From an uncultured Eubacteriales bacterium (GTDB lineage: Bacteria; Bacillota; Clostridia; Oscillospirales; CAG-272): DNA of 64,000 nt. This document shows positions 1 through 64,000 of this stretch, piece by piece. The translations under genes were made by a program, and so were the position numbers. Under the pieces are notes generated by a model. The model saw only the letters and a list, made by a program, of their open reading frames with translations. It did no database searches and had not been told where the DNA came from. Positions within the stretch are counted from its first letter, which is position 1; each line of letters begins with the position of its first letter. The DNA lies in assembly GCA_900547725.1 (NCBI GenBank), contig URHR01000002.1:3294-67293 (forward strand), in the 5' to 3' direction.

Positions 1-1
1 G

Positions 2-823
2 GACGACCCCGTGCGGCTCTACCTGAAGGAAATCGGTAAAGTGCCGCTTCTGACCAACGAACGCGAGAAGGAACTGGCGGAGCGCATGATGGCGGGCGAC
101 GAGAGCGCCAAAACCGAGTTGGTGGAGGCGAACCTGCGGTTGGTGGTATCGATTGCAAAACGCTATGTCGGGCGCGGGATGTATTTCCTTGACCTGATTC
201 AGGAGGGCAACCTCGGACTGATGAAGGCGGTGGAAAAGTTCGATTATACCAAGGGGTATAAGTTCTCCACTTATGCCACATGGTGGATCCGGCAGGCGAT
301 TACGAGAGCCATTGCGGATCAGGCGCGAACCATCCGCATTCCCGTGCACATGGTGGAAACCATTCACAAAGTGTCGCGGTATTCCCGCCAGATGCTGCAG
401 GAACTCGGCAGAGAGGCGACCGCCGAGGAAATCGGCGAGAAGATGGACATGAGCGCCGACAAGGTGCGCGAAATCATGAAGATTGCGCAAGATCCCGTAT
501 CGTTGGAGACTCCGATCGGCGAGGAGGAGGACAGCCACCTCGGCGACTTCATTCCCGACGACGACACACCGTCCCCCGCAGAAGCGACCTCCACAAACAT
601 CCTGCGCGAGGAACTGGAGCGCCAGCTGCACACGCTGACCCCGCGCGAGGAACACGTTATCAAGCTGCGGTTCGGGCTGTACGACGGCAGAACCCGCACG
701 CTGGAAGAGGTTGGCAAGGAATTCGATATCACCCGTGAGCGTATCCGTCAGATCGAGGCGAAGGCACTGCGCAAGCTGCGGCATCCGAGCCGCGCAAGAC
801 ACCTGCGCGGGTTCATGGAATAA
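2..823 (+). CDS. sigA: Primary RNA polymerase sigma factor (sigma-70 family, RpoD/SigA); 5' end cut by window edge
   Basis: Frame is open to the window edge ([12 protein letters not shown]...). Region 2-4 hallmarks are present: [64 protein letters not shown]. Confidence 0.95.
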
Positions 824-1000
824 AATTTGTGCCAAATGGCAAAAACGGGCGTGAAAATTCTTTCAGAACGCACAAGAAAAACGGCGGAATCACAAAAAAT
901 CAACCGTCTGATTTGTGCGGGATGACGAATCCGAGCGCTCGTTTGCCGCGTTTTTTCACGCGCTTGCGCGTATGACGTGGGAAGGACACAAAAAATTCAC

Positions 1001-1029
1001 TTGACTTTCGGAGTGAATTGTTGTAAAAT
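1001..1029 (+). promoter_or_regulatory. Sigma-A-type promoter upstream of the large lipoprotein gene
   Basis: TTGACT at 1001-1006, 17-nt spacer, TAAAAT at 1024-1029, about 60 nt upstream of the ATG at 1091. Confidence 0.55.
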
Positions 1030-1090
1030 AGTGAGGATAGAAAAGGCGGTTTTTTCCGACGGAGAAAATCGGAGTTTACGGGAGGAAAAT

Positions 1091-3868
1091 ATGAAAAAAA
1101 GACTGTTCTGTCTTGCCCTGTGTCTTGTGATGCTTACGGCAACGGTCCTGACGGGCTGCTCGAGCAAGTCGCTTGACGAGGTACAATCGGAGTTCAAGAG
1201 AACGGCTTCCGAATTGGCGATTACGCTGACGATGTGGCTGGTGTCCGAGAAGGAAGTGGATTCCGAGACGGCAAGCCGTATCACCAAGGCGGTCAACAAC
1301 ATTACGGAATCCAAGTTCACCACCAGAATGCAGCTCTACTTCCTGACGGATGACGAGTACCGCACGGTGGTGACCGAAACCATCCGCAAGAGAGAGGACG
1401 CGAAGAGCATCTTTGCGGACAACTCCGTGAAGGAAGAGGAGACGACCGCGGCGGGCGAGAGCGGAACTGTGGTGAACGAGACCGAAACCGATAAGTTCGG
1501 TCGCATTACCATCAAATATCCCGACCTCAACCCGAATCAGGTTGATATCATCTACATCAACGGCGAGGATATGTTCCGCGAGTACGCCGCAAACGGTTGG
1601 CTCAAGCGGTTGGATGAGGAACTGAGCGCGTCCTCCAAGAAGATCAAGGAGTATGTGTCCCAGACACTTCTGAGCGCGGCGCAGATCAAAGGCGTTTCGG
1701 ACGGCAGTGAGGTCAACGGCACGTTCGCGATTCCGAACAACGCGACCATCGGCAAGTATACCTACATGCTGTTGGATAAGGATCTGATGCAGCAGACCAA
1801 CTTCTCGGGTATTTATGACAAGGGCGAGATTGACGGGTTCTTCAACCAGAGCATTTTCTCCTATCTGGATATCGTCCGCAAGTCCGACCCGGATGTCATT
1901 CCGGTTGACGCGACCTACGACCAGATGGTGGATCTGTTGGCGCACTATTGGTCTATCGACCCCGAAACTTACGAAGAGGACAGCAGTCGCTTCTCGCTTC
2001 TGGGCTATCGGTACACCAATCCCAAAACGCTTTCCAAGGGGCAGACGGTTCTGTCCTTCCAGAATCTCTTCAATGACGCAACCTTCCGCAAGAATTATTA
2101 CGAACTGAACCGGATGCGCCTGGACAACGGCTATTTCGGTACGGCGGCTGAGGGGCAGAAGGCGGCGGTGCGCTTTGAAACCGGCGACCTTGCGAAGTAC
2201 GAAAGCTATCGGAGCGAGGACAGCAAGTACTATCCCGTTATCGTCAAGTACCCGACGGTTGACGTGGACGATGTATATCAGAATATGTTCGGCGTTTGCG
2301 CGTATACGGTGGACGTTTCGCGCAGTATGCAGATCCTGACCTATCTGACCACGAATGTGGACTTCCGCAATCTGATTCAGTACGGGGAAGAGGACGTCGA
2401 CTACAAGAAGATCGAGAACGGAAACGTTGTGACTGTCGAGCGGCTTCAGGAAACCTACATGATGGACGTTTTCAAGACGGGAAATGCCTTCATCGCGTAC
2501 CCTGATCCCGCAAAGGATCTTTCTGCGGATGTCTGGGAGATCGGCAAGAAACAGAACCGCGACGCACTGATCGAGCCGCTTCTGAACTTTGATTTTGCGG
2601 CGTTGGCAAAGGCAACGGGCGCAACCGCGACAAGCGACCCCAAGATCGGTTCGTCGGGTTACACCTACAGTTGGAGCACAGGATACTCCCGCGAGGTCCT
2701 GGCGCAGAACGATTACCTCAAGGCGTGGATGGACGGCGCGGATCGTGCCGGCAAGGGCGTTTACGTTCTGCACACCTGCGCAAGCAACAACGCGCAGAAC
2801 CTCTACGCAACGGTCTATTACTACAATAACAATATTCAGAATGCCGATGTGAAAGTGACCGACAGCGGCAGTACCGTCAACGTCTCCTATGGCGGAAGCG
2901 CGGGCGACGGCTACGAGATCACGGTCATCAGCTTCTACGGAAAGAAGAATTCGAGCAAGCTTGACTGGAGCTACACGGCGGGCAACGTGACCGAATCGGC
3001 AAAGGTGACCTACCGCAACGCGCAGATCAGGTTTGACTTCCTCAACACCGAGACCTACAGCGTGAATCTGACCGCCAAGCTGACTAAGGCCATGATTGCC
3101 GACAATGCGGCGGCGATTGCATGGGTCAAGGCGCAGAGCGGAAACGACGCGGTTGTCGGAACATACACCGCAGATAACTCCGAGGGCGGTAAGACTTACA
3201 CCTATCTGGTTTATGTGCCGACTGTCAGCACCCCCTACAGCGTCAGCCTGATGCCGACGGGAACAGACAAGAACCTGAAACTGGCGGTTCATTACAGCGC
3301 CAATTCGTCGGGCAAGCTGAGCGATTCGGATGCAAAATATGCACTCTTCCTTGTAACGGTGCGGGCGGACAGCGACGTGGCGGTGGATATCAGCCTGAAC
3401 GGACTGGACGCAACCGAAAAGCCGATGGAGACTGATCCGAAGCTTGCATTCTGCGGTCTGTTGGATGTGGAACTTGTTAAGTACTTTGACGGGCTGACGA
3501 AAAAGGTGGAAGCGGTTGTGAACTCCGCAACCGATGAGGCGAAGCTGAAGGCGATTATCGACGATCTGGGCATTCTGTTTACGACACGCGAGAATCAGGT
3601 GTTTGTTAACGCGACTCTGCAGGAGGAACTGGCGGCGAAGCTTACCACCGACGAGGTCAAAGCTCTGGCGGCTGAGCTGGATCTCGAACGCTTCTACTGG
3701 AGTCTTCTGAGTGCCACGAGCACCTCGGAGGTGAAGCACAAAGAGGAAAAGACGGACGGTGAGAAAATTACGGTTGTGGATGCGGAGAAGAATCCCGTTT
3801 GCAACGAGCCGTACTACTACTTCCGTTCTCCCTCGGTGATTTACAACGAGTGGGCTTCCAAAAAATAA
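1091..3868 (+). CDS. Large (925 aa) lipoprotein; N-terminal half resembles extracellular solute-binding proteins, C-terminal ~400 aa unassigned
   Basis: GGAGG RBS 5 nt before ATG 1091. Signal peptide plus lipobox MKKRLFCLALCLVMLTATVLTGC. SBP-like strings occur (TLTMWLVSEKE, IIYINGEDMFREYAANGWLKRLD). The track ORF start at 977 is upstream of the RBS and signal peptide. Confidence 0.8.
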   Translation: MKKRLFCLALCLVMLTATVLTGCSSKSLDEVQSEFKRTASELAITLTMWLVSEKEVDSETASRITKAVNNITESKFTTRMQLYFLTDDEYRTVVTETIRKREDAKSIFADNSVKEEETTAAGESGTVVNETETDKFGRITIKYPDLNPNQVDIIYINGEDMFREYAANGWLKRLDEELSASSKKIKEYVSQTLLSAAQIKGVSDGSEVNGTFAIPNNATIGKYTYMLLDKDLMQQTNFSGIYDKGEIDGFFNQSIFSYLDIVRKSDPDVIPVDATYDQMVDLLAHYWSIDPETYEEDSSRFSLLGYRYTNPKTLSKGQTVLSFQNLFNDATFRKNYYELNRMRLDNGYFGTAAEGQKAAVRFETGDLAKYESYRSEDSKYYPVIVKYPTVDVDDVYQNMFGVCAYTVDVSRSMQILTYLTTNVDFRNLIQYGEEDVDYKKIENGNVVTVERLQETYMMDVFKTGNAFIAYPDPAKDLSADVWEIGKKQNRDALIEPLLNFDFAALAKATGATATSDPKIGSSGYTYSWSTGYSREVLAQNDYLKAWMDGADRAGKGVYVLHTCASNNAQNLYATVYYYNNNIQNADVKVTDSGSTVNVSYGGSAGDGYEITVISFYGKKNSSKLDWSYTAGNVTESAKVTYRNAQIRFDFLNTETYSVNLTAKLTKAMIADNAAAIAWVKAQSGNDAVVGTYTADNSEGGKTYTYLVYVPTVSTPYSVSLMPTGTDKNLKLAVHYSANSSGKLSDSDAKYALFLVTVRADSDVAVDISLNGLDATEKPMETDPKLAFCGLLDVELVKYFDGLTKKVEAVVNSATDEAKLKAIIDDLGILFTTRENQVFVNATLQEELAAKLTTDEVKALAAELDLERFYWSLLSATSTSEVKHKEEKTDGEKITVVDAEKNPVCNEPYYYFRSPSVIYNEWASKK

Positions 3869-3883
3869 GATAAGTTAAAAACT

Positions 3884-3923
3884 ACGCCCCGCAGACAGAT
3901 GTCTGCGGGGCGTATGTTTTTTT
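3884..3923 (+). terminator. Intrinsic terminator after the lipoprotein gene
   Basis: 13-bp perfect stem ACGCCCCGCAGAC / GTCTGCGGGGCGT with a 4-nt loop, followed by a T7 run. Confidence 0.85.
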
Positions 3924-3971
3924 GCCGACAGAGGAACAATAACAGGGAAATCACAAAGGGAGAATCTGACC

Positions 3972-4985
3972 ATGTGGGGAATTGCAATTGTAGGATGCTT
4001 TGCGGCGGTCATCGCACTGATCCCGCCCGTCGGTCGGCTCGCATGGAGAATCGGGGCGGTGGACGTGCCGCGCGATTGGCGCAGAATGCATACCGACAGT
4101 GTGCCGCGTGCGGGTGGCATTGCGATGTTGGCAGCGATCGGCGCGGGCTGGCTTCTGTTCTGCCCGCACACCGTTTCGCTTGCGGCGGGGCTTGCGGGCG
4201 GGCTTGCCGTGTTCTGTATCGGTTTGGCGGACGATATCCGCCCGTTGCCCGCAGGCGCGCGGCTGGGCGTTCAGCTGCTTGCGGCAACGGTTGCGGCAAT
4301 CGGCTCGGGGACAGGAGCAGGCGTTGGTCTGTTTCCTGCCGTGTTGTGGTTGGTCGCGCTGACCAATGCACACAATATGATCGACGGATTGGACGGTTTG
4401 TTTGCCGGAACTGCAACGGTTGAAGGCGTCGGGATTGCGTTGGTGCTGGCACTTTCCGGAGCAGGGGATCGGGCGCTCCAACCGCTTCTGATTTCCGCCG
4501 CGTGTCTGGGCTTTCTGCGCTATAACCGCCCACCAGCCAAAATCTTTGCGGGAGACTGCGGCTCGGGCGCGGTCGGCTTTCTGCTCGGCTTTTCCGCACT
4601 TCCCGCCCTCGAAGCCCCCGTCTGGCGGCTCGGAATCCTTGCCCCGCTGTTTGTGTTTGCCTATCCGTTGACCGACATGACCGCGGCAGTCGTGCGGCGG
4701 GTGCTCGGCGGAAAAAGTCCGTTTGCGGCGGATCGCGCCCATCTGCATCATCGCATCATCGCCATGGGACTGTCGGTAGCTTCCACTGCGGCGGTTCTGG
4801 TTGCCCTGACCGCTGTGCTGACGCTGTGCGGCGTTCTGCTGACCCGGGAAGAATACGCGCTCGGTGCGGTCGGCGGGGCGCTTGGGGCGGTTCTGTTCCT
4901 GTTGGTTACGCGGTATGCGTTGGTTCGATCCGCGTATCTGCACGGAAACGGTGCAAAAAGGCGGAAAAATGTGCGAAACACTTGA
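3972..4985 (+). CDS. Glycosyltransferase family 4 polyprenyl-phosphate HexNAc-1-phosphate transferase (WecA/TagO/MraY-like)
   Basis: Polytopic membrane protein with the NAHNMIDGLDGL motif, a PRAGGIAM segment and a cytoplasmic-loop HLHHR, typical of the MraY/WecA superfamily. Confidence 0.85.
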   Translation: MWGIAIVGCFAAVIALIPPVGRLAWRIGAVDVPRDWRRMHTDSVPRAGGIAMLAAIGAGWLLFCPHTVSLAAGLAGGLAVFCIGLADDIRPLPAGARLGVQLLAATVAAIGSGTGAGVGLFPAVLWLVALTNAHNMIDGLDGLFAGTATVEGVGIALVLALSGAGDRALQPLLISAACLGFLRYNRPPAKIFAGDCGSGAVGFLLGFSALPALEAPVWRLGILAPLFVFAYPLTDMTAAVVRRVLGGKSPFAADRAHLHHRIIAMGLSVASTAAVLVALTAVLTLCGVLLTREEYALGAVGGALGAVLFLLVTRYALVRSAYLHGNGAKRRKNVRNT

Positions 4986-5023
4986 AATAACGGCGGAAAT
5001 ATGGTATAATAGGACAACACAGT

Positions 5024-5881
5024 ATGAAACCTGAAACGGAGCGGAATATGAAAGCAGACCGAACGGAAGAAAAGAAACGCGGGGGTGCGAAACGGGATCT
5101 TGCGCTTCGCATCGGCGCGGTGGTTGCGGCGGCGCTCTTCTTGGCGTATACGATTGTCGACCCGCGACTGTCCGCCGACGAAACCATGCAGGGACTCCTG
5201 AAATCCATCGTTTCCCGCGCCTGCGGGGCGGCGGTATTTCTGCTTGTTTTGCTGTACCTGCGATTCCGATTGCTGTCGAAGCCGACAGCTGCCTGCCTGT
5301 CCTCCTTCCTGCCTGCGCTTGCCGTGGTGGTCAACAACTTTCCGTTCCTGTCCGCCGCGCGCGGGGACGCCTATCTTGTGCGCGGCGACCTCGTATGGCT
5401 TTATGCCGTTGACGCGCTGATGATCGGCGCGTTTGAGGAACTGGCGTTTCGGGGGATGCTTTTCCCGATTCTTCTGGAAAACCGACGGGGGACAAGCCGA
5501 CAGATTTTCCGTACCACCGTTACCGTTTCCGCCGTGTTCGGGCTGGTGCATCTGGTCAACCTCTTCGAGGGCGCGGGCATCGGACCGACCCTGTTGCAGG
5601 TGGGATATTCCTTCCTCATCGGCGGGATGTGTTCCATCGTCCTGCTGAAGAGCGGGAATCTGCTCATGTGCGTCCTGCTCCACGCGGTGTACGATTTCTG
5701 CGGCGGACTTTATCCGACCCTTGGCGCGGGCGTGTGGTGGGATACCCCGACCGTTATCTGGACTGCGGTGCTCGGAACGGCAGTGTTTGTATGGATGATG
5801 TACCTGCTTTTGCATATCCGCCCCGAGGAAGCCGACAGACTTTATCCGAAAAAGGAGAAAAAGGAGAAACCGGAATCATGA
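5024..5881 (+). CDS. CPBP family intramembrane glutamic endopeptidase (CAAX protease/Abi family)
   Basis: Multi-TM protein with the family motifs EELAFRG, FGLVHL and LLHAVYDF. Confidence 0.85.
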   Translation: MKPETERNMKADRTEEKKRGGAKRDLALRIGAVVAAALFLAYTIVDPRLSADETMQGLLKSIVSRACGAAVFLLVLLYLRFRLLSKPTAACLSSFLPALAVVVNNFPFLSAARGDAYLVRGDLVWLYAVDALMIGAFEELAFRGMLFPILLENRRGTSRQIFRTTVTVSAVFGLVHLVNLFEGAGIGPTLLQVGYSFLIGGMCSIVLLKSGNLLMCVLLHAVYDFCGGLYPTLGAGVWWDTPTVIWTAVLGTAVFVWMMYLLLHIRPEEADRLYPKKEKKEKPES

Positions 5882-6603
5882 ATACCATTCGCATTCAAAA
5901 GAAGCAGACCCAACTGATTGCTCACCGCGGGCTTAGCGGTCTGGAAGCGGAAAACACCCTTTGCGCATTTGTCGCGGCGGGAAACCGTTCCTATTTCGGC
6001 ATCGAGACCGATGTTCACCGTACCTCGGACGGACAGTTTATCATTGTACATGACAACGATACGGCACGGGTAGCAGGGAACGCGCAGGTGTATGAGGTGG
6101 AGCGCACCGACTATGCAACTCTGCGGAGCCTGCCGCTGTTGGATCGGAGCGGAAAGGCAGGACGGGTGGACCTGCGTCTGCCGAGCCTTGACGAATACAT
6201 CGAGTGCTGTCGGAACTACGGAAAGATCTGCGTGTTGGAGCTGAAGAACCGCATGGAGAAGGCGGATGTCGGAAAGATTGCGGAGCACTTCCGCGCGGCA
6301 GGATATCTTGACCGGGTGATTTTTATCTCCTTTTGCCTTGAAAATCTGATCGATCTCCGTGAAATCTGCCCGGATCAGCCCGTGCAGTACCTCGTACGCG
6401 AATTGCGGGAGGATGTCTTTGAGGTCGCAAATGCGAACCGCATGGATATTGACACCGATTGGAAAAGCGTGACAAAGGAGTGGGTCGACCGCCTGCATCG
6501 TGCGGGACTGAAACTCAATGCATATACGATCAATGACCCTGAGGTTGCAGAGCGATTTGCCGATTGGGGCGTGGACTATATCACCACGAATATTCTTGAG
6601 TAA
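5878..6603 (+). CDS. Glycerophosphodiester phosphodiesterase
   Basis: The ATG at 5878 overlaps the upstream stop (ATGA). N-terminus IAHRGLSGLEAENT and GIETDVHRTSDGQFIIVHD are GDPD-family hallmarks. The longer track ORF from 5629 overlaps the CPBP gene. Confidence 0.9.
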   Translation: MNTIRIQKKQTQLIAHRGLSGLEAENTLCAFVAAGNRSYFGIETDVHRTSDGQFIIVHDNDTARVAGNAQVYEVERTDYATLRSLPLLDRSGKAGRVDLRLPSLDEYIECCRNYGKICVLELKNRMEKADVGKIAEHFRAAGYLDRVIFISFCLENLIDLREICPDQPVQYLVRELREDVFEVANANRMDIDTDWKSVTKEWVDRLHRAGLKLNAYTINDPEVAERFADWGVDYITTNILE

Positions 6604-6633
6604 ATCACCGAATTTTTCGGTATCCTGTACAAA

Positions 6634-6668
6634 CAGCCCCTGCGTGATGACACGCAGGGGCTGTTTTT
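6634..6668 (+). terminator. Intrinsic terminator after the phosphodiesterase gene
   Basis: CAGCCCCTGCGTG-ATGA-CACGCAGGGGCTG followed by TTTTT. Confidence 0.9.
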
Positions 6669-6786
6669 GATTCCGACCAAATCCCGCTTGACGGGATTTG
6701 GTTCGGAGCAGCCGGAATTCGCAACACGGAATATGGCTACACTCAAAATTTGTACAACATAAAACCAGACCCCAAAATCCAATTGG

Positions 6787-6864
6787 GTAAAGTTCTTGAA
6801 AGTCTTGAAAACTTCTTGAAAGAAGTTTTCAAGTGGGGTGCGGGGCAAAGCCCCGCGACCTTTA
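6787..6864. repeat. REP-like double-hairpin intergenic element, copy A (diverged)
   Basis: AAGTTCTTGAAAG...AAAACTTCTTGAAAGAAGTTTT...GCGGGGCAAAGCCCCGCGACCtTTA. It is collinear with the copies at 16598 and 52237. Its end abuts the hpf stop codon. Confidence 0.7.
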
Positions 6865-7398
6865 TCCCTCCGGCGTAATCAGCCCGTAAGCTCCGTCCCG
6901 ACGGGCGTAAACCACGCAGGTCTTGCCGGTCTCGCCGTTGTTGAATACAAAGAACTGATGCCCCAAGAGATTCATCTGCAGAATCGCTTCCTCGGGTGTC
7001 ATCGGCTTGACGGGGAAGGTCTTGACGCGAATGATCGTTTCTTCATCCTCGGCTTCGGACTCTTCTGAACCGAAAGTCTCTTCCTGCATCACCTCTAAAC
7101 CGCCCGTGCGAAGCCGACGCGCCACACGCGTTTTGTTGCGGCGGATCTGCCGCTCGATTGCGTCAACCGCCTCGTCAAGCGCCGTGCGGAAGCTGTCTGC
7201 GCCGACCTCACTGCGGAACAGTGTGTTGGCGGCGGAAATCGTGATTTCGAGATTCTTTTCATTATGCTTGCAGGAGAGCGTGACGGTTGCGTCACCCTCG
7301 CCCGAAAAATACTTGTCGAGCTTTCCAAGCTTGCGCTCAATCAGATCTTTCATTTCATCGTAAACGTTCATCTGTCTGCCAACTACGGTAATTTTCAT
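6862..7398 (-). CDS. hpf: Ribosome hibernation promoting factor, long form (HPF/RaiA family)
   Basis: MKITVVGRQMNVYDEMKDLIERKLGKLDKYF... plus the C-terminal dimerisation domain (VKPMTPEEAILQMNLLGHQFFVFNN). The ATG at 7398 is preferred over the TTG at 7410. Confidence 0.92.
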   Translation of the reverse strand: MKITVVGRQMNVYDEMKDLIERKLGKLDKYFSGEGDATVTLSCKHNEKNLEITISAANTLFRSEVGADSFRTALDEAVDAIERQIRRNKTRVARRLRTGGLEVMQEETFGSEESEAEDEETIIRVKTFPVKPMTPEEAILQMNLLGHQFFVFNNGETGKTCVVYARRDGAYGLITPEG

Positions 7399-7564
7399 GG
7401 TTTCTTCCAACCTTTCCTATGGATTGCAAAGGGGATTGTCCCTTTACACTTTCAGTATAACACAAAAATCGCTTCCTGTAAAGATGAAACAAATATTTTT
7501 TACATAACGGAAAAATATTTGTAGAACCTGATAGAAAGGAAAGCGGGAAATCTCCGCGTTCCTC

Positions 7565-7593
7565 TTGACAGAAGCAGGAAAATCTGGTATAAT
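7565..7593 (+). promoter_or_regulatory. Sigma-A promoter upstream of ligA
   Basis: TTGACA at 7565-7570, 17-nt spacer, extended -10 TGgTATAAT ending at 7593. Confidence 0.7.
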
Positions 7594-7625
7594 GAAAGAT
7601 GGACATCGCCGCGGAGAGGACATAA

Positions 7626-9674
<2,049 letters not shown>

Positions 9675-9726
9675 CCCCCGACGGAGCGCAATATATCAGA
9701 CAGACATAAGAAAAGGAGAACAAACG

Positions 9727-10614
9727 ATGCACGCAACACTGGTAGTTCTTGCGGCGGGACTCGGAAGCCGCTTTGGAGGAAACAAGCAGATATCCTGCGT
9801 CGGTCCGAACGACGAATGCCTGATGGAGTATTCGGTTTACGACGCCATGCAGGCGGGCTTTGACCGCGTGGTGATGATTCTGAAAGAGGAAATGATCGAC
9901 ATCGTGCGCGAAAAGTTCGGCAAACGACTGGAAAAGCTGATCCGCGTGGATTACGCGGTGCAGGATTTTTCGTCGATTCCCGCATTCTATACCATGCCAG
10001 CGGAACGTACCAAGCCGCTCGGCACGGTTCACGCTCTGCTTTGCGCCGCGCCTTATCTGGACGCGCCTTTTGCGACCATCAACGCCGACGACTACTACGG
10101 GCGGGATGCGTACACCATTCTGTACCGGATGCTCGGCAAACTCCAAAACGACCGTGAGGCGGTGATGGTGCCGTACATCCTCGGCAATACCATGAGCGAG
10201 AACGGCGGCGTGACGCGCGGCGTGTGCCGATTGGCGAACGGGTATCTGGAGGCGGTGAACGAGACGAAAAACATCCGCTATGCCGCGGACCGTTCCATTA
10301 CCTCGGACGCGGGGGCGCTCTCGCCCGACGAACGTGTTTCGATGAACATCTGGGGCTTCCACCCGTCGGCAATCGGAAAAATTCAGACCTATTTTGAGGA
10401 CTTTCTGCGTGCGCTTCCTCCGGATGAATGCCGCGCGGAATGCCTGCTTCCGATTATGGTCAACGATTTTCTTGCGGCGGGAACGCTTTCCGTGGCGGCG
10501 GAGGAATCGCCCGACCGTTGGTTCGGTCTGACCTACCGCGAGGATATGGCGGAGGTCGCGGAGGAACTGAAGCGACTTTGCGAAACCGGTTTTTACCCCA
10601 AAAATCTTTTCTGA
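9727..10614 (+). CDS. NTP-transferase family protein (sugar-phosphate nucleotidyltransferase-like)
   Basis: N-terminal LAAGLGSRFGGNKQ glycine-rich nucleotide-binding signature. 295 aa. Substrate not assignable. Confidence 0.7.
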   Translation: MHATLVVLAAGLGSRFGGNKQISCVGPNDECLMEYSVYDAMQAGFDRVVMILKEEMIDIVREKFGKRLEKLIRVDYAVQDFSSIPAFYTMPAERTKPLGTVHALLCAAPYLDAPFATINADDYYGRDAYTILYRMLGKLQNDREAVMVPYILGNTMSENGGVTRGVCRLANGYLEAVNETKNIRYAADRSITSDAGALSPDERVSMNIWGFHPSAIGKIQTYFEDFLRALPPDECRAECLLPIMVNDFLAAGTLSVAAEESPDRWFGLTYREDMAEVAEELKRLCETGFYPKNLF

Positions 10615-10631
10615 ACGGAGTAAAATAAGGC

Positions 10632-11480
10632 ATGAAAAAGCGGATGTTGGCGTTCTTGACCGTGTGTGCCGTCCTGTGCGGCAGTGCTTGCGCGAGAAAA
10701 GTACCGTCCGGGATCGAACGCGGAACGCCCAAAACCGAATCCCCGGAAGAATCGAAAACGCAAACGTCCGGGGAGGAGCTGTTGCCGGTTTATGCGCCCG
10801 AGCGGATTGCCGCGGCTTCCAAATGGGACGGAAATCAGCAAATGGTGACGAGCAAATCCGAAATATACGAGTTTCTGGACGGGAACGGGAAAAAGGAAAC
10901 GCCTTATCTGCTGAAAAGCGCCGAGGATGTTGCAAGGCTCGCGGCGAACGTGCGGCATTACGGAACTTACCTGAATACCGAGATTACGCGCTACCGCGGC
11001 GTGTATTTCCGTCTGGAGTGCGACATCGATATGCAGGGACATCCTTGGTGGGGAATTGGCGGCGGCTCGGATCTGTCGCGTGGCAAAACCTCCTTCATGG
11101 GGATCTTTGACGGGAACAATCATGCCATCTACAACCTTGCGTTGCGGGAAGAACCGCTGTCCGGATTCTTTTCCTACATCAGCGACGGTGCTGTTATCAA
11201 AAATCTGATTATCGCGTCGGGAACGGTGGAGTTGTCGTCGAATTTCCAACATGCGGGAATTCTGGTCGGAAGGGTTGCGGGCGGGGCGGTGATCGAAAAC
11301 TGTTCCGTCTCCGTGGAGATGACGGGCAGTTCCGAAAAGCTGTGGACGGTCGGGATCATCGGACACGAAACCGACGGTTCCGTATCCGTGGAAACCTGCG
11401 ATTTCGGCGGCGTGACGTTCGGCGGCGAGCCGTATGCGATTCCCGGAATCGGATACAAGAGGACAACCGACGCGAACTGA
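10632..11480 (+). CDS. Secreted (possibly lipo-)protein with GLUG-like repeats
   Basis: Signal peptide MKKRMLAFLTVCAVLCGSAC. FMGIFDGNNHAIYNL and AGILVGRVAGGAVIENCSV resemble the GLUG motif and the FxGxFDGNGHxIxNL segment. Confidence 0.7.
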   Translation: MKKRMLAFLTVCAVLCGSACARKVPSGIERGTPKTESPEESKTQTSGEELLPVYAPERIAAASKWDGNQQMVTSKSEIYEFLDGNGKKETPYLLKSAEDVARLAANVRHYGTYLNTEITRYRGVYFRLECDIDMQGHPWWGIGGGSDLSRGKTSFMGIFDGNNHAIYNLALREEPLSGFFSYISDGAVIKNLIIASGTVELSSNFQHAGILVGRVAGGAVIENCSVSVEMTGSSEKLWTVGIIGHETDGSVSVETCDFGGVTFGGEPYAIPGIGYKRTTDAN

Positions 11481-11543
11481 TCCGACGCGGATGCGCCCGC
11501 CGGCGAAAATCGGGAGAATGCGCGAAAAAATTCGGATTAAGTC

Positions 11544-11572
11544 TTGACAAACCGGGAAAGATGTGGTACAAT
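11544..11572 (+). promoter_or_regulatory. Sigma-A promoter of the ileS leader
   Basis: TTGACA at 11544-11549, 17-nt spacer, extended -10 TGgTACAAT ending at 11572. Confidence 0.8.
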
Positions 11573-11584
11573 AGCCATGAACGG

Positions 11585-11892
11585 CTGTGACGAAGAAGCC
11601 GCGGGACGGAATGCCACAGAGAGTGCGCGGGCGGTGCGAGCGCATGACAGGATGTCCCCACAGGGTATCGCTTCCGAGCCGACAGGGTGAAACCGTGCAG
11701 TACAGGCTTTGCGGGAGTAATTTTGTCCGTGTTGTCGCGTTAAGACAGGAGGTTAAGGCAATACCTCGCAATTGTACCATCTGCATTACGCGGGATTACC
11801 TTAAAAGACCTGTGAGTGCGCCCCATCCGGGCGAACATGAGTGGTACCGCGGAAAATTCCGTCTCATGGCATGATGCCGTGAGACGGTTTTT
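11585..11892 (+). promoter_or_regulatory. T-box riboswitch (tRNA-Ile-responsive leader) with terminator
   Basis: Stem I elements AGAGAG...GGTGCGAG. Candidate AUC specifier at 11667-11669, directly 5' of the basal-helix strand GCUUC. T-box sequence GAGTGGTACCGCGG at 11839-11852. Terminator CCGTCTCATGGCATGATGCCGTGAGACGG + T5 at 11859-11892. Confidence 0.9.
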
Positions 11893-11925
11893 GTTTTGTA
11901 AAAAATCCATTTAGGAGTGAAGAAT

Positions 11926-14727
11926 ATGGCAAAGGATTACACAAGCACACTGAATCTGCCCGTTACCGATTTCCCCATGCGGGCGGGACTGCCGCAGAGA
12001 GAGCCGGAAATGCAGAAGTACTGGGAGTCCATCGACCTGTATAACCTTATGCAGGAGAACGGCAAGGGCAAGCCGCTGTTCATGCTGCACGACGGACCGC
12101 CCTTCTCGAACGGCAACATTCACATGGGCACTGCGATGAATAAGATTCTCAAGGATTTCATCAACAAGTCCAAGATGATGATGGGCTACCGCGTTTCTTA
12201 TATCCCCGGTTGGGATAACCACGGAATGCCGATCGAATCCGCCATCATCAAGCAGAACAAGCTGGATCGCAAGAAGATGTCGATTCCCGAGTTCCGCGAA
12301 GCCTGCCACAACTTCGCGCAGGATTTCGTCAACCGCCAGAGAGAGCAGTTCAAGCGCCTTGGCGTCAGCGGCGATTGGGAACATCCGTACCTGACCATGA
12401 ACCGCTCGTTTGAGGGCAGGGAAGTCAGGGTCTTTGGCGAGATGTACAAGCGCGGGTATATCTACAAGGGCATGAAGCCGGTTTACTGGTGTCCGCACGA
12501 CGAGACTGCGTTGGCGGAAGCCGAGATCGAATATCAGACCGATGCATGCACCTCGGTCTATGTCAAGTTCCGCGTCAAGGACGACAAGCAAAAGCTTGCG
12601 GGACTCTGCGACCCGGGCAAGACCTATTTCATCATCTGGACCACCACGACGTGGACGCTCCCTGGCAACCAGGCAATTGCGCTCAGCCCGGTTGACGACT
12701 ATGTTCTGGTGCGTGCCGACAACGGCGAGTGCTATCTCGTTGCCGACGCGCTTTGCGAAAAGACCATGCAGGCGGGCAAGGTCGGCAGCTACGAAAAACT
12801 GGCGACTTTCAAGGGACAGGATCTCGAATACATGACCGCACAGCACCCGTTCCTTGACCGTGATTCTCTGGTTGTGACCGCAGATTATGTCACGATGGAC
12901 AGCGGTACCGGTTGCGTTCACACAGCGGGCGGCTTCGGCGCAGACGACCATGTGACCTGCCGCCGCTACAACCTGCCCGATCTTGTCCCGGTTGATGACC
13001 GCGGCTATCAGACCGCCGAGGCTGGCAAGTTCGCGGGAATGTACTACGAGAAGTCGAACGACGCGATCTTTGCAGATATGCAGGAGAGCGGCGCGCTGTT
13101 CGCATTCGAGAAGTTCAGCCACGAGTACCCGCACTGCTGGAGATGCAAGAACCCGATCATCTTTCGCTCCACGCCGCAGTGGTTCTGCTCGGTGGAGGCA
13201 TTCAAGGATGAGGCGGTCAAGGCTTGCGAGAACGTGCAGTGGCTTCCCGAGTGGGGCGGCGAACGGATCAAGCAGATGGTGCGCGACCGCGCCGACTGGT
13301 GCATTTCCCGTCAGCGCCATTGGGGTCTGCCGATTCCCGTGTTCTACTGCGCCGACTGCGGCAAGCCGGTTGTAACCGATGAGACGATTGAAGCCGTGTC
13401 GCAGGCGTTTGCCGAAAGCGGTTCCAATGTCTGGTACGAAAAGGAAGCGGCGGAGCTTCTGCCGGAAGGCTTTGCCTGCCCGCATTGCGGCGGCAAGTCC
13501 TTTACCAAAGAGACCGACACGCTGGACGGTTGGTTTGACTCCGGTTCGTCGCATTTTGCGGTTCTGCACGACAACCCCGATCTGAAGTGGCCTGCCGACC
13601 TCTATCTGGAGGGCGCTGACCAGTATCGCGGGTGGTTCCAGTCCTCGCTCCTGACGGCTGTCGGCGCGGGCAAAGAGCCGATTGCCCCCTACAAGACGGT
13701 TCTGACCCACGGTTGGGTTGTGGACGGAGAGGGGAAAGCAATGCACAAGTCGCTCGGCAACAGCGTTTCGCCCTCGGATGTCATTCCGAAGTACGGCGCG
13801 GATCTGGTGCGCCTGTGGGTCGCTTCCTCGGATTACCGCGTGGATGTGCGCGTGTCCGACCCGATCTTCAGGCAACTGTCCGACGCATACCGCAAGGTTC
13901 GCAACACGGTTCGTATCCTGATTGCCGACCTCTCGGATTTCAACCCCGATACCGACGCGGTTTCGTTTGACCGCCTGCCCGAGATCGACCGTTGGATGAT
14001 CTCCCGCATGAACGAACTGACCAAAGAGGTTCTCGAATCCTTCAACGACTACGAGTTCCACGCGATCTATCATGCGATCAACAATTTCTGTACGACCGAC
14101 CTTTCCAAGCTGTATATCGACATTACCAAGGATCGCGTGTATACCGAAAAGAAGGACGGCGAAGCCCGCCGCGCGGCACAGACCGCCATGTATTTCGTGC
14201 TGTCGGGTCTGATCCGACTGTTGGCGCCGATCCTTGCGTTTACCGCCGAGGAGATGTGGCAGGCGATCCCGCACAAGGCGACCGACCGCACCGAAAGCGT
14301 GTATCTCAACCCCATGCCGACCTACGACGAGGCGCTGACCTACCCCGCTGTGCGTGAAAAATGGGATCGTCTGTTTGAGATGCGCGACGATGTGATGAAG
14401 GCGCTTGAACTGGCGCGAACCGAAAAGATGGTCGGAAAGTCGCTCGACGCGAAGATTACGCTCTACACCACCGATTCGGAAATGACCGCTCTGCTTGCGA
14501 AATTCGGCGACGAGCTGAAAACCGTGTTCATCGTTTCGGGCGTTGAGGTTCGGAACGGGGAAGCGCCCGCCGAGGCGCATACCGAAGGCGCGAGCGGCGT
14601 TGGCGTTCTGGTCTCTCCCGCAGACGGTTGCAAGTGCGACCGTTGCTGGTCCTACTCCGTAAAGGGTCTGCATACCGAGGACGGCGGCTTCCTCTGCGAG
14701 CGTTGCCGCAACATTCTGGGGCTGTAA
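11926..14727 (+). CDS. ileS: Isoleucine--tRNA ligase
   Basis: AGGAG RBS 8 nt before ATG 11926. Class I HIGH (PFSNGNIHMGT) and KMSKS-type (KMHKSLGN) motifs, editing domain, C-terminal Zn cysteines (CKCDRC...CERC). Confidence 0.97.
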   Translation: MAKDYTSTLNLPVTDFPMRAGLPQREPEMQKYWESIDLYNLMQENGKGKPLFMLHDGPPFSNGNIHMGTAMNKILKDFINKSKMMMGYRVSYIPGWDNHGMPIESAIIKQNKLDRKKMSIPEFREACHNFAQDFVNRQREQFKRLGVSGDWEHPYLTMNRSFEGREVRVFGEMYKRGYIYKGMKPVYWCPHDETALAEAEIEYQTDACTSVYVKFRVKDDKQKLAGLCDPGKTYFIIWTTTTWTLPGNQAIALSPVDDYVLVRADNGECYLVADALCEKTMQAGKVGSYEKLATFKGQDLEYMTAQHPFLDRDSLVVTADYVTMDSGTGCVHTAGGFGADDHVTCRRYNLPDLVPVDDRGYQTAEAGKFAGMYYEKSNDAIFADMQESGALFAFEKFSHEYPHCWRCKNPIIFRSTPQWFCSVEAFKDEAVKACENVQWLPEWGGERIKQMVRDRADWCISRQRHWGLPIPVFYCADCGKPVVTDETIEAVSQAFAESGSNVWYEKEAAELLPEGFACPHCGGKSFTKETDTLDGWFDSGSSHFAVLHDNPDLKWPADLYLEGADQYRGWFQSSLLTAVGAGKEPIAPYKTVLTHGWVVDGEGKAMHKSLGNSVSPSDVIPKYGADLVRLWVASSDYRVDVRVSDPIFRQLSDAYRKVRNTVRILIADLSDFNPDTDAVSFDRLPEIDRWMISRMNELTKEVLESFNDYEFHAIYHAINNFCTTDLSKLYIDITKDRVYTEKKDGEARRAAQTAMYFVLSGLIRLLAPILAFTAEEMWQAIPHKATDRTESVYLNPMPTYDEALTYPAVREKWDRLFEMRDDVMKALELARTEKMVGKSLDAKITLYTTDSEMTALLAKFGDELKTVFIVSGVEVRNGEAPAEAHTEGASGVGVLVSPADGCKCDRCWSYSVKGLHTEDGGFLCERCRNILGL

Positions 14728-14743
14728 CGTGCCGCGTAACATT

Positions 14744-14782
14744 CCCCGAATCCCCCTTGTCGAAATTTTGGGGGATTCGGGG
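14744..14782 (+). terminator. 13-bp perfect hairpin 3' of ileS (terminator-like, no T-tract)
   Basis: CCCCGAATCCCCC / GGGGGATTCGGGG around a 13-nt loop. No U-run follows, so it may stabilise RNA rather than act as a canonical terminator. Confidence 0.4.
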
Positions 14783-14820
14783 GAAAGTCCTGTTGATGGC
14801 AACTTAGGTTGATAAAAAAT

Positions 14821-15010
14821 ATCCCCCCTCATCAGTCGCTCACGCGACAGCTTCCCCCCGAGGGGAAGCCTGCCGTACAGAGTGCTCCTGCTCAAAATGC
14901 AGCTTTTGTTGTTCGTTTGATCCAGCTTGTTACAACACTCGAAAGGGTTTTTGCAAAAAAGGCTTCCCCTTGGGGGGAAGCTGTCGCGTGAGCGACTGAT
15001 GAGGGGGGAT
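14821..15010. mobile_element. MITE-like non-coding element: 50-bp inverted arms around a 90-bp core
   Basis: Arm 14821-14870 equals the reverse complement of 14961-15010 with one mismatch by eye. Each arm also holds its own CTTCCCC..GGGGAAG hairpin. AAAT occurs on both flanks. Confidence 0.45.
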
Positions 15011-15110
15011 AAATCACCTCCTACGAACGGATAATTTTTCAGTCGGAATTTTAGGCTGTTGGATTGCTATACGCGGGCAAAGCCCCGAGGCTTTACGAAA
15101 GGAGAAAAAC

Positions 15111-15632
15111 ATGACCATGATTCTTGTTCTGATCGGCATCATCCTCGGCTCGGTCGGGTTGGATCAGCTGACCAAGCTGTTGGCTGTGCAGTACCTCAAG
15201 CCGATCGGGTCTTATCCGCTCTGGCAGAATGTTCTGCACCTGACCTATGTCGAGAATCGCGGCGCGGCATTCGGAATGCTCAGCAATCAGCGTTGGGTGT
15301 TCATGATCTTTTCCACCGTTGCAATCATCGGGTTGGTGGTCTACCTGTTCCGCTTCTGTAAGGAAGGCAAATGGGTCAAGGTCGCGCTTGCCATGATTAT
15401 CGGCGGCGGAATCGGCAACATGATCGATCGCATCGCGCTCGGTTATGTCGTGGATTTCGTGGACTTCACCCTGATTCACTTCGCGGTGTTCAACGTGGCG
15501 GATTCCTTTGTGTCGGTCGGCGCGGTGATGCTGGTCATCTGGTTCGTGCGGTCGATGGTGACGGAATACCGGAACGGGAAAAAGAAAAAAGCCGACGGAA
15601 CGTCGGAAGAGCATGATGACGGAACAAACTGA
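15111..15632 (+). CDS. lspA: Lipoprotein signal peptidase (signal peptidase II)
   Basis: Four-TM protein with NRGAAFG, GGGIGNMIDR and VVDFVDF...FNVADSFVSVG motifs. Confidence 0.95.
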   Translation: MTMILVLIGIILGSVGLDQLTKLLAVQYLKPIGSYPLWQNVLHLTYVENRGAAFGMLSNQRWVFMIFSTVAIIGLVVYLFRFCKEGKWVKVALAMIIGGGIGNMIDRIALGYVVDFVDFTLIHFAVFNVADSFVSVGAVMLVIWFVRSMVTEYRNGKKKKADGTSEEHDDGTN

Positions 15633-16599
15633 CCGGCTTGTCTCGCACACGGTGGAGGAAGCGGAAAGCGGAGAACGGCTTGACAGCGCGGTGGCAAACG
15701 CCGCAGAGGTAACGCGCTCCGCCGCCGCACGACTGATTTGCGAGGGCTTCGTGACCGTGGACGGTCAGGCGCGCGACAAGAATTACCGCCTGCGCGCGGG
15801 GGAGCGGTTGGAAATCCGCCAACCGCAGATAAAGGAATGCGAAGCGACGGCGCAGAATATCCCGCTTGATGTGATTTACGAGGACAGCGATCTTATCGTC
15901 ATCAACAAACCCGTTGGCATGGTGGTTCATCCTGCCGCAGGAAACCCGGACGGAACGCTTGTCAACGCGCTCCTGTGGCACTGCGGCGAAAGCCTCTCGG
16001 GCGTGGGCGGTGTCCTTCGTCCGGGAATCGTTCACCGCATCGATAAGGATACAAGCGGTCTGTTGGTGGTTGCGAAGAATGACGAAACCCACCTCGGGCT
16101 GTCGGCACAGCTTTCGGGACACCACATCCGCCGCGTCTATTACGCCATTGCCATCGGGAACCTGCCCGAGGACAGCGGAACGGTGGATGCCCCCATCGGA
16201 AGGCATCCGATTGACCGCAAAAAAATGGCGGTTCTGACCGCCGCGGGCGCACACGCGAAAAACGCCGTGACCCATTGGACCGTTGTTGCGCGCGGGGAGG
16301 GGGACGGGACCCGCTTTACGCTCCTGCGCTGTGAACTGGAGACCGGCAGAACACACCAGATCCGCGTGCATCTGGCGTCGCTCGGGCATCCTCTGCTCGG
16401 CGACCCGCTCTACGGGGGAGACAGAACCCGTTTTCAGGCGCGTCACCGCGAACTGATCCCGGGGCAGATTCTCCATGCCGCGCGCCTGACCTTTACCCAC
16501 CCGCGTACGGGCGAGCAGGTCAGCTTCGAGTGCCCGCTGCCCGCGAATTTTGAAAGGCTAAACCGCATCTTATTCGGAGACGCTCCCATTTCCGTTTAG
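15613..16599 (+). CDS. rluD: RluA-family 23S rRNA pseudouridine synthase (RluD-like) with S4 domain
   Basis: Catalytic HRIDKDTSGLLVVAKN, TGRTHQIRVHL and HAARLTFTHP. Overlaps the lspA end. Confidence 0.9.
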   Translation: MMTEQTDRLVSHTVEEAESGERLDSAVANAAEVTRSAAARLICEGFVTVDGQARDKNYRLRAGERLEIRQPQIKECEATAQNIPLDVIYEDSDLIVINKPVGMVVHPAAGNPDGTLVNALLWHCGESLSGVGGVLRPGIVHRIDKDTSGLLVVAKNDETHLGLSAQLSGHHIRRVYYAIAIGNLPEDSGTVDAPIGRHPIDRKKMAVLTAAGAHAKNAVTHWTVVARGEGDGTRFTLLRCELETGRTHQIRVHLASLGHPLLGDPLYGGDRTRFQARHRELIPGQILHAARLTFTHPRTGEQVSFECPLPANFERLNRILFGDAPISV

Positions 16600-16676
16600 G
16601 GAAGTTCTTGCGGGGTCTTGGGGGGCTTCTTTCAAGAAGCCCCCCAAGTGGGTTCGGGCAACGCCCGAGACCTTAC
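16598..16676. repeat. REP-like double-hairpin intergenic element, copy B
   Basis: GGGAAGTTCTTGCGG..GGGGGGCTTCTTTCAAGAAGCCCCCC..GTTCGGGCAACGCCCGAGACCTTA. It fills the whole gap between convergent rluD and the DeoR gene. TTA is present at both boundaries. Confidence 0.75.
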
Positions 16677-17437
16677 CCCACGCGCGAGGAAAGCACGAGT
16701 TTTTCGGGGATCGGATCGGTGAAGAAAGCGCACAGATCGCGGTCGCTGACCACGTAGTCCAGATCGCGGACGTTGCCCTGATAGAAGGTGGAGGGTCTGC
16801 CGAGCTTGCTGGAATCGATGAGCAGAATTTTCCGCCGCGCGTTCTTCAGCATGATATTCCGTACCGCAACTTCTTCGGCGTAGCAATCGTAAAAGTTGCC
16901 GTCCTCGGTCAACGCCTGAACCGAAAACAGCACCACGTCCGCGTGAATCTGCGAAAGAAAGTTCTGCGCATAACCGCCGACCAGAACCGCGCGGTTCTCG
17001 GACGAGACCAACCCGCCCGTGCAGTAAGCCTTCACGTCGTACCCCGAAAGACAAGCCATTGCGTCCACGCTGTTGGTAATGACCGTTACCCCGCTGACCG
17101 AAGGCAACAGTTCCGCCGTGAAAAACGCGGTCGAAGAACCGTCCAGAAATACGATGTCGCCGGGGGCAATGAGCGAGACCGCCGCGCGCGAGATCTGTTT
17201 TTTCTGCGCGCTGTTCTCGTGACTGCGCAGGGAAAAGGGAATATGCCGCCCGCTTGTCTGCGTGATCTTCACGCCGCCGTAACTGCGCTGAACCAGTCCG
17301 CGCTCCTCGAGGTTTTTGAGGTCGCGGCGGATACTGGAGGGGCTGATGTTCATTTTGCGGGAGAGGTATTCCACCGTTGCGTACTCGGTATCGCTCAAAA
17401 GGGAGAGAATTTCGTCCTCCCGTTCACATTTGTACAT
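16673..17437 (-). CDS. DeoR/GlpR family transcriptional regulator
   Basis: N-terminal HTH (EREDEILSLLSDTEYATVEYLSRKMNISPSSIRRDLKNLEERGLV) plus a DeoR C-terminal sugar-phosphate sensor domain. Confidence 0.9.
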   Translation of the reverse strand: MYKCEREDEILSLLSDTEYATVEYLSRKMNISPSSIRRDLKNLEERGLVQRSYGGVKITQTSGRHIPFSLRSHENSAQKKQISRAAVSLIAPGDIVFLDGSSTAFFTAELLPSVSGVTVITNSVDAMACLSGYDVKAYCTGGLVSSENRAVLVGGYAQNFLSQIHADVVLFSVQALTEDGNFYDCYAEEVAVRNIMLKNARRKILLIDSSKLGRPSTFYQGNVRDLDYVVSDRDLCAFFTDPIPEKLVLSSRVG

Positions 17438-17570
17438 ATTGTTTCAACCTTTCTGCGCGGAGATGCGCATTCTTGCATGATTATCATACCATAAAAACGC
17501 GGATTTGTAAAGGGATTTGACGAAAAAAATCGGCTTTCCGCGAGATTTTACGAAAAGACAGGCAGGTTTT

Positions 17571-18224
17571 ATGAAAATTCTTTTTTTTGATATGGAATTC
17601 GCAAACGGAAAGATTCCCGGCTCGGTCTATTCCTTCGGGTATGTGCGAACCGACCGGAAATTCCGTCTGACCGAACCGCAGACCGATCTGCTCATCAACC
17701 CCGACTGCGAATGGAACGACTATGTGCGCAGGAATATTCTGGCGTACCAAATGTCAACCGTGAAGCAGGCGTCGCTTTTTCCCGCCTACTATAAGCGGAT
17801 GAAGAAACTGCTCTGCAAGTCTGATCTGGTTGTCGGTTTCGCGGTGAAAAACGACACCACCGCGTTGCGCAAAGCCTGCGAGCGCTACGGGCTGAAGCCG
17901 CTTTCCTTCCGCTGTCTCGACCTTGAGCGGGTCTGCCGTTCCCTGCGCGATTATCCGCAGGCGCACGGGTTGGACGGATATGTCCGCGCTTACACGGGAA
18001 TTGACCCCGCAAACCGTCATCGCAGCGACGGCGACGCGTATGCGACGATGCTGCTTTTGAAGGGAATTTGCGAAAAGCACGGTGTGGACGCGCGGGATGT
18101 GGCAAAGATTTACGCAGCCGCGTTTACGGACTCTCTGCCGCAGGAAATGCAGGAAGGGAAAAAGGGCAAACAGACTGCCCGGGAGGGGACAGAGGCAGAG
18201 CCGGACAAAACGGCAAAGCGCTGA
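17571..18224 (+). CDS. DEDDh 3'-5' exonuclease (DnaQ-like) family protein
   Basis: Exo I FFDMEF, Exo II VKNDTTAL, Exo III HRSDGDAYAT. The ATG at 17571 is preferred over the upstream track start. Confidence 0.8.
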   Translation: MKILFFDMEFANGKIPGSVYSFGYVRTDRKFRLTEPQTDLLINPDCEWNDYVRRNILAYQMSTVKQASLFPAYYKRMKKLLCKSDLVVGFAVKNDTTALRKACERYGLKPLSFRCLDLERVCRSLRDYPQAHGLDGYVRAYTGIDPANRHRSDGDAYATMLLLKGICEKHGVDARDVAKIYAAAFTDSLPQEMQEGKKGKQTAREGTEAEPDKTAKR

Positions 18225-18254
18225 CTGAACCCGTTCAAAAACCGAATTTGATTG

Positions 18255-18280
18255 GCACAAGGTTTTCCTTGTGCTTTTTT
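18255..18280 (+). terminator. Intrinsic terminator after the exonuclease gene
   Basis: GCACAAGG-TTTT-CCTTGTGC followed by T6. Confidence 0.8.
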
Positions 18281-18349
18281 CTTTGCATAAAAAGCGGCGC
18301 TTGCGGTGATGATAAGAAAGACAAATTTGCGTTGCCGGAGGAAGCAGGA

Positions 18350-19888
18350 ATGGAAAAGAGCAAATCCGCGGTCGGTCAGCCGCTGTTGGAAATCCGCGAT
18401 ATGACCAAAACCTTCGGTCCGGTCGTGGCGCTTGACTGTGTGGATCTGACCGTCCTATCGGGCGAGATACGCGGCCTGATCGGGGAGAACGGGTCTGGAA
18501 AATCCACAATTTCCTCTGTTTTTTCGGGTATGCAGACGGCGGATCACGGCGTGATGACCTTTGAGGGGAAGCCGTGGCAACCGTCCGACATGAGCGACGC
18601 GCTCCGTCGCGGCGTTGGCATGATCGTGCAGGAAAGCGGAACCGTTCCGGGAATCACGGTGGCGGAAAATCTGTTCCTTTGTCGCATGGGGCGGTTTTCG
18701 GTCTTTCGTACCCCCTCGGATCGCGGGTGGGGATTCGTTTCGTCACGCAATCTTTTCCGCGCCGCACAAGAGGCGCTGGACGGGATCGGCGCGGGGCACA
18801 TCCGCGCCGAGGCGCTGACGGGGACGCTCGACATGATGGATCGCAAGCTGATTGAGGTTGCCAAGGTCTGGATTTCCCGCCCGCGCGTGTTGGTGGTGGA
18901 CGAAAGCACAACGGCGCTCTCGCAACGGGGGCGGGAGATTGTCTACGGGCTGATGGAACGCATCAAAGCGGATGGCGGCGCGGTGGTCTTTATCTCGCAT
19001 GACCTTGACGAAATCATGGAGAAATGCGACACGCTGACCGTCCTGCGCGACGGGCGCATCATCCGCACCTTTGAAAAAGCGGAATTCGAAGCGGGCGCGA
19101 TCCGAACCGCCATGATCGGGCGGGACTTGCAGGGCGATTACTACCGCACCGATTACGGAAGCCCGCGGGCGGGGCGCGTGACGGTGGAGGTGACCGACCT
19201 GTCCGTCGGCGACCGTCTGCACGGCGTAAGCTTTTCCGCGCACGAGGGCGAAATTCTCGGTATCGGCGGACTTTCGCATTGCGGAATGCACACACTGGGA
19301 AAGGTTCTGTTCGGCGCGGTCAAGCCGTCGGGGGGGAATGTCCACGTGCTCGGAAAGCCGTTGCACGACCCGAGCGACGCGATCTCCCGCGGGGTCGGCT
19401 ACGCCTCCAAGGATCGCGACACCGAGTCGCTCTGTCTTTCCGCCTCGGTGCGGGACAACATTTCCATTGCGGGGTTTCCGGTCTTTGCGCCGCGCGGCGT
19501 GATTTCTCCCAAGCGGGAGCGCGCCTATGTCCGCAGACAGATTGAGGGGATGCAGATCAAGTGCTTCTCGCAGGATCAGCCGATTGAGCAGCTGTCGGGC
19601 GGAAACAAGCAGAAGGCGGTGTTCGGAAAATGGATCGGGGCGGGGTCGCGGATTCTGATTCTGGACTGCCCCACGCGCGGGATTGACATCGGGGTCAAGC
19701 AAACGATGTATCGCCTGATGGCACGGATGCGGGAAGAGGGCAAAACCGTGATTATGATCTCGGAGGAACTGCCCGAACTGATCGGAATGTCGGATCGCAT
19801 TCTCATTATGAAGGACGGAAGAATAAGCGGAGAATACCCCCGTGCGCGAGATCTGCGCGACGCGGATCTCATCGGGGATATGATCTGA
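18350..19888 (+). CDS. Sugar ABC transporter ATP-binding protein, tandem ABC domains (CUT2 family, RbsA/MglA-like)
   Basis: GGAGGA RBS before ATG 18350. Walker A GENGSGKST, two signature motifs (the second is LSGGNKQK). ~510 aa, duplicated cassette. Confidence 0.9.
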   Translation: MEKSKSAVGQPLLEIRDMTKTFGPVVALDCVDLTVLSGEIRGLIGENGSGKSTISSVFSGMQTADHGVMTFEGKPWQPSDMSDALRRGVGMIVQESGTVPGITVAENLFLCRMGRFSVFRTPSDRGWGFVSSRNLFRAAQEALDGIGAGHIRAEALTGTLDMMDRKLIEVAKVWISRPRVLVVDESTTALSQRGREIVYGLMERIKADGGAVVFISHDLDEIMEKCDTLTVLRDGRIIRTFEKAEFEAGAIRTAMIGRDLQGDYYRTDYGSPRAGRVTVEVTDLSVGDRLHGVSFSAHEGEILGIGGLSHCGMHTLGKVLFGAVKPSGGNVHVLGKPLHDPSDAISRGVGYASKDRDTESLCLSASVRDNISIAGFPVFAPRGVISPKRERAYVRRQIEGMQIKCFSQDQPIEQLSGGNKQKAVFGKWIGAGSRILILDCPTRGIDIGVKQTMYRLMARMREEGKTVIMISEELPELIGMSDRILIMKDGRISGEYPRARDLRDADLIGDMI

Positions 19889-19904
19889 CCGAAAGGAAGA
19901 AACC

Positions 19905-20900
19905 ATGACACAGGAACTCGATTCGGAACGGGCGCGGCTTCGCGGGCGAGCCGTCCGCCGCTCCCGCCTCATCAGTCTGATCCCGCTTGCCGCCTGCCTG
20001 TTGCTCGGAGGTCTTTATCTGTTGCTTGCGTGGCAGAACGGCTATGATCTCGGCATCGGGATGGCGGTGGTTGTTTCCAACGCCACCTTGGTTGCGCTGG
20101 TGGCAACGGGCGCGACTTTCATCTTCACCGCAGGCTCTTTTGACCTTTCGCTCGGCGCGAATATGTTGGTCAGCGCCCTCGTCGGCGGATTGGTCGGCAG
20201 GGCGAGCGGGAATCTCTTTCTCATGCTGCTTGCCACCCTGGGAACGGCGATTTCGCTCAGCGTTCTCGGCGCACTGCTTGCAACCTTTTTCAATCTGCCC
20301 GTGTTCATCATGACCATCGTGATGATGAACGTTTACAGCGCGGTTTCCACGCTGATGCTGACCACGCTTGGAACAAACGCCGCATTGGCAGTTCCGACCT
20401 CTCTTGTGACGGGACTGAATCAGACATGGTTTCGTCTGCTCCTGCTTGCGGTTTTTGAGCTGTTTGCCTGCGTGCTGTTTTATCTGCTTCCGATGGGGCG
20501 GCAGGCGCGGTTTCTCGGCGGGAATCCGGTTTGCGCAAGGCTCTCGGGTATCCGACCCAAGTCGCTGACCGTGCTCTGCTTTGCGCTCGCGGGCATCGGT
20601 ATCGGGCTTGCGGCGTTTGCCATGACCGTGGAAACCCCGACGCTTTCGGCTTCGTCCGGTTCGTCGGTCGGGATGAATATGCTGATTGCAATGGTGTTCG
20701 GCGGAATGCCGATGAGCGGAGGACCGCGCTCCAGAATGTACGCGGCTCTGCTCGGCGCGTTCTCCATGGCGTTTCTGGACGCGTTGATGAATATCTACGT
20801 CACGGGAAGTTGGTATCTCCAGATCGTAAAGGGCGTGCTGTTTGCAACGGTGGTGTTCCTCTTTGCCGTCGGGCGGCGAAGCCGGATGCTGGAGCGATAA
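19905..20900 (+). CDS. ABC transporter permease (RbsC-like, BPD_transp_2 type)
   Basis: Polytopic 331-aa protein directly after the ATPase, with typical CUT2 permease composition. Confidence 0.8.
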   Translation: MTQELDSERARLRGRAVRRSRLISLIPLAACLLLGGLYLLLAWQNGYDLGIGMAVVVSNATLVALVATGATFIFTAGSFDLSLGANMLVSALVGGLVGRASGNLFLMLLATLGTAISLSVLGALLATFFNLPVFIMTIVMMNVYSAVSTLMLTTLGTNAALAVPTSLVTGLNQTWFRLLLLAVFELFACVLFYLLPMGRQARFLGGNPVCARLSGIRPKSLTVLCFALAGIGIGLAAFAMTVETPTLSASSGSSVGMNMLIAMVFGGMPMSGGPRSRMYAALLGAFSMAFLDALMNIYVTGSWYLQIVKGVLFATVVFLFAVGRRSRMLER

Positions 20901-20926
20901 TGGAATGATTGGAAAGGAATGAAAAC

Positions 20927-22141
20927 ATGAAAACAAAACTTCGGGTTCGATTGCTGTGTGCGATCCTGCTTGTCTGCGCGCTTCTGCCGCTTGCGGGATG
21001 CAAAAAGGGCGCGTCCGACCTCAAAATCGGCGTGCTGTGGGAGGACGATACCTCCGGAGAATCGGCGGCGTGGGCGAAATACCTGCGCACACTGGCAAAG
21101 GAATACGGCTTTACGATTGACTTTACCACCACAAACAGTTCGTCCTCCGAGGTGTCGGCGATCAACACCTACGCTTCCAAGGGCTATGACGCGATTCTGT
21201 TGCTGTCCGATGACGACATTGTGACATCGGTCAATGCCGCGGCGGCAAAGAAGATGTATATCGTCTGCCCCACGGGTCACCCGACCGACGAACAGCTGAA
21301 AGAAATCCGCGGAAACGAGTATTTCCTCGGCTCGGTTGCACCCACCTATGATGCCGAGTATACCGCAGGCTACAACATGGCGCGCTACTTTGTTGAGGAG
21401 AAGAAGCAGACCGCCTTTACCGTGTTCGGCGGCGCAACGCTTTACGGTTCGCAGATGCACATTCAGCGCCTTGCGGGGATTCTCGCGTATCTGTGCGAGG
21501 ACAGCGAAACTTCCTATGACGGCGCGAAAACGCGGGACGAGCTGATTGCCAAAGTTGCGGGAACGAGCCTTGATCCCACAAAATTCGTCAGCGCAAAGTA
21601 CCGCATTACAGGGTATATGGACGGTTTCGGTTTTGACGACGCGTTCTCCACCAAGCTGACCAACAGTCTGGAGAGCGGAGGAACTTGCATTCTGACGGTC
21701 GGCGCGGGCGAGGTCGTGACCAAAATTGCCTACGGAATCACCTCGGCAAACAGCAGGCTTGAGACCTGTACCGTCGGCGGCGTTGACGCGATTACGGCGG
21801 ATTATGCCGCGTGCTTCGATCTGGGATACGCTTATGACTGCGGCAAGTTCGCCTCGGCAATGGCGCCGTCCATCATCATGATTCTGTGCGCAAAGGACGG
21901 GAAGAAAATCAAAGATTCCGAGGGTTACGCGCCGAAACTTGGGCTGAGTTACTGGGTTGCCACAAGCAAGACCGCGCTGGAAGAGATGCTGAAGCGCGAC
22001 AATGCAACCGACGGGTACTGCTACAACAAGGCGGTTCTGGATCACTATATCGAGGCGGCAAGCTACGATGAGCTGTCAAAACTCTGCGCGGCGGACTACG
22101 CAGAGGCGGTCGCCATTCACGAGGCGTATAACAAGGAGTAA
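20927..22141 (+). CDS. ABC transporter substrate-binding lipoprotein (type I periplasmic-binding fold)
   Basis: Signal peptide plus lipobox LLPLAGC. KIGVLWEDD...YDAILLLSDD pattern is typical of sugar-binding PBP1 proteins. Confidence 0.8.
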   Translation: MKTKLRVRLLCAILLVCALLPLAGCKKGASDLKIGVLWEDDTSGESAAWAKYLRTLAKEYGFTIDFTTTNSSSSEVSAINTYASKGYDAILLLSDDDIVTSVNAAAAKKMYIVCPTGHPTDEQLKEIRGNEYFLGSVAPTYDAEYTAGYNMARYFVEEKKQTAFTVFGGATLYGSQMHIQRLAGILAYLCEDSETSYDGAKTRDELIAKVAGTSLDPTKFVSAKYRITGYMDGFGFDDAFSTKLTNSLESGGTCILTVGAGEVVTKIAYGITSANSRLETCTVGGVDAITADYAACFDLGYAYDCGKFASAMAPSIIMILCAKDGKKIKDSEGYAPKLGLSYWVATSKTALEEMLKRDNATDGYCYNKAVLDHYIEAASYDELSKLCAADYAEAVAIHEAYNKE

Positions 22142-22156
22142 GGGAGGGGTGCCGCC

Positions 22157-23194
22157 GTGCCGACGCAAGCCGAAACGGTTCAAACAAAACTGAAAAGGGT
22201 TGGCGGGGTTCTGCTTCTGCCGATCCTGTGCGGGGTCATCATGGCAATCGCCTGCCGCCTTGCGGGAACTGCGCTGTTTACCGGGAGCAGTACGTGGCAG
22301 CTGTTCTTTCGCGGCATGGCGTATGTCCTGCTTCTGTCCTTCGGCGTTTCCGTGAATATGCACACGGGGCGGTTTGACTTTTCCACGGGTGCTACCATGC
22401 TTCTCGGCGGCGTTGCGGGCGCACTGATCGCTTACGGGAACGGTTGGGGACCGATTGCTATGCTCTTTATCAGTATGTTGGTGGGCTGTGTGACGGGTCT
22501 GTTCTCGGGGTGGCTGTATGTCCTGCTCCGTCTGCCGCCGATGATCATCGGACTGACCATGACATTGGTTCTGGAGGGCGTGGTTGCCATTATCACCGAC
22601 GGCTGCAAGCCTGTCGGATTCGGGACGGACGCGTCCTATTACCGCTTTGCCGTGACCCCGCTGTGGATGTGCCTGATCATGCTCGCGGCGGTGATTTTTA
22701 TGGTGGTGCTGTTCCACTATACAAAATTCGGCTACGACTACCGTGCGCTTCGGACGGGGCAGAAGATTGCGGTGAGGAGCGGCGTGAACGAAAACGGGAA
22801 CGCGATTGTCTGCTATGCCGTTGCGGGACTGCTGTTCGGCGCGGCGGGGGCGCTTTCGGTCTGCTCCACAAACGGCGTGACCCCGACCATCAATTTTTCC
22901 AGTATCGCCTCCATGTTTTCCTGCTTCCTGCCGCTGTTCTTCTCGGAGTTCATTATGAAATTCTGCAACAAGCAGGTGGCAATTTTTGTGGGATGCGTTG
23001 CGTATGAGTTGATTCAGATCGGTTTCGGACAGATCAGCTTTGCGGACGCGGGCTTTACCGCCGACGTTTACAAGGTGGTCGAGGCGGTGATACTGGTTCT
23101 GTTCCTGATCTATCTGAACAACGAAGATACCGTCACGGAATTCGTAACCCTGCGGCGGAAGCGCCGGACGGGGGAGAGGAGCGCACACACATGA
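22157..23194 (+). CDS. ABC transporter permease (second RbsC-like subunit)
   Basis: Polytopic 345-aa protein, paralogous in character to 19905-20900. GTG start. Confidence 0.8.
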   Translation: MPTQAETVQTKLKRVGGVLLLPILCGVIMAIACRLAGTALFTGSSTWQLFFRGMAYVLLLSFGVSVNMHTGRFDFSTGATMLLGGVAGALIAYGNGWGPIAMLFISMLVGCVTGLFSGWLYVLLRLPPMIIGLTMTLVLEGVVAIITDGCKPVGFGTDASYYRFAVTPLWMCLIMLAAVIFMVVLFHYTKFGYDYRALRTGQKIAVRSGVNENGNAIVCYAVAGLLFGAAGALSVCSTNGVTPTINFSSIASMFSCFLPLFFSEFIMKFCNKQVAIFVGCVAYELIQIGFGQISFADAGFTADVYKVVEAVILVLFLIYLNNEDTVTEFVTLRRKRRTGERSAHT

Positions 23195-24933
23195 GCGAGA
23201 GAAGAGAGAGGCTGACTGCCGCCCCGTTCCGGCTGGACGGGAAGCAGGCGGATTGGGTGGAGGACACATTGGCTTCCATGTCGACCGAGGATCGCTTGCG
23301 CCAGTTGTTCTGCCTCATCACCTACAGCGACAACGAAGAGGATCTGCGTCGCCTTGCCGAGCAGATCCGTCCCGGGGGGATCATGAGCCGCGCTGTTCCC
23401 ACCGAGCAGGCTTTGCGCACAATCCGGACGTTGCAGGAGTATTCCCATATTCCGATGCTCATCAGCGCCAATCTCGAATCGGGCGGAAACGGGCTTCTGT
23501 CGGACGGCAGTTTCTTTGCCCGTCCCATGGCGATCGCTGCGACCGACGACACCGAGCAGGCGCGAAGGTTGGGCGAGATCTGCGGAACAGAGGGCGCGGC
23601 AGTCGGTGCGAACTGGTCCTTTGCGCCGATCGTTGACATCGATTACAACTGGCGCAATCCGATTACCAACACCCGCACGTTCGGCTCTGATCCCGAGCGC
23701 GTTCGTCGCATGGGCGTGGCGTATGTGACTGAGTTGCAGAAGCACGGCATGGCGGCGTGTTGTAAGCATTTCCCCGGGGACGGGCGGGACGAACGCGATC
23801 AGCACATTGCGCCGTCGGTCAACGACCTTTCCTGCGGCGAGTGGGACAGAACCTACGGAATGGTCTACCGCGCCATGATTGCGGCGGGCGTGATGAGCGT
23901 GATGATCGGGCATATTCTCATGCCTGCCTACAGCCGTCGCTTTGCACCCGATCTGCGCGACAGCGACCTGTTGCCCGCGTCGGTCAGCTATGAACTTGTA
24001 ACCAAGCTGCTGCGCGAACAACTCGGATTCAACGGGCTGATCGTGACCGATTCCTCCACGATGGCGGGCGTGACCGCGTTGCTTCCGCGTGACAAACTGG
24101 TTCCGATGAGCATTGCGGCGGGGTGCGATATGTTCCTCTTCACCAAAGACCTTGAAGAGGATATCGGGTTCATGACCGATGGGCTGCGCCGCGGAATTCT
24201 GACCGAAGAACGGCTTGCCGAGGCGGTTACGCGGATTCTTGCTCTCAAGGCGGCACTCCGTCTGCCAGAAAAACGCGAGGCGGGACGGCTGATTCCGCGC
24301 GCCGAGGACGCCGGACGGCAGGTGGGACAGCCGTTGTTTGCCGAATGGAGCAGAATCTGCGCCGACCGTTCGGTTACGCTGGTCAAGGAGGAGAGCGGGG
24401 TTCTTCCGCTGACCCCAGAGAGATACCCGCGCGTGCTGTTCTGTCCTTTGGACAACCGGAGTGCGGGACCGTCCTTCTTTACCGCCGAGGGGAGCGCCAA
24501 CAAACGGTTTCGGGAACTGCTCGCGGCAAACGGATTTGACGTAACGGTCTTTGAGCCGGCGCAGGGCATGGAGGGCTTCATGACCCCCGTGCGGGATATC
24601 GTGGAAAAATACGACCTGATCGTGTATTCCGCCGAGTTGGTCACGCGGTCGAATCAGACCGTGGTGCGTCCCGAGTGGAGCAACCCGATGGGGGCGAATG
24701 TCCCCGTGTGGTGTCACTCTGTTCCAACCGTGTTTGTGTCGTTTGAGAATCCGTATCATCTGGTCGACGTGCCGCAGATGAGAACCTTTGTCAATTGCTA
24801 CGGCGGAAGCGAGACGGTCGTGCGCGCCGCAGTGGAAAAACTGATGGGGAAGAGCCGCTTTCAGGGAAAATCTCCCGTAGACCCGTTCTGCGGAAAATGG
24901 GAAGCGAAAATCGCGGGATTCGGAATCAAATAA
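23191..24933 (+). CDS. Glycoside hydrolase family 3 protein (NagZ/beta-glucosidase-like)
   Basis: KHFPGDGRDERDQH and LIVTDSSTMAGV match the GH3 N-terminal domain signatures. Start overlaps the permease stop. Confidence 0.88.
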   Translation: MSERRERLTAAPFRLDGKQADWVEDTLASMSTEDRLRQLFCLITYSDNEEDLRRLAEQIRPGGIMSRAVPTEQALRTIRTLQEYSHIPMLISANLESGGNGLLSDGSFFARPMAIAATDDTEQARRLGEICGTEGAAVGANWSFAPIVDIDYNWRNPITNTRTFGSDPERVRRMGVAYVTELQKHGMAACCKHFPGDGRDERDQHIAPSVNDLSCGEWDRTYGMVYRAMIAAGVMSVMIGHILMPAYSRRFAPDLRDSDLLPASVSYELVTKLLREQLGFNGLIVTDSSTMAGVTALLPRDKLVPMSIAAGCDMFLFTKDLEEDIGFMTDGLRRGILTEERLAEAVTRILALKAALRLPEKREAGRLIPRAEDAGRQVGQPLFAEWSRICADRSVTLVKEESGVLPLTPERYPRVLFCPLDNRSAGPSFFTAEGSANKRFRELLAANGFDVTVFEPAQGMEGFMTPVRDIVEKYDLIVYSAELVTRSNQTVVRPEWSNPMGANVPVWCHSVPTVFVSFENPYHLVDVPQMRTFVNCYGGSETVVRAAVEKLMGKSRFQGKSPVDPFCGKWEAKIAGFGIK

Positions 24934-24971
24934 ACCTTTATTATCGGCGAGAGATGCCTTTCCGCAAACAA

Positions 24972-25010
24972 ACAGCCCCGCCCCGGAAAAATCCGAGGCG
25001 GGGCTGTTTT
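24972..25010. terminator. Bidirectional intrinsic terminator between GH3 gene and rpe
   Basis: ACAGCCCCGCC...GGCGGGGCTGT with T-runs on both strands. Confidence 0.8.
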
Positions 25011-25017
25011 CTATGTT

Positions 25018-25686
25018 TTATTTCTCTTTCTTCGGTTCTGCACCGCTCCGCATCTGTGCGATGACCGCGCGCGGTCGCTTGGACTGGAAGATCGCCGAGC
25101 CTGCCACAATGACATTCGCGCCCGCGTCCGTGGCGAGTTTCACATTCTCCGGCTTCAGTCCGCCGTCTACCTCAAGGTCAAGCGGCAATCCCTGCGCCGT
25201 GATATACCGCCGGATTACCCGCACCTTTTCCAACGTTTCGGGAATGAGTGCCTGCCCGCCGAAGCCCGGGACAACCGTCATCACCAACGCCATGTCAAGT
25301 TCCCGCAGATAGGGCAGGATCGCTTCCACAGGCGTGGCAGGGGAGATCGCAAGACCTACCCGTACCTCCCGCTCCCGTATCGCGCGGAGCGTTGCCCGCA
25401 CATCCGCGCAAGCCTCCAGATGAACGGTGATGATGTCCGCGCCTGCTTTGACAAAATCCCCGATGTAGCGAATCGGCTCGCGGATCATCAGATGAACGTC
25501 GAAAATCAGCTTGCTGTTGCGGCGCAACGCCGCGATGACGGGCGCGCCGAAACTGATGTTCGGAACAAACATTCCGTCCATGACGTCGAGATGCAGATAG
25601 TTCGCACCCGCGTCTGTCACACGTCTGACACTGCTTTCCAGATTGGCAAAATCCGCCGCCAACAAAGAGGGGGCAATGTAAATCAT
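25018..25686 (-). CDS. rpe: Ribulose-phosphate 3-epimerase
   Basis: IAPSLLAADFANL, LHLDVMDGMFVPNISFG, DVHLM and VDGG motifs. Confidence 0.96.
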   Translation of the reverse strand: MIYIAPSLLAADFANLESSVRRVTDAGANYLHLDVMDGMFVPNISFGAPVIAALRRNSKLIFDVHLMIREPIRYIGDFVKAGADIITVHLEACADVRATLRAIREREVRVGLAISPATPVEAILPYLRELDMALVMTVVPGFGGQALIPETLEKVRVIRRYITAQGLPLDLEVDGGLKPENVKLATDAGANVIVAGSAIFQSKRPRAVIAQMRSGAEPKKEK

Positions 25687-25808
25687 AACAGAAACCTCAC
25701 TTACAGAAAAAATACGAAATGTGTCTGACTGCTTTTGTCAGATTTTGGGGAAGCCCCATATACTGTACCGAAAGCCCGCACGGGGCGGCGCGGCAGAATG
25801 TCGAAAAA

Positions 25809-26330
25809 TCAGGACGTCCCGTTTGCGTCCGCGTCCGAGCCGTGCTCAGAATAGATCAGCGCAACCGCGTGCGCCGCAATTCCGAGGCGCTCGCCGGTAA
25901 AGCCCAAGCCTTCCTCGGTGGTTGCCTTGACGCTGACCGCGCCGACGGAAACCCCGAGCGCCGCCGCAATGTTCTCCCGCATACGGAGGATGTGCGGCGC
26001 AAGCTTGGGTGCCTGCGCCAGAACCGTTGCGTCCACATTGCCGATCTCATAGCCCGCGCCGCGGACAACCTCCGCCACGCGCGAAGCAAGCGCCAGACTG
26101 TCCGCGCCCGCATAGGTCGGGTCGGTGTCGGGGAACAGTTTCCCAATGTCGCCGAGCGCCGCCGCGCCGAGCAGTGCGTCCATAACGGCATGGACAAGCA
26201 CGTCCGCGTCCGAATGACCGAGCAGACCGCGGCTGTGGGGAATCGTGACCCCGCCGAGAATCAGCGGTCGACCTTCAACCAACCGGTGCACGTCATAACC
26301 GTGCCCGATGCGGAAGGGGAGCGCCGTCAT
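25809..26330 (-). CDS. ispF: 2-C-methyl-D-erythritol 2,4-cyclodiphosphate synthase
   Basis: [12 protein letters not shown]...[19 protein letters not shown]. The ATG at 26330 overlaps the ispD stop (ATGA). The longer track ORF is an upstream extension. Confidence 0.95.
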
Positions 26331-27088
26331 GCTTTTTCGTCCCGATGACGGGCGGCAAGAATCGCACCCGCTATGCGCAGGTCTTCCGGCGTGGTCACCT
26401 TCATGTTTTCTTTTCTGCATTCCACCATCTGAACCCGATAACCGAGGTGCTCGATCAGCTCGTTGTCGTCAGTTCCCACAAAGCCGTCGCTTGCCGCACG
26501 GCTCTGCGCCGCCGCATAAAGCGCGATGTGGAACACCTGCGGCGTCTGCGCTTCCCAAAGCGTTTCACGATCCAGCGTTTCGAGAATTGCGCCGCCGCGC
26601 GATACCCGTTTGACCGTTCCCGTCATCCGGATTCCCGCACTTGCGGCTTTCTTGCGGTATGCCGCGCCGCAGACCATTTCAATCTCGGTTGGCGTAATGA
26701 GGCAACGCGCCCCGTCCGCAATTGCAACATAGCGGATGTCAGATCCGATGACCGAGAAGGCGCGGAGCGCCGATTCCTGCCGATTCTTTCCGCCGATGAC
26801 GACTGCGGTCAGCTTGGTGATACGGTAGTCCTCGCAGAGCGCGACCACCGTGTCCACGTCTTTCTCCCGCGCCGCAATGATGATTTCGGTAATCAACGGG
26901 GATTGCTGATAGGCGAGGAGGGTGTGCGCAAGAACCGGAATTCCCCCGAGAGCAAGAAACTGTTTGGAGGTTTCTCCGCCCATGCGCGATGAATTTCCCG
27001 CCGCAAGAATCAGCGCGGCGGTACGGTTTTTCGGATTGCTTGCAAGAAGTAAATTCGCGGTCTGATGGGTCACTTGTCCCATAATCAA
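26327..27088 (-). CDS. ispD: 2-C-methyl-D-erythritol 4-phosphate cytidylyltransferase
   Basis: [18 protein letters not shown] signature, 253 aa, translationally coupled to ispF. Confidence 0.93.
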
Positions 27089-27133
27089 GCCCTGCCTTTC
27101 TGTGCGTGATGCCGGATGTTAACCGTTTACAGT

Positions 27134-27589
27134 TTACAGTTCGTCCTCTTCGATCGCGCGGATCATATCCACCCGCCGCGCGTGTTTGCCGCCCTCGAAT
27201 TCCGCGCCGAGGAAGGCGTCTACCAGATCGCAGGCAACGCCCGCGCCCACCACGCGCTCACCGAAGCAGAGCACATTTGCGTCGTTGTGCTGACGGGTCA
27301 GTCGCGCCGAGAAGGTATCGGAGCAGACCGCCGCGCGGATGCCGCGATGCTTGTTGGCGGCAATGGACATTCCGACGCCCGTTCCGCAGACCAGAATGCC
27401 GAGTTCGGTTACGCCGTCCTGAATGTTTTTGCAGACCCGATGCGCGAACACAGGGTAATCGCAACTTGCTTCGCTGTCTGTCCCCACGTCCAGAACTTCA
27501 ATTCCGAGTTCCTTCAGATGCGCAATGACCTTCAGCTTCAGCCCGTAGCCCGCATGATCCGAGCCGATCGTAATTTTCGTCGTTTTCAT
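27134..27589 (-). CDS. rpiB: Ribose-5-phosphate isomerase B
   Basis: KITIGSDHAGYGLK...ILVCGTGVGMSIAANK (RpiB/LacAB family). Confidence 0.95.
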   Translation of the reverse strand: MKTTKITIGSDHAGYGLKLKVIAHLKELGIEVLDVGTDSEASCDYPVFAHRVCKNIQDGVTELGILVCGTGVGMSIAANKHRGIRAAVCSDTFSARLTRQHNDANVLCFGERVVGAGVACDLVDAFLGAEFEGGKHARRVDMIRAIEEDEL

Positions 27590-27617
27590 GATATTGTGTT
27601 TCCTTTCGGATAAAAAA

Positions 27618-28310
27618 TCAGCTTTTCAAACGTTCCAGACGTTCGCGTTCCGCCTGACAGGGGCGGAGATAAACGGGGGAGAGCGTTGCGTCCGACCCAC
27701 GTGCGCCGCGCGCATATGCCGCCTCTGCCGCATATGCCACCGCCGCCGCAGAAGCCCGCAACAGCGGCGCGGCAACCGTTCCGACCACGTGCGTGACGGC
27801 ATCGGTTGCAAGGCGGGAAGCGTCCCCGACAAAAAGGACGGGTTCTGCATAGCCCGCAAGGCGCTCGTCCAACCCGTCGACCGGGCAGACTTCGTCGTCG
27901 GTCAGGCGCGTGATCCTGCCGCTCTCGGAGCGGAACAGCGCCGTGTAAACCTGCCTGCGCCGCGCGTTCAGAACCGGACAGATCAAGCCGTCCTGCCCGC
28001 GCAGCCCGTAGGCGAGCGCTTCGAGCGAGGAAACGCCGAGACAGCATTTCCCGCTTTCGAACGCCAACCCCTTAACGGTTGCCGCGCCGATGCGGATGCC
28101 CGTAAAAGAACCCGGACCTACCGAGACCGCGAACAGATCAACGTCCGCAAGCGTTCTGCCGGTCAGGCGGAAGAGCATATCCGCCATCGGAAGCAGGGTC
28201 TCGCTGTGAGTGTTGCCGTTGTCGAGCGTCAGTTCCGCCAACGTGCGCCCGTCCTCGGTCAGCGCAACCGAGGCAACTGCCGCCGCACTTTCCAGTGCCA
28301 GAGTGATCAT
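27618..28310 (-). CDS. tsaB: tRNA t6A37 biosynthesis protein TsaB
   Basis: ITLALESAAAVASVAL...SVGPGSFTGIRIG, typical of TsaB (YeaZ). Confidence 0.9.
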   Translation of the reverse strand: MITLALESAAAVASVALTEDGRTLAELTLDNGNTHSETLLPMADMLFRLTGRTLADVDLFAVSVGPGSFTGIRIGAATVKGLAFESGKCCLGVSSLEALAYGLRGQDGLICPVLNARRRQVYTALFRSESGRITRLTDDEVCPVDGLDERLAGYAEPVLFVGDASRLATDAVTHVVGTVAAPLLRASAAAVAYAAEAAYARGARGSDATLSPVYLRPCQAERERLERLKS

Positions 28311-28783
28311 GCGCCCGCGCCTCCGATCTGCTCGATCGTCAGGGTGCGGCTGTCGGGCTTGTCCGCGTCATCCTTGCACAGTGCCACCCGCACATAATCG
28401 TCGGGCAGGGCATAGGGGATGTTCTCGCTCCATTCCACCAGACAGATGCCCGGGCGGTCGAGGTAATCGTAAAACCCGATTGAGAGCAGATCATCCTCGT
28501 TGGAGATGCGGTACATATCGAAATGGAACAGCGGTCGCGGTTTTGCCTTGTATTCGTTGACCAATGCAAAGGTGGGCGAACGAACCGTGACTCCGGGGGC
28601 AATGACCGAGGCGAACCCGCGCACAAAGGCGGTTTTTCCGACCCCAAGATCCCCGTATAGTGCAATGAACGGGGGAATCCCCGCGTCGTCCAGCATTTGT
28701 TTCGCCAATTCGGCGCCGCACGCTTCGGTCTCGGCGGTGCTTTGCGTCCGCACAGTCATCAGTTTTTTCATCGGTTTTTCCAT
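28307..28783 (-). CDS. tsaE: tRNA t6A37 biosynthesis ATPase TsaE
   Basis: P-loop LYGDLGVGKTAFVRG and HFDMYR, EW motifs. Start is uncertain (the ATG at 28783 has the better RBS; the track start is 28801). Confidence 0.88.
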   Translation of the reverse strand: MEKPMKKLMTVRTQSTAETEACGAELAKQMLDDAGIPPFIALYGDLGVGKTAFVRGFASVIAPGVTVRSPTFALVNEYKAKPRPLFHFDMYRISNEDDLLSIGFYDYLDRPGICLVEWSENIPYALPDDYVRVALCKDDADKPDSRTLTIEQIGGAGA

Positions 28784-28849
28784 CTCCGCTCTCCATATCA
28801 TTCCATCCTATATTATAGCACAAAAAAGCGGTTTTGTAAAGGGGGTAGC

Positions 28850-29089
28850 TTATTTTTCTTTGTCCGCTTCGGTTTTTGCTTCTTTTTTGCGGAATTCGTT
28901 CAGCGGCGTTCTGGAGCCGTCGGGGCGTTCCACAACGGTGTGATCGAGAATTCCCTGAAAATGCGCGCGGAATTCCCGGATGTATTCTTCCCGCAGAGCC
29001 GCCTGCTCGATTTTTTCCTCTTCCGAAAGTTCCGCCTCGCGCGATTTCTTCGCCAGATGGTTCAGGCGATCCTTTTTATGCTGTTCCAT
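28850..29089 (-). CDS. DUF896/UPF0291 family small protein
   Basis: 79 aa. INHLAKKSREAELSEEEKIEQAALREEYIREFR matches the YnzC-like helical family. Confidence 0.75.
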   Translation of the reverse strand: MEQHKKDRLNHLAKKSREAELSEEEKIEQAALREEYIREFRAHFQGILDHTVVERPDGSRTPLNEFRKKEAKTEADKEK

Positions 29090-29101
29090 ATGTTCTTCCT
29101 C

Positions 29102-29821
29102 CTAACATTCTAACAAAAAAACAGTTCCCACATCGGTCAGCGGTTCGTCTGGAATTCCGCAGACCCGCATTCCGTGCGCCGTGATGGCGGCGGTCAGCTT
29201 CGCGCCGTCCGGGTAGCGTCCGGGATCGCCGCAGAAAAAGACAATGTCGCACCCGCCGTAGGGCGCAAAAGATGTCGCGCCGCCGATCAAGCCCGTGCTG
29301 TAGCCGTCCAGTACGATGCCGCCCGCAGTCAGCCGTACCGTTTCCAAGCCCGCCCGCGCCGCCGCGCCGAGGATGGACGGATCTGCGCTTGCAAGCGTCG
29401 CTTCTCCGATCGGGAGAGAAGCGCACTTAGCGTAGCCCTGCTTTACCGCAGCCGTCCGATACGCGGGGTGCGAGATCAGTTCGGGCGCTGTGGCGCGCGG
29501 CAGGCAGAACAAAAGCCCGCCGATCGGCAACGCGTCCAGAAGAATATCCTGCGGGTAACGGTTTCCGACCTCTCCCGTAACGGTTCGCAGGGGACGGTCG
29601 GCGGCACGGCAGAGCGACTCCAATTCGGTTTGCGCAAGCGCCGCATAGCCCGCCGTTGTATAGATCGCGTCGGGCGCGAAGAAGACCGACAGGTCGGGAT
29701 GCGCCGCCACAGGTTCGGGCAGGCGCGGGTTGCGGGGGAGACGGAGAACCCGAAAGCCCTCCCGCCCGAGAACCCCGTCAAGCGGCGCGGGCGCGGATTC
29801 TCCGATCACAGCCAAGCGCAT
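29102..29821 (-). CDS. Hypothetical protein (239 aa)
   Basis: AAGGAGG RBS before the ATG at 29821. Host-like codon usage. No motif I can assign. Confidence 0.6.
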   Translation of the reverse strand: MRLAVIGESAPAPLDGVLGREGFRVLRLPRNPRLPEPVAAHPDLSVFFAPDAIYTTAGYAALAQTELESLCRAADRPLRTVTGEVGNRYPQDILLDALPIGGLLFCLPRATAPELISHPAYRTAAVKQGYAKCASLPIGEATLASADPSILGAAARAGLETVRLTAGGIVLDGYSTGLIGGATSFAPYGGCDIVFFCGDPGRYPDGAKLTAAITAHGMRVCGIPDEPLTDVGTVFLLEC

Positions 29822-29869
29822 GGCAGACACCTCCTTTAGGCACCATCGGAATTGTGCGGTGATGCCTTT

Positions 29870-29907
29870 ATAAACAGAAAGGGCAGACACAGCGGTTGGT
29901 GTCTGCC
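29870..29907 (-). terminator. Intrinsic terminator downstream of rpmB
   Basis: GGCAGACAC / GTGTCTGCC hairpin, followed on the minus strand by CTTTCTGTTT. Confidence 0.65.
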
Positions 29908-29941
29908 ATACTCTCTATTTGCCGGGATCGGACTGACGATC

Positions 29942-30112
29942 TCAGGCTTTCTTCATGGTGCGCAGGCAACGGGAACAAACGTTGATCGATTTGCTGCCTT
30001 CCAGTCTGATTTTACGGATATTGGGCTTCCAGCTTCTGTTGGTCTTCCGATGCGAGTGCGAGACGTTCTGACCGAACACAACGCCCTTTCCGCAGATACA
30101 GCATTTTGCCAT
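29942..30112 (-). CDS. rpmB: 50S ribosomal protein L28
   Basis: Hand translation of the minus strand gives MAKCCICGKGVVFGQNVSHSHRKTNRSWKPNIRKIRLEGSKSINVCSRCLRTMKKA (56 aa). It is below the ORF-track length cut-off. GGAGGTG RBS upstream. Confidence 0.93.
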   Translation of the reverse strand: MAKCCICGKGVVFGQNVSHSHRKTNRSWKPNIRKIRLEGSKSINVCSRCLRTMKKA

Positions 30113-30181
30113 TTTTGACACCTCCTACATTTAACGCTTCACCGTAGCAATACGGGGCAGAACCACTGTACAACAGCAACC

Positions 30182-30210
30182 ATTATACCATATCTTTTCC
30201 CGAATTGCAA
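30182..30210 (-). promoter_or_regulatory. Sigma-A promoter for rpmB
   Basis: Minus strand reads TTGCAA, 17 nt, then extended -10 TGgTATAAT. Confidence 0.65.
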
Positions 30211-30283
30211 GTGTTTTTTGAAATTTTTTCTGTTTTTCTCAAGTTTTTTTGCGGGGAGACCCGAAAATCGGCAGAATTTTGCC

Positions 30284-32242
30284 TCATTCCTTCCCGCAAG
30301 CCGCCGCAATGCCGCGCAGGAAAGTCTCTCCGAGTCTGCCCGAAACGGTCAACGACGCGAAGTCCGTCACCGTCGGCGCTGTCTCCCCGAGCCGCAGGAT
30401 CAGCCCGCCGTTTCCGGTCAGCATCCGCAGCGCGAACACCGTCTGCGCATCCTGCGGGAGCACGGCTTCGGGGCAAAGGATCAGAATGCGCGAGGTCAGA
30501 AGCCTGCGCGAGATCGGACCGTCTCCGTCCCGTCCGGTCAGAACCTTGCAGTCCGCGCCGACTTCGCACAATGCCGCCGCAAGCGATACCGCCGCCGCAT
30601 CGTGGGTGCGGGACAGCACGGTGATTTCGTAGCGGTCGCTCCAGATATATTTTCCGATGCGTTCGGGAAGCGCGAGCGGCTTTTCATCGGTTACCGTCGT
30701 CGAAAGCTCGGTTGCAGCCGTCCCGATGCGGGAATAGGGAAGCGTTGTTCCCTCCATAATCAGCCCGAGCGGCAATCGGTGTCCTGCCGATTCCGCGTCC
30801 GCAAGACGGCAGGTCAGACCGTTGCCTGCAGTCCGGGCGATGCAGTTGCCTAAGGTTTCGCCGACCGCAAGCCGCGCGCTGAACAGTTTTCCGCTCTGTG
30901 CGTGTGTGCGGACTTCGGTCAGAAGCCGCCGCAGGAGCGCGAAGTCGGGAATGCCCGCTTCGGTCATCACGGGTGTCACGCAAAAGATCCCGTTGCCCGC
31001 CGCGCGATAGGTCGGCGGGACTACATCCGCGCTCTCCGCAACTGCCCAGACCGTCAGTTCGGGCGCGGTCAGGCTGTCGTCCGCCTCGGCAAACAGCGCC
31101 GCCGGCGTTGCGAATTCCATCTGCGCGCGATAGATGCCGAGAATGCTTGCGGCAAGCCCGCTCTCGGATTCCGCATCGGTCGGGGTCGGAAGCCGCAGAC
31201 CGATTCCCAGACGGATATCCGGGTAATCCGCGCCGGCCGCCGCAAGCGAGAGCAGGGGCGCGAGAACCGTTGCCATTGCCGCGCGGAAGCCGCCCGCGCC
31301 GAGCGAGCGAACCGCAGATGCGACCGCAAGTCCGTTTTCCGTGACCCGTTCGGGCGGAATTGCAGGCGATTCCAGATAGGGGGAATCCTTTCCCGCAACG
31401 GGAATCCGCGTGATAATCCCCGCGCCGGAATTCTCGGCAGGAATCGCGACCGCCGTTTCCTTTCTCGCGGGAAGCGCGCGGAGCTGTGCCGTGGGAACAC
31501 GCAGAACATCAGCGGCGGAATAGGCGAACGCCATTTCCTCCCGTTCGGTCAGCGCCGCCGCAGAGACAACCGTCACGCCCGCCTCTTCACAGAGAATCCC
31601 CTTGACGCGCTCCGCGTCTTTTCCGTCGACCAGAAGCAACATCGCATGGGGCAACGGAACGAACAGCCGACCGAGCGGGGAGGGCGCGTCGATGCCGTCC
31701 AACCGTTCAGGCGCGAAGAGAATTCCGCCGAATTGCGGGAGCAGAGTCGGCAGAATGCCGTGCTCGCCGACCTTTGCGCTCCACTTTGCCGCCCGCAGGA
31801 CTTCTTTCCGTCCAAGTGTCGCAGAAAGCGCCTCCGCGTTTTCCGCAGAGACCAGAAGCAGAATGTCGCCCGCGGCGGGGCGGTCGTTTTCCCGCTTTGC
31901 CGCTGCACTCAGAAACAACGGAGAGCCGACCGCGCCGAAGTGCGTTTCCGCCGATTCCGTTCCGACCGTCAGCCGCAGATGTCCGACGGTCGGCTGTCTG
32001 CCGCTCCGCGCAAGGTATGCCGAGGCAAGCCCGAACAGCTCGCCGAGCGTTGGCGGCGTGAGCGCCTGCGGGTGCATTTCGCGCCGTTTTTCCAGCATAT
32101 CGCCGTAGGTTTTTGCCACCTCTGCGTCGTCGGTGGCAAGGTGCGCTACCCGCGTGGCGGTCCACCCCGCCGCATGATCCCGCAGGCTGCCGAGGAGCGC
32201 GCGCTCCCCGTCGGTCATCATCCGTTCCCGCTTTTTGCCCAT
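30284..32242 (-). CDS. Hypothetical Ala-rich protein (652 aa), possibly distant PurM/PurL (AIR synthase-related) fold
   Basis: AAGGAG RBS. The start is 3 nt after the mtaB stop. The only motif-like string is TDDAEV, which resembles DDAAV of the PurM superfamily, so the fold assignment is weak. Confidence 0.6.
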   Translation of the reverse strand: MGKKRERMMTDGERALLGSLRDHAAGWTATRVAHLATDDAEVAKTYGDMLEKRREMHPQALTPPTLGELFGLASAYLARSGRQPTVGHLRLTVGTESAETHFGAVGSPLFLSAAAKRENDRPAAGDILLLVSAENAEALSATLGRKEVLRAAKWSAKVGEHGILPTLLPQFGGILFAPERLDGIDAPSPLGRLFVPLPHAMLLLVDGKDAERVKGILCEEAGVTVVSAAALTEREEMAFAYSAADVLRVPTAQLRALPARKETAVAIPAENSGAGIITRIPVAGKDSPYLESPAIPPERVTENGLAVASAVRSLGAGGFRAAMATVLAPLLSLAAAGADYPDIRLGIGLRLPTPTDAESESGLAASILGIYRAQMEFATPAALFAEADDSLTAPELTVWAVAESADVVPPTYRAAGNGIFCVTPVMTEAGIPDFALLRRLLTEVRTHAQSGKLFSARLAVGETLGNCIARTAGNGLTCRLADAESAGHRLPLGLIMEGTTLPYSRIGTAATELSTTVTDEKPLALPERIGKYIWSDRYEITVLSRTHDAAAVSLAAALCEVGADCKVLTGRDGDGPISRRLLTSRILILCPEAVLPQDAQTVFALRMLTGNGGLILRLGETAPTVTDFASLTVSGRLGETFLRGIAAACGKE

Positions 32243-32245
32243 TGC

Positions 32246-34373
<2,128 letters not shown>

Positions 34374-34393
34374 GCGACAAACACCGAAGGAGA

Positions 34394-34428
34394 GCGGAGA
34401 GACGGGTTGCGTCTCTCCGCGCTTTATA
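34394..34428 (+). terminator. Terminator hairpin after upp
   Basis: GCGGAGAGACG-GGTTG-CGTCTCTCCGC followed by a T-rich tract. Confidence 0.7.
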
Positions 34429-34436
34429 CTTTATAT

Positions 34437-35399
34437 ATGAGAATACTGAAGATCGGAAAGAACGACGCGGGACAGCGGCTTGACAAATTCCTTTCCAAGG
34501 CGGTCAGGGGGCTTCCGCAGTCGCTGATGTACAAGTATATCCGCACGAAAAAAATCAAGGTCAACCGCGCGCGGGCCGAGCAGAACCAAATGCTTTGCGA
34601 GGGGGACGAGGTACAGCTGTTTATCCGCGACGAATTTTTCGATTCGCCCGAGAAGGACAGCGGCGCAGTCCGGCGGATTGAGCCGAAGCTGGATATTGTG
34701 TACGAGGACGAAAACATTCTCCTGCTCAACAAACGCCCCGGAGTGTTGGTTCACGAGGATACCGCCGCAGGGGAGAATACGCTGATTCTGCACGTCCGGG
34801 CGTACCTGACGCAGAAAGGGGAATATGACCCCGCCGCCGAGCAGTCCTTCTCTCCCGCGCTCTGCAACCGCATCGACCGCAACACGGGAGGCATTGTGAT
34901 TGCCGCAAAGAACGCGGTTGCCCTGCGGGAAATGAACGAAAAAATCCGCAACGACGAGGTGCGGAAGTTCTATTACTGCGTGGTGCACGGGAAAATGCCG
35001 AAACAGGCGGACACCCTGCACGGGTATCTGCGCAAGGACGCCGCGAACAATACCGTAACGGTCAGCGATACGAAACGGGCGGGCTACAAGGAAATTATCA
35101 CCAAGTACCGCGTGGTGCGGGAGAAGGGGGATTTGTCCTTGCTGGAAGTGGAACTGGTGACGGGACGGACGCACCAGATCCGCGCGCATCTTTCGCACAT
35201 CGGACACCCGCTTCTGGGTGACGGAAAGTACGGCATCAACCGTGCGGATCGCGCCAAGGGCTACAAATTTCAGGCGCTTTATGCCTATCGGTTGCAGTTC
35301 CGCTTCCGTGACGGAACAGGACCGCTCGGGTATCTGAACGGCAAGACCGTACAGCTTGACCCCGCAAAGATCTGGTTTCTGCGGGAGTTCGGAATGTAA
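34437..35399 (+). CDS. RluA-family pseudouridine synthase (RluC/RluD-like)
   Basis: S4-like N-terminus, catalytic NRIDRNTGGIVIAAKN, TGRTHQIRAHL. Confidence 0.88.
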   Translation: MRILKIGKNDAGQRLDKFLSKAVRGLPQSLMYKYIRTKKIKVNRARAEQNQMLCEGDEVQLFIRDEFFDSPEKDSGAVRRIEPKLDIVYEDENILLLNKRPGVLVHEDTAAGENTLILHVRAYLTQKGEYDPAAEQSFSPALCNRIDRNTGGIVIAAKNAVALREMNEKIRNDEVRKFYYCVVHGKMPKQADTLHGYLRKDAANNTVTVSDTKRAGYKEIITKYRVVREKGDLSLLEVELVTGRTHQIRAHLSHIGHPLLGDGKYGINRADRAKGYKFQALYAYRLQFRFRDGTGPLGYLNGKTVQLDPAKIWFLREFGM

Positions 35400-35435
35400 A
35401 AACAAAGAGCCGGAAAAAGGAAGGGAGGACGAAAC

Positions 35436-37031
35436 ATGACGAAACGGGAAGCGTGGATTCTGCGCGGCTTTCTTGCGTTGGGCGCGGCGCTGACGGCGCT
35501 GACGCTGATTTTTCCGCAGGTCGGAATGCTCGAGTGGGTGACCATGATTCCGATTGCGCTGGCGCTCTACCGCCTCACCGACCGCGGCGTGAGCCTGTGG
35601 AAGGCTTACCGTTACGGCTTTTTCACCGTGTTCGTTTTCTATTTCATTCTGTATCACTGGTTCGTTTACCTTTACCCGTTGGATTTTGTCGGGCTCGGAA
35701 ACGGCGCGTCGGTTGCGGTCGTCATTGCGGGCTGGCTCGGGCTGACGCTGTTGCAGGCAATCCCCGGAGGGCTGATGTTCCTCGGCTTCGCGGCGCTGTG
35801 CCGGACGCGGGTTGTCAAACGGTATCCGCTTGCAAAACCGTTTCTTTTCGCGGCGCTCTGGGTTGTGTTTGAGTGGTCCTCAACTCTGGCATGGACGGGA
35901 GTTCCGTGGGGGCGGCTCTGCCTTGGGCAGATGAAACTGCTGACCGTGTTGCAAAGCGCTTCGCTGTTCGGGTCTTACTTCATCACGTTTCTGCTGGTTG
36001 TGTTCAACGCCCTTGTCGCAATGGCGGTCATGCTCAAGCCCCGGCGCGTGGTGTGCGTGACATTGGCAGTTGTGCTGTTTGCCTGCAACCATATGTTCGG
36101 GCTTTTGCGGATGAATCTGCAGCACAAAATCGGCACGGTGGAGACCGACGTTGCCATTATACAGGGGAACGTCAACTCCCACGACAAATGGAGCGCCGAC
36201 AGTTACCGGAATACGTTGGATCTCTATGGCGGAATGACGCGGCAGGCGGCGGAGAAGGGGGCAACGCTGGTGGTCTGGCCGGAAACGGCATTGCCGTATG
36301 ACCTGAGCCGAAACCACTCGCTGACCGTCTGGCTTGAGGAACTGGCGCGGGACTGCAATGTGACGCTGATCGTCGGCGCACTCTGGACAGACGGGGAGGG
36401 GCGCGAATACAATTCGCTGTTTCTCGTGACGCCCGAGGACGGTTTTTCCTCCGGGGCGCGTTATGATAAGCGACATTTGGTTCCGTTCGGGGAGTATGTT
36501 CCCATGCGGGAGCTGATTACCGCGTTGATCCCGCCGCTTGCGGAGCTTTCGGCACTGGATGACGATCTGACTGCGGGGAGCGGTTCTGCTCTGTTCGAAA
36601 CGCCGTGGGGAAAAATCGGCTCGCTGATCTGCTTCGATTCCATCTATGAGGGACTGGCGGTGGACAGCGTGCGGGACGGCGCGGCGCTGATGGTGATTTC
36701 CAGTAACGATTCGTGGTTCTACGATTCCGCGGCGGTTCGTCAGCACCTGTATCAGGCGCAATTGCGGGCGATCGAAACCGGGAGAACCTATGTCCGGGCG
36801 GCGAACACGGGCATTTCCGATGTCATTACGCGCTACGGGCGCTCCACGGCGCAGATCGGCGCGTTGGTTGACGGCTTTGAGGTGCGTTGCGTGGAATTCC
36901 GTACCGACAAGACGTTGTATGTTTGCATAGGCAATCTGTTCGTCTATCTCTGTCTTGCGTTTCTCCTGACCGCGCCGGCGCTGGAATGGATTCTGCGGAA
37001 AAAAGAAAAAGATGAAGAACAGGCTTCCTGA
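35436..37031 (+). CDS. lnt: Apolipoprotein N-acyltransferase
   Basis: About seven N-terminal TM segments followed by a CN-hydrolase domain (VVWPETALP, LVPFGEYVP, ICFDSIY with the catalytic Cys context) and a C-terminal TM. Confidence 0.85.
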   Translation: MTKREAWILRGFLALGAALTALTLIFPQVGMLEWVTMIPIALALYRLTDRGVSLWKAYRYGFFTVFVFYFILYHWFVYLYPLDFVGLGNGASVAVVIAGWLGLTLLQAIPGGLMFLGFAALCRTRVVKRYPLAKPFLFAALWVVFEWSSTLAWTGVPWGRLCLGQMKLLTVLQSASLFGSYFITFLLVVFNALVAMAVMLKPRRVVCVTLAVVLFACNHMFGLLRMNLQHKIGTVETDVAIIQGNVNSHDKWSADSYRNTLDLYGGMTRQAAEKGATLVVWPETALPYDLSRNHSLTVWLEELARDCNVTLIVGALWTDGEGREYNSLFLVTPEDGFSSGARYDKRHLVPFGEYVPMRELITALIPPLAELSALDDDLTAGSGSALFETPWGKIGSLICFDSIYEGLAVDSVRDGAALMVISSNDSWFYDSAAVRQHLYQAQLRAIETGRTYVRAANTGISDVITRYGRSTAQIGALVDGFEVRCVEFRTDKTLYVCIGNLFVYLCLAFLLTAPALEWILRKKEKDEEQAS

Positions 37032-37048
37032 CGGAAGCCTGTTCTTTT
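37016..37048 (+). terminator. Intrinsic terminator overlapping the lnt stop
   Basis: GAACAGGCTTCC-TGAC-GGAAGCCTGTTC followed by TTTTC. Confidence 0.8.
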
Positions 37049-37290
37049 CTGAGACTGTAAATAGAATAGAAAGGTATGGATACCCCAAAAAGTACAAACT
37101 CCTTTCACGCTTTTTCTTTGACCATAGAGGCGCAAAGAGAAAAGCACACTTTGCTGCGCAAAGCTGCAAAAAGAAAGCGCCGTAGGGGGATTTCGCCGTC
37201 TGCGGACGGCGACGAGGACTCCGCGTCCTCGACCGCGCCGCCTTTTAGAAAAGGCGGGCGAAAACTTTCTCTGCAACGGAAGCCTGTTTC
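37049..37290. repeat. Multi-hairpin GC-rich intergenic block
   Basis: Serial short hairpins: CTTTGCTGCGCAAAG, CGCCGTCTGCGGACGGCG, CGAGGACTCCGCGTCCTCG, CGCCGCCTTTTAGAAAAGGCGGGCG. No credible ORF. Confidence 0.5.
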
Positions 37291-37293
37291 GTT

Positions 37294-37824
37294 TTATTCT
37301 GTCGTGATGAACAGGATATTATACTGGTGCGTCATCGAGTCCCAGACCGCGTCGGTGACAACGCCTGTGGGGGAGAAGGCGTTGCAACGCTGAAACGCCT
37401 TGACCGCGTTGGCGGTGGCGGGGGTGAATTCGCCCGTTACCTCCACATTTCCGATCGAGCCGTACTTTCCTTCCAAGCGGCTCAGCATATACTGAATCGC
37501 CGCAACCGCAAAACCGCGACTGCCCGTTTTCAGAATTCCTCCCGACGGCGCGCGGGGGAAAATATCCATCCGCTCGCGCGGACCGTTTGCCGTGAGTGAC
37601 GCGCGATAAGCGTCATAGAGCGCTTCCCATGTGGCTTGATCCGCCATGCCGGTTACAGGCAGATTGTGCGCCGCCTGAAATTCCTCCAGTGACCGTTGGG
37701 TCGCGTAGTCAAAGATGCCGTTGACGGGCGGCTGCGTCATTCCCGGAGTGTCGTAGGAAATCTGCCTCAGATAGGTCTGCAGATTCAGAACTGCCGCAAT
37801 CGGGGTGTTTTCGGTTGATCCCAT
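37294..37824 (-). CDS. Peptidoglycan-binding domain (PG_binding_1) protein
   Basis: Two PGBD repeats (LQTYLRQIS...DGIFDYATQRSLEEFQAAHNLPVTGMADQATWEALY; IQYMLSRL...VTGEFTPATANAVKAFQ). Confidence 0.8.
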   Translation of the reverse strand: MGSTENTPIAAVLNLQTYLRQISYDTPGMTQPPVNGIFDYATQRSLEEFQAAHNLPVTGMADQATWEALYDAYRASLTANGPRERMDIFPRAPSGGILKTGSRGFAVAAIQYMLSRLEGKYGSIGNVEVTGEFTPATANAVKAFQRCNAFSPTGVVTDAVWDSMTHQYNILFITTE

Positions 37825-37837
37825 ACTCTCCGCCTCC

Positions 37838-39241
37838 TTATTGCCCGAGCGCGTAACCCGGGTACTGTCCGTCGTTCAGCCGCGCGCCGATATAGAGCGT
37901 GTTGTAAATGTCGGTCACGGCGTTCCAGACCGTTGCGTCCACCACGCCGCCGTTTGCATCGGGCAGACCGAACTCCCGCTTGAAAGCGATGACCGCTTCC
38001 TCGGTGCGCGGGCCGAAATAGCCCGTCGGGTTGACCGTGGGAATCGACGGGTAGGATTGCGCAATGTAGTTCAGGTATTCCTGCAACAGGCGCACATAGT
38101 CCGAATCCGACCCCACGCGGAGCGGCGCGCCCGGATAGGGGACGGTCACGCCCTCGGTGTACTGCGTCGGAATGGTGCGGATGATGCCGAGATAGGCGTC
38201 GTAAAGCGCGTTCCATGTCCGGACTCCGACAATGCCGTCCTCGGCAAGCCCGAACGTCCGTTGGAGCGCCTTGACCGCCGCGAGTGTGTCCGTGCCGAAC
38301 ACGCCGTCCACCGCGATGACGGGGATGGTGTCGTAGTACTGCCCGACATAGTTGAGCAGGTATTGCAGATTGTAGACGTAGTTTCCGCTGTCGCCCTCCT
38401 TGAGCACCTCCGGAAAGATCGGCGTGACCTCCCCCTCGGGAATGCCTTCCGCGCTCAGGTCGGTCAGCTTTTTGACCCCGATATAGACGTTCTGGATGGT
38501 GTACCATGTCGATTTCCCGACGATGCCGTCGGAATCCAGATTGAAGATTTCCTGAAAACGGCGAATCGCCGCCTCGGTGTCCTCGTCGAATCTGCCGTCG
38601 GTGGCAAGAATTTTCGGAATGGAGGGGTAGTTGTTGGAGATTCGGTTCAGCCGGATTTGAACGGTTCGCACATCGTTGTTGACCGTTCCGAGACGGAGCG
38701 GCGCGGGCGGGACGCTCGATCCTACGCCTTCGACAGGCGCGTCGCGCACCAGTTCGATGTCGTCGCCGTAATAGGCTTGCAGAATTTCAAACGGCGACAG
38801 CCCGCGGTTGGCAAGCGTGACCGTGCCCCACTGGGAAAGCCCGTTGCAGGTCACGGTTGTGCCGTTGCAGTACTGCGCGAACAGCGGCGCAACACTGCCT
38901 TCGCGGCGGATATAGTCGTTGAACAGCTCGGATGCAATCCGACGGACGTTTTCAAAGGTTTCCCGCCCGTTTACGAACGCCTGATCATAAGCGGTGTTGT
39001 TGGTGATGTCGAAATCGTAGCCGCGCGTGCGGTAGTACTCCGTCCAGACGCGGTTCAGTGCAAACGACACCTGCGCGTAAATGTTGGCGCGGATGGCGTT
39101 TTCCGGCCATGTTGGGTAAATCTCGCTTGAAGCGACATTTGCGATGTAGTCAAGAAACGGAACGGTCACGTTGGCGGCGTCCGATTGCGGCGCGCCGAGG
39201 TGAACGGTGATGGTTTCGGGAATAACAGGAACGGTCGGCAT
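37838..39241 (-). CDS. SpoIID/LytB-like domain plus three PG-binding repeats (SleC-like putative cortex/peptidoglycan lytic protein)
   Basis: N-terminus FLDYIANVASSEIYPTWPENAIRANIYAQVSFALNRV...GYDFDITNNTAYDQAF parallels the SpoIID/LytB pattern. Three PG_binding_1-type repeats follow (VQIRLNRIS.., LQYLLNYV.., LQEYLNYIA..). Confidence 0.65.
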   Translation of the reverse strand: MPTVPVIPETITVHLGAPQSDAANVTVPFLDYIANVASSEIYPTWPENAIRANIYAQVSFALNRVWTEYYRTRGYDFDITNNTAYDQAFVNGRETFENVRRIASELFNDYIRREGSVAPLFAQYCNGTTVTCNGLSQWGTVTLANRGLSPFEILQAYYGDDIELVRDAPVEGVGSSVPPAPLRLGTVNNDVRTVQIRLNRISNNYPSIPKILATDGRFDEDTEAAIRRFQEIFNLDSDGIVGKSTWYTIQNVYIGVKKLTDLSAEGIPEGEVTPIFPEVLKEGDSGNYVYNLQYLLNYVGQYYDTIPVIAVDGVFGTDTLAAVKALQRTFGLAEDGIVGVRTWNALYDAYLGIIRTIPTQYTEGVTVPYPGAPLRVGSDSDYVRLLQEYLNYIAQSYPSIPTVNPTGYFGPRTEEAVIAFKREFGLPDANGGVVDATVWNAVTDIYNTLYIGARLNDGQYPGYALGQ

Positions 39242-39259
39242 GGTCGCGAACCTCCTTTC

Positions 39260-39775
39260 TCAAAGTTCGGGATAACCCGTTTCGGGAAAATATTGAGTGT
39301 CCTTCGGGCGCGTTCCGCCCGAGCCGTCCTCGGGAAGCGGAATCAGAACGGCGGACTGCAGGGATGTGATGCCGTCGAAAATCGGAATGCCGAGGTAGCA
39401 TTGCCTGCGGTAGCCCACGAGAAAGACATCGGCGGAATAGCGGGCGTAGGGCTGACTTGCCCCGGGGCTTTCACTTGCGGCGGCGGGAGGCGCAGGAAGC
39501 GGAAGCCGAACCGTGCTGCCGTCCCTGCCGGTTAAGAGCGAGGCAACAACGTCTCCGCGCGTAGCCGGGTCACTGTCTTTTTCCTCCTCACAGGTGCGGA
39601 TGTCCACCCGCGCGCCCTCCAGCGGAATCGCGCCCCGCGCGGTGCTGACGCGAACGATCAGATATCCCGTTCCCGTTCCGTCGGAGGGGGCTTCCGCCTC
39701 GGGTAAGGGGGCGGATGCAGGTTCTTGCGCGGGCGTCGGTACTTCGGGTATGTCTCGGTTCTGTCTTTCCTCCAT
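39260..39775 (-). CDS. Hypothetical protein with Pro/Glu/Ala-rich N-terminus, first gene of the PG-binding operon
   Basis: AAAGGAG RBS before the ATG at 39775. GYLIVRVSTARGAIPLEGARVDI resembles a carboxypeptidase-regulatory-like beta-sandwich start (weak). Confidence 0.55.
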   Translation of the reverse strand: MEERQNRDIPEVPTPAQEPASAPLPEAEAPSDGTGTGYLIVRVSTARGAIPLEGARVDIRTCEEEKDSDPATRGDVVASLLTGRDGSTVRLPLPAPPAAASESPGASQPYARYSADVFLVGYRRQCYLGIPIFDGITSLQSAVLIPLPEDGSGGTRPKDTQYFPETGYPEL

Positions 39776-39867
39776 GAATTTTTCTCCTTTCGTGCGGCAG
39801 AAGGGAAAGACTGCCGCGGTATCGTTATCACGGTATGCGGAAAAAGGAAAAATGGTGCGCAAAAACC

Positions 39868-39896
39868 TTGACAAAGCCGCGCGGATGCGGTATAAT
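39868..39896 (+). promoter_or_regulatory. Consensus sigma-A promoter for the DtxR-family regulator
   Basis: TTGACA at 39868-39873, 17-nt spacer, TATAAT at 39891-39896. Confidence 0.75.
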
Positions 39897-39927
39897 AGTA
39901 ATAATATATACGGAAAGAGGAAGATCC

Positions 39928-40308
39928 ATGAAAATACAGGAATCCGGAGAAATGTATCTTGAAACCATTTTGATCCTGTCGCAGAAAAGCCCGTATGTAC
40001 GGTCGATCGACGTGGGTGAATATATGGGCTTCAGCAAACCGAGCGTCAGCCACGCGATGGGACTGTTGCGGAGCGGCGGTTATGTCAACATGGACGAAAA
40101 CGGCTATCTGACCCTGACCGAAGCGGGGGCGGAACTGGCGGGAAAAATTTACGAGCGACATCGGGTGCTCACGCGCATTCTGACCCTGCTCGGCGTGGAC
40201 GAAAAGGTCGCCGCCGAGGACGCCTGCAAGATGGAGCACGATATCAGCGACGTGTCGTTCGCGGCGCTGAAGCATCATGTGGAGGAAATGGAACGCGGGA
40301 AGGCGTGA
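39928..40308 (+). CDS. DtxR/MntR family metal-dependent transcriptional repressor
   Basis: SGEMYLETILIL, wHTH VGEYMGFSKPSVSHAMGLLRSGGYV, ERHRVLTRILTLLGVDEKVAAEDACKMEH. Confidence 0.88.
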   Translation: MKIQESGEMYLETILILSQKSPYVRSIDVGEYMGFSKPSVSHAMGLLRSGGYVNMDENGYLTLTEAGAELAGKIYERHRVLTRILTLLGVDEKVAAEDACKMEHDISDVSFAALKHHVEEMERGKA

Positions 40309-40418
40309 TGATGGTCGTAGCGATAGGGTGACGGATGAGGGCGATCTGTTTCTCCGGTTTGCTTTGCATGACCTTCTTTGTGGGCGGTGGAATATACTGC
40401 TCTCGGAGGTGATGACGG

Positions 40419-40850
40419 ATGGGAAACGGAGTTGCGGCTCGGAGATTGGTTGTAAGAGAGGGCTATGCGGTTCTGCTGACGGCGGAATTGTTCCTGTCGA
40501 TCCCGCAGGAATCTGCGCGGCTGACCGATTTTACCGTGCGGAGCGGCGAGGTGATGCTCCGCAGGCTCTTCCGCGAGGAGGGGGAGCGGGCGAGATCCGA
40601 TTATCTTGCGATGGAGGATCACGCGGCGCGTGCCCGTTGGCGGGTTCGAAGGCTGCGCGTGACGGCGCGGTGCGAGCCGACAGACGACCGCCACTGCCGC
40701 GTTCTGCTGACGGCGGAACTGAACGGAACGGTTCTGCAAAGCGAGGAACGGGTCTGGAATCTGAACGAAGAGACCTTGCTTCCGCCGCGACAGAGCAGGC
40801 GGCTGACGCGCGCGGTGGTCAAAAAATGCCCGACTTCGACAAAAAATTAA
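40419..40850 (+). CDS. Hypothetical Arg-rich protein (143 aa)
   Basis: GGAGGTG RBS about 8 nt upstream. Host-like codon usage. VLLTAEL occurs twice. Preferred over the overlapping 258-aa ORF in another frame. Confidence 0.5.
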   Translation: MGNGVAARRLVVREGYAVLLTAELFLSIPQESARLTDFTVRSGEVMLRRLFREEGERARSDYLAMEDHAARARWRVRRLRVTARCEPTDDRHCRVLLTAELNGTVLQSEERVWNLNEETLLPPRQSRRLTRAVVKKCPTSTKN

Positions 40851-40882
40851 CAAATTTCACCGACCGAGTATCGCAAACCCTC

Positions 40883-40911
40883 TTGCAAAGCGAGGGGAAA
40901 TGTGGTATAAT
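40883..40911 (+). promoter_or_regulatory. Sigma-A promoter of the V-type ATPase operon
   Basis: TTGCAA at 40883-40888, 17-nt spacer, extended -10 TGgTATAAT ending at 40911. Confidence 0.7.
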
Positions 40912-41009
40912 AACAAAGATGTCATCAGAAGATGGGAAAAATTCATTTTTTGATATGCGGGGCGGGTCTCCGCGCCGCATGACAAACCGACCGATAGAGA
41001 GGGGAGTTT

Positions 41010-41330
41010 ATGTCAAAGGATACGTTGGAAAAAATCAGAAAAGCCGAGCATGACGCCGAGCAACTGGTTGCCGATGCCGAAGAAAAGGCAAAGGCAATGA
41101 AGGCGGAGGCGATCCGACAGGGCGAGGAGCTTTGCCGGATGACCGAGAAATCGGTTTCTGCGGAACTTGCGGGAATGCTGGAGCAGATCCGCGAAAAGAC
41201 CGCCGAACTGACCGATCGGGTCATGGAAGAAACCAAGTCCGAAGCCGAAGAGGTTGCGGCGCGTGCAAGGCTGAACCGCAAGAGCGCGGAAAAAATCGTG
41301 ATCGGAGGGTTGGACGCGAAATGTCGGTAA
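41010..41330 (+). CDS. V-type ATP synthase peripheral-stalk subunit G/H (NtpF-like)
   Basis: 106-aa coiled-coil protein (KIRKAEHDAEQLVADAEEKAKAMKAEA) at the first position of the operon. Confidence 0.75.
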   Translation: MSKDTLEKIRKAEHDAEQLVADAEEKAKAMKAEAIRQGEELCRMTEKSVSAELAGMLEQIREKTAELTDRVMEETKSEAEEVAARARLNRKSAEKIVIGGLDAKCR

Positions 41331-43363
41331 GCAAAATGAAAAAGCTGACCGCTTTCGTTTTCCGTGACGATGCCGACCGACTGGTGCGAAGTCTGATGCG
41401 ACTGCGTTGCGTGCAGGTGCGGAGTCTTGACGCCGAGCGAAGCGCGCAGAAACTCTCGCGCGTGGACTGCGACGCGGAATTGACAGAAGCGCGCAGGCGC
41501 GTGGCGGAGGTGGACGCGGTTCTGCCGGTTTTGTCCCGCTACAGCACGCGTAAAATGCGCTTCCGCAGACGGGTTCACGAAGTGGATCAACAGGCGTTTG
41601 CGGAAAGCGGTGACGCGGCGCGCGCATGGGAGGCCGTAAAAAAGGCGGAACGTCTGTTGGAGGAAACCCGGGCGGGCGAGAGCGAGCACACAAGGCTTGC
41701 GGCGCTCTACGGGTCGCTTCAGCCGTGGCTGGACTATGACGTACCGCTGTCGGACACCGAAACGGAAAAAACGAAAACATGGCTCGGCTCTGTTCCGCTG
41801 ACCGTTCCCGCAGAGCGTGTAACCGAATCGCTCGGCGCGCTCGGTTGCGCTACGGAAGAGGTCTTTGACGATGAAAAGTACAGCTACTTCGCGGTGACTT
41901 TCCTCAAAGAAAAGGAAACAGATGTCGGAGCGGCGCTTGCCTCCTGCGGTTTTGTGCGGCAGGAATTCGCGGGCGTGACGGAAACCGCGCTTTCGGCTTC
42001 ACGTGAGGCCGAGGGGCGTTTGGCGGAACTGGAAGAAGAGGCGGTCAGACGGGAAGAGAGTCTGCGCGACTGCGCGGAGGCTCTGGACGAGATCGAAATT
42101 CTTCACGATGTGGAAGCAACGGGACTGCGCGTGGCGGAATTGAAGCAGAAACTGGCGGCAACCGAATCCTGCGCGGTTCTGGAGGGATGGTTCCCCGAGA
42201 ACATGGAGGATGCGGTCACGGCGGTTCTCGGCAAATTCGAGTGCGCCTACGAAACGGACGAGCCGGAGGCGGGAGAAAATCCGCCGGTTCTGCTCCGCAA
42301 CAACAGGTTTGCGCAGAACTTCGAATGGGTCATCGGAATGTATTCCTACCCGAAATACGGCGCGTTCGACCCGACTTTCATCATGTCGATTTTCTATTTC
42401 CTGATTTTCGGTATGATGTTTGCGGATGTCGGCTACGGTCTGCTTCTGACCCTTGGCTGTATCGCGGGGATCAGGCTGCTCAACCCCAAGCCCGGAATGC
42501 GGCGAATGCTTTCCATGTTCGCATGGTGCGGCGTGTCCTGCGCAATCCTCGGCGTGGTGTTCGGCGGTTGGTTCGGAGACCTGCCCGTTGCCATTATGAA
42601 GAATTTCATGGGTATCGAGCATCCCGAAAGCACGAAGATCGGTCACTTTTTCGCAAACGGTCTGTTGTTTAACCCCGTGTCGTCGGCAGTGTCGTTTCTG
42701 ATCCTGTCGCTGGCGGTCGGTGAAGTTCATCTGGTCGCGGGTATGGCGGTCAATATGGTGGAAACGTGGAAGAGCGGTCACCGCGCGGAGGCAATCTGCG
42801 GAACGGTTCCGTTCTGGGTGCTGTTTGCGGGAATCGATCTCGCGGCGCCGAATATGTTCATCGGGATGAAGATGATGGGCGAGGGTATGAGCGACGCGAC
42901 CAAAGCGATGTTCGCCTCCCTTGCCGGCATTGCAACCTATCTCATGATCGGCGGCGTGGTCGGAATTCTGCTTCTCAAGGGCGTTGGACAGAAATCCTTC
43001 GGCGGTTGGCTTGTCAAAGGATTGGGCGGTCTTTATTCGCTCATCAGCTTTGCATCCGACCTCATGTCCTACTCCCGTATCCTTGCGCTCGGTCTGGTGG
43101 CGGGCGTTATCGGACAGGTTATCAATATGATAACGGCGCTCGGCTCGTCGGGTGTCGTCGGTTTCGTTGTCATGCTTCTGGTTCTGATTGTGGGGCATCT
43201 GTTCAACATTGCCATTAACCTGCTCGGAACGTTTGTTCATGCGGCACGACTCCAGTATATCGAATTCTTCGGCAAATTCTATGAGGACGGCGGCGATATC
43301 TTTGAACCTGCCGAACCTTCCTCGGATTACACCGAAGATCCCGCAGAGCCTGCGGAAACCTGA
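41321..43363 (+). CDS. ntpI: V-type ATP synthase subunit I (membrane a-subunit)
   Basis: 680 aa from ATG 41321. Soluble N-terminal half, C-terminal polytopic half with the conserved SYSRILALG arginine context. Confidence 0.92.
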   Translation: MSVSKMKKLTAFVFRDDADRLVRSLMRLRCVQVRSLDAERSAQKLSRVDCDAELTEARRRVAEVDAVLPVLSRYSTRKMRFRRRVHEVDQQAFAESGDAARAWEAVKKAERLLEETRAGESEHTRLAALYGSLQPWLDYDVPLSDTETEKTKTWLGSVPLTVPAERVTESLGALGCATEEVFDDEKYSYFAVTFLKEKETDVGAALASCGFVRQEFAGVTETALSASREAEGRLAELEEEAVRREESLRDCAEALDEIEILHDVEATGLRVAELKQKLAATESCAVLEGWFPENMEDAVTAVLGKFECAYETDEPEAGENPPVLLRNNRFAQNFEWVIGMYSYPKYGAFDPTFIMSIFYFLIFGMMFADVGYGLLLTLGCIAGIRLLNPKPGMRRMLSMFAWCGVSCAILGVVFGGWFGDLPVAIMKNFMGIEHPESTKIGHFFANGLLFNPVSSAVSFLILSLAVGEVHLVAGMAVNMVETWKSGHRAEAICGTVPFWVLFAGIDLAAPNMFIGMKMMGEGMSDATKAMFASLAGIATYLMIGGVVGILLLKGVGQKSFGGWLVKGLGGLYSLISFASDLMSYSRILALGLVAGVIGQVINMITALGSSGVVGFVVMLLVLIVGHLFNIAINLLGTFVHAARLQYIEFFGKFYEDGGDIFEPAEPSSDYTEDPAEPAET

Positions 43364-43420
43364 TTCAGTTGTCCCAAAATTCAAAATATAACAAAAAACA
43401 AAATTAAGGAGACAAAAACC

Positions 43421-43903
43421 ATGTTCAAGCTCATCGAAGAAATGTTCACAGGAACCAACCTTGCCATCCTCGGCGCCGTTCTCGCAACGGTTCTGCCCGG
43501 CATCGGCTCGGCGCGCGGCGTCAACCTCGTTGCAAGAGCAACCGCAGGACTCATCAGCGAAGAACCCAACAAGTACGGTAAATCCATGCTGCTTCAGGCG
43601 CTGCCGATGACGCAGGGCATTTACGGAATGGTCACCTCGTTCATGATTCTGGTTCAGTCCGGCATCATGGGGAACAAGGCGATCGAACTCACGGTCGGTC
43701 GCGGCGCGTACTTCCTCGTTGCGGCTCTGCCGATTGCGTTCGGCGGTCTGTATTCCGCAATCCGTCAGGGCGAGGTCGCCGCTTCGGGTATCTCGGTACT
43801 GGCAAAGAAGCCCGACGCTGTCGGTAAAGCGGTTATTTCCGCGTCGTTCGTCGAGCTTTACGCAATTCTTGCCCTGCTGATCTCCCTGCTGATGATCCTG
43901 TAA
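43421..43903 (+). CDS. ntpK: V-type ATP synthase subunit K (16-kDa proteolipid)
   Basis: 160 aa, four TM helices (duplicated c-subunit). PMTQGIYG, RQGEVAASG and VELYAIL motifs. Confidence 0.93.
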   Translation: MFKLIEEMFTGTNLAILGAVLATVLPGIGSARGVNLVARATAGLISEEPNKYGKSMLLQALPMTQGIYGMVTSFMILVQSGIMGNKAIELTVGRGAYFLVAALPIAFGGLYSAIRQGEVAASGISVLAKKPDAVGKAVISASFVELYAILALLISLLMIL

Positions 43904-43948
43904 GCCGCAAGGCAGGATCGATCATCAAACGGAAAAGGAGACGGAACG

Positions 43949-44641
43949 GTGGCAACGAACGGAGTCAATCGGATAACCGATAAAATTCTTGCCGACGCGC
44001 AGGCGCGGGCGGACAAAATTCTTGCCGACGCGCAGGCGGAGTGCGACAAAATCAGCGCCGATTACAATGCCCGTGCACAACAGATCCGGGATAAACTTTC
44101 GGACGACGCGCAGGCAAAAGGCACCGACCTCATCGCGCGGGCGAAGGCTGCGGCGGCAATGAAAAAACGGAACATCCTGCAGGCGCAGGAAAGTCAGCTG
44201 ATCGACGGCGTTTTCGACGGCGCGAAGGAGTGGATTCTGGGACTTCCCAAAGAGAAGTATGTTGACCTGCTTGCGGGACTGCTGTCGGCGGCGCTGATCG
44301 AACAGGCGGACACCGAGGCGCAGAATCTGGCGACCTACGGAGAGGAGAGCGAACCGATCGAACAGTTCGAGGTGCTCCTCAACAAAAAAGACCGCGAGGG
44401 ATGCGGGAAGGAACTGTTGGAGAGCGTGAAAAAGCGCTATGCCAACAGCTCGCGCCTGCCTGCGGGAAGGACGGACAAATTGGTTCTGTCCAAAAACACA
44501 TTGAATATTGAAGGCGGCGTGGTTCTGCGCTACGGCGACGTGGAGTCCAACTGCTCGTTTGAAATGCTTTTCGGGCAACTCCACCGCGAGTTGGAAGCAG
44601 AGGTCGCACAGGCGCTGTTTGATGTCAGAAGCGCGCTTTAA
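43949..44641 (+). CDS. ntpE: V-type ATP synthase subunit E
   Basis: N-terminal coiled coil (ILADAQA repeats), globular C-terminus, correct operon position. GTG start. Confidence 0.85.
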   Translation: MATNGVNRITDKILADAQARADKILADAQAECDKISADYNARAQQIRDKLSDDAQAKGTDLIARAKAAAAMKKRNILQAQESQLIDGVFDGAKEWILGLPKEKYVDLLAGLLSAALIEQADTEAQNLATYGEESEPIEQFEVLLNKKDREGCGKELLESVKKRYANSSRLPAGRTDKLVLSKNTLNIEGGVVLRYGDVESNCSFEMLFGQLHRELEAEVAQALFDVRSAL

Positions 44642-44652
44642 GGAGGTCGGCA

Positions 44653-45651
44653 ATGGATAACAATTATCTGTATGCCGGCGCCAGAATCCGCGTACTGGAA
44701 AACGCACTGGTCGGGCAGGAGCGGTTGGAAAAACTGCTTGCCTGCGAGAGCGTTGACGCCTGCGCGGCGCTTCTGGACGAATGGAATTTCGGAATTGTCC
44801 GGAATCCGGAGACGGGAGTCTTTGACCGCGAGGCAACGCTGACGGCGCGGCTTTCGGACGGCTACCGCGAGGTACTCTCCTCGGCGGACGGCGTTGCGTT
44901 CGCGAAGATCTGGCTGTTGCCGTATGACTGCAACAATATCAAATCGGCAATCAAATGTCTGCGGCGCGGATTGGACTGCGACAGGATGCTAATCCGCCTC
45001 TGTGGCGGAATTCCGACCGAAACCGTTCGCAAAGCCGTGGAGAAACGGGAATTCGGGCTGTTGCCCGAGCCGTTTGCCACTGCCGCGCGTGACGCCTGCG
45101 GACAGCTGGAGCGCACGGGTGACCCGCGCGTGGTGGACAGCGTGCTCGACCGCGCCTGCTATGCGGGAATGCTTGCGCTTGCGAAAGAGAGCGGCGTTCC
45201 GCTTGCGGAAAAACTGGTTGTGCGGAGAATCGACCTGACCAACGCCATGATTGCGCTGAGAGGCTGCAGAATGGGCGGCGAGGTCGGACGGCGGACGCTT
45301 GGGGAGTTCTTCCTCCCGGGCGGCACGGTCGGAGAAACCGATCTGGCTGCGTGGAGCGAGGCAGGGGAGGAAACGCTTCTTTCCCGTCTGCATCACACCG
45401 ACTGCGAGCGCTTTGCCAAACGGGCGGCGGAAACCGACGGAACTGCGGCGGCATTGGAGCGCGCCGCCGACGACGAGCTGATGGAGGTTGCGCGCGAGGC
45501 GAAAATGGTTTCGTTCGGCGCGGAAATCCTTGTCGGATATCTCATCGCGCGGGAGTACGAGGTCAAGAACCTGCGCATTCTTCTGGCAGGCAAGAGCGTG
45601 GGGCTTACGACCGATGCCCTGCGGGAAAGGATGCGGCTGAGCTATGTATAA
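44653..45651 (+). CDS. ntpC: V-type ATP synthase subunit C (d-type)
   Basis: 332-aa helical protein. YAGARIRVLE start and C-terminal EVKNLRILL are typical of the family. Confidence 0.88.
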   Translation: MDNNYLYAGARIRVLENALVGQERLEKLLACESVDACAALLDEWNFGIVRNPETGVFDREATLTARLSDGYREVLSSADGVAFAKIWLLPYDCNNIKSAIKCLRRGLDCDRMLIRLCGGIPTETVRKAVEKREFGLLPEPFATAARDACGQLERTGDPRVVDSVLDRACYAGMLALAKESGVPLAEKLVVRRIDLTNAMIALRGCRMGGEVGRRTLGEFFLPGGTVGETDLAAWSEAGEETLLSRLHHTDCERFAKRAAETDGTAAALERAADDELMEVAREAKMVSFGAEILVGYLIAREYEVKNLRILLAGKSVGLTTDALRERMRLSYV

Positions 45652-45970
45652 GATCGGAATTATCGGACGGCGGGACGCGGTGCAGGGCTTTATGGCGCTC
45701 GGTTTTGCGGTTCGTGAGGCGGACAGTACTGCCGACGCCGCAAGAGAACTGCACGCAATGGCGAAATCGCAGGAGTACGGCGTGATTTTCATCACCGAGA
45801 ATTTTGCGACAGAACTGGAAGAGGAAATGGCGAAATACCGCGATTTGCCGATTCCCGCAATCGTGTCGATTCCCGGGCAGGAAGGCTCGATGGGATACGG
45901 CATGAACAACCTGCGCCGCGCGGTGGAGCGTGCGGTCGGCGCGGACATTCTTTTCAAGGACACCAATTAA
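45644..45970 (+). CDS. ntpF: V-type ATP synthase subunit F
   Basis: 108 aa. MYKIGIIGRRDAVQGFMALGF...GVIFITE pattern. Overlaps the subunit C stop. Confidence 0.88.
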   Translation: MYKIGIIGRRDAVQGFMALGFAVREADSTADAARELHAMAKSQEYGVIFITENFATELEEEMAKYRDLPIPAIVSIPGQEGSMGYGMNNLRRAVERAVGADILFKDTN

Positions 45971-45991
45971 CGGAAAGGAATCGTAACCGGA

Positions 45992-47767
45992 ATGGTAGAA
46001 GGAAAAATCAGAAAGGTATCAGGACCGCTGGTCATTGCCGAGGGAATGCGCGAAGCGGATCTGTTCGACGTGGTTCGGGTCGGTCCGAAGAAGCTGATCG
46101 GCGAGATCATCGAAATGCACGGCGACCGTGCCTCGATTCAGGTATATGAGGAAACGGCCGGGCTCGGAAGAGGCGACAAGGTGGTTTCCACGGGCGCGCC
46201 GCTGTCGGTAGAGCTCGGACCGGGGCTTCTGACCAATATTTTCGATGGGATTCAGCGCCCGCTTGAAGCAATGCGGGAAAAGGTTGGTTCGAATCTGGTC
46301 AGGGGACTGGATGAGCCTGCGCTGGATCGTGAAAAAGTCTGGCATTTTGAAGCCGCAAAGGGCTTCGGCGAAGAGGTCGGAGCGGGGGATATCCTCGGAA
46401 CGGTGCAGGAAAACGACGTGATTCTGCATAAGATCATGGTTCCGCCGAAGATGAGCGGCACACTGGTCGAGTTGCGCACGGGGGATTACCGTATCACCGA
46501 CAGCATCGGGCGCATCAAGCTCCCGAACGGCACAATGGAGGATCTGACCCTGATGCAGAAGTGGCCCGTCCGTGTGTCGAGACCTTACCGGAAGAAGCTG
46601 CCGCCCGTTGATCCGATGATTACGGGTCAGCGCCCCATCGACGCGCTGTTCCCGATTGCAAAGGGCGGAACGGCGTGCGTCCCGGGACCTTTCGGCTCGG
46701 GTAAGACGGTTGTACAGCATCAGCTTGCAAAATGGAGCGACGTGGATCTTGTGGTCTATATCGGCTGCGGTGAGCGCGGAAACGAAATGACCGACGTTCT
46801 GCGCGAATTTCCCGAACTGGTTGACCCCAAAACGGGAAAATCGCTGATGGAGCGCACGGTGCTGATTGCGAACACCTCGGATATGCCGGTTGCGGCGCGC
46901 GAGGCTTCGATTTATACGGGCATCACGATTGCGGAGTATTTCCGCGATATGGGCTACTCGGTTGCGGTCATTGCCGATTCGACTTCCCGTTGGGCGGAAG
47001 CGCTCCGCGAAATGTCGGGACGTCTGGAGGAAATGCCCGGTGAAGAGGGCTATCCCGCATACCTGACCTCCCGCCTTGCGCAGTTCTATGAGCGCGCGGG
47101 CAAGGTGGTCTGCCTCGGCGGAGACAACCGCGAAGGCGCGCTTTCGGCAATCGGCGCGGTATCTCCGCAGGGCGGCGATATCTCCGAGCCTGTCACGCAG
47201 GCAACGCTGCGTATCGTCAAGGTTTTCTGGGGACTGGATTCGTCTCTGGCATACCGTCGGCATTTCCCCGCAATCAACTGGCTGAACTCCTATTCGCTTT
47301 ACCGCGACCGCCTGTCCGACTGGTTCTCGGAACATATTTCCAAGGACTGGAACAACCTGACGGGGCGTTGCCTGAAGGTGTTGCAGGAGGAATCCGACCT
47401 GCAGGAAATTGTCAAGCTGGTCGGTATGGACGCGCTGTCGCCCGAGGATCGCATCAAGCTGGACGTGGCGCAGTCGATCCGTGAGGACTTCCTCCAGCAG
47501 AATGCATTTCTGGATGTGGACAGCTATACCTCGCTTGAGAAGCAGTATGCCATGATGCATCTGATCTTCCGCTACAACGACGAGGCGCTGCGCGCGGTCA
47601 GAGCGGGGGCGGATGTCGAGGCGGTTTGTGAGATGCCCGTACACGAGCGAATCGCGAGAGCCAAGACCGTGCCCGAATCCGACTACAAAGAGGAATTTGC
47701 GAAAATCGAGCAGGAGATCGCCTCTGCGGTGGATCGCCTCATCGAGCAGGCGCGCGAGGAGGAGTAA
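45992..47767 (+). CDS. ntpA: V-type ATP synthase catalytic subunit A
   Basis: Walker [10 protein letters not shown], non-homologous insert region, 591 aa. Confidence 0.97.
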
Positions 47768-47770
47768 GAC

Positions 47771-49159
47771 ATGATTCGTGAATACAGAACCATCGAAGAG
47801 GTTGCCGGACCGCTGATGCTGGTGCGTCAGGTCGAAGGCGTGAAATACGACGAACTGGGCGAGATCGAACTGCCCGACGGCGAAGTCCGCCGCTGCCGCG
47901 TGTTGGAAGTGGACGGAAAGAACGTGCTGGTTCAGTTGTTTGAATCGGCGGCAGGCATCAACCTCGCAAACAGCAAGGTTCGTTTTTCGGGACACGGCGT
48001 GGAACTGCCCGTGTCGAAGAATATGCTCGGTCGTATCTTCAACGGTATGGGCGAGCCGATCGACGGCGGTGCGCGCATCATTCCCGAAAAGAGTCTTGAT
48101 ATCAACGGCACGCCGATCAACCCTGCGGCGCGTTACTATCCCTCCGAGTTCATTCAGACGGGCGTTTCCAGTATCGACGGACTGAACACCCTGGTTCGCG
48201 GTCAGAAACTGCCGATTTTCTCGGGGTCGGGACTTCCGCACGCAAACCTTGCCGCGCAGATTGCAAGACAGGCGAAGGTGCGCGGGACGGACGAAAAGTT
48301 TGCGGTTGTGTTTGCCGCAATCGGTATCACTTTTGAGGAAGCCGACTTCTTCATTTCGGACTTCCGCAAAACCGGCGCGCTGGATCGCACGGTGCTGTTC
48401 ATCAACCTTGCGTCGGACGCCGCGATCGAGCGTATCAACACCCCGCGTATGGCGCTGACCGCCGCGGAATATTTGGCGTTCGACTGCAATATGCACGTTC
48501 TGGTCATTATGACCGATATCACCAACTATGCCGAGGCTCTGCGTGAGGTTTCCGCCGCGCGCAAGGAAGTTCCCGGGCGGCGCGGTTACCCCGGCTACCT
48601 GTACACCGACCTTGCAACGCTCTATGAGCGCGCGGGGCGGAAAATGGGATCTGACGGCTCCATTACCATGATTCCGATTCTGTCGATGCCCGAGGATGAC
48701 AAGACCCACCCGATTCCCGACCTGACGGGGTATATCACCGAGGGTCAGATCATTCTGTCGCGCGAGCTTTACCGCAAGGGATGCCTGCCGCCCGTGGACG
48801 TTCTGCCGTCGCTGTCCCGTCTGAAAGACAAGGGAATCGGCGCAGGCAAGACCCGCGAGGATCACGCCGACACGATGAACCAGCTTTTCTCCGCCTATGC
48901 GAGAGGCAAGGAAGCAAGAGAGCTGATGGTGGTGCTCGGCGAGGCGGCGCTTTCTCCCGTCGACCGTCTGTATGCGAAATTTGCGGACGCGTTCGAGGCG
49001 GAGTATATCAATCAGGGCTTCTATGAGAACCGCTCCATTGAGGAAACGCTGGATCTTGGTTGGAAGTTGCTTTCCATCCTGCCGCGCGGCGAGATGAAGC
49101 GGATCAAGCCCGCGCTGTTGGATAAGTATTGGCAGAAGCAGGAAAAGACCGAAAACTAA
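47771..49159 (+). CDS. ntpB: V-type ATP synthase subunit B
   Basis: 462 aa with strong family pattern ([40 protein letters not shown]). Confidence 0.97.
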
Positions 49160-49177
49160 AGCGGGAGGAACAGCGGA

Positions 49178-49921
49178 ATGGCAGGCGTACAAGTCAACCC
49201 GACCAGAATGGAAATGAAGCGGTATCAAGCCCGCTATCAGACCGCACGTCGGGGACATAAACTGCTCAAGGACAAACGCGATGAGCTGATGCGCCGCTTT
49301 ATGGATGTCGTCAGAGAGGATAAGGCGTTGCGGGAAAAGGTGGAAAAATCGCTCGCAACGGTTTACGGCGGCTTTACGGTCGCGGGCGCGGTCAACCCGC
49401 CGCAGATGTTGGAGGAGGCGCTGATCTGCCCCAAAAAAGAGGGAACGCTCGATGTCTCCTTCCACAACTGCATGAGCGTGGATGTTCCCGTTTTCCGGTT
49501 GCAGGTCTATGCCGAGGGCAATACCGACAGCTACAATTACGGTATGGCGTTCACCACAGGCGAGTTGGACGCGTCGGTGCAGGCGCTGAACGGGATTCTG
49601 GAGGATCTGCTCCGAATGGCGGAATTGGAAAAGACCGCACAGCTTCTTGCGGAAGAGATCGAGCGCACCCGCAGACGGGTCAATGCGCTTGAGTATATTC
49701 TGATGCCGCAATATCTGGAGGTCATTCGCACCATCCGGATGCGCTTGGACGAAAACGAGCGCGGAAACACCACGCGGCTGATGAAGGTCAAGGACATGAT
49801 GCTGGAAGCACAGCTTGCAAGACCCGAGGATGAGGACGACGAGGACGACGAGGACGAAGCGGAAGCAGATGCAGAAGCAGAAGTCCGGGCGGATGCGGCG
49901 GATACGAGCGGAAATGCATAA
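49178..49921 (+). CDS. ntpD: V-type ATP synthase subunit D (central stalk), with acidic C-terminal tail
   Basis: VNPTRMEMKRYQARYQTARRGHKLLKDKRDEL and RRVNALEYILMP. Ends in EDEDDEDDEDEAEADAEAE. Confidence 0.93.
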   Translation: MAGVQVNPTRMEMKRYQARYQTARRGHKLLKDKRDELMRRFMDVVREDKALREKVEKSLATVYGGFTVAGAVNPPQMLEEALICPKKEGTLDVSFHNCMSVDVPVFRLQVYAEGNTDSYNYGMAFTTGELDASVQALNGILEDLLRMAELEKTAQLLAEEIERTRRRVNALEYILMPQYLEVIRTIRMRLDENERGNTTRLMKVKDMMLEAQLARPEDEDDEDDEDEAEADAEAEVRADAADTSGNA

Positions 49922-49940
49922 CGCATCAATAATTAGAACA

Positions 49941-49975
49941 AAATCCCTTTTGCGCAACGCGCAAAAGGGATTTTT
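49941..49975 (+). terminator. Intrinsic terminator of the V-ATPase operon
   Basis: AAATCCCTTTTGCGC / GCGCAAAAGGGATTT hairpin running into TTTTT. Confidence 0.88.
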
Positions 49976-50107
49976 ATGTGCAAAACGTAAATAAATATAG
50001 AAAATATGCAGATTCGCACCCCGTTTTGGCAAAAAATATGGTATAATATACAAGAAGGTGATGGGATTCCGAATTTCTCATGACAGGAAAAGAAAGGGGT
50101 TGTGACG

Positions 50108-50623
50108 ATGTTTGCAGTCGGTGAGTATGTCTATTACGCTTCGGAGGGGGTCTGCCACGTTGCGGATATCTGCTGCGCGCCCCTGTGCGGGATGCCTGCG
50201 GACAGGATTTACTATGTGCTCCACCCGTTCCGCAACAACGGCGGGGTGCTGTATGTGCCAACCGACAGCGAGAACGTTTTTCTGCGCCGCCTGCTGACGG
50301 CAGAGGAGGCGAACCGTCTGCTGAACGAGATTCCCGCAATGGAGGCGTTCGAAGAACCGAATGCAAAGGCGTTGCGCCTGCGGTATACCGAAGCCATGCA
50401 TACCCACACGCCCTCCGAATGGGTGCGGGTCATCAAAACCGTGCGCGAACGGGTCAGCCGCATACGCGGCAGTTCGCGGGCACAGCGTATCTCGGAAACC
50501 GAACGCGGCTTTGCCGAGGACGCAAAGCGGTATCTCTACGCCGAGCTGTCGTTGGCTCTCGATGTTCCCGTCGGCGAGATGGAACAGTATATCCGCAACC
50601 GTATTGAAATCTGCTCTGCCTGA
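50108..50623 (+). CDS. CarD/CdnL/TRCF-domain family protein
   Basis: N-terminal FAVGEYVYYASEGVCHVADI...YYVLHP...LYVPTD matches the CarD_CdnL_TRCF RNAP-interacting domain pattern. Confidence 0.75.
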   Translation: MFAVGEYVYYASEGVCHVADICCAPLCGMPADRIYYVLHPFRNNGGVLYVPTDSENVFLRRLLTAEEANRLLNEIPAMEAFEEPNAKALRLRYTEAMHTHTPSEWVRVIKTVRERVSRIRGSSRAQRISETERGFAEDAKRYLYAELSLALDVPVGEMEQYIRNRIEICSA

Positions 50624-50635
50624 CAAATGTCAAAA

Positions 50636-50656
50636 GCCCACCGCGTGGGCTTTTTT
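50636..50656 (+). terminator. Intrinsic terminator after the CarD-like gene
   Basis: GCCCAC-CGC-GTGGGC followed by T6. Confidence 0.8.
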
Positions 50657-50677
50657 GTATGAAATCATCAAATCAGG

Positions 50678-50706
50678 TTGACAAAACGGTTGTAATATGC
50701 TATAAT
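50678..50706 (+). promoter_or_regulatory. Consensus sigma-A promoter of the HprK-like/PqqD/S24 operon
   Basis: TTGACA at 50678-50683, 17-nt spacer, extended -10 TGcTATAAT ending at 50706. Confidence 0.75.
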
Positions 50707-50742
50707 AGAACAGAAATCAACAGAACGGAGCAAACCACGTCT

Positions 50743-51447
50743 ATGTTTATTATCCGCCTTGCCGAGATCCGTATCCGGATCGAGAACCGATATGCGTTTA
50801 TTGAGCGGCAGTGCGCCGGTTACATCTGCCCGGGGGACGAGTATGCTTTTTCCGTCTCGGCGAGCGAGGAGGAATTGCAGGAGGAGCAGAAGAACGGCGA
50901 TTTTTCCGCCGCCTATTGCGAAAGCATCTGTCTCTACCGTCATATCTGCGAGACTTTGCCGAACTACAATGTGTTTCTGATGCACGCCTCAATCATTGAG
51001 GCGGACGGAAACGCCTACGCCTTTACCGCTAAGAGCGGGGTCGGGAAATCCACCCATACGGCGCTGTGGCTGAAAAATATTCCGAATGCACGGGTTCTCA
51101 ACGGAGACAAGCCGTTGCTTCGCGTGGAGACGGACGGCTCGGTGACGGCGTTCGGGACTCCGTGGAACGGGAAGGAAAACTGGGGCGAGAATATCTCCGC
51201 TCCGCTCCGCGCCATCTGCTTTATCGAGCGCGGAGAGGTCAATTCCATCCGGCGGGCAACGCAGGAGGACGCGATCGGGCGGTTGGTTCACCAACTTTAC
51301 CTGCGCGGAACGCGGGCGTCGGTCAACAAACAGCTGACGCTGATGGACGCATTGGTGCGGGCAGTGCCGTTCTGGGTTCTTTCCTGCACGATTTCCGACG
51401 AGGCGGCAAAGGTCGCCTATGAAGCCATGAAATATAACGGTCAGTGA
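50743..51447 (+). CDS. HPr-kinase-like P-loop protein (HprK C-terminal domain-related)
   Basis: 234 aa from ATG 50743. FTAKSGVGKSTHTALWL...VLNGDKPLL parallels the HprK/P P-loop region GxSGxGKSxxALxL...LxxDD. Confidence 0.6.
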   Translation: MFIIRLAEIRIRIENRYAFIERQCAGYICPGDEYAFSVSASEEELQEEQKNGDFSAAYCESICLYRHICETLPNYNVFLMHASIIEADGNAYAFTAKSGVGKSTHTALWLKNIPNARVLNGDKPLLRVETDGSVTAFGTPWNGKENWGENISAPLRAICFIERGEVNSIRRATQEDAIGRLVHQLYLRGTRASVNKQLTLMDALVRAVPFWVLSCTISDEAAKVAYEAMKYNGQ

Positions 51448-51464
51448 CCGAAAAGGAGAAGCAT

Positions 51465-51731
51465 ATGCGAATCAAAAAGGATTTTACCATTCAGAAGGTC
51501 GGCGATTCCTACATTGCCGTGGCAGTCGGGGAGACGAGCAAGACCTTTCACGGGATGGTGCGGCTGAACGAAACCGGCGCGTTTCTGTGGAAGAAGCTGA
51601 GCGAGGCGGATATTACGCTTGACGAATTGGTGGACGCCATGCTGAAAGAATACGAGGTAGACCGCGAGACTGCGGCACAGGACGCGGCACGTCTGGTGGA
51701 GCAGTTCCGCGAGAACGGAATTCTCGAATGA
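51465..51731 (+). CDS. PqqD family protein (RiPP recognition element-type peptide chaperone)
   Basis: 88 aa with an AGGAG RBS 6 nt upstream. LNETGAFLWKKLSEADITLDELVDAMLKEYEVDRETAAQDAARLVEQFRENGIL is a textbook PqqD/RRE pattern. Confidence 0.8.
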   Translation: MRIKKDFTIQKVGDSYIAVAVGETSKTFHGMVRLNETGAFLWKKLSEADITLDELVDAMLKEYEVDRETAAQDAARLVEQFRENGILE

Positions 51732-52198
51732 CGGAAACCGCAGAGTCGAACGGCAATATCGAGCGGCAGCTTGCCGAGCAGGGCTTTTATGTCAGCACAA
51801 CGGTCGGGTGCAGTATGCGCCCCATGCTCCGCAACCGCCGGGATCGCGTGATCGTCCTGCCCATCGGGGACGAACGGCTGAAAAAATACGACCTGCCGCT
51901 CTACCGCCGCCCCGACGGGAAATATATCCTGCACCGGATCATCGGCGTGCGGGACGGGGAATATGTGATAAGAGGGGACAATACCTATGCAAAGGAATAC
52001 GTCCCCGACGCGTGGGTGCTGGGCTATGTCACGGAGTTCTACCGCGGGAAACGGCACGTCCTGTCATCGGCACGGTCTTACCGTTTCTATGCGCGCGTGT
52101 GGAATCTGATCTATCCCGTGCGGCGCGTCTTTCATGCGGGACGATCTTTCGCCGCCCGCGTGTGGCACAAACTCAAACCCAAAAAGCACTCCGTATAA
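51728..52198 (+). CDS. S24/S26-family serine peptidase-like protein (LexA/signal-peptidase fold)
   Basis: GCSMRPML nucleophile motif, HRIIGV...VIRGDN block, ATGA overlap with the PqqD gene. No N-terminal TM anchor. Confidence 0.7.
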   Translation: MTETAESNGNIERQLAEQGFYVSTTVGCSMRPMLRNRRDRVIVLPIGDERLKKYDLPLYRRPDGKYILHRIIGVRDGEYVIRGDNTYAKEYVPDAWVLGYVTEFYRGKRHVLSSARSYRFYARVWNLIYPVRRVFHAGRSFAARVWHKLKPKKHSV

Positions 52199-52236
52199 AA
52201 TTAGTACAATTAAATCGGCAACCCCGATACCCCTTA

Positions 52237-52326
52237 TAGGAAAGTTCTTGCGGTCAAGGGGCTTCTTTCAAGAAGCCCCTTGTGGGGTTCGGGGCAAAGC
52301 CCCGAGGTCTTAGCCCCGAGGTCTTA
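52237..52326. repeat. REP-like double-hairpin intergenic element, copy C, with terminal 14-bp tandem duplication
   Basis: GGAAAGTTCTTGCGG..GGGGCTTCTTTCAAGAAGCCCC..GGTTCGGGGCAAAGCCCCGAGGTCTTA. GCCCCGAGGTCTTA is present twice in tandem (52299-52312, 52313-52326). Confidence 0.75.
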
Positions 52327-52339
52327 AAAGGAGGAAAAC

Positions 52340-53059
52340 ATGGCGGAATTGTATCCGACGGCGCATATCGCCGCAACCCCCGCAGATTTTGCGCGTACGG
52401 TCCTGATGCCGGGCGACCCCCTGCGGGCGCAAATGATCGCAAAGGAGTGGTTGGAGAACGCAAAACTCATCAATAATATCAGAGGCGTGCAGGGCTATAC
52501 CGGAACTTACCACGGCAAGCGCATCTCGGTTATGGCAAGCGGAATGGGAATGCCGTCTATGGGGATCTATTCCTATGAACTGTTCCGCGTGTTCGGAGTG
52601 GAGAATATCATCCGCATCGGAACTGCAGGCGCAATCAAACCGAACGTCCGTGTCCGCGACCTTGTGTTCGGTATGGGAGCGTCGACCGATTCCAACTACG
52701 CGGCTAACTTCGGACTTCCCGGCAGCTTCGCGCCGATCTGCAGCTACAGTCTGCTCGCCGAAAGCGTGAAACAGGCGGAACTGGCGGGCGCAACCTACCA
52801 TGTCGGCGGTCTGCTCTCTACTGATGTGTTCTACGGCGACGATCCTGCAGTCAATGAAAAATGGGCAAAAATGGGCGTGCTCGCAGTGGAAATGGAAGCG
52901 GCGGCACTCTATATGAACGCCGCAAGACTCGGGAAAAACGCGTTGGCAATCTGTACCGTTTCCAATCATATCCTCACGGGAGAAGAGACAACCGCAGAAG
53001 AGCGGCAGAACTCTTTTGGGGAAATGATCCGGCTGGCACTTGAGGTCGCGCCGGAATAA
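52340..53059 (+). CDS. deoD: Purine nucleoside phosphorylase, DeoD type
   Basis: TAHIAATPADFARTVLMPGDPLRA, GMGMPSMGIYSYEL and EMEAAALY motifs. Confidence 0.95.
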   Translation: MAELYPTAHIAATPADFARTVLMPGDPLRAQMIAKEWLENAKLINNIRGVQGYTGTYHGKRISVMASGMGMPSMGIYSYELFRVFGVENIIRIGTAGAIKPNVRVRDLVFGMGASTDSNYAANFGLPGSFAPICSYSLLAESVKQAELAGATYHVGGLLSTDVFYGDDPAVNEKWAKMGVLAVEMEAAALYMNAARLGKNALAICTVSNHILTGEETTAEERQNSFGEMIRLALEVAPE

Positions 53060-53214
53060 AAAAGAACCCCGGATTCCGCGTGTCAGTCGCGGCGTTCGGG
53101 GTGCTTTGGCGCATATCCGCCAAGAATTTGTGATGAAAATCAATAAAAAGGATTCAGAAAGCTTACTGAAAAACGGTTGCTTTGTGAATTCTTTTAAAAA
53201 AAGAAAAAAAGTAC

Positions 53215-53243
53215 TTGACAAAAGAAGAAGTCTGTGGTATACT
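53215..53243 (+). promoter_or_regulatory. Sigma-A promoter with upstream A-tract driving the riboswitch-controlled locus
   Basis: A-rich tract (TTTTAAAAAAAGAAAAAAAG) precedes TTGACA at 53215-53220, then a 17-nt spacer and extended -10 TGgTATACT ending at 53243. Confidence 0.75.
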
Positions 53244-53254
53244 GGTTTTAACAA

Positions 53255-53340
53255 AAGCGAATACTTAGCAAAACCGTCGTGAGGCGGCGACGCAAAGCCT
53301 TGGGGACTTTTCCGGAAAGGGAAAGTCAGCCCGGTTGCAA
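53255..53340 (+). promoter_or_regulatory. c-di-GMP-I (GEMM-I)-like riboswitch aptamer
   Basis: GCAAAaCCGUC-GUGA(GNRA)-GGCGGcGACGCAAAGCC..GGGGACUUUUCC-GGAA-AGGGAAAGUCAGCCCGGUUGC. It follows the same order of conserved blocks as the V. cholerae Vc2 aptamer (GGCAAACC..GAAA..GGGACGCAAAGCC..AGCGGGGUUACC). Confidence 0.8.
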
Positions 53341-53395
53341 TTTGGATGGATGATACAGGTGTATCATCTTCCTTTGCAACCGGGCTTTGCTTTTT
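53328..53395 (+). terminator. Riboswitch expression-platform terminator
   Basis: AGCCCGGTTGCAA (53328-53340) pairs perfectly with TTGCAACCGGGCT (53374-53386). An inner GATGATAC/GTATCATC helix lies between them. TTGCTTTTT follows. The 5' arm is shared with the aptamer. Confidence 0.8.
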
Positions 53396-53429
53396 ATCTG
53401 CATTTAAAAGCGGTAAAGGAGGGTTCGGA

Positions 53430-54950
53430 ATGGCGAACAACAACCAAAACAAAAGGGTCGGCTCATTTGCCGCGATCAACGGGGGCGTGATTGAAGGGTG
53501 CTCGGCGAATGTACAGCTGAGCGGATGCCCCAACGGTGCGGGCTTTGTGTTCGGAAACAGCGGCGTGGTAAAAAACTCCGTTGCAATGCGCGTGGGGCGC
53601 GGGAAGGGCGTTACGGGCTTTTACAAGCGGAACACGGGCACGATCAATTCCTGCGGATATCTTGCAGACCCCAAGAAGCGCCGGATTGACCGCAGCGGCA
53701 ACGTGACGGTTGCAACCGGAAATCCCGAGTGCTTCATGCCGAAGGGAACGCCTTCGGATCAACTCTATCATAAACTCGGACTTCAGAACCTGTGGAAGAA
53801 CGAGCGCACCAAGCGCGGCTTTGTTCTCGAGCCTGACCGCTTCCGCAACCGCGCGGTGCTGTTCGGTGCGCAGGAACGCGTGATTCCGATCAAAACGGCG
53901 GCGGATCTGACGCGGATCATTACCGCTGTCAATTCGGGCGACCGCGCGGCGGCTTCGGCAAACTATATGCTGGAAGCAAGCATCAATATGCGCGGCGCAA
54001 AACTCGAGCCGATCGGACTTTCCGAAGCGCTCCCGTTCAGCGGTTGCTTTGACGGAAACGGCAAGACGATCTACAATTTCAAGATCGACTGCACGGGAAT
54101 GGAGTACGGCGGCTTCTTCGGCTACACCAAGAACGCAAAGATTGCGAACCTCACGCTTGACTATGTCCTGAAGGGCAAGCGCGGAATCGTGACGGGCGGA
54201 ATGATCGGAAACGCGGTCGGCGGCGGCGTTGCAAACTGCCATGTCCGCGTGGGCATGACGGTTGGAAGCTGCGCAGGTGGCTTTGTGGGGAAGAATACGG
54301 GATATATTCAGAACTGCTATGTCTGCGGCAGTGTGGCAGGACCTGTTCCGGTGTTGCCGATTGTGACCTCAGTTGCGGCGGTTCTGCTGGCGGCAACCGT
54401 TACGACTTCGGTTATCGTGGTGAAGAAACTGACCTCGGACACGGTGTTCAGCCCCGAGGTGATCGACCCGAACCAGAAGCCCGCGCCGCCCGAAAAGGAT
54501 CAGCCCGATCCGTTGCCCACGGGAACAAGCCGCCTGAGTCTGCGGCTGAATCAGGACGTGGACGTCAGCTACGCAACGGGCGTTGGCGTAATCAATTATG
54601 TCAATCCCGCATCCAGTACGCATGATATGGTGATTCGGCTCTGCATCTCCGACACGGAGCTGAAAAAAGCGGGGATCGACCTGATCGCGGCGGGAGTCCG
54701 CAAGCAGTCGGAAACGGAAGCCGATGGCTACGATCCCGACAAGGCATTGACAACCTTTTACCAGTCGGGCAGAGTCCAGATCGGCTATCAGTTGGAGAAC
54801 TGCAAGATCACCGCGCTTCCGGGCGGCGACAAATTGCCTGTAGGAGAATACAAAGCCGTGATGGTGATCGAGCCGTATGACCCGAAAACCAACGAAAAAT
54901 CAATCGTGAACGCGCAGGCAGAGATCACCCTTCGCATCCTCAATCGGTAA
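53430..54950 (+). CDS. Bitopic membrane protein: ~305-aa GLUG-repeat N-terminal region, one TM helix, ~185-aa C-terminal domain; no signal peptide
   Basis: AAGGAGGG RBS before ATG 53430. GLUG-like repeats (FSGCFDGNGKTIYNF, GGFFGYTKNAKIANL, GGMIGNAVGGGVANCHV, GGFVGKNTGYIQNCYV). TM helix VPVLPIVTSVAAVLLAATVTTSVIVV (~54343-54423). Confidence 0.8.
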   Translation: MANNNQNKRVGSFAAINGGVIEGCSANVQLSGCPNGAGFVFGNSGVVKNSVAMRVGRGKGVTGFYKRNTGTINSCGYLADPKKRRIDRSGNVTVATGNPECFMPKGTPSDQLYHKLGLQNLWKNERTKRGFVLEPDRFRNRAVLFGAQERVIPIKTAADLTRIITAVNSGDRAAASANYMLEASINMRGAKLEPIGLSEALPFSGCFDGNGKTIYNFKIDCTGMEYGGFFGYTKNAKIANLTLDYVLKGKRGIVTGGMIGNAVGGGVANCHVRVGMTVGSCAGGFVGKNTGYIQNCYVCGSVAGPVPVLPIVTSVAAVLLAATVTTSVIVVKKLTSDTVFSPEVIDPNQKPAPPEKDQPDPLPTGTSRLSLRLNQDVDVSYATGVGVINYVNPASSTHDMVIRLCISDTELKKAGIDLIAAGVRKQSETEADGYDPDKALTTFYQSGRVQIGYQLENCKITALPGGDKLPVGEYKAVMVIEPYDPKTNEKSIVNAQAEITLRILNR

Positions 54951-54995
54951 TCCCTGCGCAGTCGAAAGTCGAAAAATTGAGAGGAGGTGGGGAGA

Positions 54996-57900
54996 ATGAA
55001 AACGAAATTCGGAAAGTGGATTGCAGGCGCGGTCGCGTTCTGCATAGTACTGGCAACCGTGTTGGCAGTTCCGTTCGGTTTCCTTCTTCCCTCGTCTGCG
55101 GAGTCGGCTTTCGCAACCTTTTCTTCCGGCGCTGTGCTGATCGATTCTTCGTACAACGGGAAAAATGTCATCATCAAAAACGGCGTTTTCTCGGTTACGG
55201 TTGTCGGAGCGACGAATGTCACACTTCTGTTTGAAGGCGCGACAATGAACCGCAGATATGCCGATGATACGGAAAGCGGAAAACAGATTGAGGGGCTTTG
55301 GGCTGTTTCGCAGAAACTCGGATGGAACAACAAAGCGCAGGTCTGCCCGCTTCTGATTACCGGCAATTCGGAAGTCAAGGTGGCATTCCGCGGAGCAAAC
55401 TATTTCTATGCGGGGGTCAATGGTTGCACCGTAAATTCGAGCAATTACTATACAAAGTCGCAAAGCGGCGGCGGATTTGCTGGCATTCAGGTTGACAGCG
55501 GTTCGACCCTGACGATTGAACAGAGCAACGGCTCGGTAGCCGCCTATGGCGGTCACTGGGTGAATGTAAACAACTCCTCCAACAATCCGAGTGATTCCAC
55601 CAATTTTCCAAATGGCAGGGAATGGGAAGGTTACGGATCGCCCGCCGGAACTACAGCCAATAGTCTTGCAGGCGGCGCCGGAATCGGCGGCGGCGTGTCC
55701 GGTACTACCACAACCTGCGATAATACGGCGTATACACAGGGCACACCGGGAACCATCATGATCAACGGCGGCGAAATCCATGCGTTCGGAGGACATCAGG
55801 CGGCAGGAATCGGCGGCGGTGTAAACGGCGCGGCAACTTCAACTTCCATCACTGTTACCGGCGGAACAATCGAAGCCCACGGCGGACGTTGGGCGGCAGG
55901 GATAGGCGATGGAGACTCGCTTCCCTATCACCCGAGCAATCAGTTTTCAAAATCCTATTCCGTCAATATCTCGGGCGGAACGGTGACCGCCGTTGGCGGG
56001 GTTGGATGCGCGGGCGTTGGGTGTACCGATGATGTGAAAAATTCCGGAATGACAATCGAGCTGTCCGGCGGTAACATCACGGCGCATTCCGGCTATCCGG
56101 ACGGATTCGATCCGAGCACCGGCACTTACAGAAACAACAAAGCACTGTCGGACAGTGATCCGACTCCGGCGGGTATCGGCGCAGGAAACAAATCCAAAAT
56201 GGCTGAGCATTCGATCATCATCCGGGAGGGAACGCAAATTACAGCCGCTTCCTTCGGCCATTATTCCATTACGGAAAACGGATTGAACCAGAGCCAAGTC
56301 CCCAATATTTCTCTTGAGCAGTGCAGAATGTACAACGGTCGTTTTCCGAACCTGACCTCTTCTAAAGACCGTACCTTCCGGCTTCTGGAAGCGCAGAGAG
56401 AAGACATTCTTGTAAACGGAAAGGTCGGAAACTACATCAAATTCATTACACAGCCGAGCGACGGTTCTGAAGGAACGGTTTATTACTACGATTCCGATGA
56501 ATTTATGCTTCTGAATGCAGACAAAACCGTTTATCCGCTGTCGGATGACTTGGAGACGCGCGAAAAGGAACTGTTGAAGCTCTTCGAGGATCATCATATG
56601 ACGCTTTATGCCGATAAAACCTCAAAAGAGACGAGGCGCGTTGTGGCGCGGAAGCATTTCAAATCCATTGCAATGACGCTTCCCGATCCCGCATTGCACG
56701 GCGGCATTTACGCATTGGAAATCCCGACCTCCCAGTTGGTGTCAGTCCCCGACGGGGTAACCTTTCCGGAAAGCGAAAAGGTCTACATCACGATCAGCGC
56801 GCTGACCCCCGGAAACATCTGGGGCGAAATCGATTATCCGTTCAGCTACAACATGAAGCTTGACGCGGTTTCCTCTCCCTTTGAAAATCTCGACGTTTAT
56901 CCGAGCGCAGATTGGCAGGGGCGGGACGACGGCTACATCGGAAACAAATATTCCGAAAGCCTGTTTGCCTACACGGTCTACATCGAAAGCGACGCAACCG
57001 AAACCTACGTTTACGCAATGTTTGTGATGGAGGACGGCGTTACCTACACGGTGAAGCTTGACAATGTGCTTCAGACAATCGAGACCGAAACGAAAACCGT
57101 GGACGGCGTGACAGTCAAAATCGGCCATATCATGATGAAAGTCTCCATGGCGGGGGTGACCCAAAAAGTTCTGCAACTGGAAAAGCAGGACACCAACAAC
57201 ACAGTAGCCGCGCACTCCATCATTTACAAGATCACCATCAACCGCAAGGCAACCTACACCCTCAGCCTGAAAGACCTCAGCAAAACCTACGACGGCAACC
57301 CGGTTGTTCCCTCGGTTGAGGCGGTGCTGAACGGGAGCGGCGCTACGGCGGAAAAGGTGACTGTCCCGGAAGAGGATCTGAAGAGCGCAACCTTTACCTA
57401 CGGCGTTGGTACAACCACGGGTCTGACCGAAGCGCCGAAGGACGCAAGCAACGGCGAGAATGGCTATTCCGTAACCGCTACAATCAACACCGAGACCTAT
57501 ACGGCAACGGGAACGGCTTACTTCTCCATTTATAAAAAGCAACTGTCGGTTACGCGCATCGGAAACTATCTGCTGTACGTCAAATCGAGCGACTACGAGA
57601 AGTGGAAAGATCAGGGCACTTACCCGATTTCCGACCCGGGTGCGATTTTCCTTTCGGGGCTTGTGAAGAATGAAAGCGTGACGTTGACCCACGGAAACGT
57701 TTACTATAACGACCTTTCCATTGGCTACGGCGCAACGAAAATCACGCTTGAGAATGTGCAGATTTCGGGCGACGCCGCAAAGAACTACACCATTGACCCA
57801 ACGCAGACCGTGTTCGGACAGATCAACTATTCGCTTGACGGCGCAATCTTCCGCTCGGAGGACGGCGGGTCATGGGACAAGTTCTATCCGATTGACAGTG

Positions 57901-58484
57901 AAAACCCCGTAAACGGCACGAGCGCGGACTACCATTCGCCCAAAAACGCGGACGGAAGCTACACTTCGCACGCGGAGTATGTCTGGGCGAGAACGCAGGG
58001 CGGCGGCACGGCGCAGGCAGTCTATGCAATGGAAATCGAGTTCGGCGCAATGTATTTCAACTATACCAAGGAAGTCTGGAATACCGACTCCATGAAGTAC
58101 GAGCAAGCCGAAAACGGGGAATCCTTCTGGATCGGCTTTGACGGCAAGAACAACTGCGTAACGGTTGTCAACCGCTCCAATGCGGCGATCTTCTGCAACG
58201 TCAAACCCGAAATTTCCTTCATCTACGCCTCGCATGACGGCGGGCAGAGCGGCATTGTGGCAAAGGTTTACACCAAGAACGAGGCAAACACGAATTACCT
58301 TGTAACCGAAACCGAGGATGTGACCATTCCACAAGCGACCCCGCCCGAAACCGTGACGGGGACGGGAACTGCCACGCGGCAGTCGTTCTACCTGATCCTC
58401 TCGGGAAACCCGCAGTCAGGCAATACCGACAGATATATCGCCGTTGGCGATATGATCGTAACCGTTAAGAAATCTTCCGATTGA
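54996..58484 (+). CDS. 1162-aa secreted adhesin-like protein: signal peptide, beta-helix-type GG..AGIGGG repeats, YDG/MBG-like modules, C-terminal domain shared with the four downstream small proteins
   Basis: GAGGAGG RBS 8 nt before ATG 54996. Signal peptide MKTKFGKWIAGAVAFCIVLATVLAV...SSA. Four units of type IxIxGGxIxAxGG..AAGIGGG. KTYDGNP...AAKNYTI modules. C-terminus EIEFGAMYFNY..WN..Y...VVNRSN. Confidence 0.85.
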   Translation: MKTKFGKWIAGAVAFCIVLATVLAVPFGFLLPSSAESAFATFSSGAVLIDSSYNGKNVIIKNGVFSVTVVGATNVTLLFEGATMNRRYADDTESGKQIEGLWAVSQKLGWNNKAQVCPLLITGNSEVKVAFRGANYFYAGVNGCTVNSSNYYTKSQSGGGFAGIQVDSGSTLTIEQSNGSVAAYGGHWVNVNNSSNNPSDSTNFPNGREWEGYGSPAGTTANSLAGGAGIGGGVSGTTTTCDNTAYTQGTPGTIMINGGEIHAFGGHQAAGIGGGVNGAATSTSITVTGGTIEAHGGRWAAGIGDGDSLPYHPSNQFSKSYSVNISGGTVTAVGGVGCAGVGCTDDVKNSGMTIELSGGNITAHSGYPDGFDPSTGTYRNNKALSDSDPTPAGIGAGNKSKMAEHSIIIREGTQITAASFGHYSITENGLNQSQVPNISLEQCRMYNGRFPNLTSSKDRTFRLLEAQREDILVNGKVGNYIKFITQPSDGSEGTVYYYDSDEFMLLNADKTVYPLSDDLETREKELLKLFEDHHMTLYADKTSKETRRVVARKHFKSIAMTLPDPALHGGIYALEIPTSQLVSVPDGVTFPESEKVYITISALTPGNIWGEIDYPFSYNMKLDAVSSPFENLDVYPSADWQGRDDGYIGNKYSESLFAYTVYIESDATETYVYAMFVMEDGVTYTVKLDNVLQTIETETKTVDGVTVKIGHIMMKVSMAGVTQKVLQLEKQDTNNTVAAHSIIYKITINRKATYTLSLKDLSKTYDGNPVVPSVEAVLNGSGATAEKVTVPEEDLKSATFTYGVGTTTGLTEAPKDASNGENGYSVTATINTETYTATGTAYFSIYKKQLSVTRIGNYLLYVKSSDYEKWKDQGTYPISDPGAIFLSGLVKNESVTLTHGNVYYNDLSIGYGATKITLENVQISGDAAKNYTIDPTQTVFGQINYSLDGAIFRSEDGGSWDKFYPIDSENPVNGTSADYHSPKNADGSYTSHAEYVWARTQGGGTAQAVYAMEIEFGAMYFNYTKEVWNTDSMKYEQAENGESFWIGFDGKNNCVTVVNRSNAAIFCNVKPEISFIYASHDGGQSGIVAKVYTKNEANTNYLVTETEDVTIPQATPPETVTGTGTATRQSFYLILSGNPQSGNTDRYIAVGDMIVTVKKSSD

Positions 58485-58538
58485 AAATTGAAATCGGTTG
58501 ATACATAAAAATTTTTTGCTTTTGAAAGGAGCAGAATT

Positions 58539-59174
58539 ATGAAAAAATTTCTTTCCCTTATGCTCGCAGGCTTGATGTCCGCATCCCTGTTCGTCGTTGG
58601 TGCAGCGGCGGATACTTTGAAAGATGGTGTTGTCGGTCCGAATCATGGCGTTTTGGAAAACGAATTTAACACCCCTGTCCAAGACGGTGGTAACAAAATC
58701 AATGTCAAGGTTGAGAAGGTGACACACAAGTATGCGGTTGATTTAAAGTTTTCGTTTGGCGATTTGACAATCGGCCATCTTGAATGGAATGTCGATACCA
58801 TGCGTTATGACACTGTAAAAGGCGAGGAATTGAAGAACACAACCAGAGAAATTACAGTTTCCAACCGTTCCGACCTGCCTATTCAAGCGTATGCAACCGT
58901 TTCTCCTGCTGCGGACAAAGCACCCGATTTAACTATTGGAATGACCGGAGAAGGCGATTCGGAGACGAATAAGCTGACTGTGTCAGCGGCGAACAAGGGT
59001 CAAGGAGAGGCGAATGGAGAGCCCACCACGGGAACGTTGACGGTCAAGTTGGAAAGCAATGCATGGGGTTCGGTTGCGCAACATTACATCGATATGCAGT
59101 TTGCAACACCCGATAGTGAAAAGACATACACAGTTGCAACCGTTACGGTTATCATCAGCAAAAGCGCACAATAA
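58539..59174 (+). CDS. Small secreted protein, paralogue 1 of the locus-specific domain family (211 aa)
   Basis: Signal peptide MKKFLSLMLAGLMSASLFVVGAAA. Core YAVDLKFSFGDLTIGHLEWNVDTMRY...ITVSNRSDLPIQAY. C-terminal beta-strand-like TVATVTVIISK. Confidence 0.85.
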   Translation: MKKFLSLMLAGLMSASLFVVGAAADTLKDGVVGPNHGVLENEFNTPVQDGGNKINVKVEKVTHKYAVDLKFSFGDLTIGHLEWNVDTMRYDTVKGEELKNTTREITVSNRSDLPIQAYATVSPAADKAPDLTIGMTGEGDSETNKLTVSAANKGQGEANGEPTTGTLTVKLESNAWGSVAQHYIDMQFATPDSEKTYTVATVTVIISKSAQ

Positions 59175-59260
59175 AAACGCCTTCAAACGGTTACTCCGTC
59201 CCCCTCGGGTGACGTGGTAATAAATGGGTTCGACATTTTCGGAGAAAGGAGGATAAAAGG

Positions 59261-59779
59261 ATGAAAAAGATTCTTGTTTGTATGATGGTTCTGGCGCTCT
59301 GCCTCTGCGCAACGATTTCGTCGTTCGCAGCGGGACAATCCGAGGGTGAATATACCGGTCAGAAGGAAAATCAGGATGTCAATGTTACAATCTCGGGTGC
59401 TATTGTTCATACCTATCTGGTTGACATTGAGTTTGCCAATCCGACTTTCACTTATTCTACCGGTTCGGTCTGGAATCCGGAGAAGTATCAGTACGAGCCG
59501 AGCACCGAGGCTACGTGGAATGGTACAGGCGAAGTGAAAATCGTCAACCATTCCGACCTGCCTGTTACTTACAAGGTAGAAGCCACGGATGTTGTGGACA
59601 CCTACGGCACGCTGACCATTCCCGTGACGAACGGGGACGGCACGATTGCAAAGTGCGCAGTCGGCGATGCTCGCGGCAGCCACAACGCAACCGCGACCTA
59701 CAAGGTTGAGGGAACTCCCACGGTTTCGGAAATCACCGCGCAGAAGCTCGGTTCGATTCTCGTAACCATCACAAAGTAA
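59261..59779 (+). CDS. Small secreted protein, paralogue 2 (172 aa)
   Basis: GGAGG RBS. Signal peptide MKKILVCMMVLALCLCATISSFA. Core YLVDIEFANPTFTYSTGSVWNPEKYQY...VKIVNHSDLPVTYK. C-terminus GSILVTITK. Confidence 0.85.
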   Translation: MKKILVCMMVLALCLCATISSFAAGQSEGEYTGQKENQDVNVTISGAIVHTYLVDIEFANPTFTYSTGSVWNPEKYQYEPSTEATWNGTGEVKIVNHSDLPVTYKVEATDVVDTYGTLTIPVTNGDGTIAKCAVGDARGSHNATATYKVEGTPTVSEITAQKLGSILVTITK

Positions 59780-59845
59780 GAACCCCGCCCGGCGGGAACT
59801 GTAGCCCTGCCGTGTAGGATTCGCAAGGAAAGGAGAAGCAGATTC

Positions 59846-60388
59846 GTGAAACTGAGAAGAATTTTGGTACAATTGTTCATAGCGACCGCGGTTTTGCTTC
59901 TCCCGGTACTTGTTTTCGCCGAGCCGATTCAATCGGTTGGCGGGGGAGCGGATGTCGTGATTTCCGTGATCGACAACCGCAAAACCGTGCGCTATGAAGC
60001 CGATGTGGTATTCCGCAATACCACATACACCTACAATCTGGTCAGCGTTGCCGAAAATGTGGAAACCGGCGAACGCTACATCAACAGCGGCTTTTGGCGG
60101 GAGGCAAGCGGTGTGGAGGCGGATTCGTTTACCGTTTCGGTTAAAAACCGTTCCAACCGTGCCTTAACCGTTGAAACAGAGCCGAATACCGCCGACTTTG
60201 ACCGATGCGGCGCAGGGGTGACCCTGTATGGGGGAGGAGAAATCACAATCCCCGAAGTCGGGCAGGCAGACGGCAAAACCGTTGCTTACGAGAATGTGTT
60301 TGAAGCCGTGTTCGGTCGGTTTCCGAGTCTGGATTCCTACAAGGGAGTCAAACGGATTACCGCAACCGTGCGCCTGAAGCATTCGTGA
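59846..60388 (+). CDS. Small secreted protein, paralogue 3 (180 aa, divergent)
   Basis: AGGAG RBS, GTG start. Signal peptide MKLRRILVQLFIATAVLLLPVLVFA. Core YEADVVFRNTTYTY...VSVKNRSNRALTVE. C-terminus ITATVRLKHS. Confidence 0.8.
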   Translation: MKLRRILVQLFIATAVLLLPVLVFAEPIQSVGGGADVVISVIDNRKTVRYEADVVFRNTTYTYNLVSVAENVETGERYINSGFWREASGVEADSFTVSVKNRSNRALTVETEPNTADFDRCGAGVTLYGGGEITIPEVGQADGKTVAYENVFEAVFGRFPSLDSYKGVKRITATVRLKHS

Positions 60389-60428
60389 AGCCGATAAAAT
60401 CGCGTCGAAAAGGAGGAGCTACCGGAAC

Positions 60429-61082
60429 ATGAAAAACAGAATCTTCCAGTCTATACGGGCTCTTTTCGCCGCCGTTTTGTCGGTTTCGCTCACCGTTTCG
60501 GTTCTTTCCGCCTTTCCTGCCGCCCGCGCGGAGGAAACGGGAAGCACTGCCGGAACAAAGACCTATCAATATTCCGTTGAAATCGAGTTCGGCGCTATGA
60601 CCTTTTGCTATGACTACGGGACATGGAATCCGTCCAATCTGCGCTATGAAGCCGACGAAACCGAAAATCCCGGTGCGGGAACGGTTGCGGGCTACCCGGG
60701 GTGGTACGGTTTTGACGGAACGGCAAACAAAATCAGCGTGAAATACCACGCAACCGAAGCCACCGGGGAAGCAAACAGCCTGTTGCAGGTCATGCTCTCT
60801 TACCGTGCGCTGACCGCTACCGACGGAGGCACGTCCATTGCGGCAGGCGTTGCGGGCGTAAAGTCCGAGTTATATGCCGATACGGCGCTGACCCAAAAGC
60901 TCGGCGATCTCGACGGGGACGGCATTGCGCTGTCGGTTGCAAAGAACGGTTCGGCTGAGGTCTGGCTGTCGCTGAAGGGCGAGCCGATGGTGAACGGCAA
61001 CCCGTTCACGTCTCAGAACTTGATTCCCATCGGAATGCTGACCATTGCGCTTGCGGGATTTACAACGGATGGAGGAAACTGA
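60429..61082 (+). CDS. Small secreted protein, paralogue 4 (217 aa)
   Basis: AGGAGGAG RBS. Signal peptide ...SVLSAFPAARA. Core YSVEIEFGAMTFCYDYGTWNPSNLRYE is nearly identical in pattern to the adhesin C-terminus. Confidence 0.85.
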   Translation: MKNRIFQSIRALFAAVLSVSLTVSVLSAFPAARAEETGSTAGTKTYQYSVEIEFGAMTFCYDYGTWNPSNLRYEADETENPGAGTVAGYPGWYGFDGTANKISVKYHATEATGEANSLLQVMLSYRALTATDGGTSIAAGVAGVKSELYADTALTQKLGDLDGDGIALSVAKNGSAEVWLSLKGEPMVNGNPFTSQNLIPIGMLTIALAGFTTDGGN

Positions 61083-61083
61083 A

Positions 61084-61611
61084 ATGCACAGATACAGCAC
61101 AACCCAATTGAAAAGGATTCTCCCCATCGGAGCTGTCTGCCTGCTTTTGGCTGCCGCCGTGGTTGCGGGAGTGGTATTCGCCATCCTGTTCAAACCGGAA
61201 ATCTACGAGAAGCAAGCCATGGACGGCGCGCCGCAGGAACTGCCCGAGAGCTACGGTTACGTTTCCTACGAAACCGAGGGTGTTTGCAAGGTCTTTCTTG
61301 CCTGCACGCCCGCGTTTGACGGAACGTTTGCAGGCATCAATCTGACCAACCCCGTGGAAAACAACGTTTTGCTCAAAGCCGAGCTCTACTCGGTCAAGGT
61401 GGTGCAGACGGGTGACGGAAAAGCCGATTTTGCCCCCGATAAAAAGCTTGGAGAGACGGGATTCCTCCGCCCGGGCACTTATGTGGAGAATGTCAAGCTG
61501 AGCGGTCTGACCGCGGGCGAAGAAAACCGCGTGCTGGTCAAAATCGCCACCATGAATGAGGAGAACCGCACAAGCAACGGTTTCTTCTACATCCGAACCA
61601 CCATTTCCTGA
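61084..61611 (+). CDS. N-terminally membrane-anchored protein (175 aa) whose ectodomain resembles the C-terminal domain of the GLUG protein
   Basis: GGAGGA RBS. The ATG lies 1 nt after the upstream stop. Anchor KRILPIGAVCLLLAAAVVAGVVFAILF. GINLTNPVENN..LRPGTYVENVKL..VLVKI compares with VINYVNPASST..VQIGYQLENCKI..VMVIE in 53430-54950. Confidence 0.8.
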   Translation: MHRYSTTQLKRILPIGAVCLLLAAAVVAGVVFAILFKPEIYEKQAMDGAPQELPESYGYVSYETEGVCKVFLACTPAFDGTFAGINLTNPVENNVLLKAELYSVKVVQTGDGKADFAPDKKLGETGFLRPGTYVENVKLSGLTAGEENRVLVKIATMNEENRTSNGFFYIRTTIS

Positions 61612-61619
61612 TTACGCCT

Positions 61620-61655
61620 GCCGGCACACATCTTCTCCGTGTGTCGGCTTTTTTT
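61620..61655 (+). terminator. Intrinsic terminator closing the seven-gene locus
   Basis: GCCGGCACAC / GTGTGTCGGC (one G-U pair) followed by T7, then a further T6. Confidence 0.85.
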
Positions 61656-61754
61656 GCCTTTTTTCGGAAAAACGGTTGAAGTGCGGCGCATTTCATGGTA
61701 TAATAATACGGTATACAGAAACGGACCGCGCTGTGCGGCTGTGGGAGGTTTTTT

Positions 61755-63704
61755 ATGTTGGATTTTATACGGGTTGCGGCGTGCGTGCCGACGGTTACGG
61801 TCGGGAACACCCTGCGGAATACCGAGGCGATTCTCGGAATGGCGCGGAAGGCGGCGGAGAAACAGCCGCAGCTGACCGTATTTCCCGAACTGTCGCTGAC
61901 GGGCTACACCTGCGCCGATCTGTTCTTCCAGTCCGCGCTTCTGCAGGGCGCGAAGGATGGCTTGCGCGAGATTGTCCGTGTTTCCGCCGCGCTTTCCTCC
62001 GCTCTGGCGGTCGGCTTGCCGTTGGAACTTGGCGGGAGACTGTACAACTGCGCGGCAATCGTCGCGGGCGGTCGGCTTCTCGGTCTTGTGCCCAAAACCT
62101 ATATTCCGAACTATAACGAGTTTTACGAAAAGCGGTGGTTCACCCCGGGTACGGAGCTGGCGCTCTCTGAAGTCAGCGCCGAGGCTCTGGGGCTTGGCGA
62201 CCTGCAGGGGGAGACTGTTCCGATCGGAACGGATCTGATCTTTGACGCGGGCGCGTTCCGTTTTGGCGCGGAGATCTGCGAGGATCTCTGGGCAACCGTT
62301 CCGCCGAGCGCCTACCTTGCCATGGGCGGCGCGGAGGTCATGCTCAACCTCTCGGCAAGCAACGAGACGATTTCCAAGCGCCGTTACCGTCGCTCGCTTG
62401 TCTCCGCACAGTCGGCGGCGCAACTGGACGGCTATGTCTATGTATCGGCGGGCTGTACCGAGTCCACAACCGATCTCATTTTCTCGGGGCACAGCATGAT
62501 CTGCGAAGCGGGCAGGATGATTGCCGAGAACCGCGAAACGATTGACGGGGACTATATCCTCTTTGGCGACATCGACCTCGGCAAAATGCGCGTGGATCGG
62601 CTTAAAATCAAGACCTTCGCGGACGGCGCGGCGCAGAACGCCCGCAGCTTCCGCCGCGTGGCTGTCCCGCTGGAGATTCCCGAAAACGACCTTTCCTATT
62701 ATCCCGTCAGCCGCCTGCCCTTCGTGCCGGACGCCAGGAGCGACCGCACCGAGCGGTGTATGGATATCTTCGAGATGCAGGTCATGGGACTGAAGAAGCG
62801 CATGGAGGTCACGCACGGGCGACCCGTGATCGGCGTTTCGGGCGGTCTGGATTCCACGCTGGCGCTCTTGGTTGCCACTGAGGCGGCGCGGCGCATGGGG
62901 AAGCCCACGACCGACGTGGTGGGTATCACCATGCCGTGTTTCGGCACGACCGACCGCACCTACCGCAACTCCCTTGAGCTGATGCGCACGCTCGGCATTA
63001 CCGCGTTGGAGATTCCGATTGCGGCGGCGGTCGAACAGCATTTCCGCGACATCGGGCAGAATCGCAACACCCTTGACCTGACTTTTGAAAATGCGCAGGC
63101 GAGAGAGCGGACGCAGGTTCTGATGGATTATGCGGGCAGAATCGGCGGCTTTGTTGCCGGGACGGGCGATTTGAGCGAGTTGGCGCTCGGTTGGTGCACC
63201 TACAATGCCGATCACATGAGTATGTACGGAGTCAACTGCGGCGTGCCGAAAACCTTGGTTCGCTGGATGATCGACAGCATTCTGCAAAGCGACCGTTTCG
63301 CATCGTCCGACGCTGTTCTGCGGGATATTCTGGATACGCCCATCAGCCCCGAACTGCTTCCGCCCGACGCGGAAGGGAAGATCGCGCAACAGACCGAAGA
63401 GATTGTCGGTCCTTATGCCCTGCATGATTTCTTTCTCTACTATACAGTCCGTTTCGGCTTCCTGCCCGAAAAGGTGTTTGCTCTGGCAGTCAAGGCGTTT
63501 TGCAACGATTTCGACCGCGCAACGATCAAAAAGTGGCTTCTGGTCTTTTACCGCCGCTTCTTTACGCAGCAGTTCAAGCGGAGCTGTCTGCCGGACGGCG
63601 TGAAACTGGGAAGCATCTGCCTCTCTCCGCGCGGCGACTGGAGAATGCCGAGTGACGCCTCGGCGGAGCTGTGGCTCGCGCGAACCGAGCGCATTGAGGT
63701 CTGA
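61755..63704 (+). CDS. nadE: Glutamine-dependent NAD+ synthetase
   Basis: N-terminal CN-hydrolase domain (FPELSLTGY, EICEDLW) plus a C-terminal synthetase domain with the SGGxDS PP-loop (GVSGGLDST). Confidence 0.95.
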   Translation: MLDFIRVAACVPTVTVGNTLRNTEAILGMARKAAEKQPQLTVFPELSLTGYTCADLFFQSALLQGAKDGLREIVRVSAALSSALAVGLPLELGGRLYNCAAIVAGGRLLGLVPKTYIPNYNEFYEKRWFTPGTELALSEVSAEALGLGDLQGETVPIGTDLIFDAGAFRFGAEICEDLWATVPPSAYLAMGGAEVMLNLSASNETISKRRYRRSLVSAQSAAQLDGYVYVSAGCTESTTDLIFSGHSMICEAGRMIAENRETIDGDYILFGDIDLGKMRVDRLKIKTFADGAAQNARSFRRVAVPLEIPENDLSYYPVSRLPFVPDARSDRTERCMDIFEMQVMGLKKRMEVTHGRPVIGVSGGLDSTLALLVATEAARRMGKPTTDVVGITMPCFGTTDRTYRNSLELMRTLGITALEIPIAAAVEQHFRDIGQNRNTLDLTFENAQARERTQVLMDYAGRIGGFVAGTGDLSELALGWCTYNADHMSMYGVNCGVPKTLVRWMIDSILQSDRFASSDAVLRDILDTPISPELLPPDAEGKIAQQTEEIVGPYALHDFFLYYTVRFGFLPEKVFALAVKAFCNDFDRATIKKWLLVFYRRFFTQQFKRSCLPDGVKLGSICLSPRGDWRMPSDASAELWLARTERIEV

Positions 63705-63721
63705 ATGGGAGAACAACGGAA

Positions 63722-64000
63722 ATGAGTGCAAAGCAATTGACTCTGAAACGGAAACAGCAGATTCTGATTGTAATTGCCTGTCTCGTCTACAGTTTTGCCT
63801 ATACGGGGCGCTACAGCTACAACGCAAACATTGCGCCGATCATGGCGTTCTACAATGTCACGCGCGCGGAAGCGGGGCTGACGGGAACTTTCTTCTTCTT
63901 TGCCTACGGCGCGGGACAGCTGATTCATGCGATTTTCTGCAGGTTCTATCCGAGAAAGTATATCATTCCGGGCGTTCTCGGCGTGTCGGCAATCCTCAAT
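63722..64000 (+). CDS. MFS transporter (sugar-phosphate permease-like), 3' end beyond window
   Basis: Open frame from ATG 63722 to the window edge: MSAKQLTLKRKQQILIVIACLVYSFAYTGRYSYNANIAPIM...GTFFFFAYGAGQL (MFS TM1-TM2 pattern). Absent from the track because no stop codon lies in the window. Confidence 0.75.
   Translation, partial: MSAKQLTLKRKQQILIVIACLVYSFAYTGRYSYNANIAPIMAFYNVTRAEAGLTGTFFFFAYGAGQLIHAIFCRFYPRKYIIPGVLGVSAILN

Follow-up and report, generated by a model that had tools for sequence, protein, structure and literature searches.

What might be the function of three tightly coupled bacterial genes encoding an HprK-like kinase, a PqqD-type RRE and a peptidase, when the peptide on which such proteins would be expected to act is not encoded beside them? 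The question is raised by a locus within a 64,000-nucleotide stretch of DNA from an uncultured Eubacteriales bacterium, the whole of which is hereafter referred to as the window. A preliminary description of this locus had left the choice between a minimal peptide phosphorylation and cleavage module acting on a substrate encoded elsewhere and something unrelated to RiPPs; the evidence presented below favors the former reading, with the trio presumably acting in trans.

A RiPP trio of this composition now has a name and an experimental precedent in the linear polyphosphorylated peptide (LPP) family, described in May 2026 from Bacilli (PMC13381572), whose reference cluster, lppA-K-B-S-D-N, comes from Paenibacillus alginolyticus DSM5050 (Popov et al., Nat Commun 2026;17:6633, PMC13381572). 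In this system LppK polyphosphorylates a Ser of the core and LppB serves to present the leader, which LppS cleaves off, the LppS mutants S29A, H68A and D93A being inactive; the precursor has a conserved N-terminal Y-x-x-P...F-E-T-x-x-S and a variable C-terminus (PMC13381572).

Organization of the locus

The three-gene unit (50743-52198, + strand) is read in the order kinase-like protein, PqqD-type RRE, peptidase, and is delimited by the following features.

50636-50656, + strand: intrinsic terminator of the upstream CarD-like gene (GCCCAC-CGC-GTGGGC followed by TTTTTT), read from the sequence
50678-50706, + strand: sigma-70-type promoter (TTGACA, 17 nt, TATAAT, with an extended -10 TG)
50743-51447, + strand: putative LppK-like HprK/PEPCK-fold P-loop kinase, 234 aa (weak TIGRFAM matches, PF27840 "ScmC", AF2 model, Foldseek)
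51465-51731, + strand: LppB-like discrete RRE of the PqqD family, 88 aa (PF05402, E 9.3e-19)
51728-52198, + strand: LppS-like soluble homologue of archaeal/ER-type signal peptidase I, 156 aa (TIGR02228, profile comparison, AF2 fold search)
52258-52307, + strand: GC-rich, hairpin-type, REP-like intergenic repeat without a T-run, a possible 3' boundary of the unit

The 5' boundary is set by the hairpin that follows the CarD-like gene (50102-50623); it was read from the letters, the scan of the region not having listed 50636-50656. The promoter matches the consensus at 12 of 12 positions, and shuffles of the region yield a mean of 1.5 weaker sites. Gene 1 begins with the ATG at 50743 and ends with the stop at 51445-51447, which is followed after 17 nt by the PqqD ATG at 51465, itself preceded by GGAG, while the PqqD stop and the peptidase start share the ATGA at 51728-51731. 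The three coupled genes behind a consensus promoter, as first described, are therefore all present at these positions. Downstream of the trio lies deoD, starting at 52340. The repeat in between has an identical 22-mer at 16622-16643 and related 17-mers at 6842 and 15074.

Since the unit consists of only three genes, bounded by the terminator and by deoD, genes for a cyclase, a radical SAM enzyme or a YcaO protein are absent from it. The initial statement that the unit lacks a core enzyme thus stands as far as these three classes are concerned and fails in another respect, the HprK-like kinase being itself the class-defining modifying enzyme of the LPPs.

Further downstream, 1-8 kb from the trio, the window holds secreted-protein genes (53346-60388), several of whose products have signal-peptide-like N-termini. 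Pfam gave only hints of Beta_helix_3, YDG and GLUG in these proteins, which were considered as substrates or partners of the trio and set aside in view of the vagueness of these hints and of the fact that no precursor gene trails them.

The three gene products

The product of gene 1 matches weakly the NCBIfam models TIGR04249 (ScmC), TIGR04352 and TIGR04355 (the ScmC, HprK_rel_A and HprK_rel_B models), all three of which are placed in the "HprK kinase" class in the co-occurrence table of the LPP study, where TIGR02228 is the SpI model (PMC13381572). The score against TIGR04249 is 21 bits, for a cut-off of 125 bits. Its family carries the Pfam label PF27840 "ScmC"; the window protein itself had no match in Pfam, including no significant match to Hpr_kinase_C. 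Motif inspection reveals a Walker A sequence, AKSGVGKST, and a conserved Asp in NGDKP; S98, G99, G101, K102, T104, D122 and K123 are invariant in the family, whose members share with gene 1 the start MF(I/V)I. The AF2 model (pLDDT 90.9) retrieves HprK/P and PEPCK with Foldseek at E of about 2e-6, with moderate TM values of 0.36-0.52. The suggested kinship with HprK is thus borne out by the fold and not by the sequence profile of the family, which found no solved relative among the PDB sequences and only chance TetR matches. The protein is accordingly designated here a putative HprK/PEPCK-fold kinase, an activity to which the modeled fold and the motifs point. Among cluster representatives at 50% identity, 7,487 relatives were found at E up to 0.001, and the best 120 matches, spread over many MAGs, are at least 69% identical to it. 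A literature search on ScmC, SynChlorMet, PF14907 and PF27840 yielded nothing usable, and one for work joining HPr kinase, PqqD and peptidase returned lasso peptide reviews only.

That gene 2 encodes a PqqD protein is confirmed by its match to PF05402 (E 9.3e-19), and its best NCBIfam matches are lasso-type PqqD chaperones. In the dataset of the LPP study it is 39% identical to RREs of SSN clusters 4 and 9, which are paired with Clostridial SpI peptidases, and 33% identical to one Paenibacillus LPP RRE.

As to gene 3, the leader peptidase of S24/S26 fold that had been envisaged turned out to be a homologue of LppS of the S26B, archaeal/ER type, with a Ser-His-Asp arrangement like that of SipW and SEC11, and not a LexA-type S24 enzyme. 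Indeed, its best NCBIfam match is TIGR02228 (archaeal-type signal peptidase I), and the motifs GCSMRPM (Ser29), LHRI (His69) and RGDN (Asp84) contain the three residues S29, H69 and D84 that are invariant in the family alignment. The family profile retrieves SPase I (4nv4, E 9e-4) and SEC11A (7p2p, E 4e-3) with these motifs aligned, and a fold search with the AF2 model (pLDDT 80.7) places SEC11A first, followed by SpsB and LexA. The protein has no hydrophobic anchor (maximum 19-residue Kyte-Doolittle hydropathy 0.35), and the model displays a long C-terminal amphipathic helix (residues 116-149).

The best published relative of this peptidase is SCH01704, which belongs to SSN cluster 9 of the LPP study (35% identity, E 2e-22). 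With the LppS-type proteins of the Bacilli in cluster 1, the group that its authors named LPP, it shares 23-31% identity, with pairwise E-values of 1e-8 to 6e-6 for three members, and it lies outside this cluster, whose edges require an E of 1e-23 or better, a threshold with which our values, obtained in a small database, can be compared only approximately. The profile of the Clostridial family scores the cluster 1 proteins at E 1e-14 to 1e-22. In the LPP study the Clostridial RREs were given the label "other", and cluster 9 was neither analysed nor called LPP (PMC13381572). These sequence relationships place the window copy in a Clostridial branch listed but not studied in that work.

Recurrence and selection

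Is the association of the three genes fortuitous? Both partner genes lie beside the kinase-family gene in 43 of 82 other kinase-centered loci, mostly with the kinase gene first, the RRE gene second and the peptidase gene last, so that the trio is not a chance arrangement; it is held as a unit in many genomes. Fusion proteins were also found, joining the kinase to an S24-type peptidase, to NTP_transf_5 or to PqqD. In about one quarter of the kinase-centered loci the kinase gene has neither partner nearby, so that additional roles are conceivable for this family. No gene family of the lasso cyclase or B2 type recurs beside the trio in the 82 loci.

The bare trio recurs across a whole clade, with its catalytic residues conserved and in differing genomic contexts, and dN/dS is 0.07-0.18 for all three genes. 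In relatives at 79-83% identity the order V-ATPase, CarD-like gene, kinase, RRE, peptidase is kept and the downstream genes vary. Because the trio recurs with intact catalytic residues, under such constraint and between differing flanks, it is a stable, selected architecture and not debris; its homologues are not always embedded in complete RiPP clusters. Such strong conservation, together with housekeeping neighbors, is unusual for a RiPP cluster.

The search for a substrate

If the trio matures a peptide, where is this peptide encoded? Regular expressions and an HMM applied to all six frames detected no precursor-like ORF either in the unit, as initially stated, or in the 64 kb of the window. 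Likewise, an HMM built from 11 neighboring NTP_transf_5 genes found no LppN-type NTP transferase in the six-frame translation of the window and had no match in the related loci L182-L185, and tblastn with three cluster-associated exporters (E up to 1e-3) found no MsbA-type exporter in the window. In the examined relatives whose kinases are at least 58% identical to that of the window, no precursor, NTP transferase or exporter was detected within 3-10 kb of the trio, as far as the contigs permit. The precursor search being empty both in the window and in close relatives, the substrate of the window clade is not seen.

Two candidate sites were rejected. In one related locus the kinase and RRE genes are 298 nt apart, but the intervening sequence contains a REP-like repeat only, without a conserved ORF; a 39-aa ORF that follows the peptidase gene in two of the loci just mentioned (L182 and L183) has neither Y-x-x-P nor F-E-T and is probably part of a pyr operon leader region.

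A survey of the neighborhoods of homologues of the 234-aa protein for recurrent small ORFs, as had been suggested at the outset, uncovered a candidate precursor family in related loci and not in the window. Peptides of 30-60 aa adjoin trio homologues whose kinases are 35-41% identical to that of the window; their leader conforms to KYE-x-[PA]-E-x-E-[VI]-I-x-F-E-[TNS] and is followed by EDVIT[TSA]S and by a variable tail of roughly 5-30 residues. An example of such a Clostridial precursor is the following.

MKEKYEAPEIEIITFETEDVITTSDQGDGGGQIGS

No family in NCBIfam or Pfam accounts for these peptides. When 80 loci (658 kb, several being near-duplicates) were fetched by the peptide motif alone, the kinase was found in 25, the RRE in 28 and the peptidase in 23 of them, against a chance expectation of about 0.3 kinase genes in 658 kb if each genome, taken as roughly 2.5 Mb, has a single kinase gene. 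The kinase, RRE and peptidase genes at these loci are mostly 0.05-2 kb from the peptide gene and on the same strand, in at least four gene orders. The fuller clusters carry in addition NTP_transf_5 and an ABC_membrane/ABC_tran exporter, matching LppN and LppD, and every recognizable substrate beside the homologues is a short leader-plus-core peptide. The 30-60-aa peptides are thus likely to represent the cognate precursors, i.e., a candidate substrate family, of the related trios. Assigning the same type of substrate to the window trio would be an extrapolation from systems that are 35-41% identical.

The peptide gene is usually the immediate downstream neighbor of a gene for a secreted protein, and many of these proteins are very large.

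Proposed mechanism and alternative explanations

Taken as a whole, these data make it probable that the trio is a minimal Clostridial version of the K-B-S core found in LPP-type RiPP pathways. By homology with the Paenibacillus LPP enzymes, the PqqD-type RRE (51465-51731) would bind, as an added beta-strand, the Y-x-x-P motif in the N-terminal leader of a short precursor, whereupon the HprK-like kinase (50743-51447) would transfer phosphate from ATP, probably more than once, to a conserved Ser close to where the core begins; the RRE would then hand the leader/core junction to the soluble Ser29/His69/Asp84 enzyme (51728-52198), by which the leader would be removed. Cleavage presumably occurs after the FE[TNS] motif, and the phospho-acceptor would be the invariant Ser of EDVITxS. 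The window trio would act in trans on precursors encoded outside the 64 kb and, since neither an NTP transferase nor a dedicated exporter is found here, its product would be only phosphorylated and cleaved.

The most serious competitor of this explanation is that the trio now serves a non-RiPP task of the housekeeping type, in which the RRE docks an ordinary cellular or secreted protein that is phosphorylated and clipped by the kinase and the peptidase, in a form of regulated proteolysis or maturation that generates no free peptide. The empty precursor search in the window and in close relatives would be expected in such a case, as would the lack of an exporter in the window, the unusually strong conservation (the best 120 matches being at least 69% identical), the maintained synteny with the V-ATPase operon and the CarD-like gene, and the existence of kinase-family genes without RRE or peptidase. 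However, the recognizable substrates beside homologues are all short leader-plus-core peptides, the catalytic and binding architecture of the RRE, kinase and peptidase is the same as that of the tested LPP enzymes, and the LPP dataset reserves a column for precursors located elsewhere in the genome and lists such cases (PMC13381572). For these reasons we regard a non-RiPP task as unlikely.

Far less probable still is that the trio is the decaying remnant of a complete LPP or paeninodin-type lasso cluster from which the precursor, the NTP transferase and the exporter (and, for a lasso cluster, the cyclase) have been lost. Three of the six LPP components are indeed absent, fuller versions exist in related genomes, and many gain and loss events have been inferred for LPP clusters (PMC13381572), but the low dN/dS of all three genes, the invariance of the catalytic residues, the intact frames, perfect promoter and tight translational coupling, and the retention of the same bare trio throughout a clade in varied contexts are not what decay would leave behind; this explanation is already largely refuted by the selection analysis.

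Finally, it is scarcely credible that gene 3 encodes an ordinary secretory signal peptidase of the SipW type serving the secreted proteins encoded at 53346-60388, with the other two genes as unrelated neighbors, because, its kinship with archaeal/ER-type signal peptidase I and the several signal-peptide-like genes 1-8 kb downstream notwithstanding, the protein has no membrane anchor (maximum hydropathy 0.35), its gene overlaps that of the RRE by ATGA, it co-occurs and is sometimes fused with the kinase, bona fide SipW proteins form an SSN cluster of their own (PMC13381572), and in relatives the downstream genes change while the trio stays.

If the LPP-type reading is adopted, what could be the function of the phosphopeptides? 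A bolder proposal, to which we attach a small probability, is that in gut Clostridia and some Synergistaceae they might be dedicated partners of secreted or surface proteins and not free-standing antibiotics, a single vertically inherited kinase/RRE/peptidase module, of which the window trio would be an example, maturing all of them in trans and each peptide aiding the secretion, anchoring or assembly of the neighboring protein. Many secreted-protein genes, some of them giant and adhesin-like, have their own small precursor gene immediately 3'. This proposal, if true, would give the LPP family a concrete function, and the position of the precursor genes directly behind the secreted-protein genes offers a testable lead to the function of the phosphopeptides. 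Hundreds of small unannotated peptide genes are also flagged in gut metagenomes.

Comparison with known systems

With HprK/P the window kinase shares the P-loop catalytic fold, a Walker A of the GxSGxGKS type and an acidic residue after the following strand; it differs in its N-terminal domain, in lacking a significant sequence match to Hpr_kinase_C and in its context, which is peptide maturation instead of carbon catabolite control.

The SynChlorMet cassette, which comprises ScmC, a PqqD-like ScmD and two enzymes of the radical SAM/SPASM type (TIGR04248-04251), is evoked by the PF27840 "ScmC" label, by the weak TIGR04249 match and by the PqqD-type partner adjoining gene 1; however, 21 bits is far below the 125-bit cut-off and no radical SAM/SPASM genes occur in the window unit.

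The GxSMxP, HR and GDN motifs of archaeal/ER-type signal peptidase I (SipW of Bacillus subtilis, SEC11A/C; MEROPS S26B) align with those of the window peptidase, of which SEC11A is the best structural match. Unlike these enzymes, the window protein lacks a transmembrane anchor and possesses a long amphipathic helix in its C-terminal part; genetic coupling ties it to an RRE, on which, by analogy, it may depend.

The paeninodin/pseudomycoidin-type lasso clusters of Bacillota comprise the kinase PadeK or PsmK, the NTP transferase PsmN, a B1 RRE and a D exporter, and PsmK phosphorylates the C-terminal Ser (PMC6993621). Common to these clusters and to the system described here are an HprK-like kinase and a PqqD-type RRE acting on a [Y/W]-x-x-P leader, while the pairing of kinase and NTP transferase and the ABC exporter are shared with the fuller relatives of the window locus. 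On the other hand, the window unit has neither the macrolactam cyclase (C) nor the transglutaminase-type B2 protease; removal of the leader presumably falls to the serine signal-peptidase homologue, and the product would therefore stay linear, unlike a lasso peptide. In addition, the candidate peptides vary at the C-terminus, and their conserved Ser lies close to the junction of leader and core, as opposed to the C-terminal Ser used by PsmK.

The LPP system offers the closest parallel in composition, comprising the same three families in the same order (HprK-like kinase, discrete PqqD RRE and archaeal-type SpI peptidase), and the catalytic positions of the peptidases are nearly identical (S29/H69/D84 in the window protein, S29/H68/D93 in LppS). 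The differences are that the window copy is accompanied by neither a precursor nor LppN nor LppD within the 64 kb, that its proteins are only about 23-33% identical to those of the Bacilli and that in the Clostridial precursors the spacing from Y-x-x-P to F-E-T is three residues shorter. Furthermore, the conserved Clostridial core is EDVITxS, so that the invariant Ser would be core residue 7, whereas the LPP acceptor is Ser3, and the Clostridial loci adjoin secreted-protein genes, whereas the published ones lie in capsular polysaccharide loci. LPPs have been described as restricted to Bacillota (PMC13381572), whereas the system considered here is also present in MAGs of Synergistaceae and Eggerthellaceae. 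More distant relatives of the window locus carry LppN-type (NTP_transf_5) and LppD-type (ABC exporter) genes together with precursors having a Y-x-x-P...F-E-T leader. The LPP family would thus reach beyond the Bacilli to uncultured Clostridia of the gut and rumen in very large number and be supplied with a candidate substrate family having a recognizable leader.

The trio and its surroundings

The kinase, PqqD-type RRE and peptidase genes of this unit are interpreted as the K-B-S core of a pathway of the LPP (linear polyphosphorylated peptide) type, a family defined by Popov et al. (Nat Commun 2026;17:6633; PMC13381572), and belong to an uncharacterised Clostridial branch of it. The elements of the unit are the following.

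Features of the unit (window positions)
50102-50623, CarD-like gene upstream of the trio (PF02559)
50636-50656, terminator of the CarD-like gene, a textbook hairpin with T6, read from the sequence and not listed by the terminator scan
50678-50706, perfect promoter, TTGACA-17 nt-TATAAT, with a TG extension
50743-51447, gene 1, kinase-like, 234 aa
51465-51731, gene 2, RRE, 88 aa
51728-52198, gene 3, peptidase, 156 aa
52258-52307, GC-rich hairpin repeat 3' of the trio
52340-53059, deoD, which closes the unit together with the hairpin repeat

The preliminary description of three coupled genes behind a consensus promoter is confirmed by the presence of this promoter, of a 17-nt spacer between genes 1 and 2, which contains GGAG, and of an ATGA overlap between the stop of gene 2 and the start of gene 3. 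The GC-rich palindromic intergenic repeat GGGGCTTCTTTCAAGAAGCCCC and an adjacent GGGGCAAAGCCCCGAGG-like unit occur in several copies in the window (16622-16643 and 52258-52279; also 6842-6858, 15074-15090 and 52291-52307), and similar repeat sequence, judged by eye, occupies the kinase-RRE intergenic space at the locus of a relative (L001, 8697-8993); the repeat looks like a REP-type element of the host lineage.

The three proteins

Gene 2 encodes a clear PqqD-family RRE (PF05402, E 9.3e-19) whose top NCBIfam matches are lasso-type PqqD chaperones. Gene 1, with no match in the local Pfam copy, carries the family label PF27840 'ScmC' in the protein collection and weakly matches the NCBIfam models ScmC (TIGR04249), HprK_rel_A (TIGR04352) and HprK_rel_B (TIGR04355); the HprK-like fold previously attributed to it is borne out by its AlphaFold2 model (pLDDT 90.9), whose structural matches are HprK/P and ATP-dependent PEP carboxykinase (Foldseek E ~2e-6, probability 1.0, TM 0.36-0.52). 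The Walker A motif AKSGVGKST and the NGDKP Asp do not vary, even in relatives at only 35-45% identity.

Gene 3 encodes an archaeal/ER-type homologue of signal peptidase I (top NCBIfam match TIGR02228). A profile of 24 family members finds 4nv4, a bacterial SPase I, at E 9e-4 and the human proteins SEC11A and SEC11C at E 4e-3, with the GxSMxP, HR and GDN motifs aligned. Among structural matches of the AlphaFold2 model (pLDDT 80.7), SEC11A ranks first, with SpsB, LexA and lambda repressor next. Ser29, His69 and Asp84 are invariant, and the product has no hydrophobic anchor, its maximum 19-residue hydropathy being 0.35.

Conservation of the trio

The kinase belongs to a large family, a word-indexed search yielding 1,447 matches, of which the best 120 are at least 69% identical, and an exhaustive search 7,487 relatives (E up to 0.001) among 50%-identity cluster representatives. 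In a survey of 82 other loci centred on kinase homologues, 78 of them from species-representative genomes, both partners were present in 43, mostly arranged as kinase, RRE, peptidase, so that the trio does prove to be conserved as a unit in other genomes; kinase and peptidase alone were found in eight loci, kinase and RRE alone in five, and the kinase gene by itself in ~26, in some owing to contig ends. The flanking genes vary, the sole recurrent extras being an NTP_transf_5 protein (11 loci) and ABC exporters; relatives at 79-83% identity retain the order V-ATPase, CarD-like gene, K, B, S and differ in the genes downstream. That the trio is a remnant can be rejected, since all three genes show a dN/dS of 0.07-0.18 (versus three relatives), which indicates that the bare trio is a selected architecture.

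The functional link among these genes is reinforced by the existence of proteins in which the kinase domain is fused with NTP_transf_5, an S24-type peptidase, a radical SAM domain, a Tyr phosphatase (Y_phosphatase3) or PqqD (P0124, P0261, P0183, P0158, P0194, P0215; PqqD fusion, L063 1935-2906), the phosphatase and radical SAM fusions hinting at further chemistry within the superfamily. Some genomes carry a kinase-family gene without RRE or peptidase (L013 894-3000, L024, L025, L043), in a conserved block with genes resembling, by eye, those for a tadA-like deaminase, an ACT-domain protein and a UPF0210-like protein; at three of these four loci the kinase is followed by a ~320-aa membrane protein with CPBP/CAAX-protease motifs, also seen by eye (EEWAFRG ... 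FGIMH).

Candidate precursor peptides

Among small ORFs near kinase homologues are peptides sharing the N-terminus ...YExPExEVIxFExEDVITTS..., and a profile search returned 217 precursor-type proteins of about 30-100 aa (most 30-60 aa), which have no Pfam or NCBIfam family and are called hypothetical where the source names them. Among 80 metagenome loci (658 kb in total, several being near-duplicates) fetched on the peptide motif alone, the kinase is present in 25, against ~0.3 kinase genes expected by chance assuming one per ~2.5-Mb genome, the RRE in 28 and the peptidase in 23, mostly 0.05-2 kb from the peptide gene and on the same strand. The additional genes are NTP_transf_5 and ABC_membrane/ABC_tran exporters, and at least four distinct gene orders are seen.

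Gene orders in peptide-centred loci
pep-pep-RRE-NTP_transf_5-kinase-peptidase-ABC
kinase-RRE-ABC-pep-pep-peptidase-NTP_transf_5
pep-X-kinase-RRE-peptidase-ABC
pep-kinase

The peptide HMM also detects a precursor in 13 of the 82 kinase-centred loci, in three of them directly 3' of the peptidase gene. Variants in this position have a leader without Pro, YEKAxAEVxxFDNSDVIT[AT]SG, and longer, Cys-containing cores (L021 11439-11651, Faecalibacterium MAG; L048 11470-11694, Clostridiales MAG; L040 11444-11662 and 7988-8218, Blautia MAG). Maturation genes and precursors also occur in MAGs binned, possibly in error, as Actinomycetota (Eggerthellaceae; L026, L029) and Synergistota (Synergistaceae; L063, L094-L101).

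For 84 of 96 precursor genes from peptide-centred loci, an ORF of 100 aa or more on the same strand ends no more than 200 nt upstream, typically leaving a gap of 13-40 nt. These ORFs have a median length of 555 aa, many being truncated at contig ends, and 50 reach at least 400 aa; where annotated or visible, their products have cell-surface-type domains or signal-peptide-like N-termini, examples of 947-2,080 aa bearing Laminin_G_3, Metallophos, Beta_helix, Flg_new, LTD/CotH or Big_2 domains. Precursor genes lie 0-40 nt behind the latter, most of them distant from any maturation genes (L087 10001-10132; L088 4853-4990 and 10001-10132; L091 10001-10102; L094 8001-8168; also L111, L136, L147 and others), and genomes of Clostridia and Synergistaceae alike hold several copies. 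This placement points to an association of the peptides with particular secreted proteins, and the precursor family with its link to large secreted-protein genes is of more interest than the window trio itself.

Downstream of deoD the window encodes a conserved set of proteins that are uncharacterised and probably located at the surface (53346-60388; counterpart, L184 11657-19839). The set consists of a GLUG-motif protein of 534 aa, a beta-helix/YDG protein of 1,165 aa and three smaller ones (172-211 aa) that match no family and whose N-termini resemble signal peptides; no precursor gene lies behind any of them.

Proposed function and comparison with known LPP systems

The conserved LPP genes encode, besides the precursor LppA, the SpI-like peptidase LppS, the discrete RRE LppB, the HprK-like kinase LppK, the uncharacterised NTP transferase LppN (NTP_transf_5) and the MsbA-like exporter LppD (PMC13381572). 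Core Ser3 of the precursor, whose motif is YxxPxVLxHQxIxFETxxS, receives several phosphates from LppK, and LppS cuts after Thr-1 of FET, processing the unphosphorylated precursor poorly; this cleavage requires LppB and is abolished by the LppS substitutions S29A, H68A and D93A (PMC13381572). By homology, the window RRE would bind the Y-x-x-P leader and present the leader/core junction to the soluble Ser/His/Asp peptidase, and the kinase would phosphorylate the conserved Ser near the core start, an invariant residue of the Clostridial precursors that would be core position 7 if FE[TNS] precedes the cleavage site.

Neither the 64-kb window nor the loci of its close relatives contain a precursor, an NTP transferase or an MsbA-type exporter. 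From the absence of the precursor we infer that the trio acts in trans on precursors encoded elsewhere, which is possible since the published dataset records cases of an RRE or precursor located elsewhere in the genome (PMC13381572). The main rival reading, that the trio was re-purposed toward a non-peptide substrate, draws on its unusual conservation and housekeeping neighbourhood. The reading favored in the preliminary description, a phosphorylation-and-cleavage module with a remote substrate, is supported.

The system is a new minimal form, in a new lineage, of the kind described in 2026. The models in the published domain table (TIGR04249/TIGR04352/TIGR04355 for the kinase, PqqD for the RRE, TIGR02228 for the peptidase; PMC13381572) are identical to those matching the window proteins. 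Clostridial SpI-plus-RRE pairs appear in the supplementary table as SSN clusters 4 and 9, where they are classed as 'RRE others' and have no precursor listed; the paper does not discuss them further (PMC13381572). SCH01704 of cluster 9 shares 35% identity with the window peptidase (E 2e-22), and Bacilli cluster 1 proteins share 23-31%; for the window RRE the figures are 39% against the RREs of clusters 4 and 9 and 33% against a Paenibacillus LPP RRE. Clostridial precursors share KYExP and FE[TNS] with Bacilli LppA but have three fewer residues between them and a core start conserved as EDVIT[TSA]S. Finally, whereas LPPs were described as restricted to Bacillota (PMC13381572), with Bacilli LPPs reported in a capsular polysaccharide context, the system and precursors described here extend to MAGs assigned to Actinomycetota and Synergistota, and the precursor genes mostly lie behind genes for secreted proteins.

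Follow-up and report, generated by a model that had tools for sequence, protein, structure and literature searches.

Organization of the locus

The DNA analysed here, a stretch of 64,000 nucleotides referred to as the window, carries an operon of seven genes (G1 to G7), which is preceded by a promoter and a riboswitch leader. All features are located on the forward (+) strand.

53215..53243, +, sigma-70-type promoter (TTGACA, 17 nt spacer, TATACT, TG extension), matching the consensus at 11 of 12 positions, with no better site in the scanned region
53257..53342, +, c-di-GMP-I riboswitch aptamer (RF01051), scoring 51.2 bits (gathering score 35) over the full model 1-87
53328..53395, +, intrinsic terminator, the predicted expression platform of the riboswitch (13-bp outer stem and inner stem, then a U-run)
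53430..54950, +, G1, 506-aa bitopic membrane protein, first gene of the operon
53430..54338, +, GLUG-type domain at the N-terminus of G1, residues 1-303 (beta-helix 9-303; AF2, profiles, Foldseek, dN/dS), predicted to be cytoplasmic
54342..54431, +, G1 transmembrane helix, residues about 305-334 (Kyte-Doolittle peak 2.26; AF2 helix 308-334)
54432..54947, +, G1 C-terminal beta-sandwich, 'A3-type', residues 335-506 (hhalign, profiles, Foldseek), predicted to be extracytoplasmic
54987..58484, +, G2, secreted (signal peptide), 1165 aa, containing Beta_helix_3 and YDG domains, with its C-terminal domain of the kind found in G3-G6
58539..59174, +, G3, member of group A of the small secreted paralogues, a fast-evolving beta-sandwich
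59261..59779, +, G4, member of group B of the small secreted paralogues, likewise fast-evolving
59846..60388, +, G5, small secreted paralogue, group C, absent from some loci
60429..61082, +, G6, small secreted paralogue, group D, nearest of the small paralogues to the G2 C-terminal domain
61084..61611, +, G7, 175-aa N-anchored protein, 'A6-type', paralogue of the G1 C-domain, in a family of 326 representative clusters

G1 starts at the ATG at 53430, which is preceded by a strong Shine-Dalgarno sequence (AAAGGAGGG, 53415-53423), and ends with the stop codon at 54948-54950. It belongs to a family of 44 clusters, whose members are about 500 aa long and identical in architecture throughout. The initial annotation had described G1 as a protein without signal peptide and with a single late transmembrane helix, and both statements were borne out: when the top 19-residue Kyte-Doolittle window beginning within the first 30 residues was determined, an N-terminal hydrophobic segment or signal peptide was found in none of 41 family members (best window at most 1.23), and all have a single internal hydropathy peak of about 2.0-3.1, with the exception of P0041 (internal peak 1.38), a 481-aa chimera with short-chain dehydrogenase domains. 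The KK reported behind the hydrophobic segment is correct as well (residues 332-333). An upstream in-frame start had been said not to be visible, the space being taken up by a terminator. The terminator does occupy this space; an in-frame ATG nevertheless exists at 53346 and would add 28 aa (MDDTGVSS...), without any signal-peptide-like stretch. Translation of a signal peptide from this start was discarded, as the extension lies inside the riboswitch terminator, is neither hydrophobic nor basic, and is not conserved, its length differing among homologous loci.

A conserved cassette with diverging secreted components

The gene order G1, large secreted protein, two to five small secreted paralogues and G7 is invariant in every complete locus among 28 genome loci, all of them from MAGs of uncultured gut Clostridia, and stays constant while the flanking genes differ. 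The proposal that two anchored proteins bracket the secreted components thus applies to every complete locus of the G1 family. A wider survey of the family covered 80 metagenome loci, and nearly all of those long enough to include the flanks contain a large secreted protein (often with GLUG), an A3-type anchor, small secreted paralogues and an A6-type anchor. In these metagenome loci the counterpart of the G1 C-domain is a stand-alone protein of ~175 aa with a basic N-tail and a signal anchor, while GLUG modules are carried by the secreted large protein, which makes G1 a domain fusion. A literature search returned no paper on the G1 operon.

Conservation differs strongly along the operon. Between the window and its closest genome (L010), amino acid identity is 94% for G1 and 87% for G7, compared with 78% for G2, 60% for G4 and 52% for G3; G3 forms about 41 clusters at 88-99% identity, and G1 forms two. 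Conservation is concentrated in G1 and G7, and G2, G3 and G4 diverge fast, a pattern that would suit an exposed structure held by membrane anchors or assembly factors. No C-terminal LPXTG motif or cell-wall-binding domain was found in G2-G6, so that their retention on the cell would require the anchored proteins. A sortase gene was found in none of the Pfam-annotated loci, the cassettes holding only families of the G1-G7 type. Groups A-C of the small paralogues possess an additional N-terminal strand that is missing in group D and in the G2 C-terminal domain. The G3 model is of moderate confidence (pLDDT 66), with its 63 N-terminal residues modelled at low confidence, and yielded no specific pilin or TasA fold match.

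G1 and G7 share a homologous domain

The initial annotation had suggested that the domain following the transmembrane helix of G1 recurs in the last gene of the locus. This was confirmed: the C-domain of G1 and the ectodomain of G7 are truly homologous, G7 being, by profile comparison, a distant paralogue. BLASTP aligned the two at E=6e-4. A narrow comparison using only a 7-sequence G7 alignment came near to failing (hhalign, E=0.033), and one using a 60-sequence G7-family alignment gave a probability of 88.8% and E=2.5e-6 over 110 columns. Intermediate sequences connect the two proteins as well: a 173-aa protein (L038 309-830) matches the profiles of both the G1 C-domain and G7 (2.8e-15 and 2.2e-13), and a frameshifted C-terminal G1 fragment in L035 matches the G7 profile (4.9e-4). 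The stand-alone anchored proteins match the G1 C-domain with E values of 1e-15 to 1e-21 and are orthologous to it.

Foldseek searches with the G1 C-domain returned weak Ig-like matches, with chaperone-usher chaperones and pilins first; among PDB folds, those closest to the G1 model were the chaperones DraB, FaeE, PapD, SafB and Caf1M and the pilins CfaB, AggA, CssB and CsuA/B. The fold matches of G1 and of G3 are weak and generically Ig-like, with E about 3e-3 (at least 2.8e-3) and TM-scores of about 0.35 (0.3-0.4 when normalised to the target). A PDB sequence search with profiles of G1, its C-domain, the small paralogues and G7 revealed no true relative; designed SAKe Kelch proteins appeared among the matches and were rejected, their scores being the sum of a short 'YDP-x-TNE' motif across repeats with no single significant stretch. 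Neither Pfam nor NCBIfam provided a family for the anchors or the small paralogues, whether from the window, from distant members or from the sister operons.

The GLUG domain of G1

About 305 aa of GLUG repeats had been reported to begin directly at the N-terminus of G1. The assignment as a GLUG-type beta-helix holds, while the continuity of the repeats does not: GLUG rungs occupy residues 9-80 and about 178-303, separated by a helical insert or cap. The AF2 model is a beta-helix with pLDDT >90 across most of the domain. The Pfam Glug family (PF07581) stays below its gathering score on G1 itself (17.8 versus 20.5 bits); precomputed PF07581 hits are present on the close homologues P0003, P0017 and P0020, and an HMM of the N-domain recovered secreted proteins that carry Glug at 56-63 bits, with E values of 1e-15 to 1e-38. 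In a Foldseek search of a viral library the N-domain matched GLUG or 'IgA1 protease' proteins, with E=2.5e-5 to a 'putative IgA1 protease'.

The dN/dS ratio of the N-domain is 0.05-0.14, equal to that of the C-domain, at dS values up to about 1.3, indicating that purifying selection acts on the GLUG domain. Twenty-five columns are invariant in 19 aligned members, one of which is just 29% identical to the G1 of the window, and the domain is intact in 41 of 41 full-length members of the family.

Membrane topology of G1

From the transmembrane helix through the C-domain, G1 can be aligned position by position with the stand-alone A3-type proteins, including their signal anchor; the N-tails of these proteins are short and basic, and the segments after their helix are acidic. 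On average, the helix in the G1 family is flanked by a net charge of about +2.4 on its N side (+2.5/-0.2) and of -0.4 on its C side (+2.1/-2.5). In the G1 of the window the positive-inside signal is ambiguous, with one K ahead of the helix and KK behind it, and the flank-charge argument for an N-in orientation is valid at the level of the family only. Cysteine content (averages of 8.7 Cys in the N-domain and 2.5 in the C-domain) was considered as a topology marker and dropped, since the 'NCY' cysteine is part of the GLUG repeat as such, even in the GLUG protein P0044, which has a signal peptide.

The alignment with basic-tailed signal-anchor proteins, the flank charges of the family and the lack of a signal peptide together favour an N-in/C-out topology, most likely with the GLUG domain in the cytoplasm, as is also expected from its position N-terminal to a signal-anchor-type helix. 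The dilemma posed by the initial annotation, which left it undecided whether the GLUG region faces inward or outward, is thereby largely settled in favour of a cytoplasmic GLUG domain by the anchor alignment and the family flank charges, the topology itself being a prediction. A literature search found no paper on cytoplasmic GLUG domains, and for a folded cytoplasmic GLUG beta-helix no precedent was found.

A c-di-GMP-I riboswitch precedes the operon

The c-di-GMP-I aptamer is encoded on the same strand as G1, 88 nt upstream of its start codon. The 5' arm of the terminator, AGCCCGGUUGCAA, doubles as the 3' strand of the aptamer, and what had previously been annotated as a terminator is thus, judging from this overlap, the expression platform of a c-di-GMP-I riboswitch. 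The leader would presumably work as an ON switch. Riboswitch copies were also detected upstream of the G1 homologues of L007 (two copies), L010, L011, L012, L015, L016 and L018, and aptamer and terminator overlap in eight of nine copies, L007a having a weaker stem. The element was detected in 8 loci and was not detectable in about 23 others that cover the sequence upstream of G1; its presence is restricted to some lineages.

In L007, a GGDEF/HD-GYP response regulator is additionally encoded in divergent orientation.

Proposed function and alternative explanations

Building on the observed architecture, homologies, gene order, riboswitch and selection pattern, we favour, with moderate confidence, the interpretation that G1 opens a c-di-GMP-ON operon for a Sec-dependent, sortase-independent, multi-subunit surface structure, in which G1 and G7 are tethered anchors facing outward. 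The seven genes would be transcribed only at high c-di-GMP, and their products would build this structure on a gut Oscillospirales-type Clostridium. G1 would insert N-in/C-out with its C-terminal beta-sandwich directed outward, and G7 would likewise be tethered by its N-terminal signal anchor. Gene order, conservation pattern and fold suggest that the pair may constitute a basal anchor or assembly platform; the two tethered beta-sandwich proteins would be the conserved machinery that holds, and perhaps helps to assemble, G2-G6. The large beta-helix protein G2, with its subunit-type C-terminal domain, would probably be the distal adhesin. The first anchor would have acquired, in this lineage, a fused GLUG module on its cytoplasmic side, which selection would have kept there, perhaps as a cytoplasmic stopper, or as a docking or clustering domain for the anchor.

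Three other explanations concern G1 itself. The GLUG beta-helix could be located outside the cell, exported by some leaderless route and anchored by the helix, with the C-domain in the cytoplasm. GLUG modules do occur elsewhere in secreted proteins, those of the sister operons included, and the KK immediately behind the helix of the window G1 would suit this orientation; we nevertheless regard it as quite improbable, given the homology of the C-domain to ectodomains whose parent proteins have a classical basic N-tail and signal anchor, the N-in flank charges of the family and the lack of T7SS or holin genes within the cassette, and we know of no mechanism in monoderm bacteria by which a folded N-terminal domain of 300 residues could be translocated without a leader. 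With the N-in/C-out topology retained, G1 might instead be a transmembrane signalling protein, whose outer domain senses the assembly state or a ligand and whose cytoplasmic beta-helix relays this to a cytoplasmic partner. In its bitopic N-in/C-out layout and its large cytoplasmic domain G1 resembles anti-sigma factors and inside-out c-di-GMP receptors such as LapD, and both the purifying selection on this domain and the link of the operon to c-di-GMP would agree with such a role. It appears doubtful, however, as searches of Pfam and NCBIfam revealed no anti-sigma, HTH, GGDEF, EAL, PilZ or kinase domain in G1, the cassette has no conserved sigma-factor or regulator gene as its neighbour, and the cytoplasmic tail of the anchor comprises just 10-20 residues in the sister operons, so that the core function of the anchor needs no cytoplasmic domain. 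That the N-domain is a functionless, decaying remnant of a gene fusion is suggested by an architecture resembling a GLUG module captured from a neighbouring large adhesin gene, and is very improbable: the selection analysis already contradicts it, with equal dN/dS in the two domains, and the invariant columns, the confident AF2 model and the intact N-domain in every full-length member all argue against decay.

A more specific version of the favoured interpretation is that G3-G6 polymerise by beta-strand complementation beneath a G2 tip, with the G1 C-domain and G7 as tethered chaperone-like proteins or terminal anchor subunits. Chaperone-usher chaperones and pilins are the best PDB fold matches of the G1 model; the extra N-terminal strand of groups A-C, the low-confidence N-terminus of the G3 model and the contrast between hypervariable presumed subunits and conserved presumed machinery all point the same way. 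Against it stand the weakness of these fold matches and the promiscuity with which Ig-like folds match, the lack of a specific pilin or TasA match for G3, and the lack of PapD, usher or TasA Pfam hits in the seven products. Moreover, the extra strand is linked to the next core strand by few residues and may simply be part of the same sandwich. We therefore consider this version possible yet unlikely. Equally tentative is its broadest form, a new class of monoderm surface fibre, in which Ig-like subunits would be strand-complemented on tethered A3- and A6-type chaperone-like proteins without sortase, usher or ATPase, with a cytoplasmic GLUG domain, gained in the G1 lineage, as mechanical stopper or clustering module and c-di-GMP as the switch. 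If this were true, G1 would contain the first functional cytoplasmic GLUG domain.

The surface structure that the G1 operon probably encodes is undescribed. Under the favoured interpretation, abundant uncultured gut Clostridia would gain a c-di-GMP-responsive organelle for adhesion or biofilm formation, whose parts belong to three protein families that have no Pfam or NCBIfam model and are now annotated as hypothetical. The combination of conserved anchors and hypervariable subunits suggests a strain-variable surface antigen, with a bearing on host colonisation and on phage or immune recognition. The G1 fusion would represent a natural experiment, in which selection has retained, on the inner face of an anchor, a domain type otherwise known only from secreted proteins. 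If the tethered Ig proteins turned out to be chaperones for assembly, they would constitute a new solution to pilus assembly for bacteria without a periplasm.

Comparison with known surface systems

c-di-GMP-I riboswitches control adhesin and pilus genes of Firmicutes, for example in the c-di-GMP regulon of Clostridioides difficile. As in this regulon, a class I aptamer that exceeds the gathering score is found in the leader of the G1 operon, which encodes surface proteins, and a terminator overlaps the aptamer. It differs from the known target genes in that its families have no Pfam or NCBIfam model and in that it encodes neither a sortase substrate nor a type IV pilin.

The GLUG proteins (PF07581), which include streptococcal IgA1-protease-type and other large surface proteins, have the same repeat unit as G1 (GG-F/L-x-G ... 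I-x-N-C-Y), and in both a helical cap is followed by 'F-x-G-x-F-D-G-N-G-x-T-I'. Unlike these surface proteins, G1 lacks a signal peptide, and its GLUG domain is N-terminal to a signal-anchor-type helix.

Endospore appendages (F-ENA) were rejected as a counterpart: according to a published description, their subunits are spore-tethered in a head-neck arrangement, whereas G2-G6 carry Sec signal peptides, which ENA subunits are not known to have. The distinguishing features of sortase-assembled pili, an LPXTG motif (in G2-G6) and a sortase gene (in the Pfam-annotated loci), are both absent.

In the WxL/Csc clusters of Lactobacillales, one large and several small secreted proteins with a common C-terminal domain are encoded alongside membrane-anchored accessory proteins, and the products assemble into a surface complex that does not depend on sortase. 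Their organisation is analogous to that of the G1 operon, and the likeness is one of analogy only: the anchors described here are N-terminal signal anchors, the folds have no detectable relation, and the seven proteins gave no Pfam hit to WxL, DUF916 or DUF3324 at E up to 1.

TasA, TapA and SipW of Bacillus produce a Sec-dependent, sortase-independent extracellular fibre with an accessory anchoring protein, TapA, and the structure proposed here for another Firmicute would likewise be Sec-dependent and sortase-independent. In the seven products no Pfam hit to TasA/camelysin (Peptidase_M73) was obtained, and TasA was not among the G3 fold matches. In contrast to the TasA/SipW system, the cassette has no dedicated signal peptidase; an S26-like ORF of the archaeal type (51728-52198) reaches only 24.2 bits, with the cut-off at 51.85, lies outside the operon, and adjoins PqqD-family and HprK-related kinase-like genes, to which group it probably belongs.

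Chaperone-usher pili belong to diderm bacteria, while the host of the G1 operon is apparently monoderm and its accessory proteins are membrane-tethered. Neither an usher nor a two-domain PapD-like chaperone was detected by Pfam in the seven products, the resemblance being to one domain of the fold and weak. The likeness to these pili lies in small Ig-like secreted subunits accompanied by a large tip protein with a terminal domain of the subunit type, in conserved accessory Ig-like proteins whose best, if weak, matches are PapD-type chaperones, and in the pairing of hypervariable subunits with conserved machinery.

Operon organization and control region

The ORF at 53430-54950 is real and encodes a 506-aa protein (G1), which consists of an N-terminal domain, a transmembrane (TM) helix and a C-terminal domain. 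The operon, which is flanked in the window by a purine nucleoside phosphorylase gene and an NAD synthase gene, comprises the following features:

53215-53243: promoter, near-consensus
53257-53342: c-di-GMP-I riboswitch aptamer (51.2 bits, gathering score 35)
53328-53395: strong hairpin followed by a U-run (terminator)
53430-54950 (+): G1
54987-58484: G2, large secreted protein (1165 aa; signal peptide, Beta_helix_3 and YDG domains)
58539-61082: G3 to G6, four small secreted paralogues
61084-61611: G7, anchored protein, last gene

The C-terminus of G2 bears a domain of the G3-G6 kind. When one genome per species was scanned, 28 loci were found, all from uncultured gut Clostridia MAGs according to the record titles; the closest is UBA6330 (94% identity), followed by Eubacterium sp. 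CAG:180 (86%), and others are labelled Oscillospiraceae or Acutalibacteraceae. HMM mapping placed G1, G2, two to five small paralogues and G7 in this order in every complete locus, with unrelated flanks, and thus bears out the proposal that two membrane proteins bracket the secreted components. No further genes were found inside the cassettes, and no sortase, peptidase or ATPase adjoins them in the Pfam-annotated loci. In two MAG loci G1 is split into two ORFs (L035, 9803-11472; L032, 3353-4869, where G2 is fragmented too), owing either to frameshifts or to assembly errors; these copies may be pseudogenes.

Upstream of the nucleoside phosphorylase gene, which separates them from the G1 operon, three small genes (window 50659-52198) look like a peptide-maturation cassette: one is HprK-related kinase-like (weak ScmC/HprK_rel_A matches), another codes for a member of the PqqD family (67.7 bits), and the product of the remaining one lacks a leader and resembles S26-type peptidases (weak match to archaeal signal peptidase I, 24.2 bits). 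A CarD/CdnL-type RNA-polymerase-binding protein gene (50102-50623; CarD_TRCF_RID, 37.6 bits) is unrelated to the G1 finding.

The element preceding G1, described in the initial annotation as a terminator, does contain a hairpin with a U-run, but it is part of a complete riboswitch (53215-53400) with promoter, aptamer and overlapping terminator. Because the 3' strand of the aptamer doubles as the 5' arm of the hairpin, ligand binding should block termination, and we infer an ON switch. The same aptamer lies 5' of the G1 homologues in loci L007, L010, L011, L012, L015, L016 and L018, with the same terminator arrangement in eight of nine riboswitch copies, and was not detectable in some 23 other loci that include sequence upstream of G1. 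L007 carries a tandem pair of aptamers (3299-3665), adjoined by a divergent gene for a GGDEF, response-regulator and HD-GYP protein (1167-3089).

G1 lacks a leader peptide and has a single TM helix

The G1 ATG is preceded by a strong Shine-Dalgarno sequence, AAAGGAGGG. An upstream in-frame start supplying a signal peptide had been considered as an objection; the ATG at 53346, which would lengthen the protein by 28 residues, was rejected since this extension is not signal-peptide-like and lies within the RNA hairpin. The only strong hydrophobic stretch of G1 peaks at residues 297-335 (Kyte-Doolittle 2.26), where the AlphaFold2 model (mean pLDDT 84.9) has a single helix (308-334), with the KK at residues 332-333. 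A search of 5.8 billion proteins yielded 44 clusters; setting aside a handful of fragments, a chimera and two GLUG proteins of 828-866 aa that are unrelated, all are unnamed and about 500 aa long. The 19 aligned members have in common that they lack a leader, contain this internal helix and carry 'PEVIDPNQ' as a motif directly after it; among 41 members, N-terminal hydrophobicity does not exceed 1.23 and the internal peak is about 2.0-3.1, save in one chimeric sequence. The predicted absence of a signal peptide and the single late TM helix followed by KK therefore hold.

A GLUG-type N-terminal domain

Despite a Pfam Glug score below the cut-off (17.8 bits, threshold 20.5), the evidence supports a GLUG-type N-terminal domain. 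PF07581 matches are precomputed for three G1 homologues, P0043 and P0044, two distant matches of the G1 search, belong to the classical GLUG proteins, and the matches in the viral fold library are to proteins of the GLUG or 'IgA1 protease' kind. With a profile of residues 1-303, large secreted proteins that themselves score 56-63 bits on Glug are matched at 1e-15 to 1e-38. In the AlphaFold2 model the beta-helix spans residues 9 to 303, broken at about 80-178 by a helical segment that forms an insert or a cap; the repeats, first read as some 305 aa running from the N-terminus, are thus real but discontinuous.

The C-terminal domain is homologous to G7

The resemblance noted between the post-TM domain and the last gene is established as homology by a profile match and independent links. 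BLASTP gave E = 6e-4, and hhalign gave E = 0.033 against seven G7 orthologues and E = 2.5e-6 (probability 88.8%, 110 columns) against a 60-sequence G7-family alignment, this last match spanning the juxtamembrane segment to the 'YDP/YEP-x-T' strand. A 173-aa anchored protein beside a G7-like gene (L038, 309-830) fits both profiles (2.8e-15 and 2.2e-13), and the G7 profile also picks up a C-terminal fragment of G1 in L035 (4.9e-4). The domain as it occurs in G1 contains an insertion of about 35 residues, helical in part. An exhaustive HMMER search with a G7 profile placed G7 in a large family of 326 representative clusters, nearly all N-anchored and 155-190 aa long.

Foldseek matches of the G1 model to the PDB were weak throughout (E = 2.8e-3 over about 140 columns at best), with mostly chaperone-usher chaperones (DraB, FaeE, PapD, SafB, Caf1M) and pilins ranked highest. 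The G3 model (pLDDT 66; below 50 in the N-terminal 63 residues) matched generic Ig-like domains and nothing else. The predicted folds are compatible with a hypothetical strand-complemented fibre. In PDB sequence searches, high-scoring matches of G1 to designed Kelch-type SAKe proteins were discarded as spurious: they arise from the 'YDP-x-TNEK' strand (464-493) and contain no single significant stretch.

Sister operons and the origin of G1

Scanning metagenomes with a profile built from distant relatives of G7 retrieved 80 loci of the wider family. Nearly all whose length suffices to include the flanks encode, in this order, a large secreted protein, a stand-alone anchor resembling the G1 C-terminal domain (A3-type), one to three small secreted paralogues and a G7-like protein. 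The large protein in many loci combines genuine GLUG modules with a C-terminal subunit-type domain and, where its 5' end is included, starts with a Sec leader. The anchors (171-191 aa) fit the G1 C-domain profile at 1e-15 to 1e-21, and the G7 profile more weakly; they are equivalent position for position to the G1 TM helix plus C-domain, and have a short, strongly basic N-tail (e.g. MERKKGKRNR) and an acidic post-TM segment. From this gene order and alignment, G1 is an anchor of this type with a leaderless GLUG module fused to its cytoplasmic end.

Second modules in L078 (9902-12647) and L072 (7708-10465), each a 522-aa small-paralogue-domain protein followed by a second G7-like anchor, indicate that the anchor-plus-subunit unit can be duplicated. 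In L054 (11446-13194), a gene just 3' of the sister operon codes for an extra GLUG protein that is secreted and about 590 aa long (62.9 bits on Glug); equivalents occur in L061, L062, L067, L073 and L081.

Divergence between components

Divergence of operon components between the window and locus L010, the closest genome (identity; dN)
G1: 94%; 0.026
G5: 88%; 0.069
G7: 87%; 0.065
G6: 79%; 0.128
G2: 78%; 0.153
G4: 60%; 0.342
G3: 52%; 0.427

Of the clusters built at 90% identity, about 41 for G3 and two for G1 share 88-99% identity with the respective window sequence, which suggests strain-level hypervariability of the exposed subunits (G3, G4). Conserved anchors with hypervariable secreted subunits are the pattern expected for an assembly or anchoring machinery with exposed structural or antigenic parts.

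Topology and proposed role of G1

An N-in/C-out orientation of G1 is quite probable. It is favoured by the lack of a leader in every family member, by the average flank charges (+2.5/-0.2 before the helix, +2.1/-2.5 after), by homology of the helix to the classical signal anchors of the stand-alone proteins, and by homology of the C-domain to G7-type ectodomains. The inverted topology is less likely. In G1 of the window itself the flanks, with a K ahead of the helix and KK behind it, are ambiguous. A decaying fusion is a less likely reading too: in the unsaturated comparisons, residues 1-145 and 146-303 have dN/dS values of 0.05-0.14, equal to the C-domain, so the N-terminal domain is not a relic. 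A signalling receptor is likewise a less likely role for G1.

On the best supported interpretation, the operon is a cassette for a surface structure that is induced by c-di-GMP and depends on Sec but not on sortase. G2-G6, the secreted proteins, contain no LPXTG motifs or wall-binding domains, so the two tethered beta-sandwich proteins are the sole visible means of cell retention. G1 would then be the first anchor of the surface structure, bearing an added cytoplasmic GLUG domain. Neither the A3-type anchor, the G7-type (A6-type) anchor nor the secreted paralogues have relatives in Pfam, NCBIfam or the PDB, and we found no paper on this operon system. Operons of this general kind, in which c-di-GMP controls a surface adhesin or fibre in a Firmicute, are already known; the components of the operon and the cytoplasmic placement of the GLUG domain are new.
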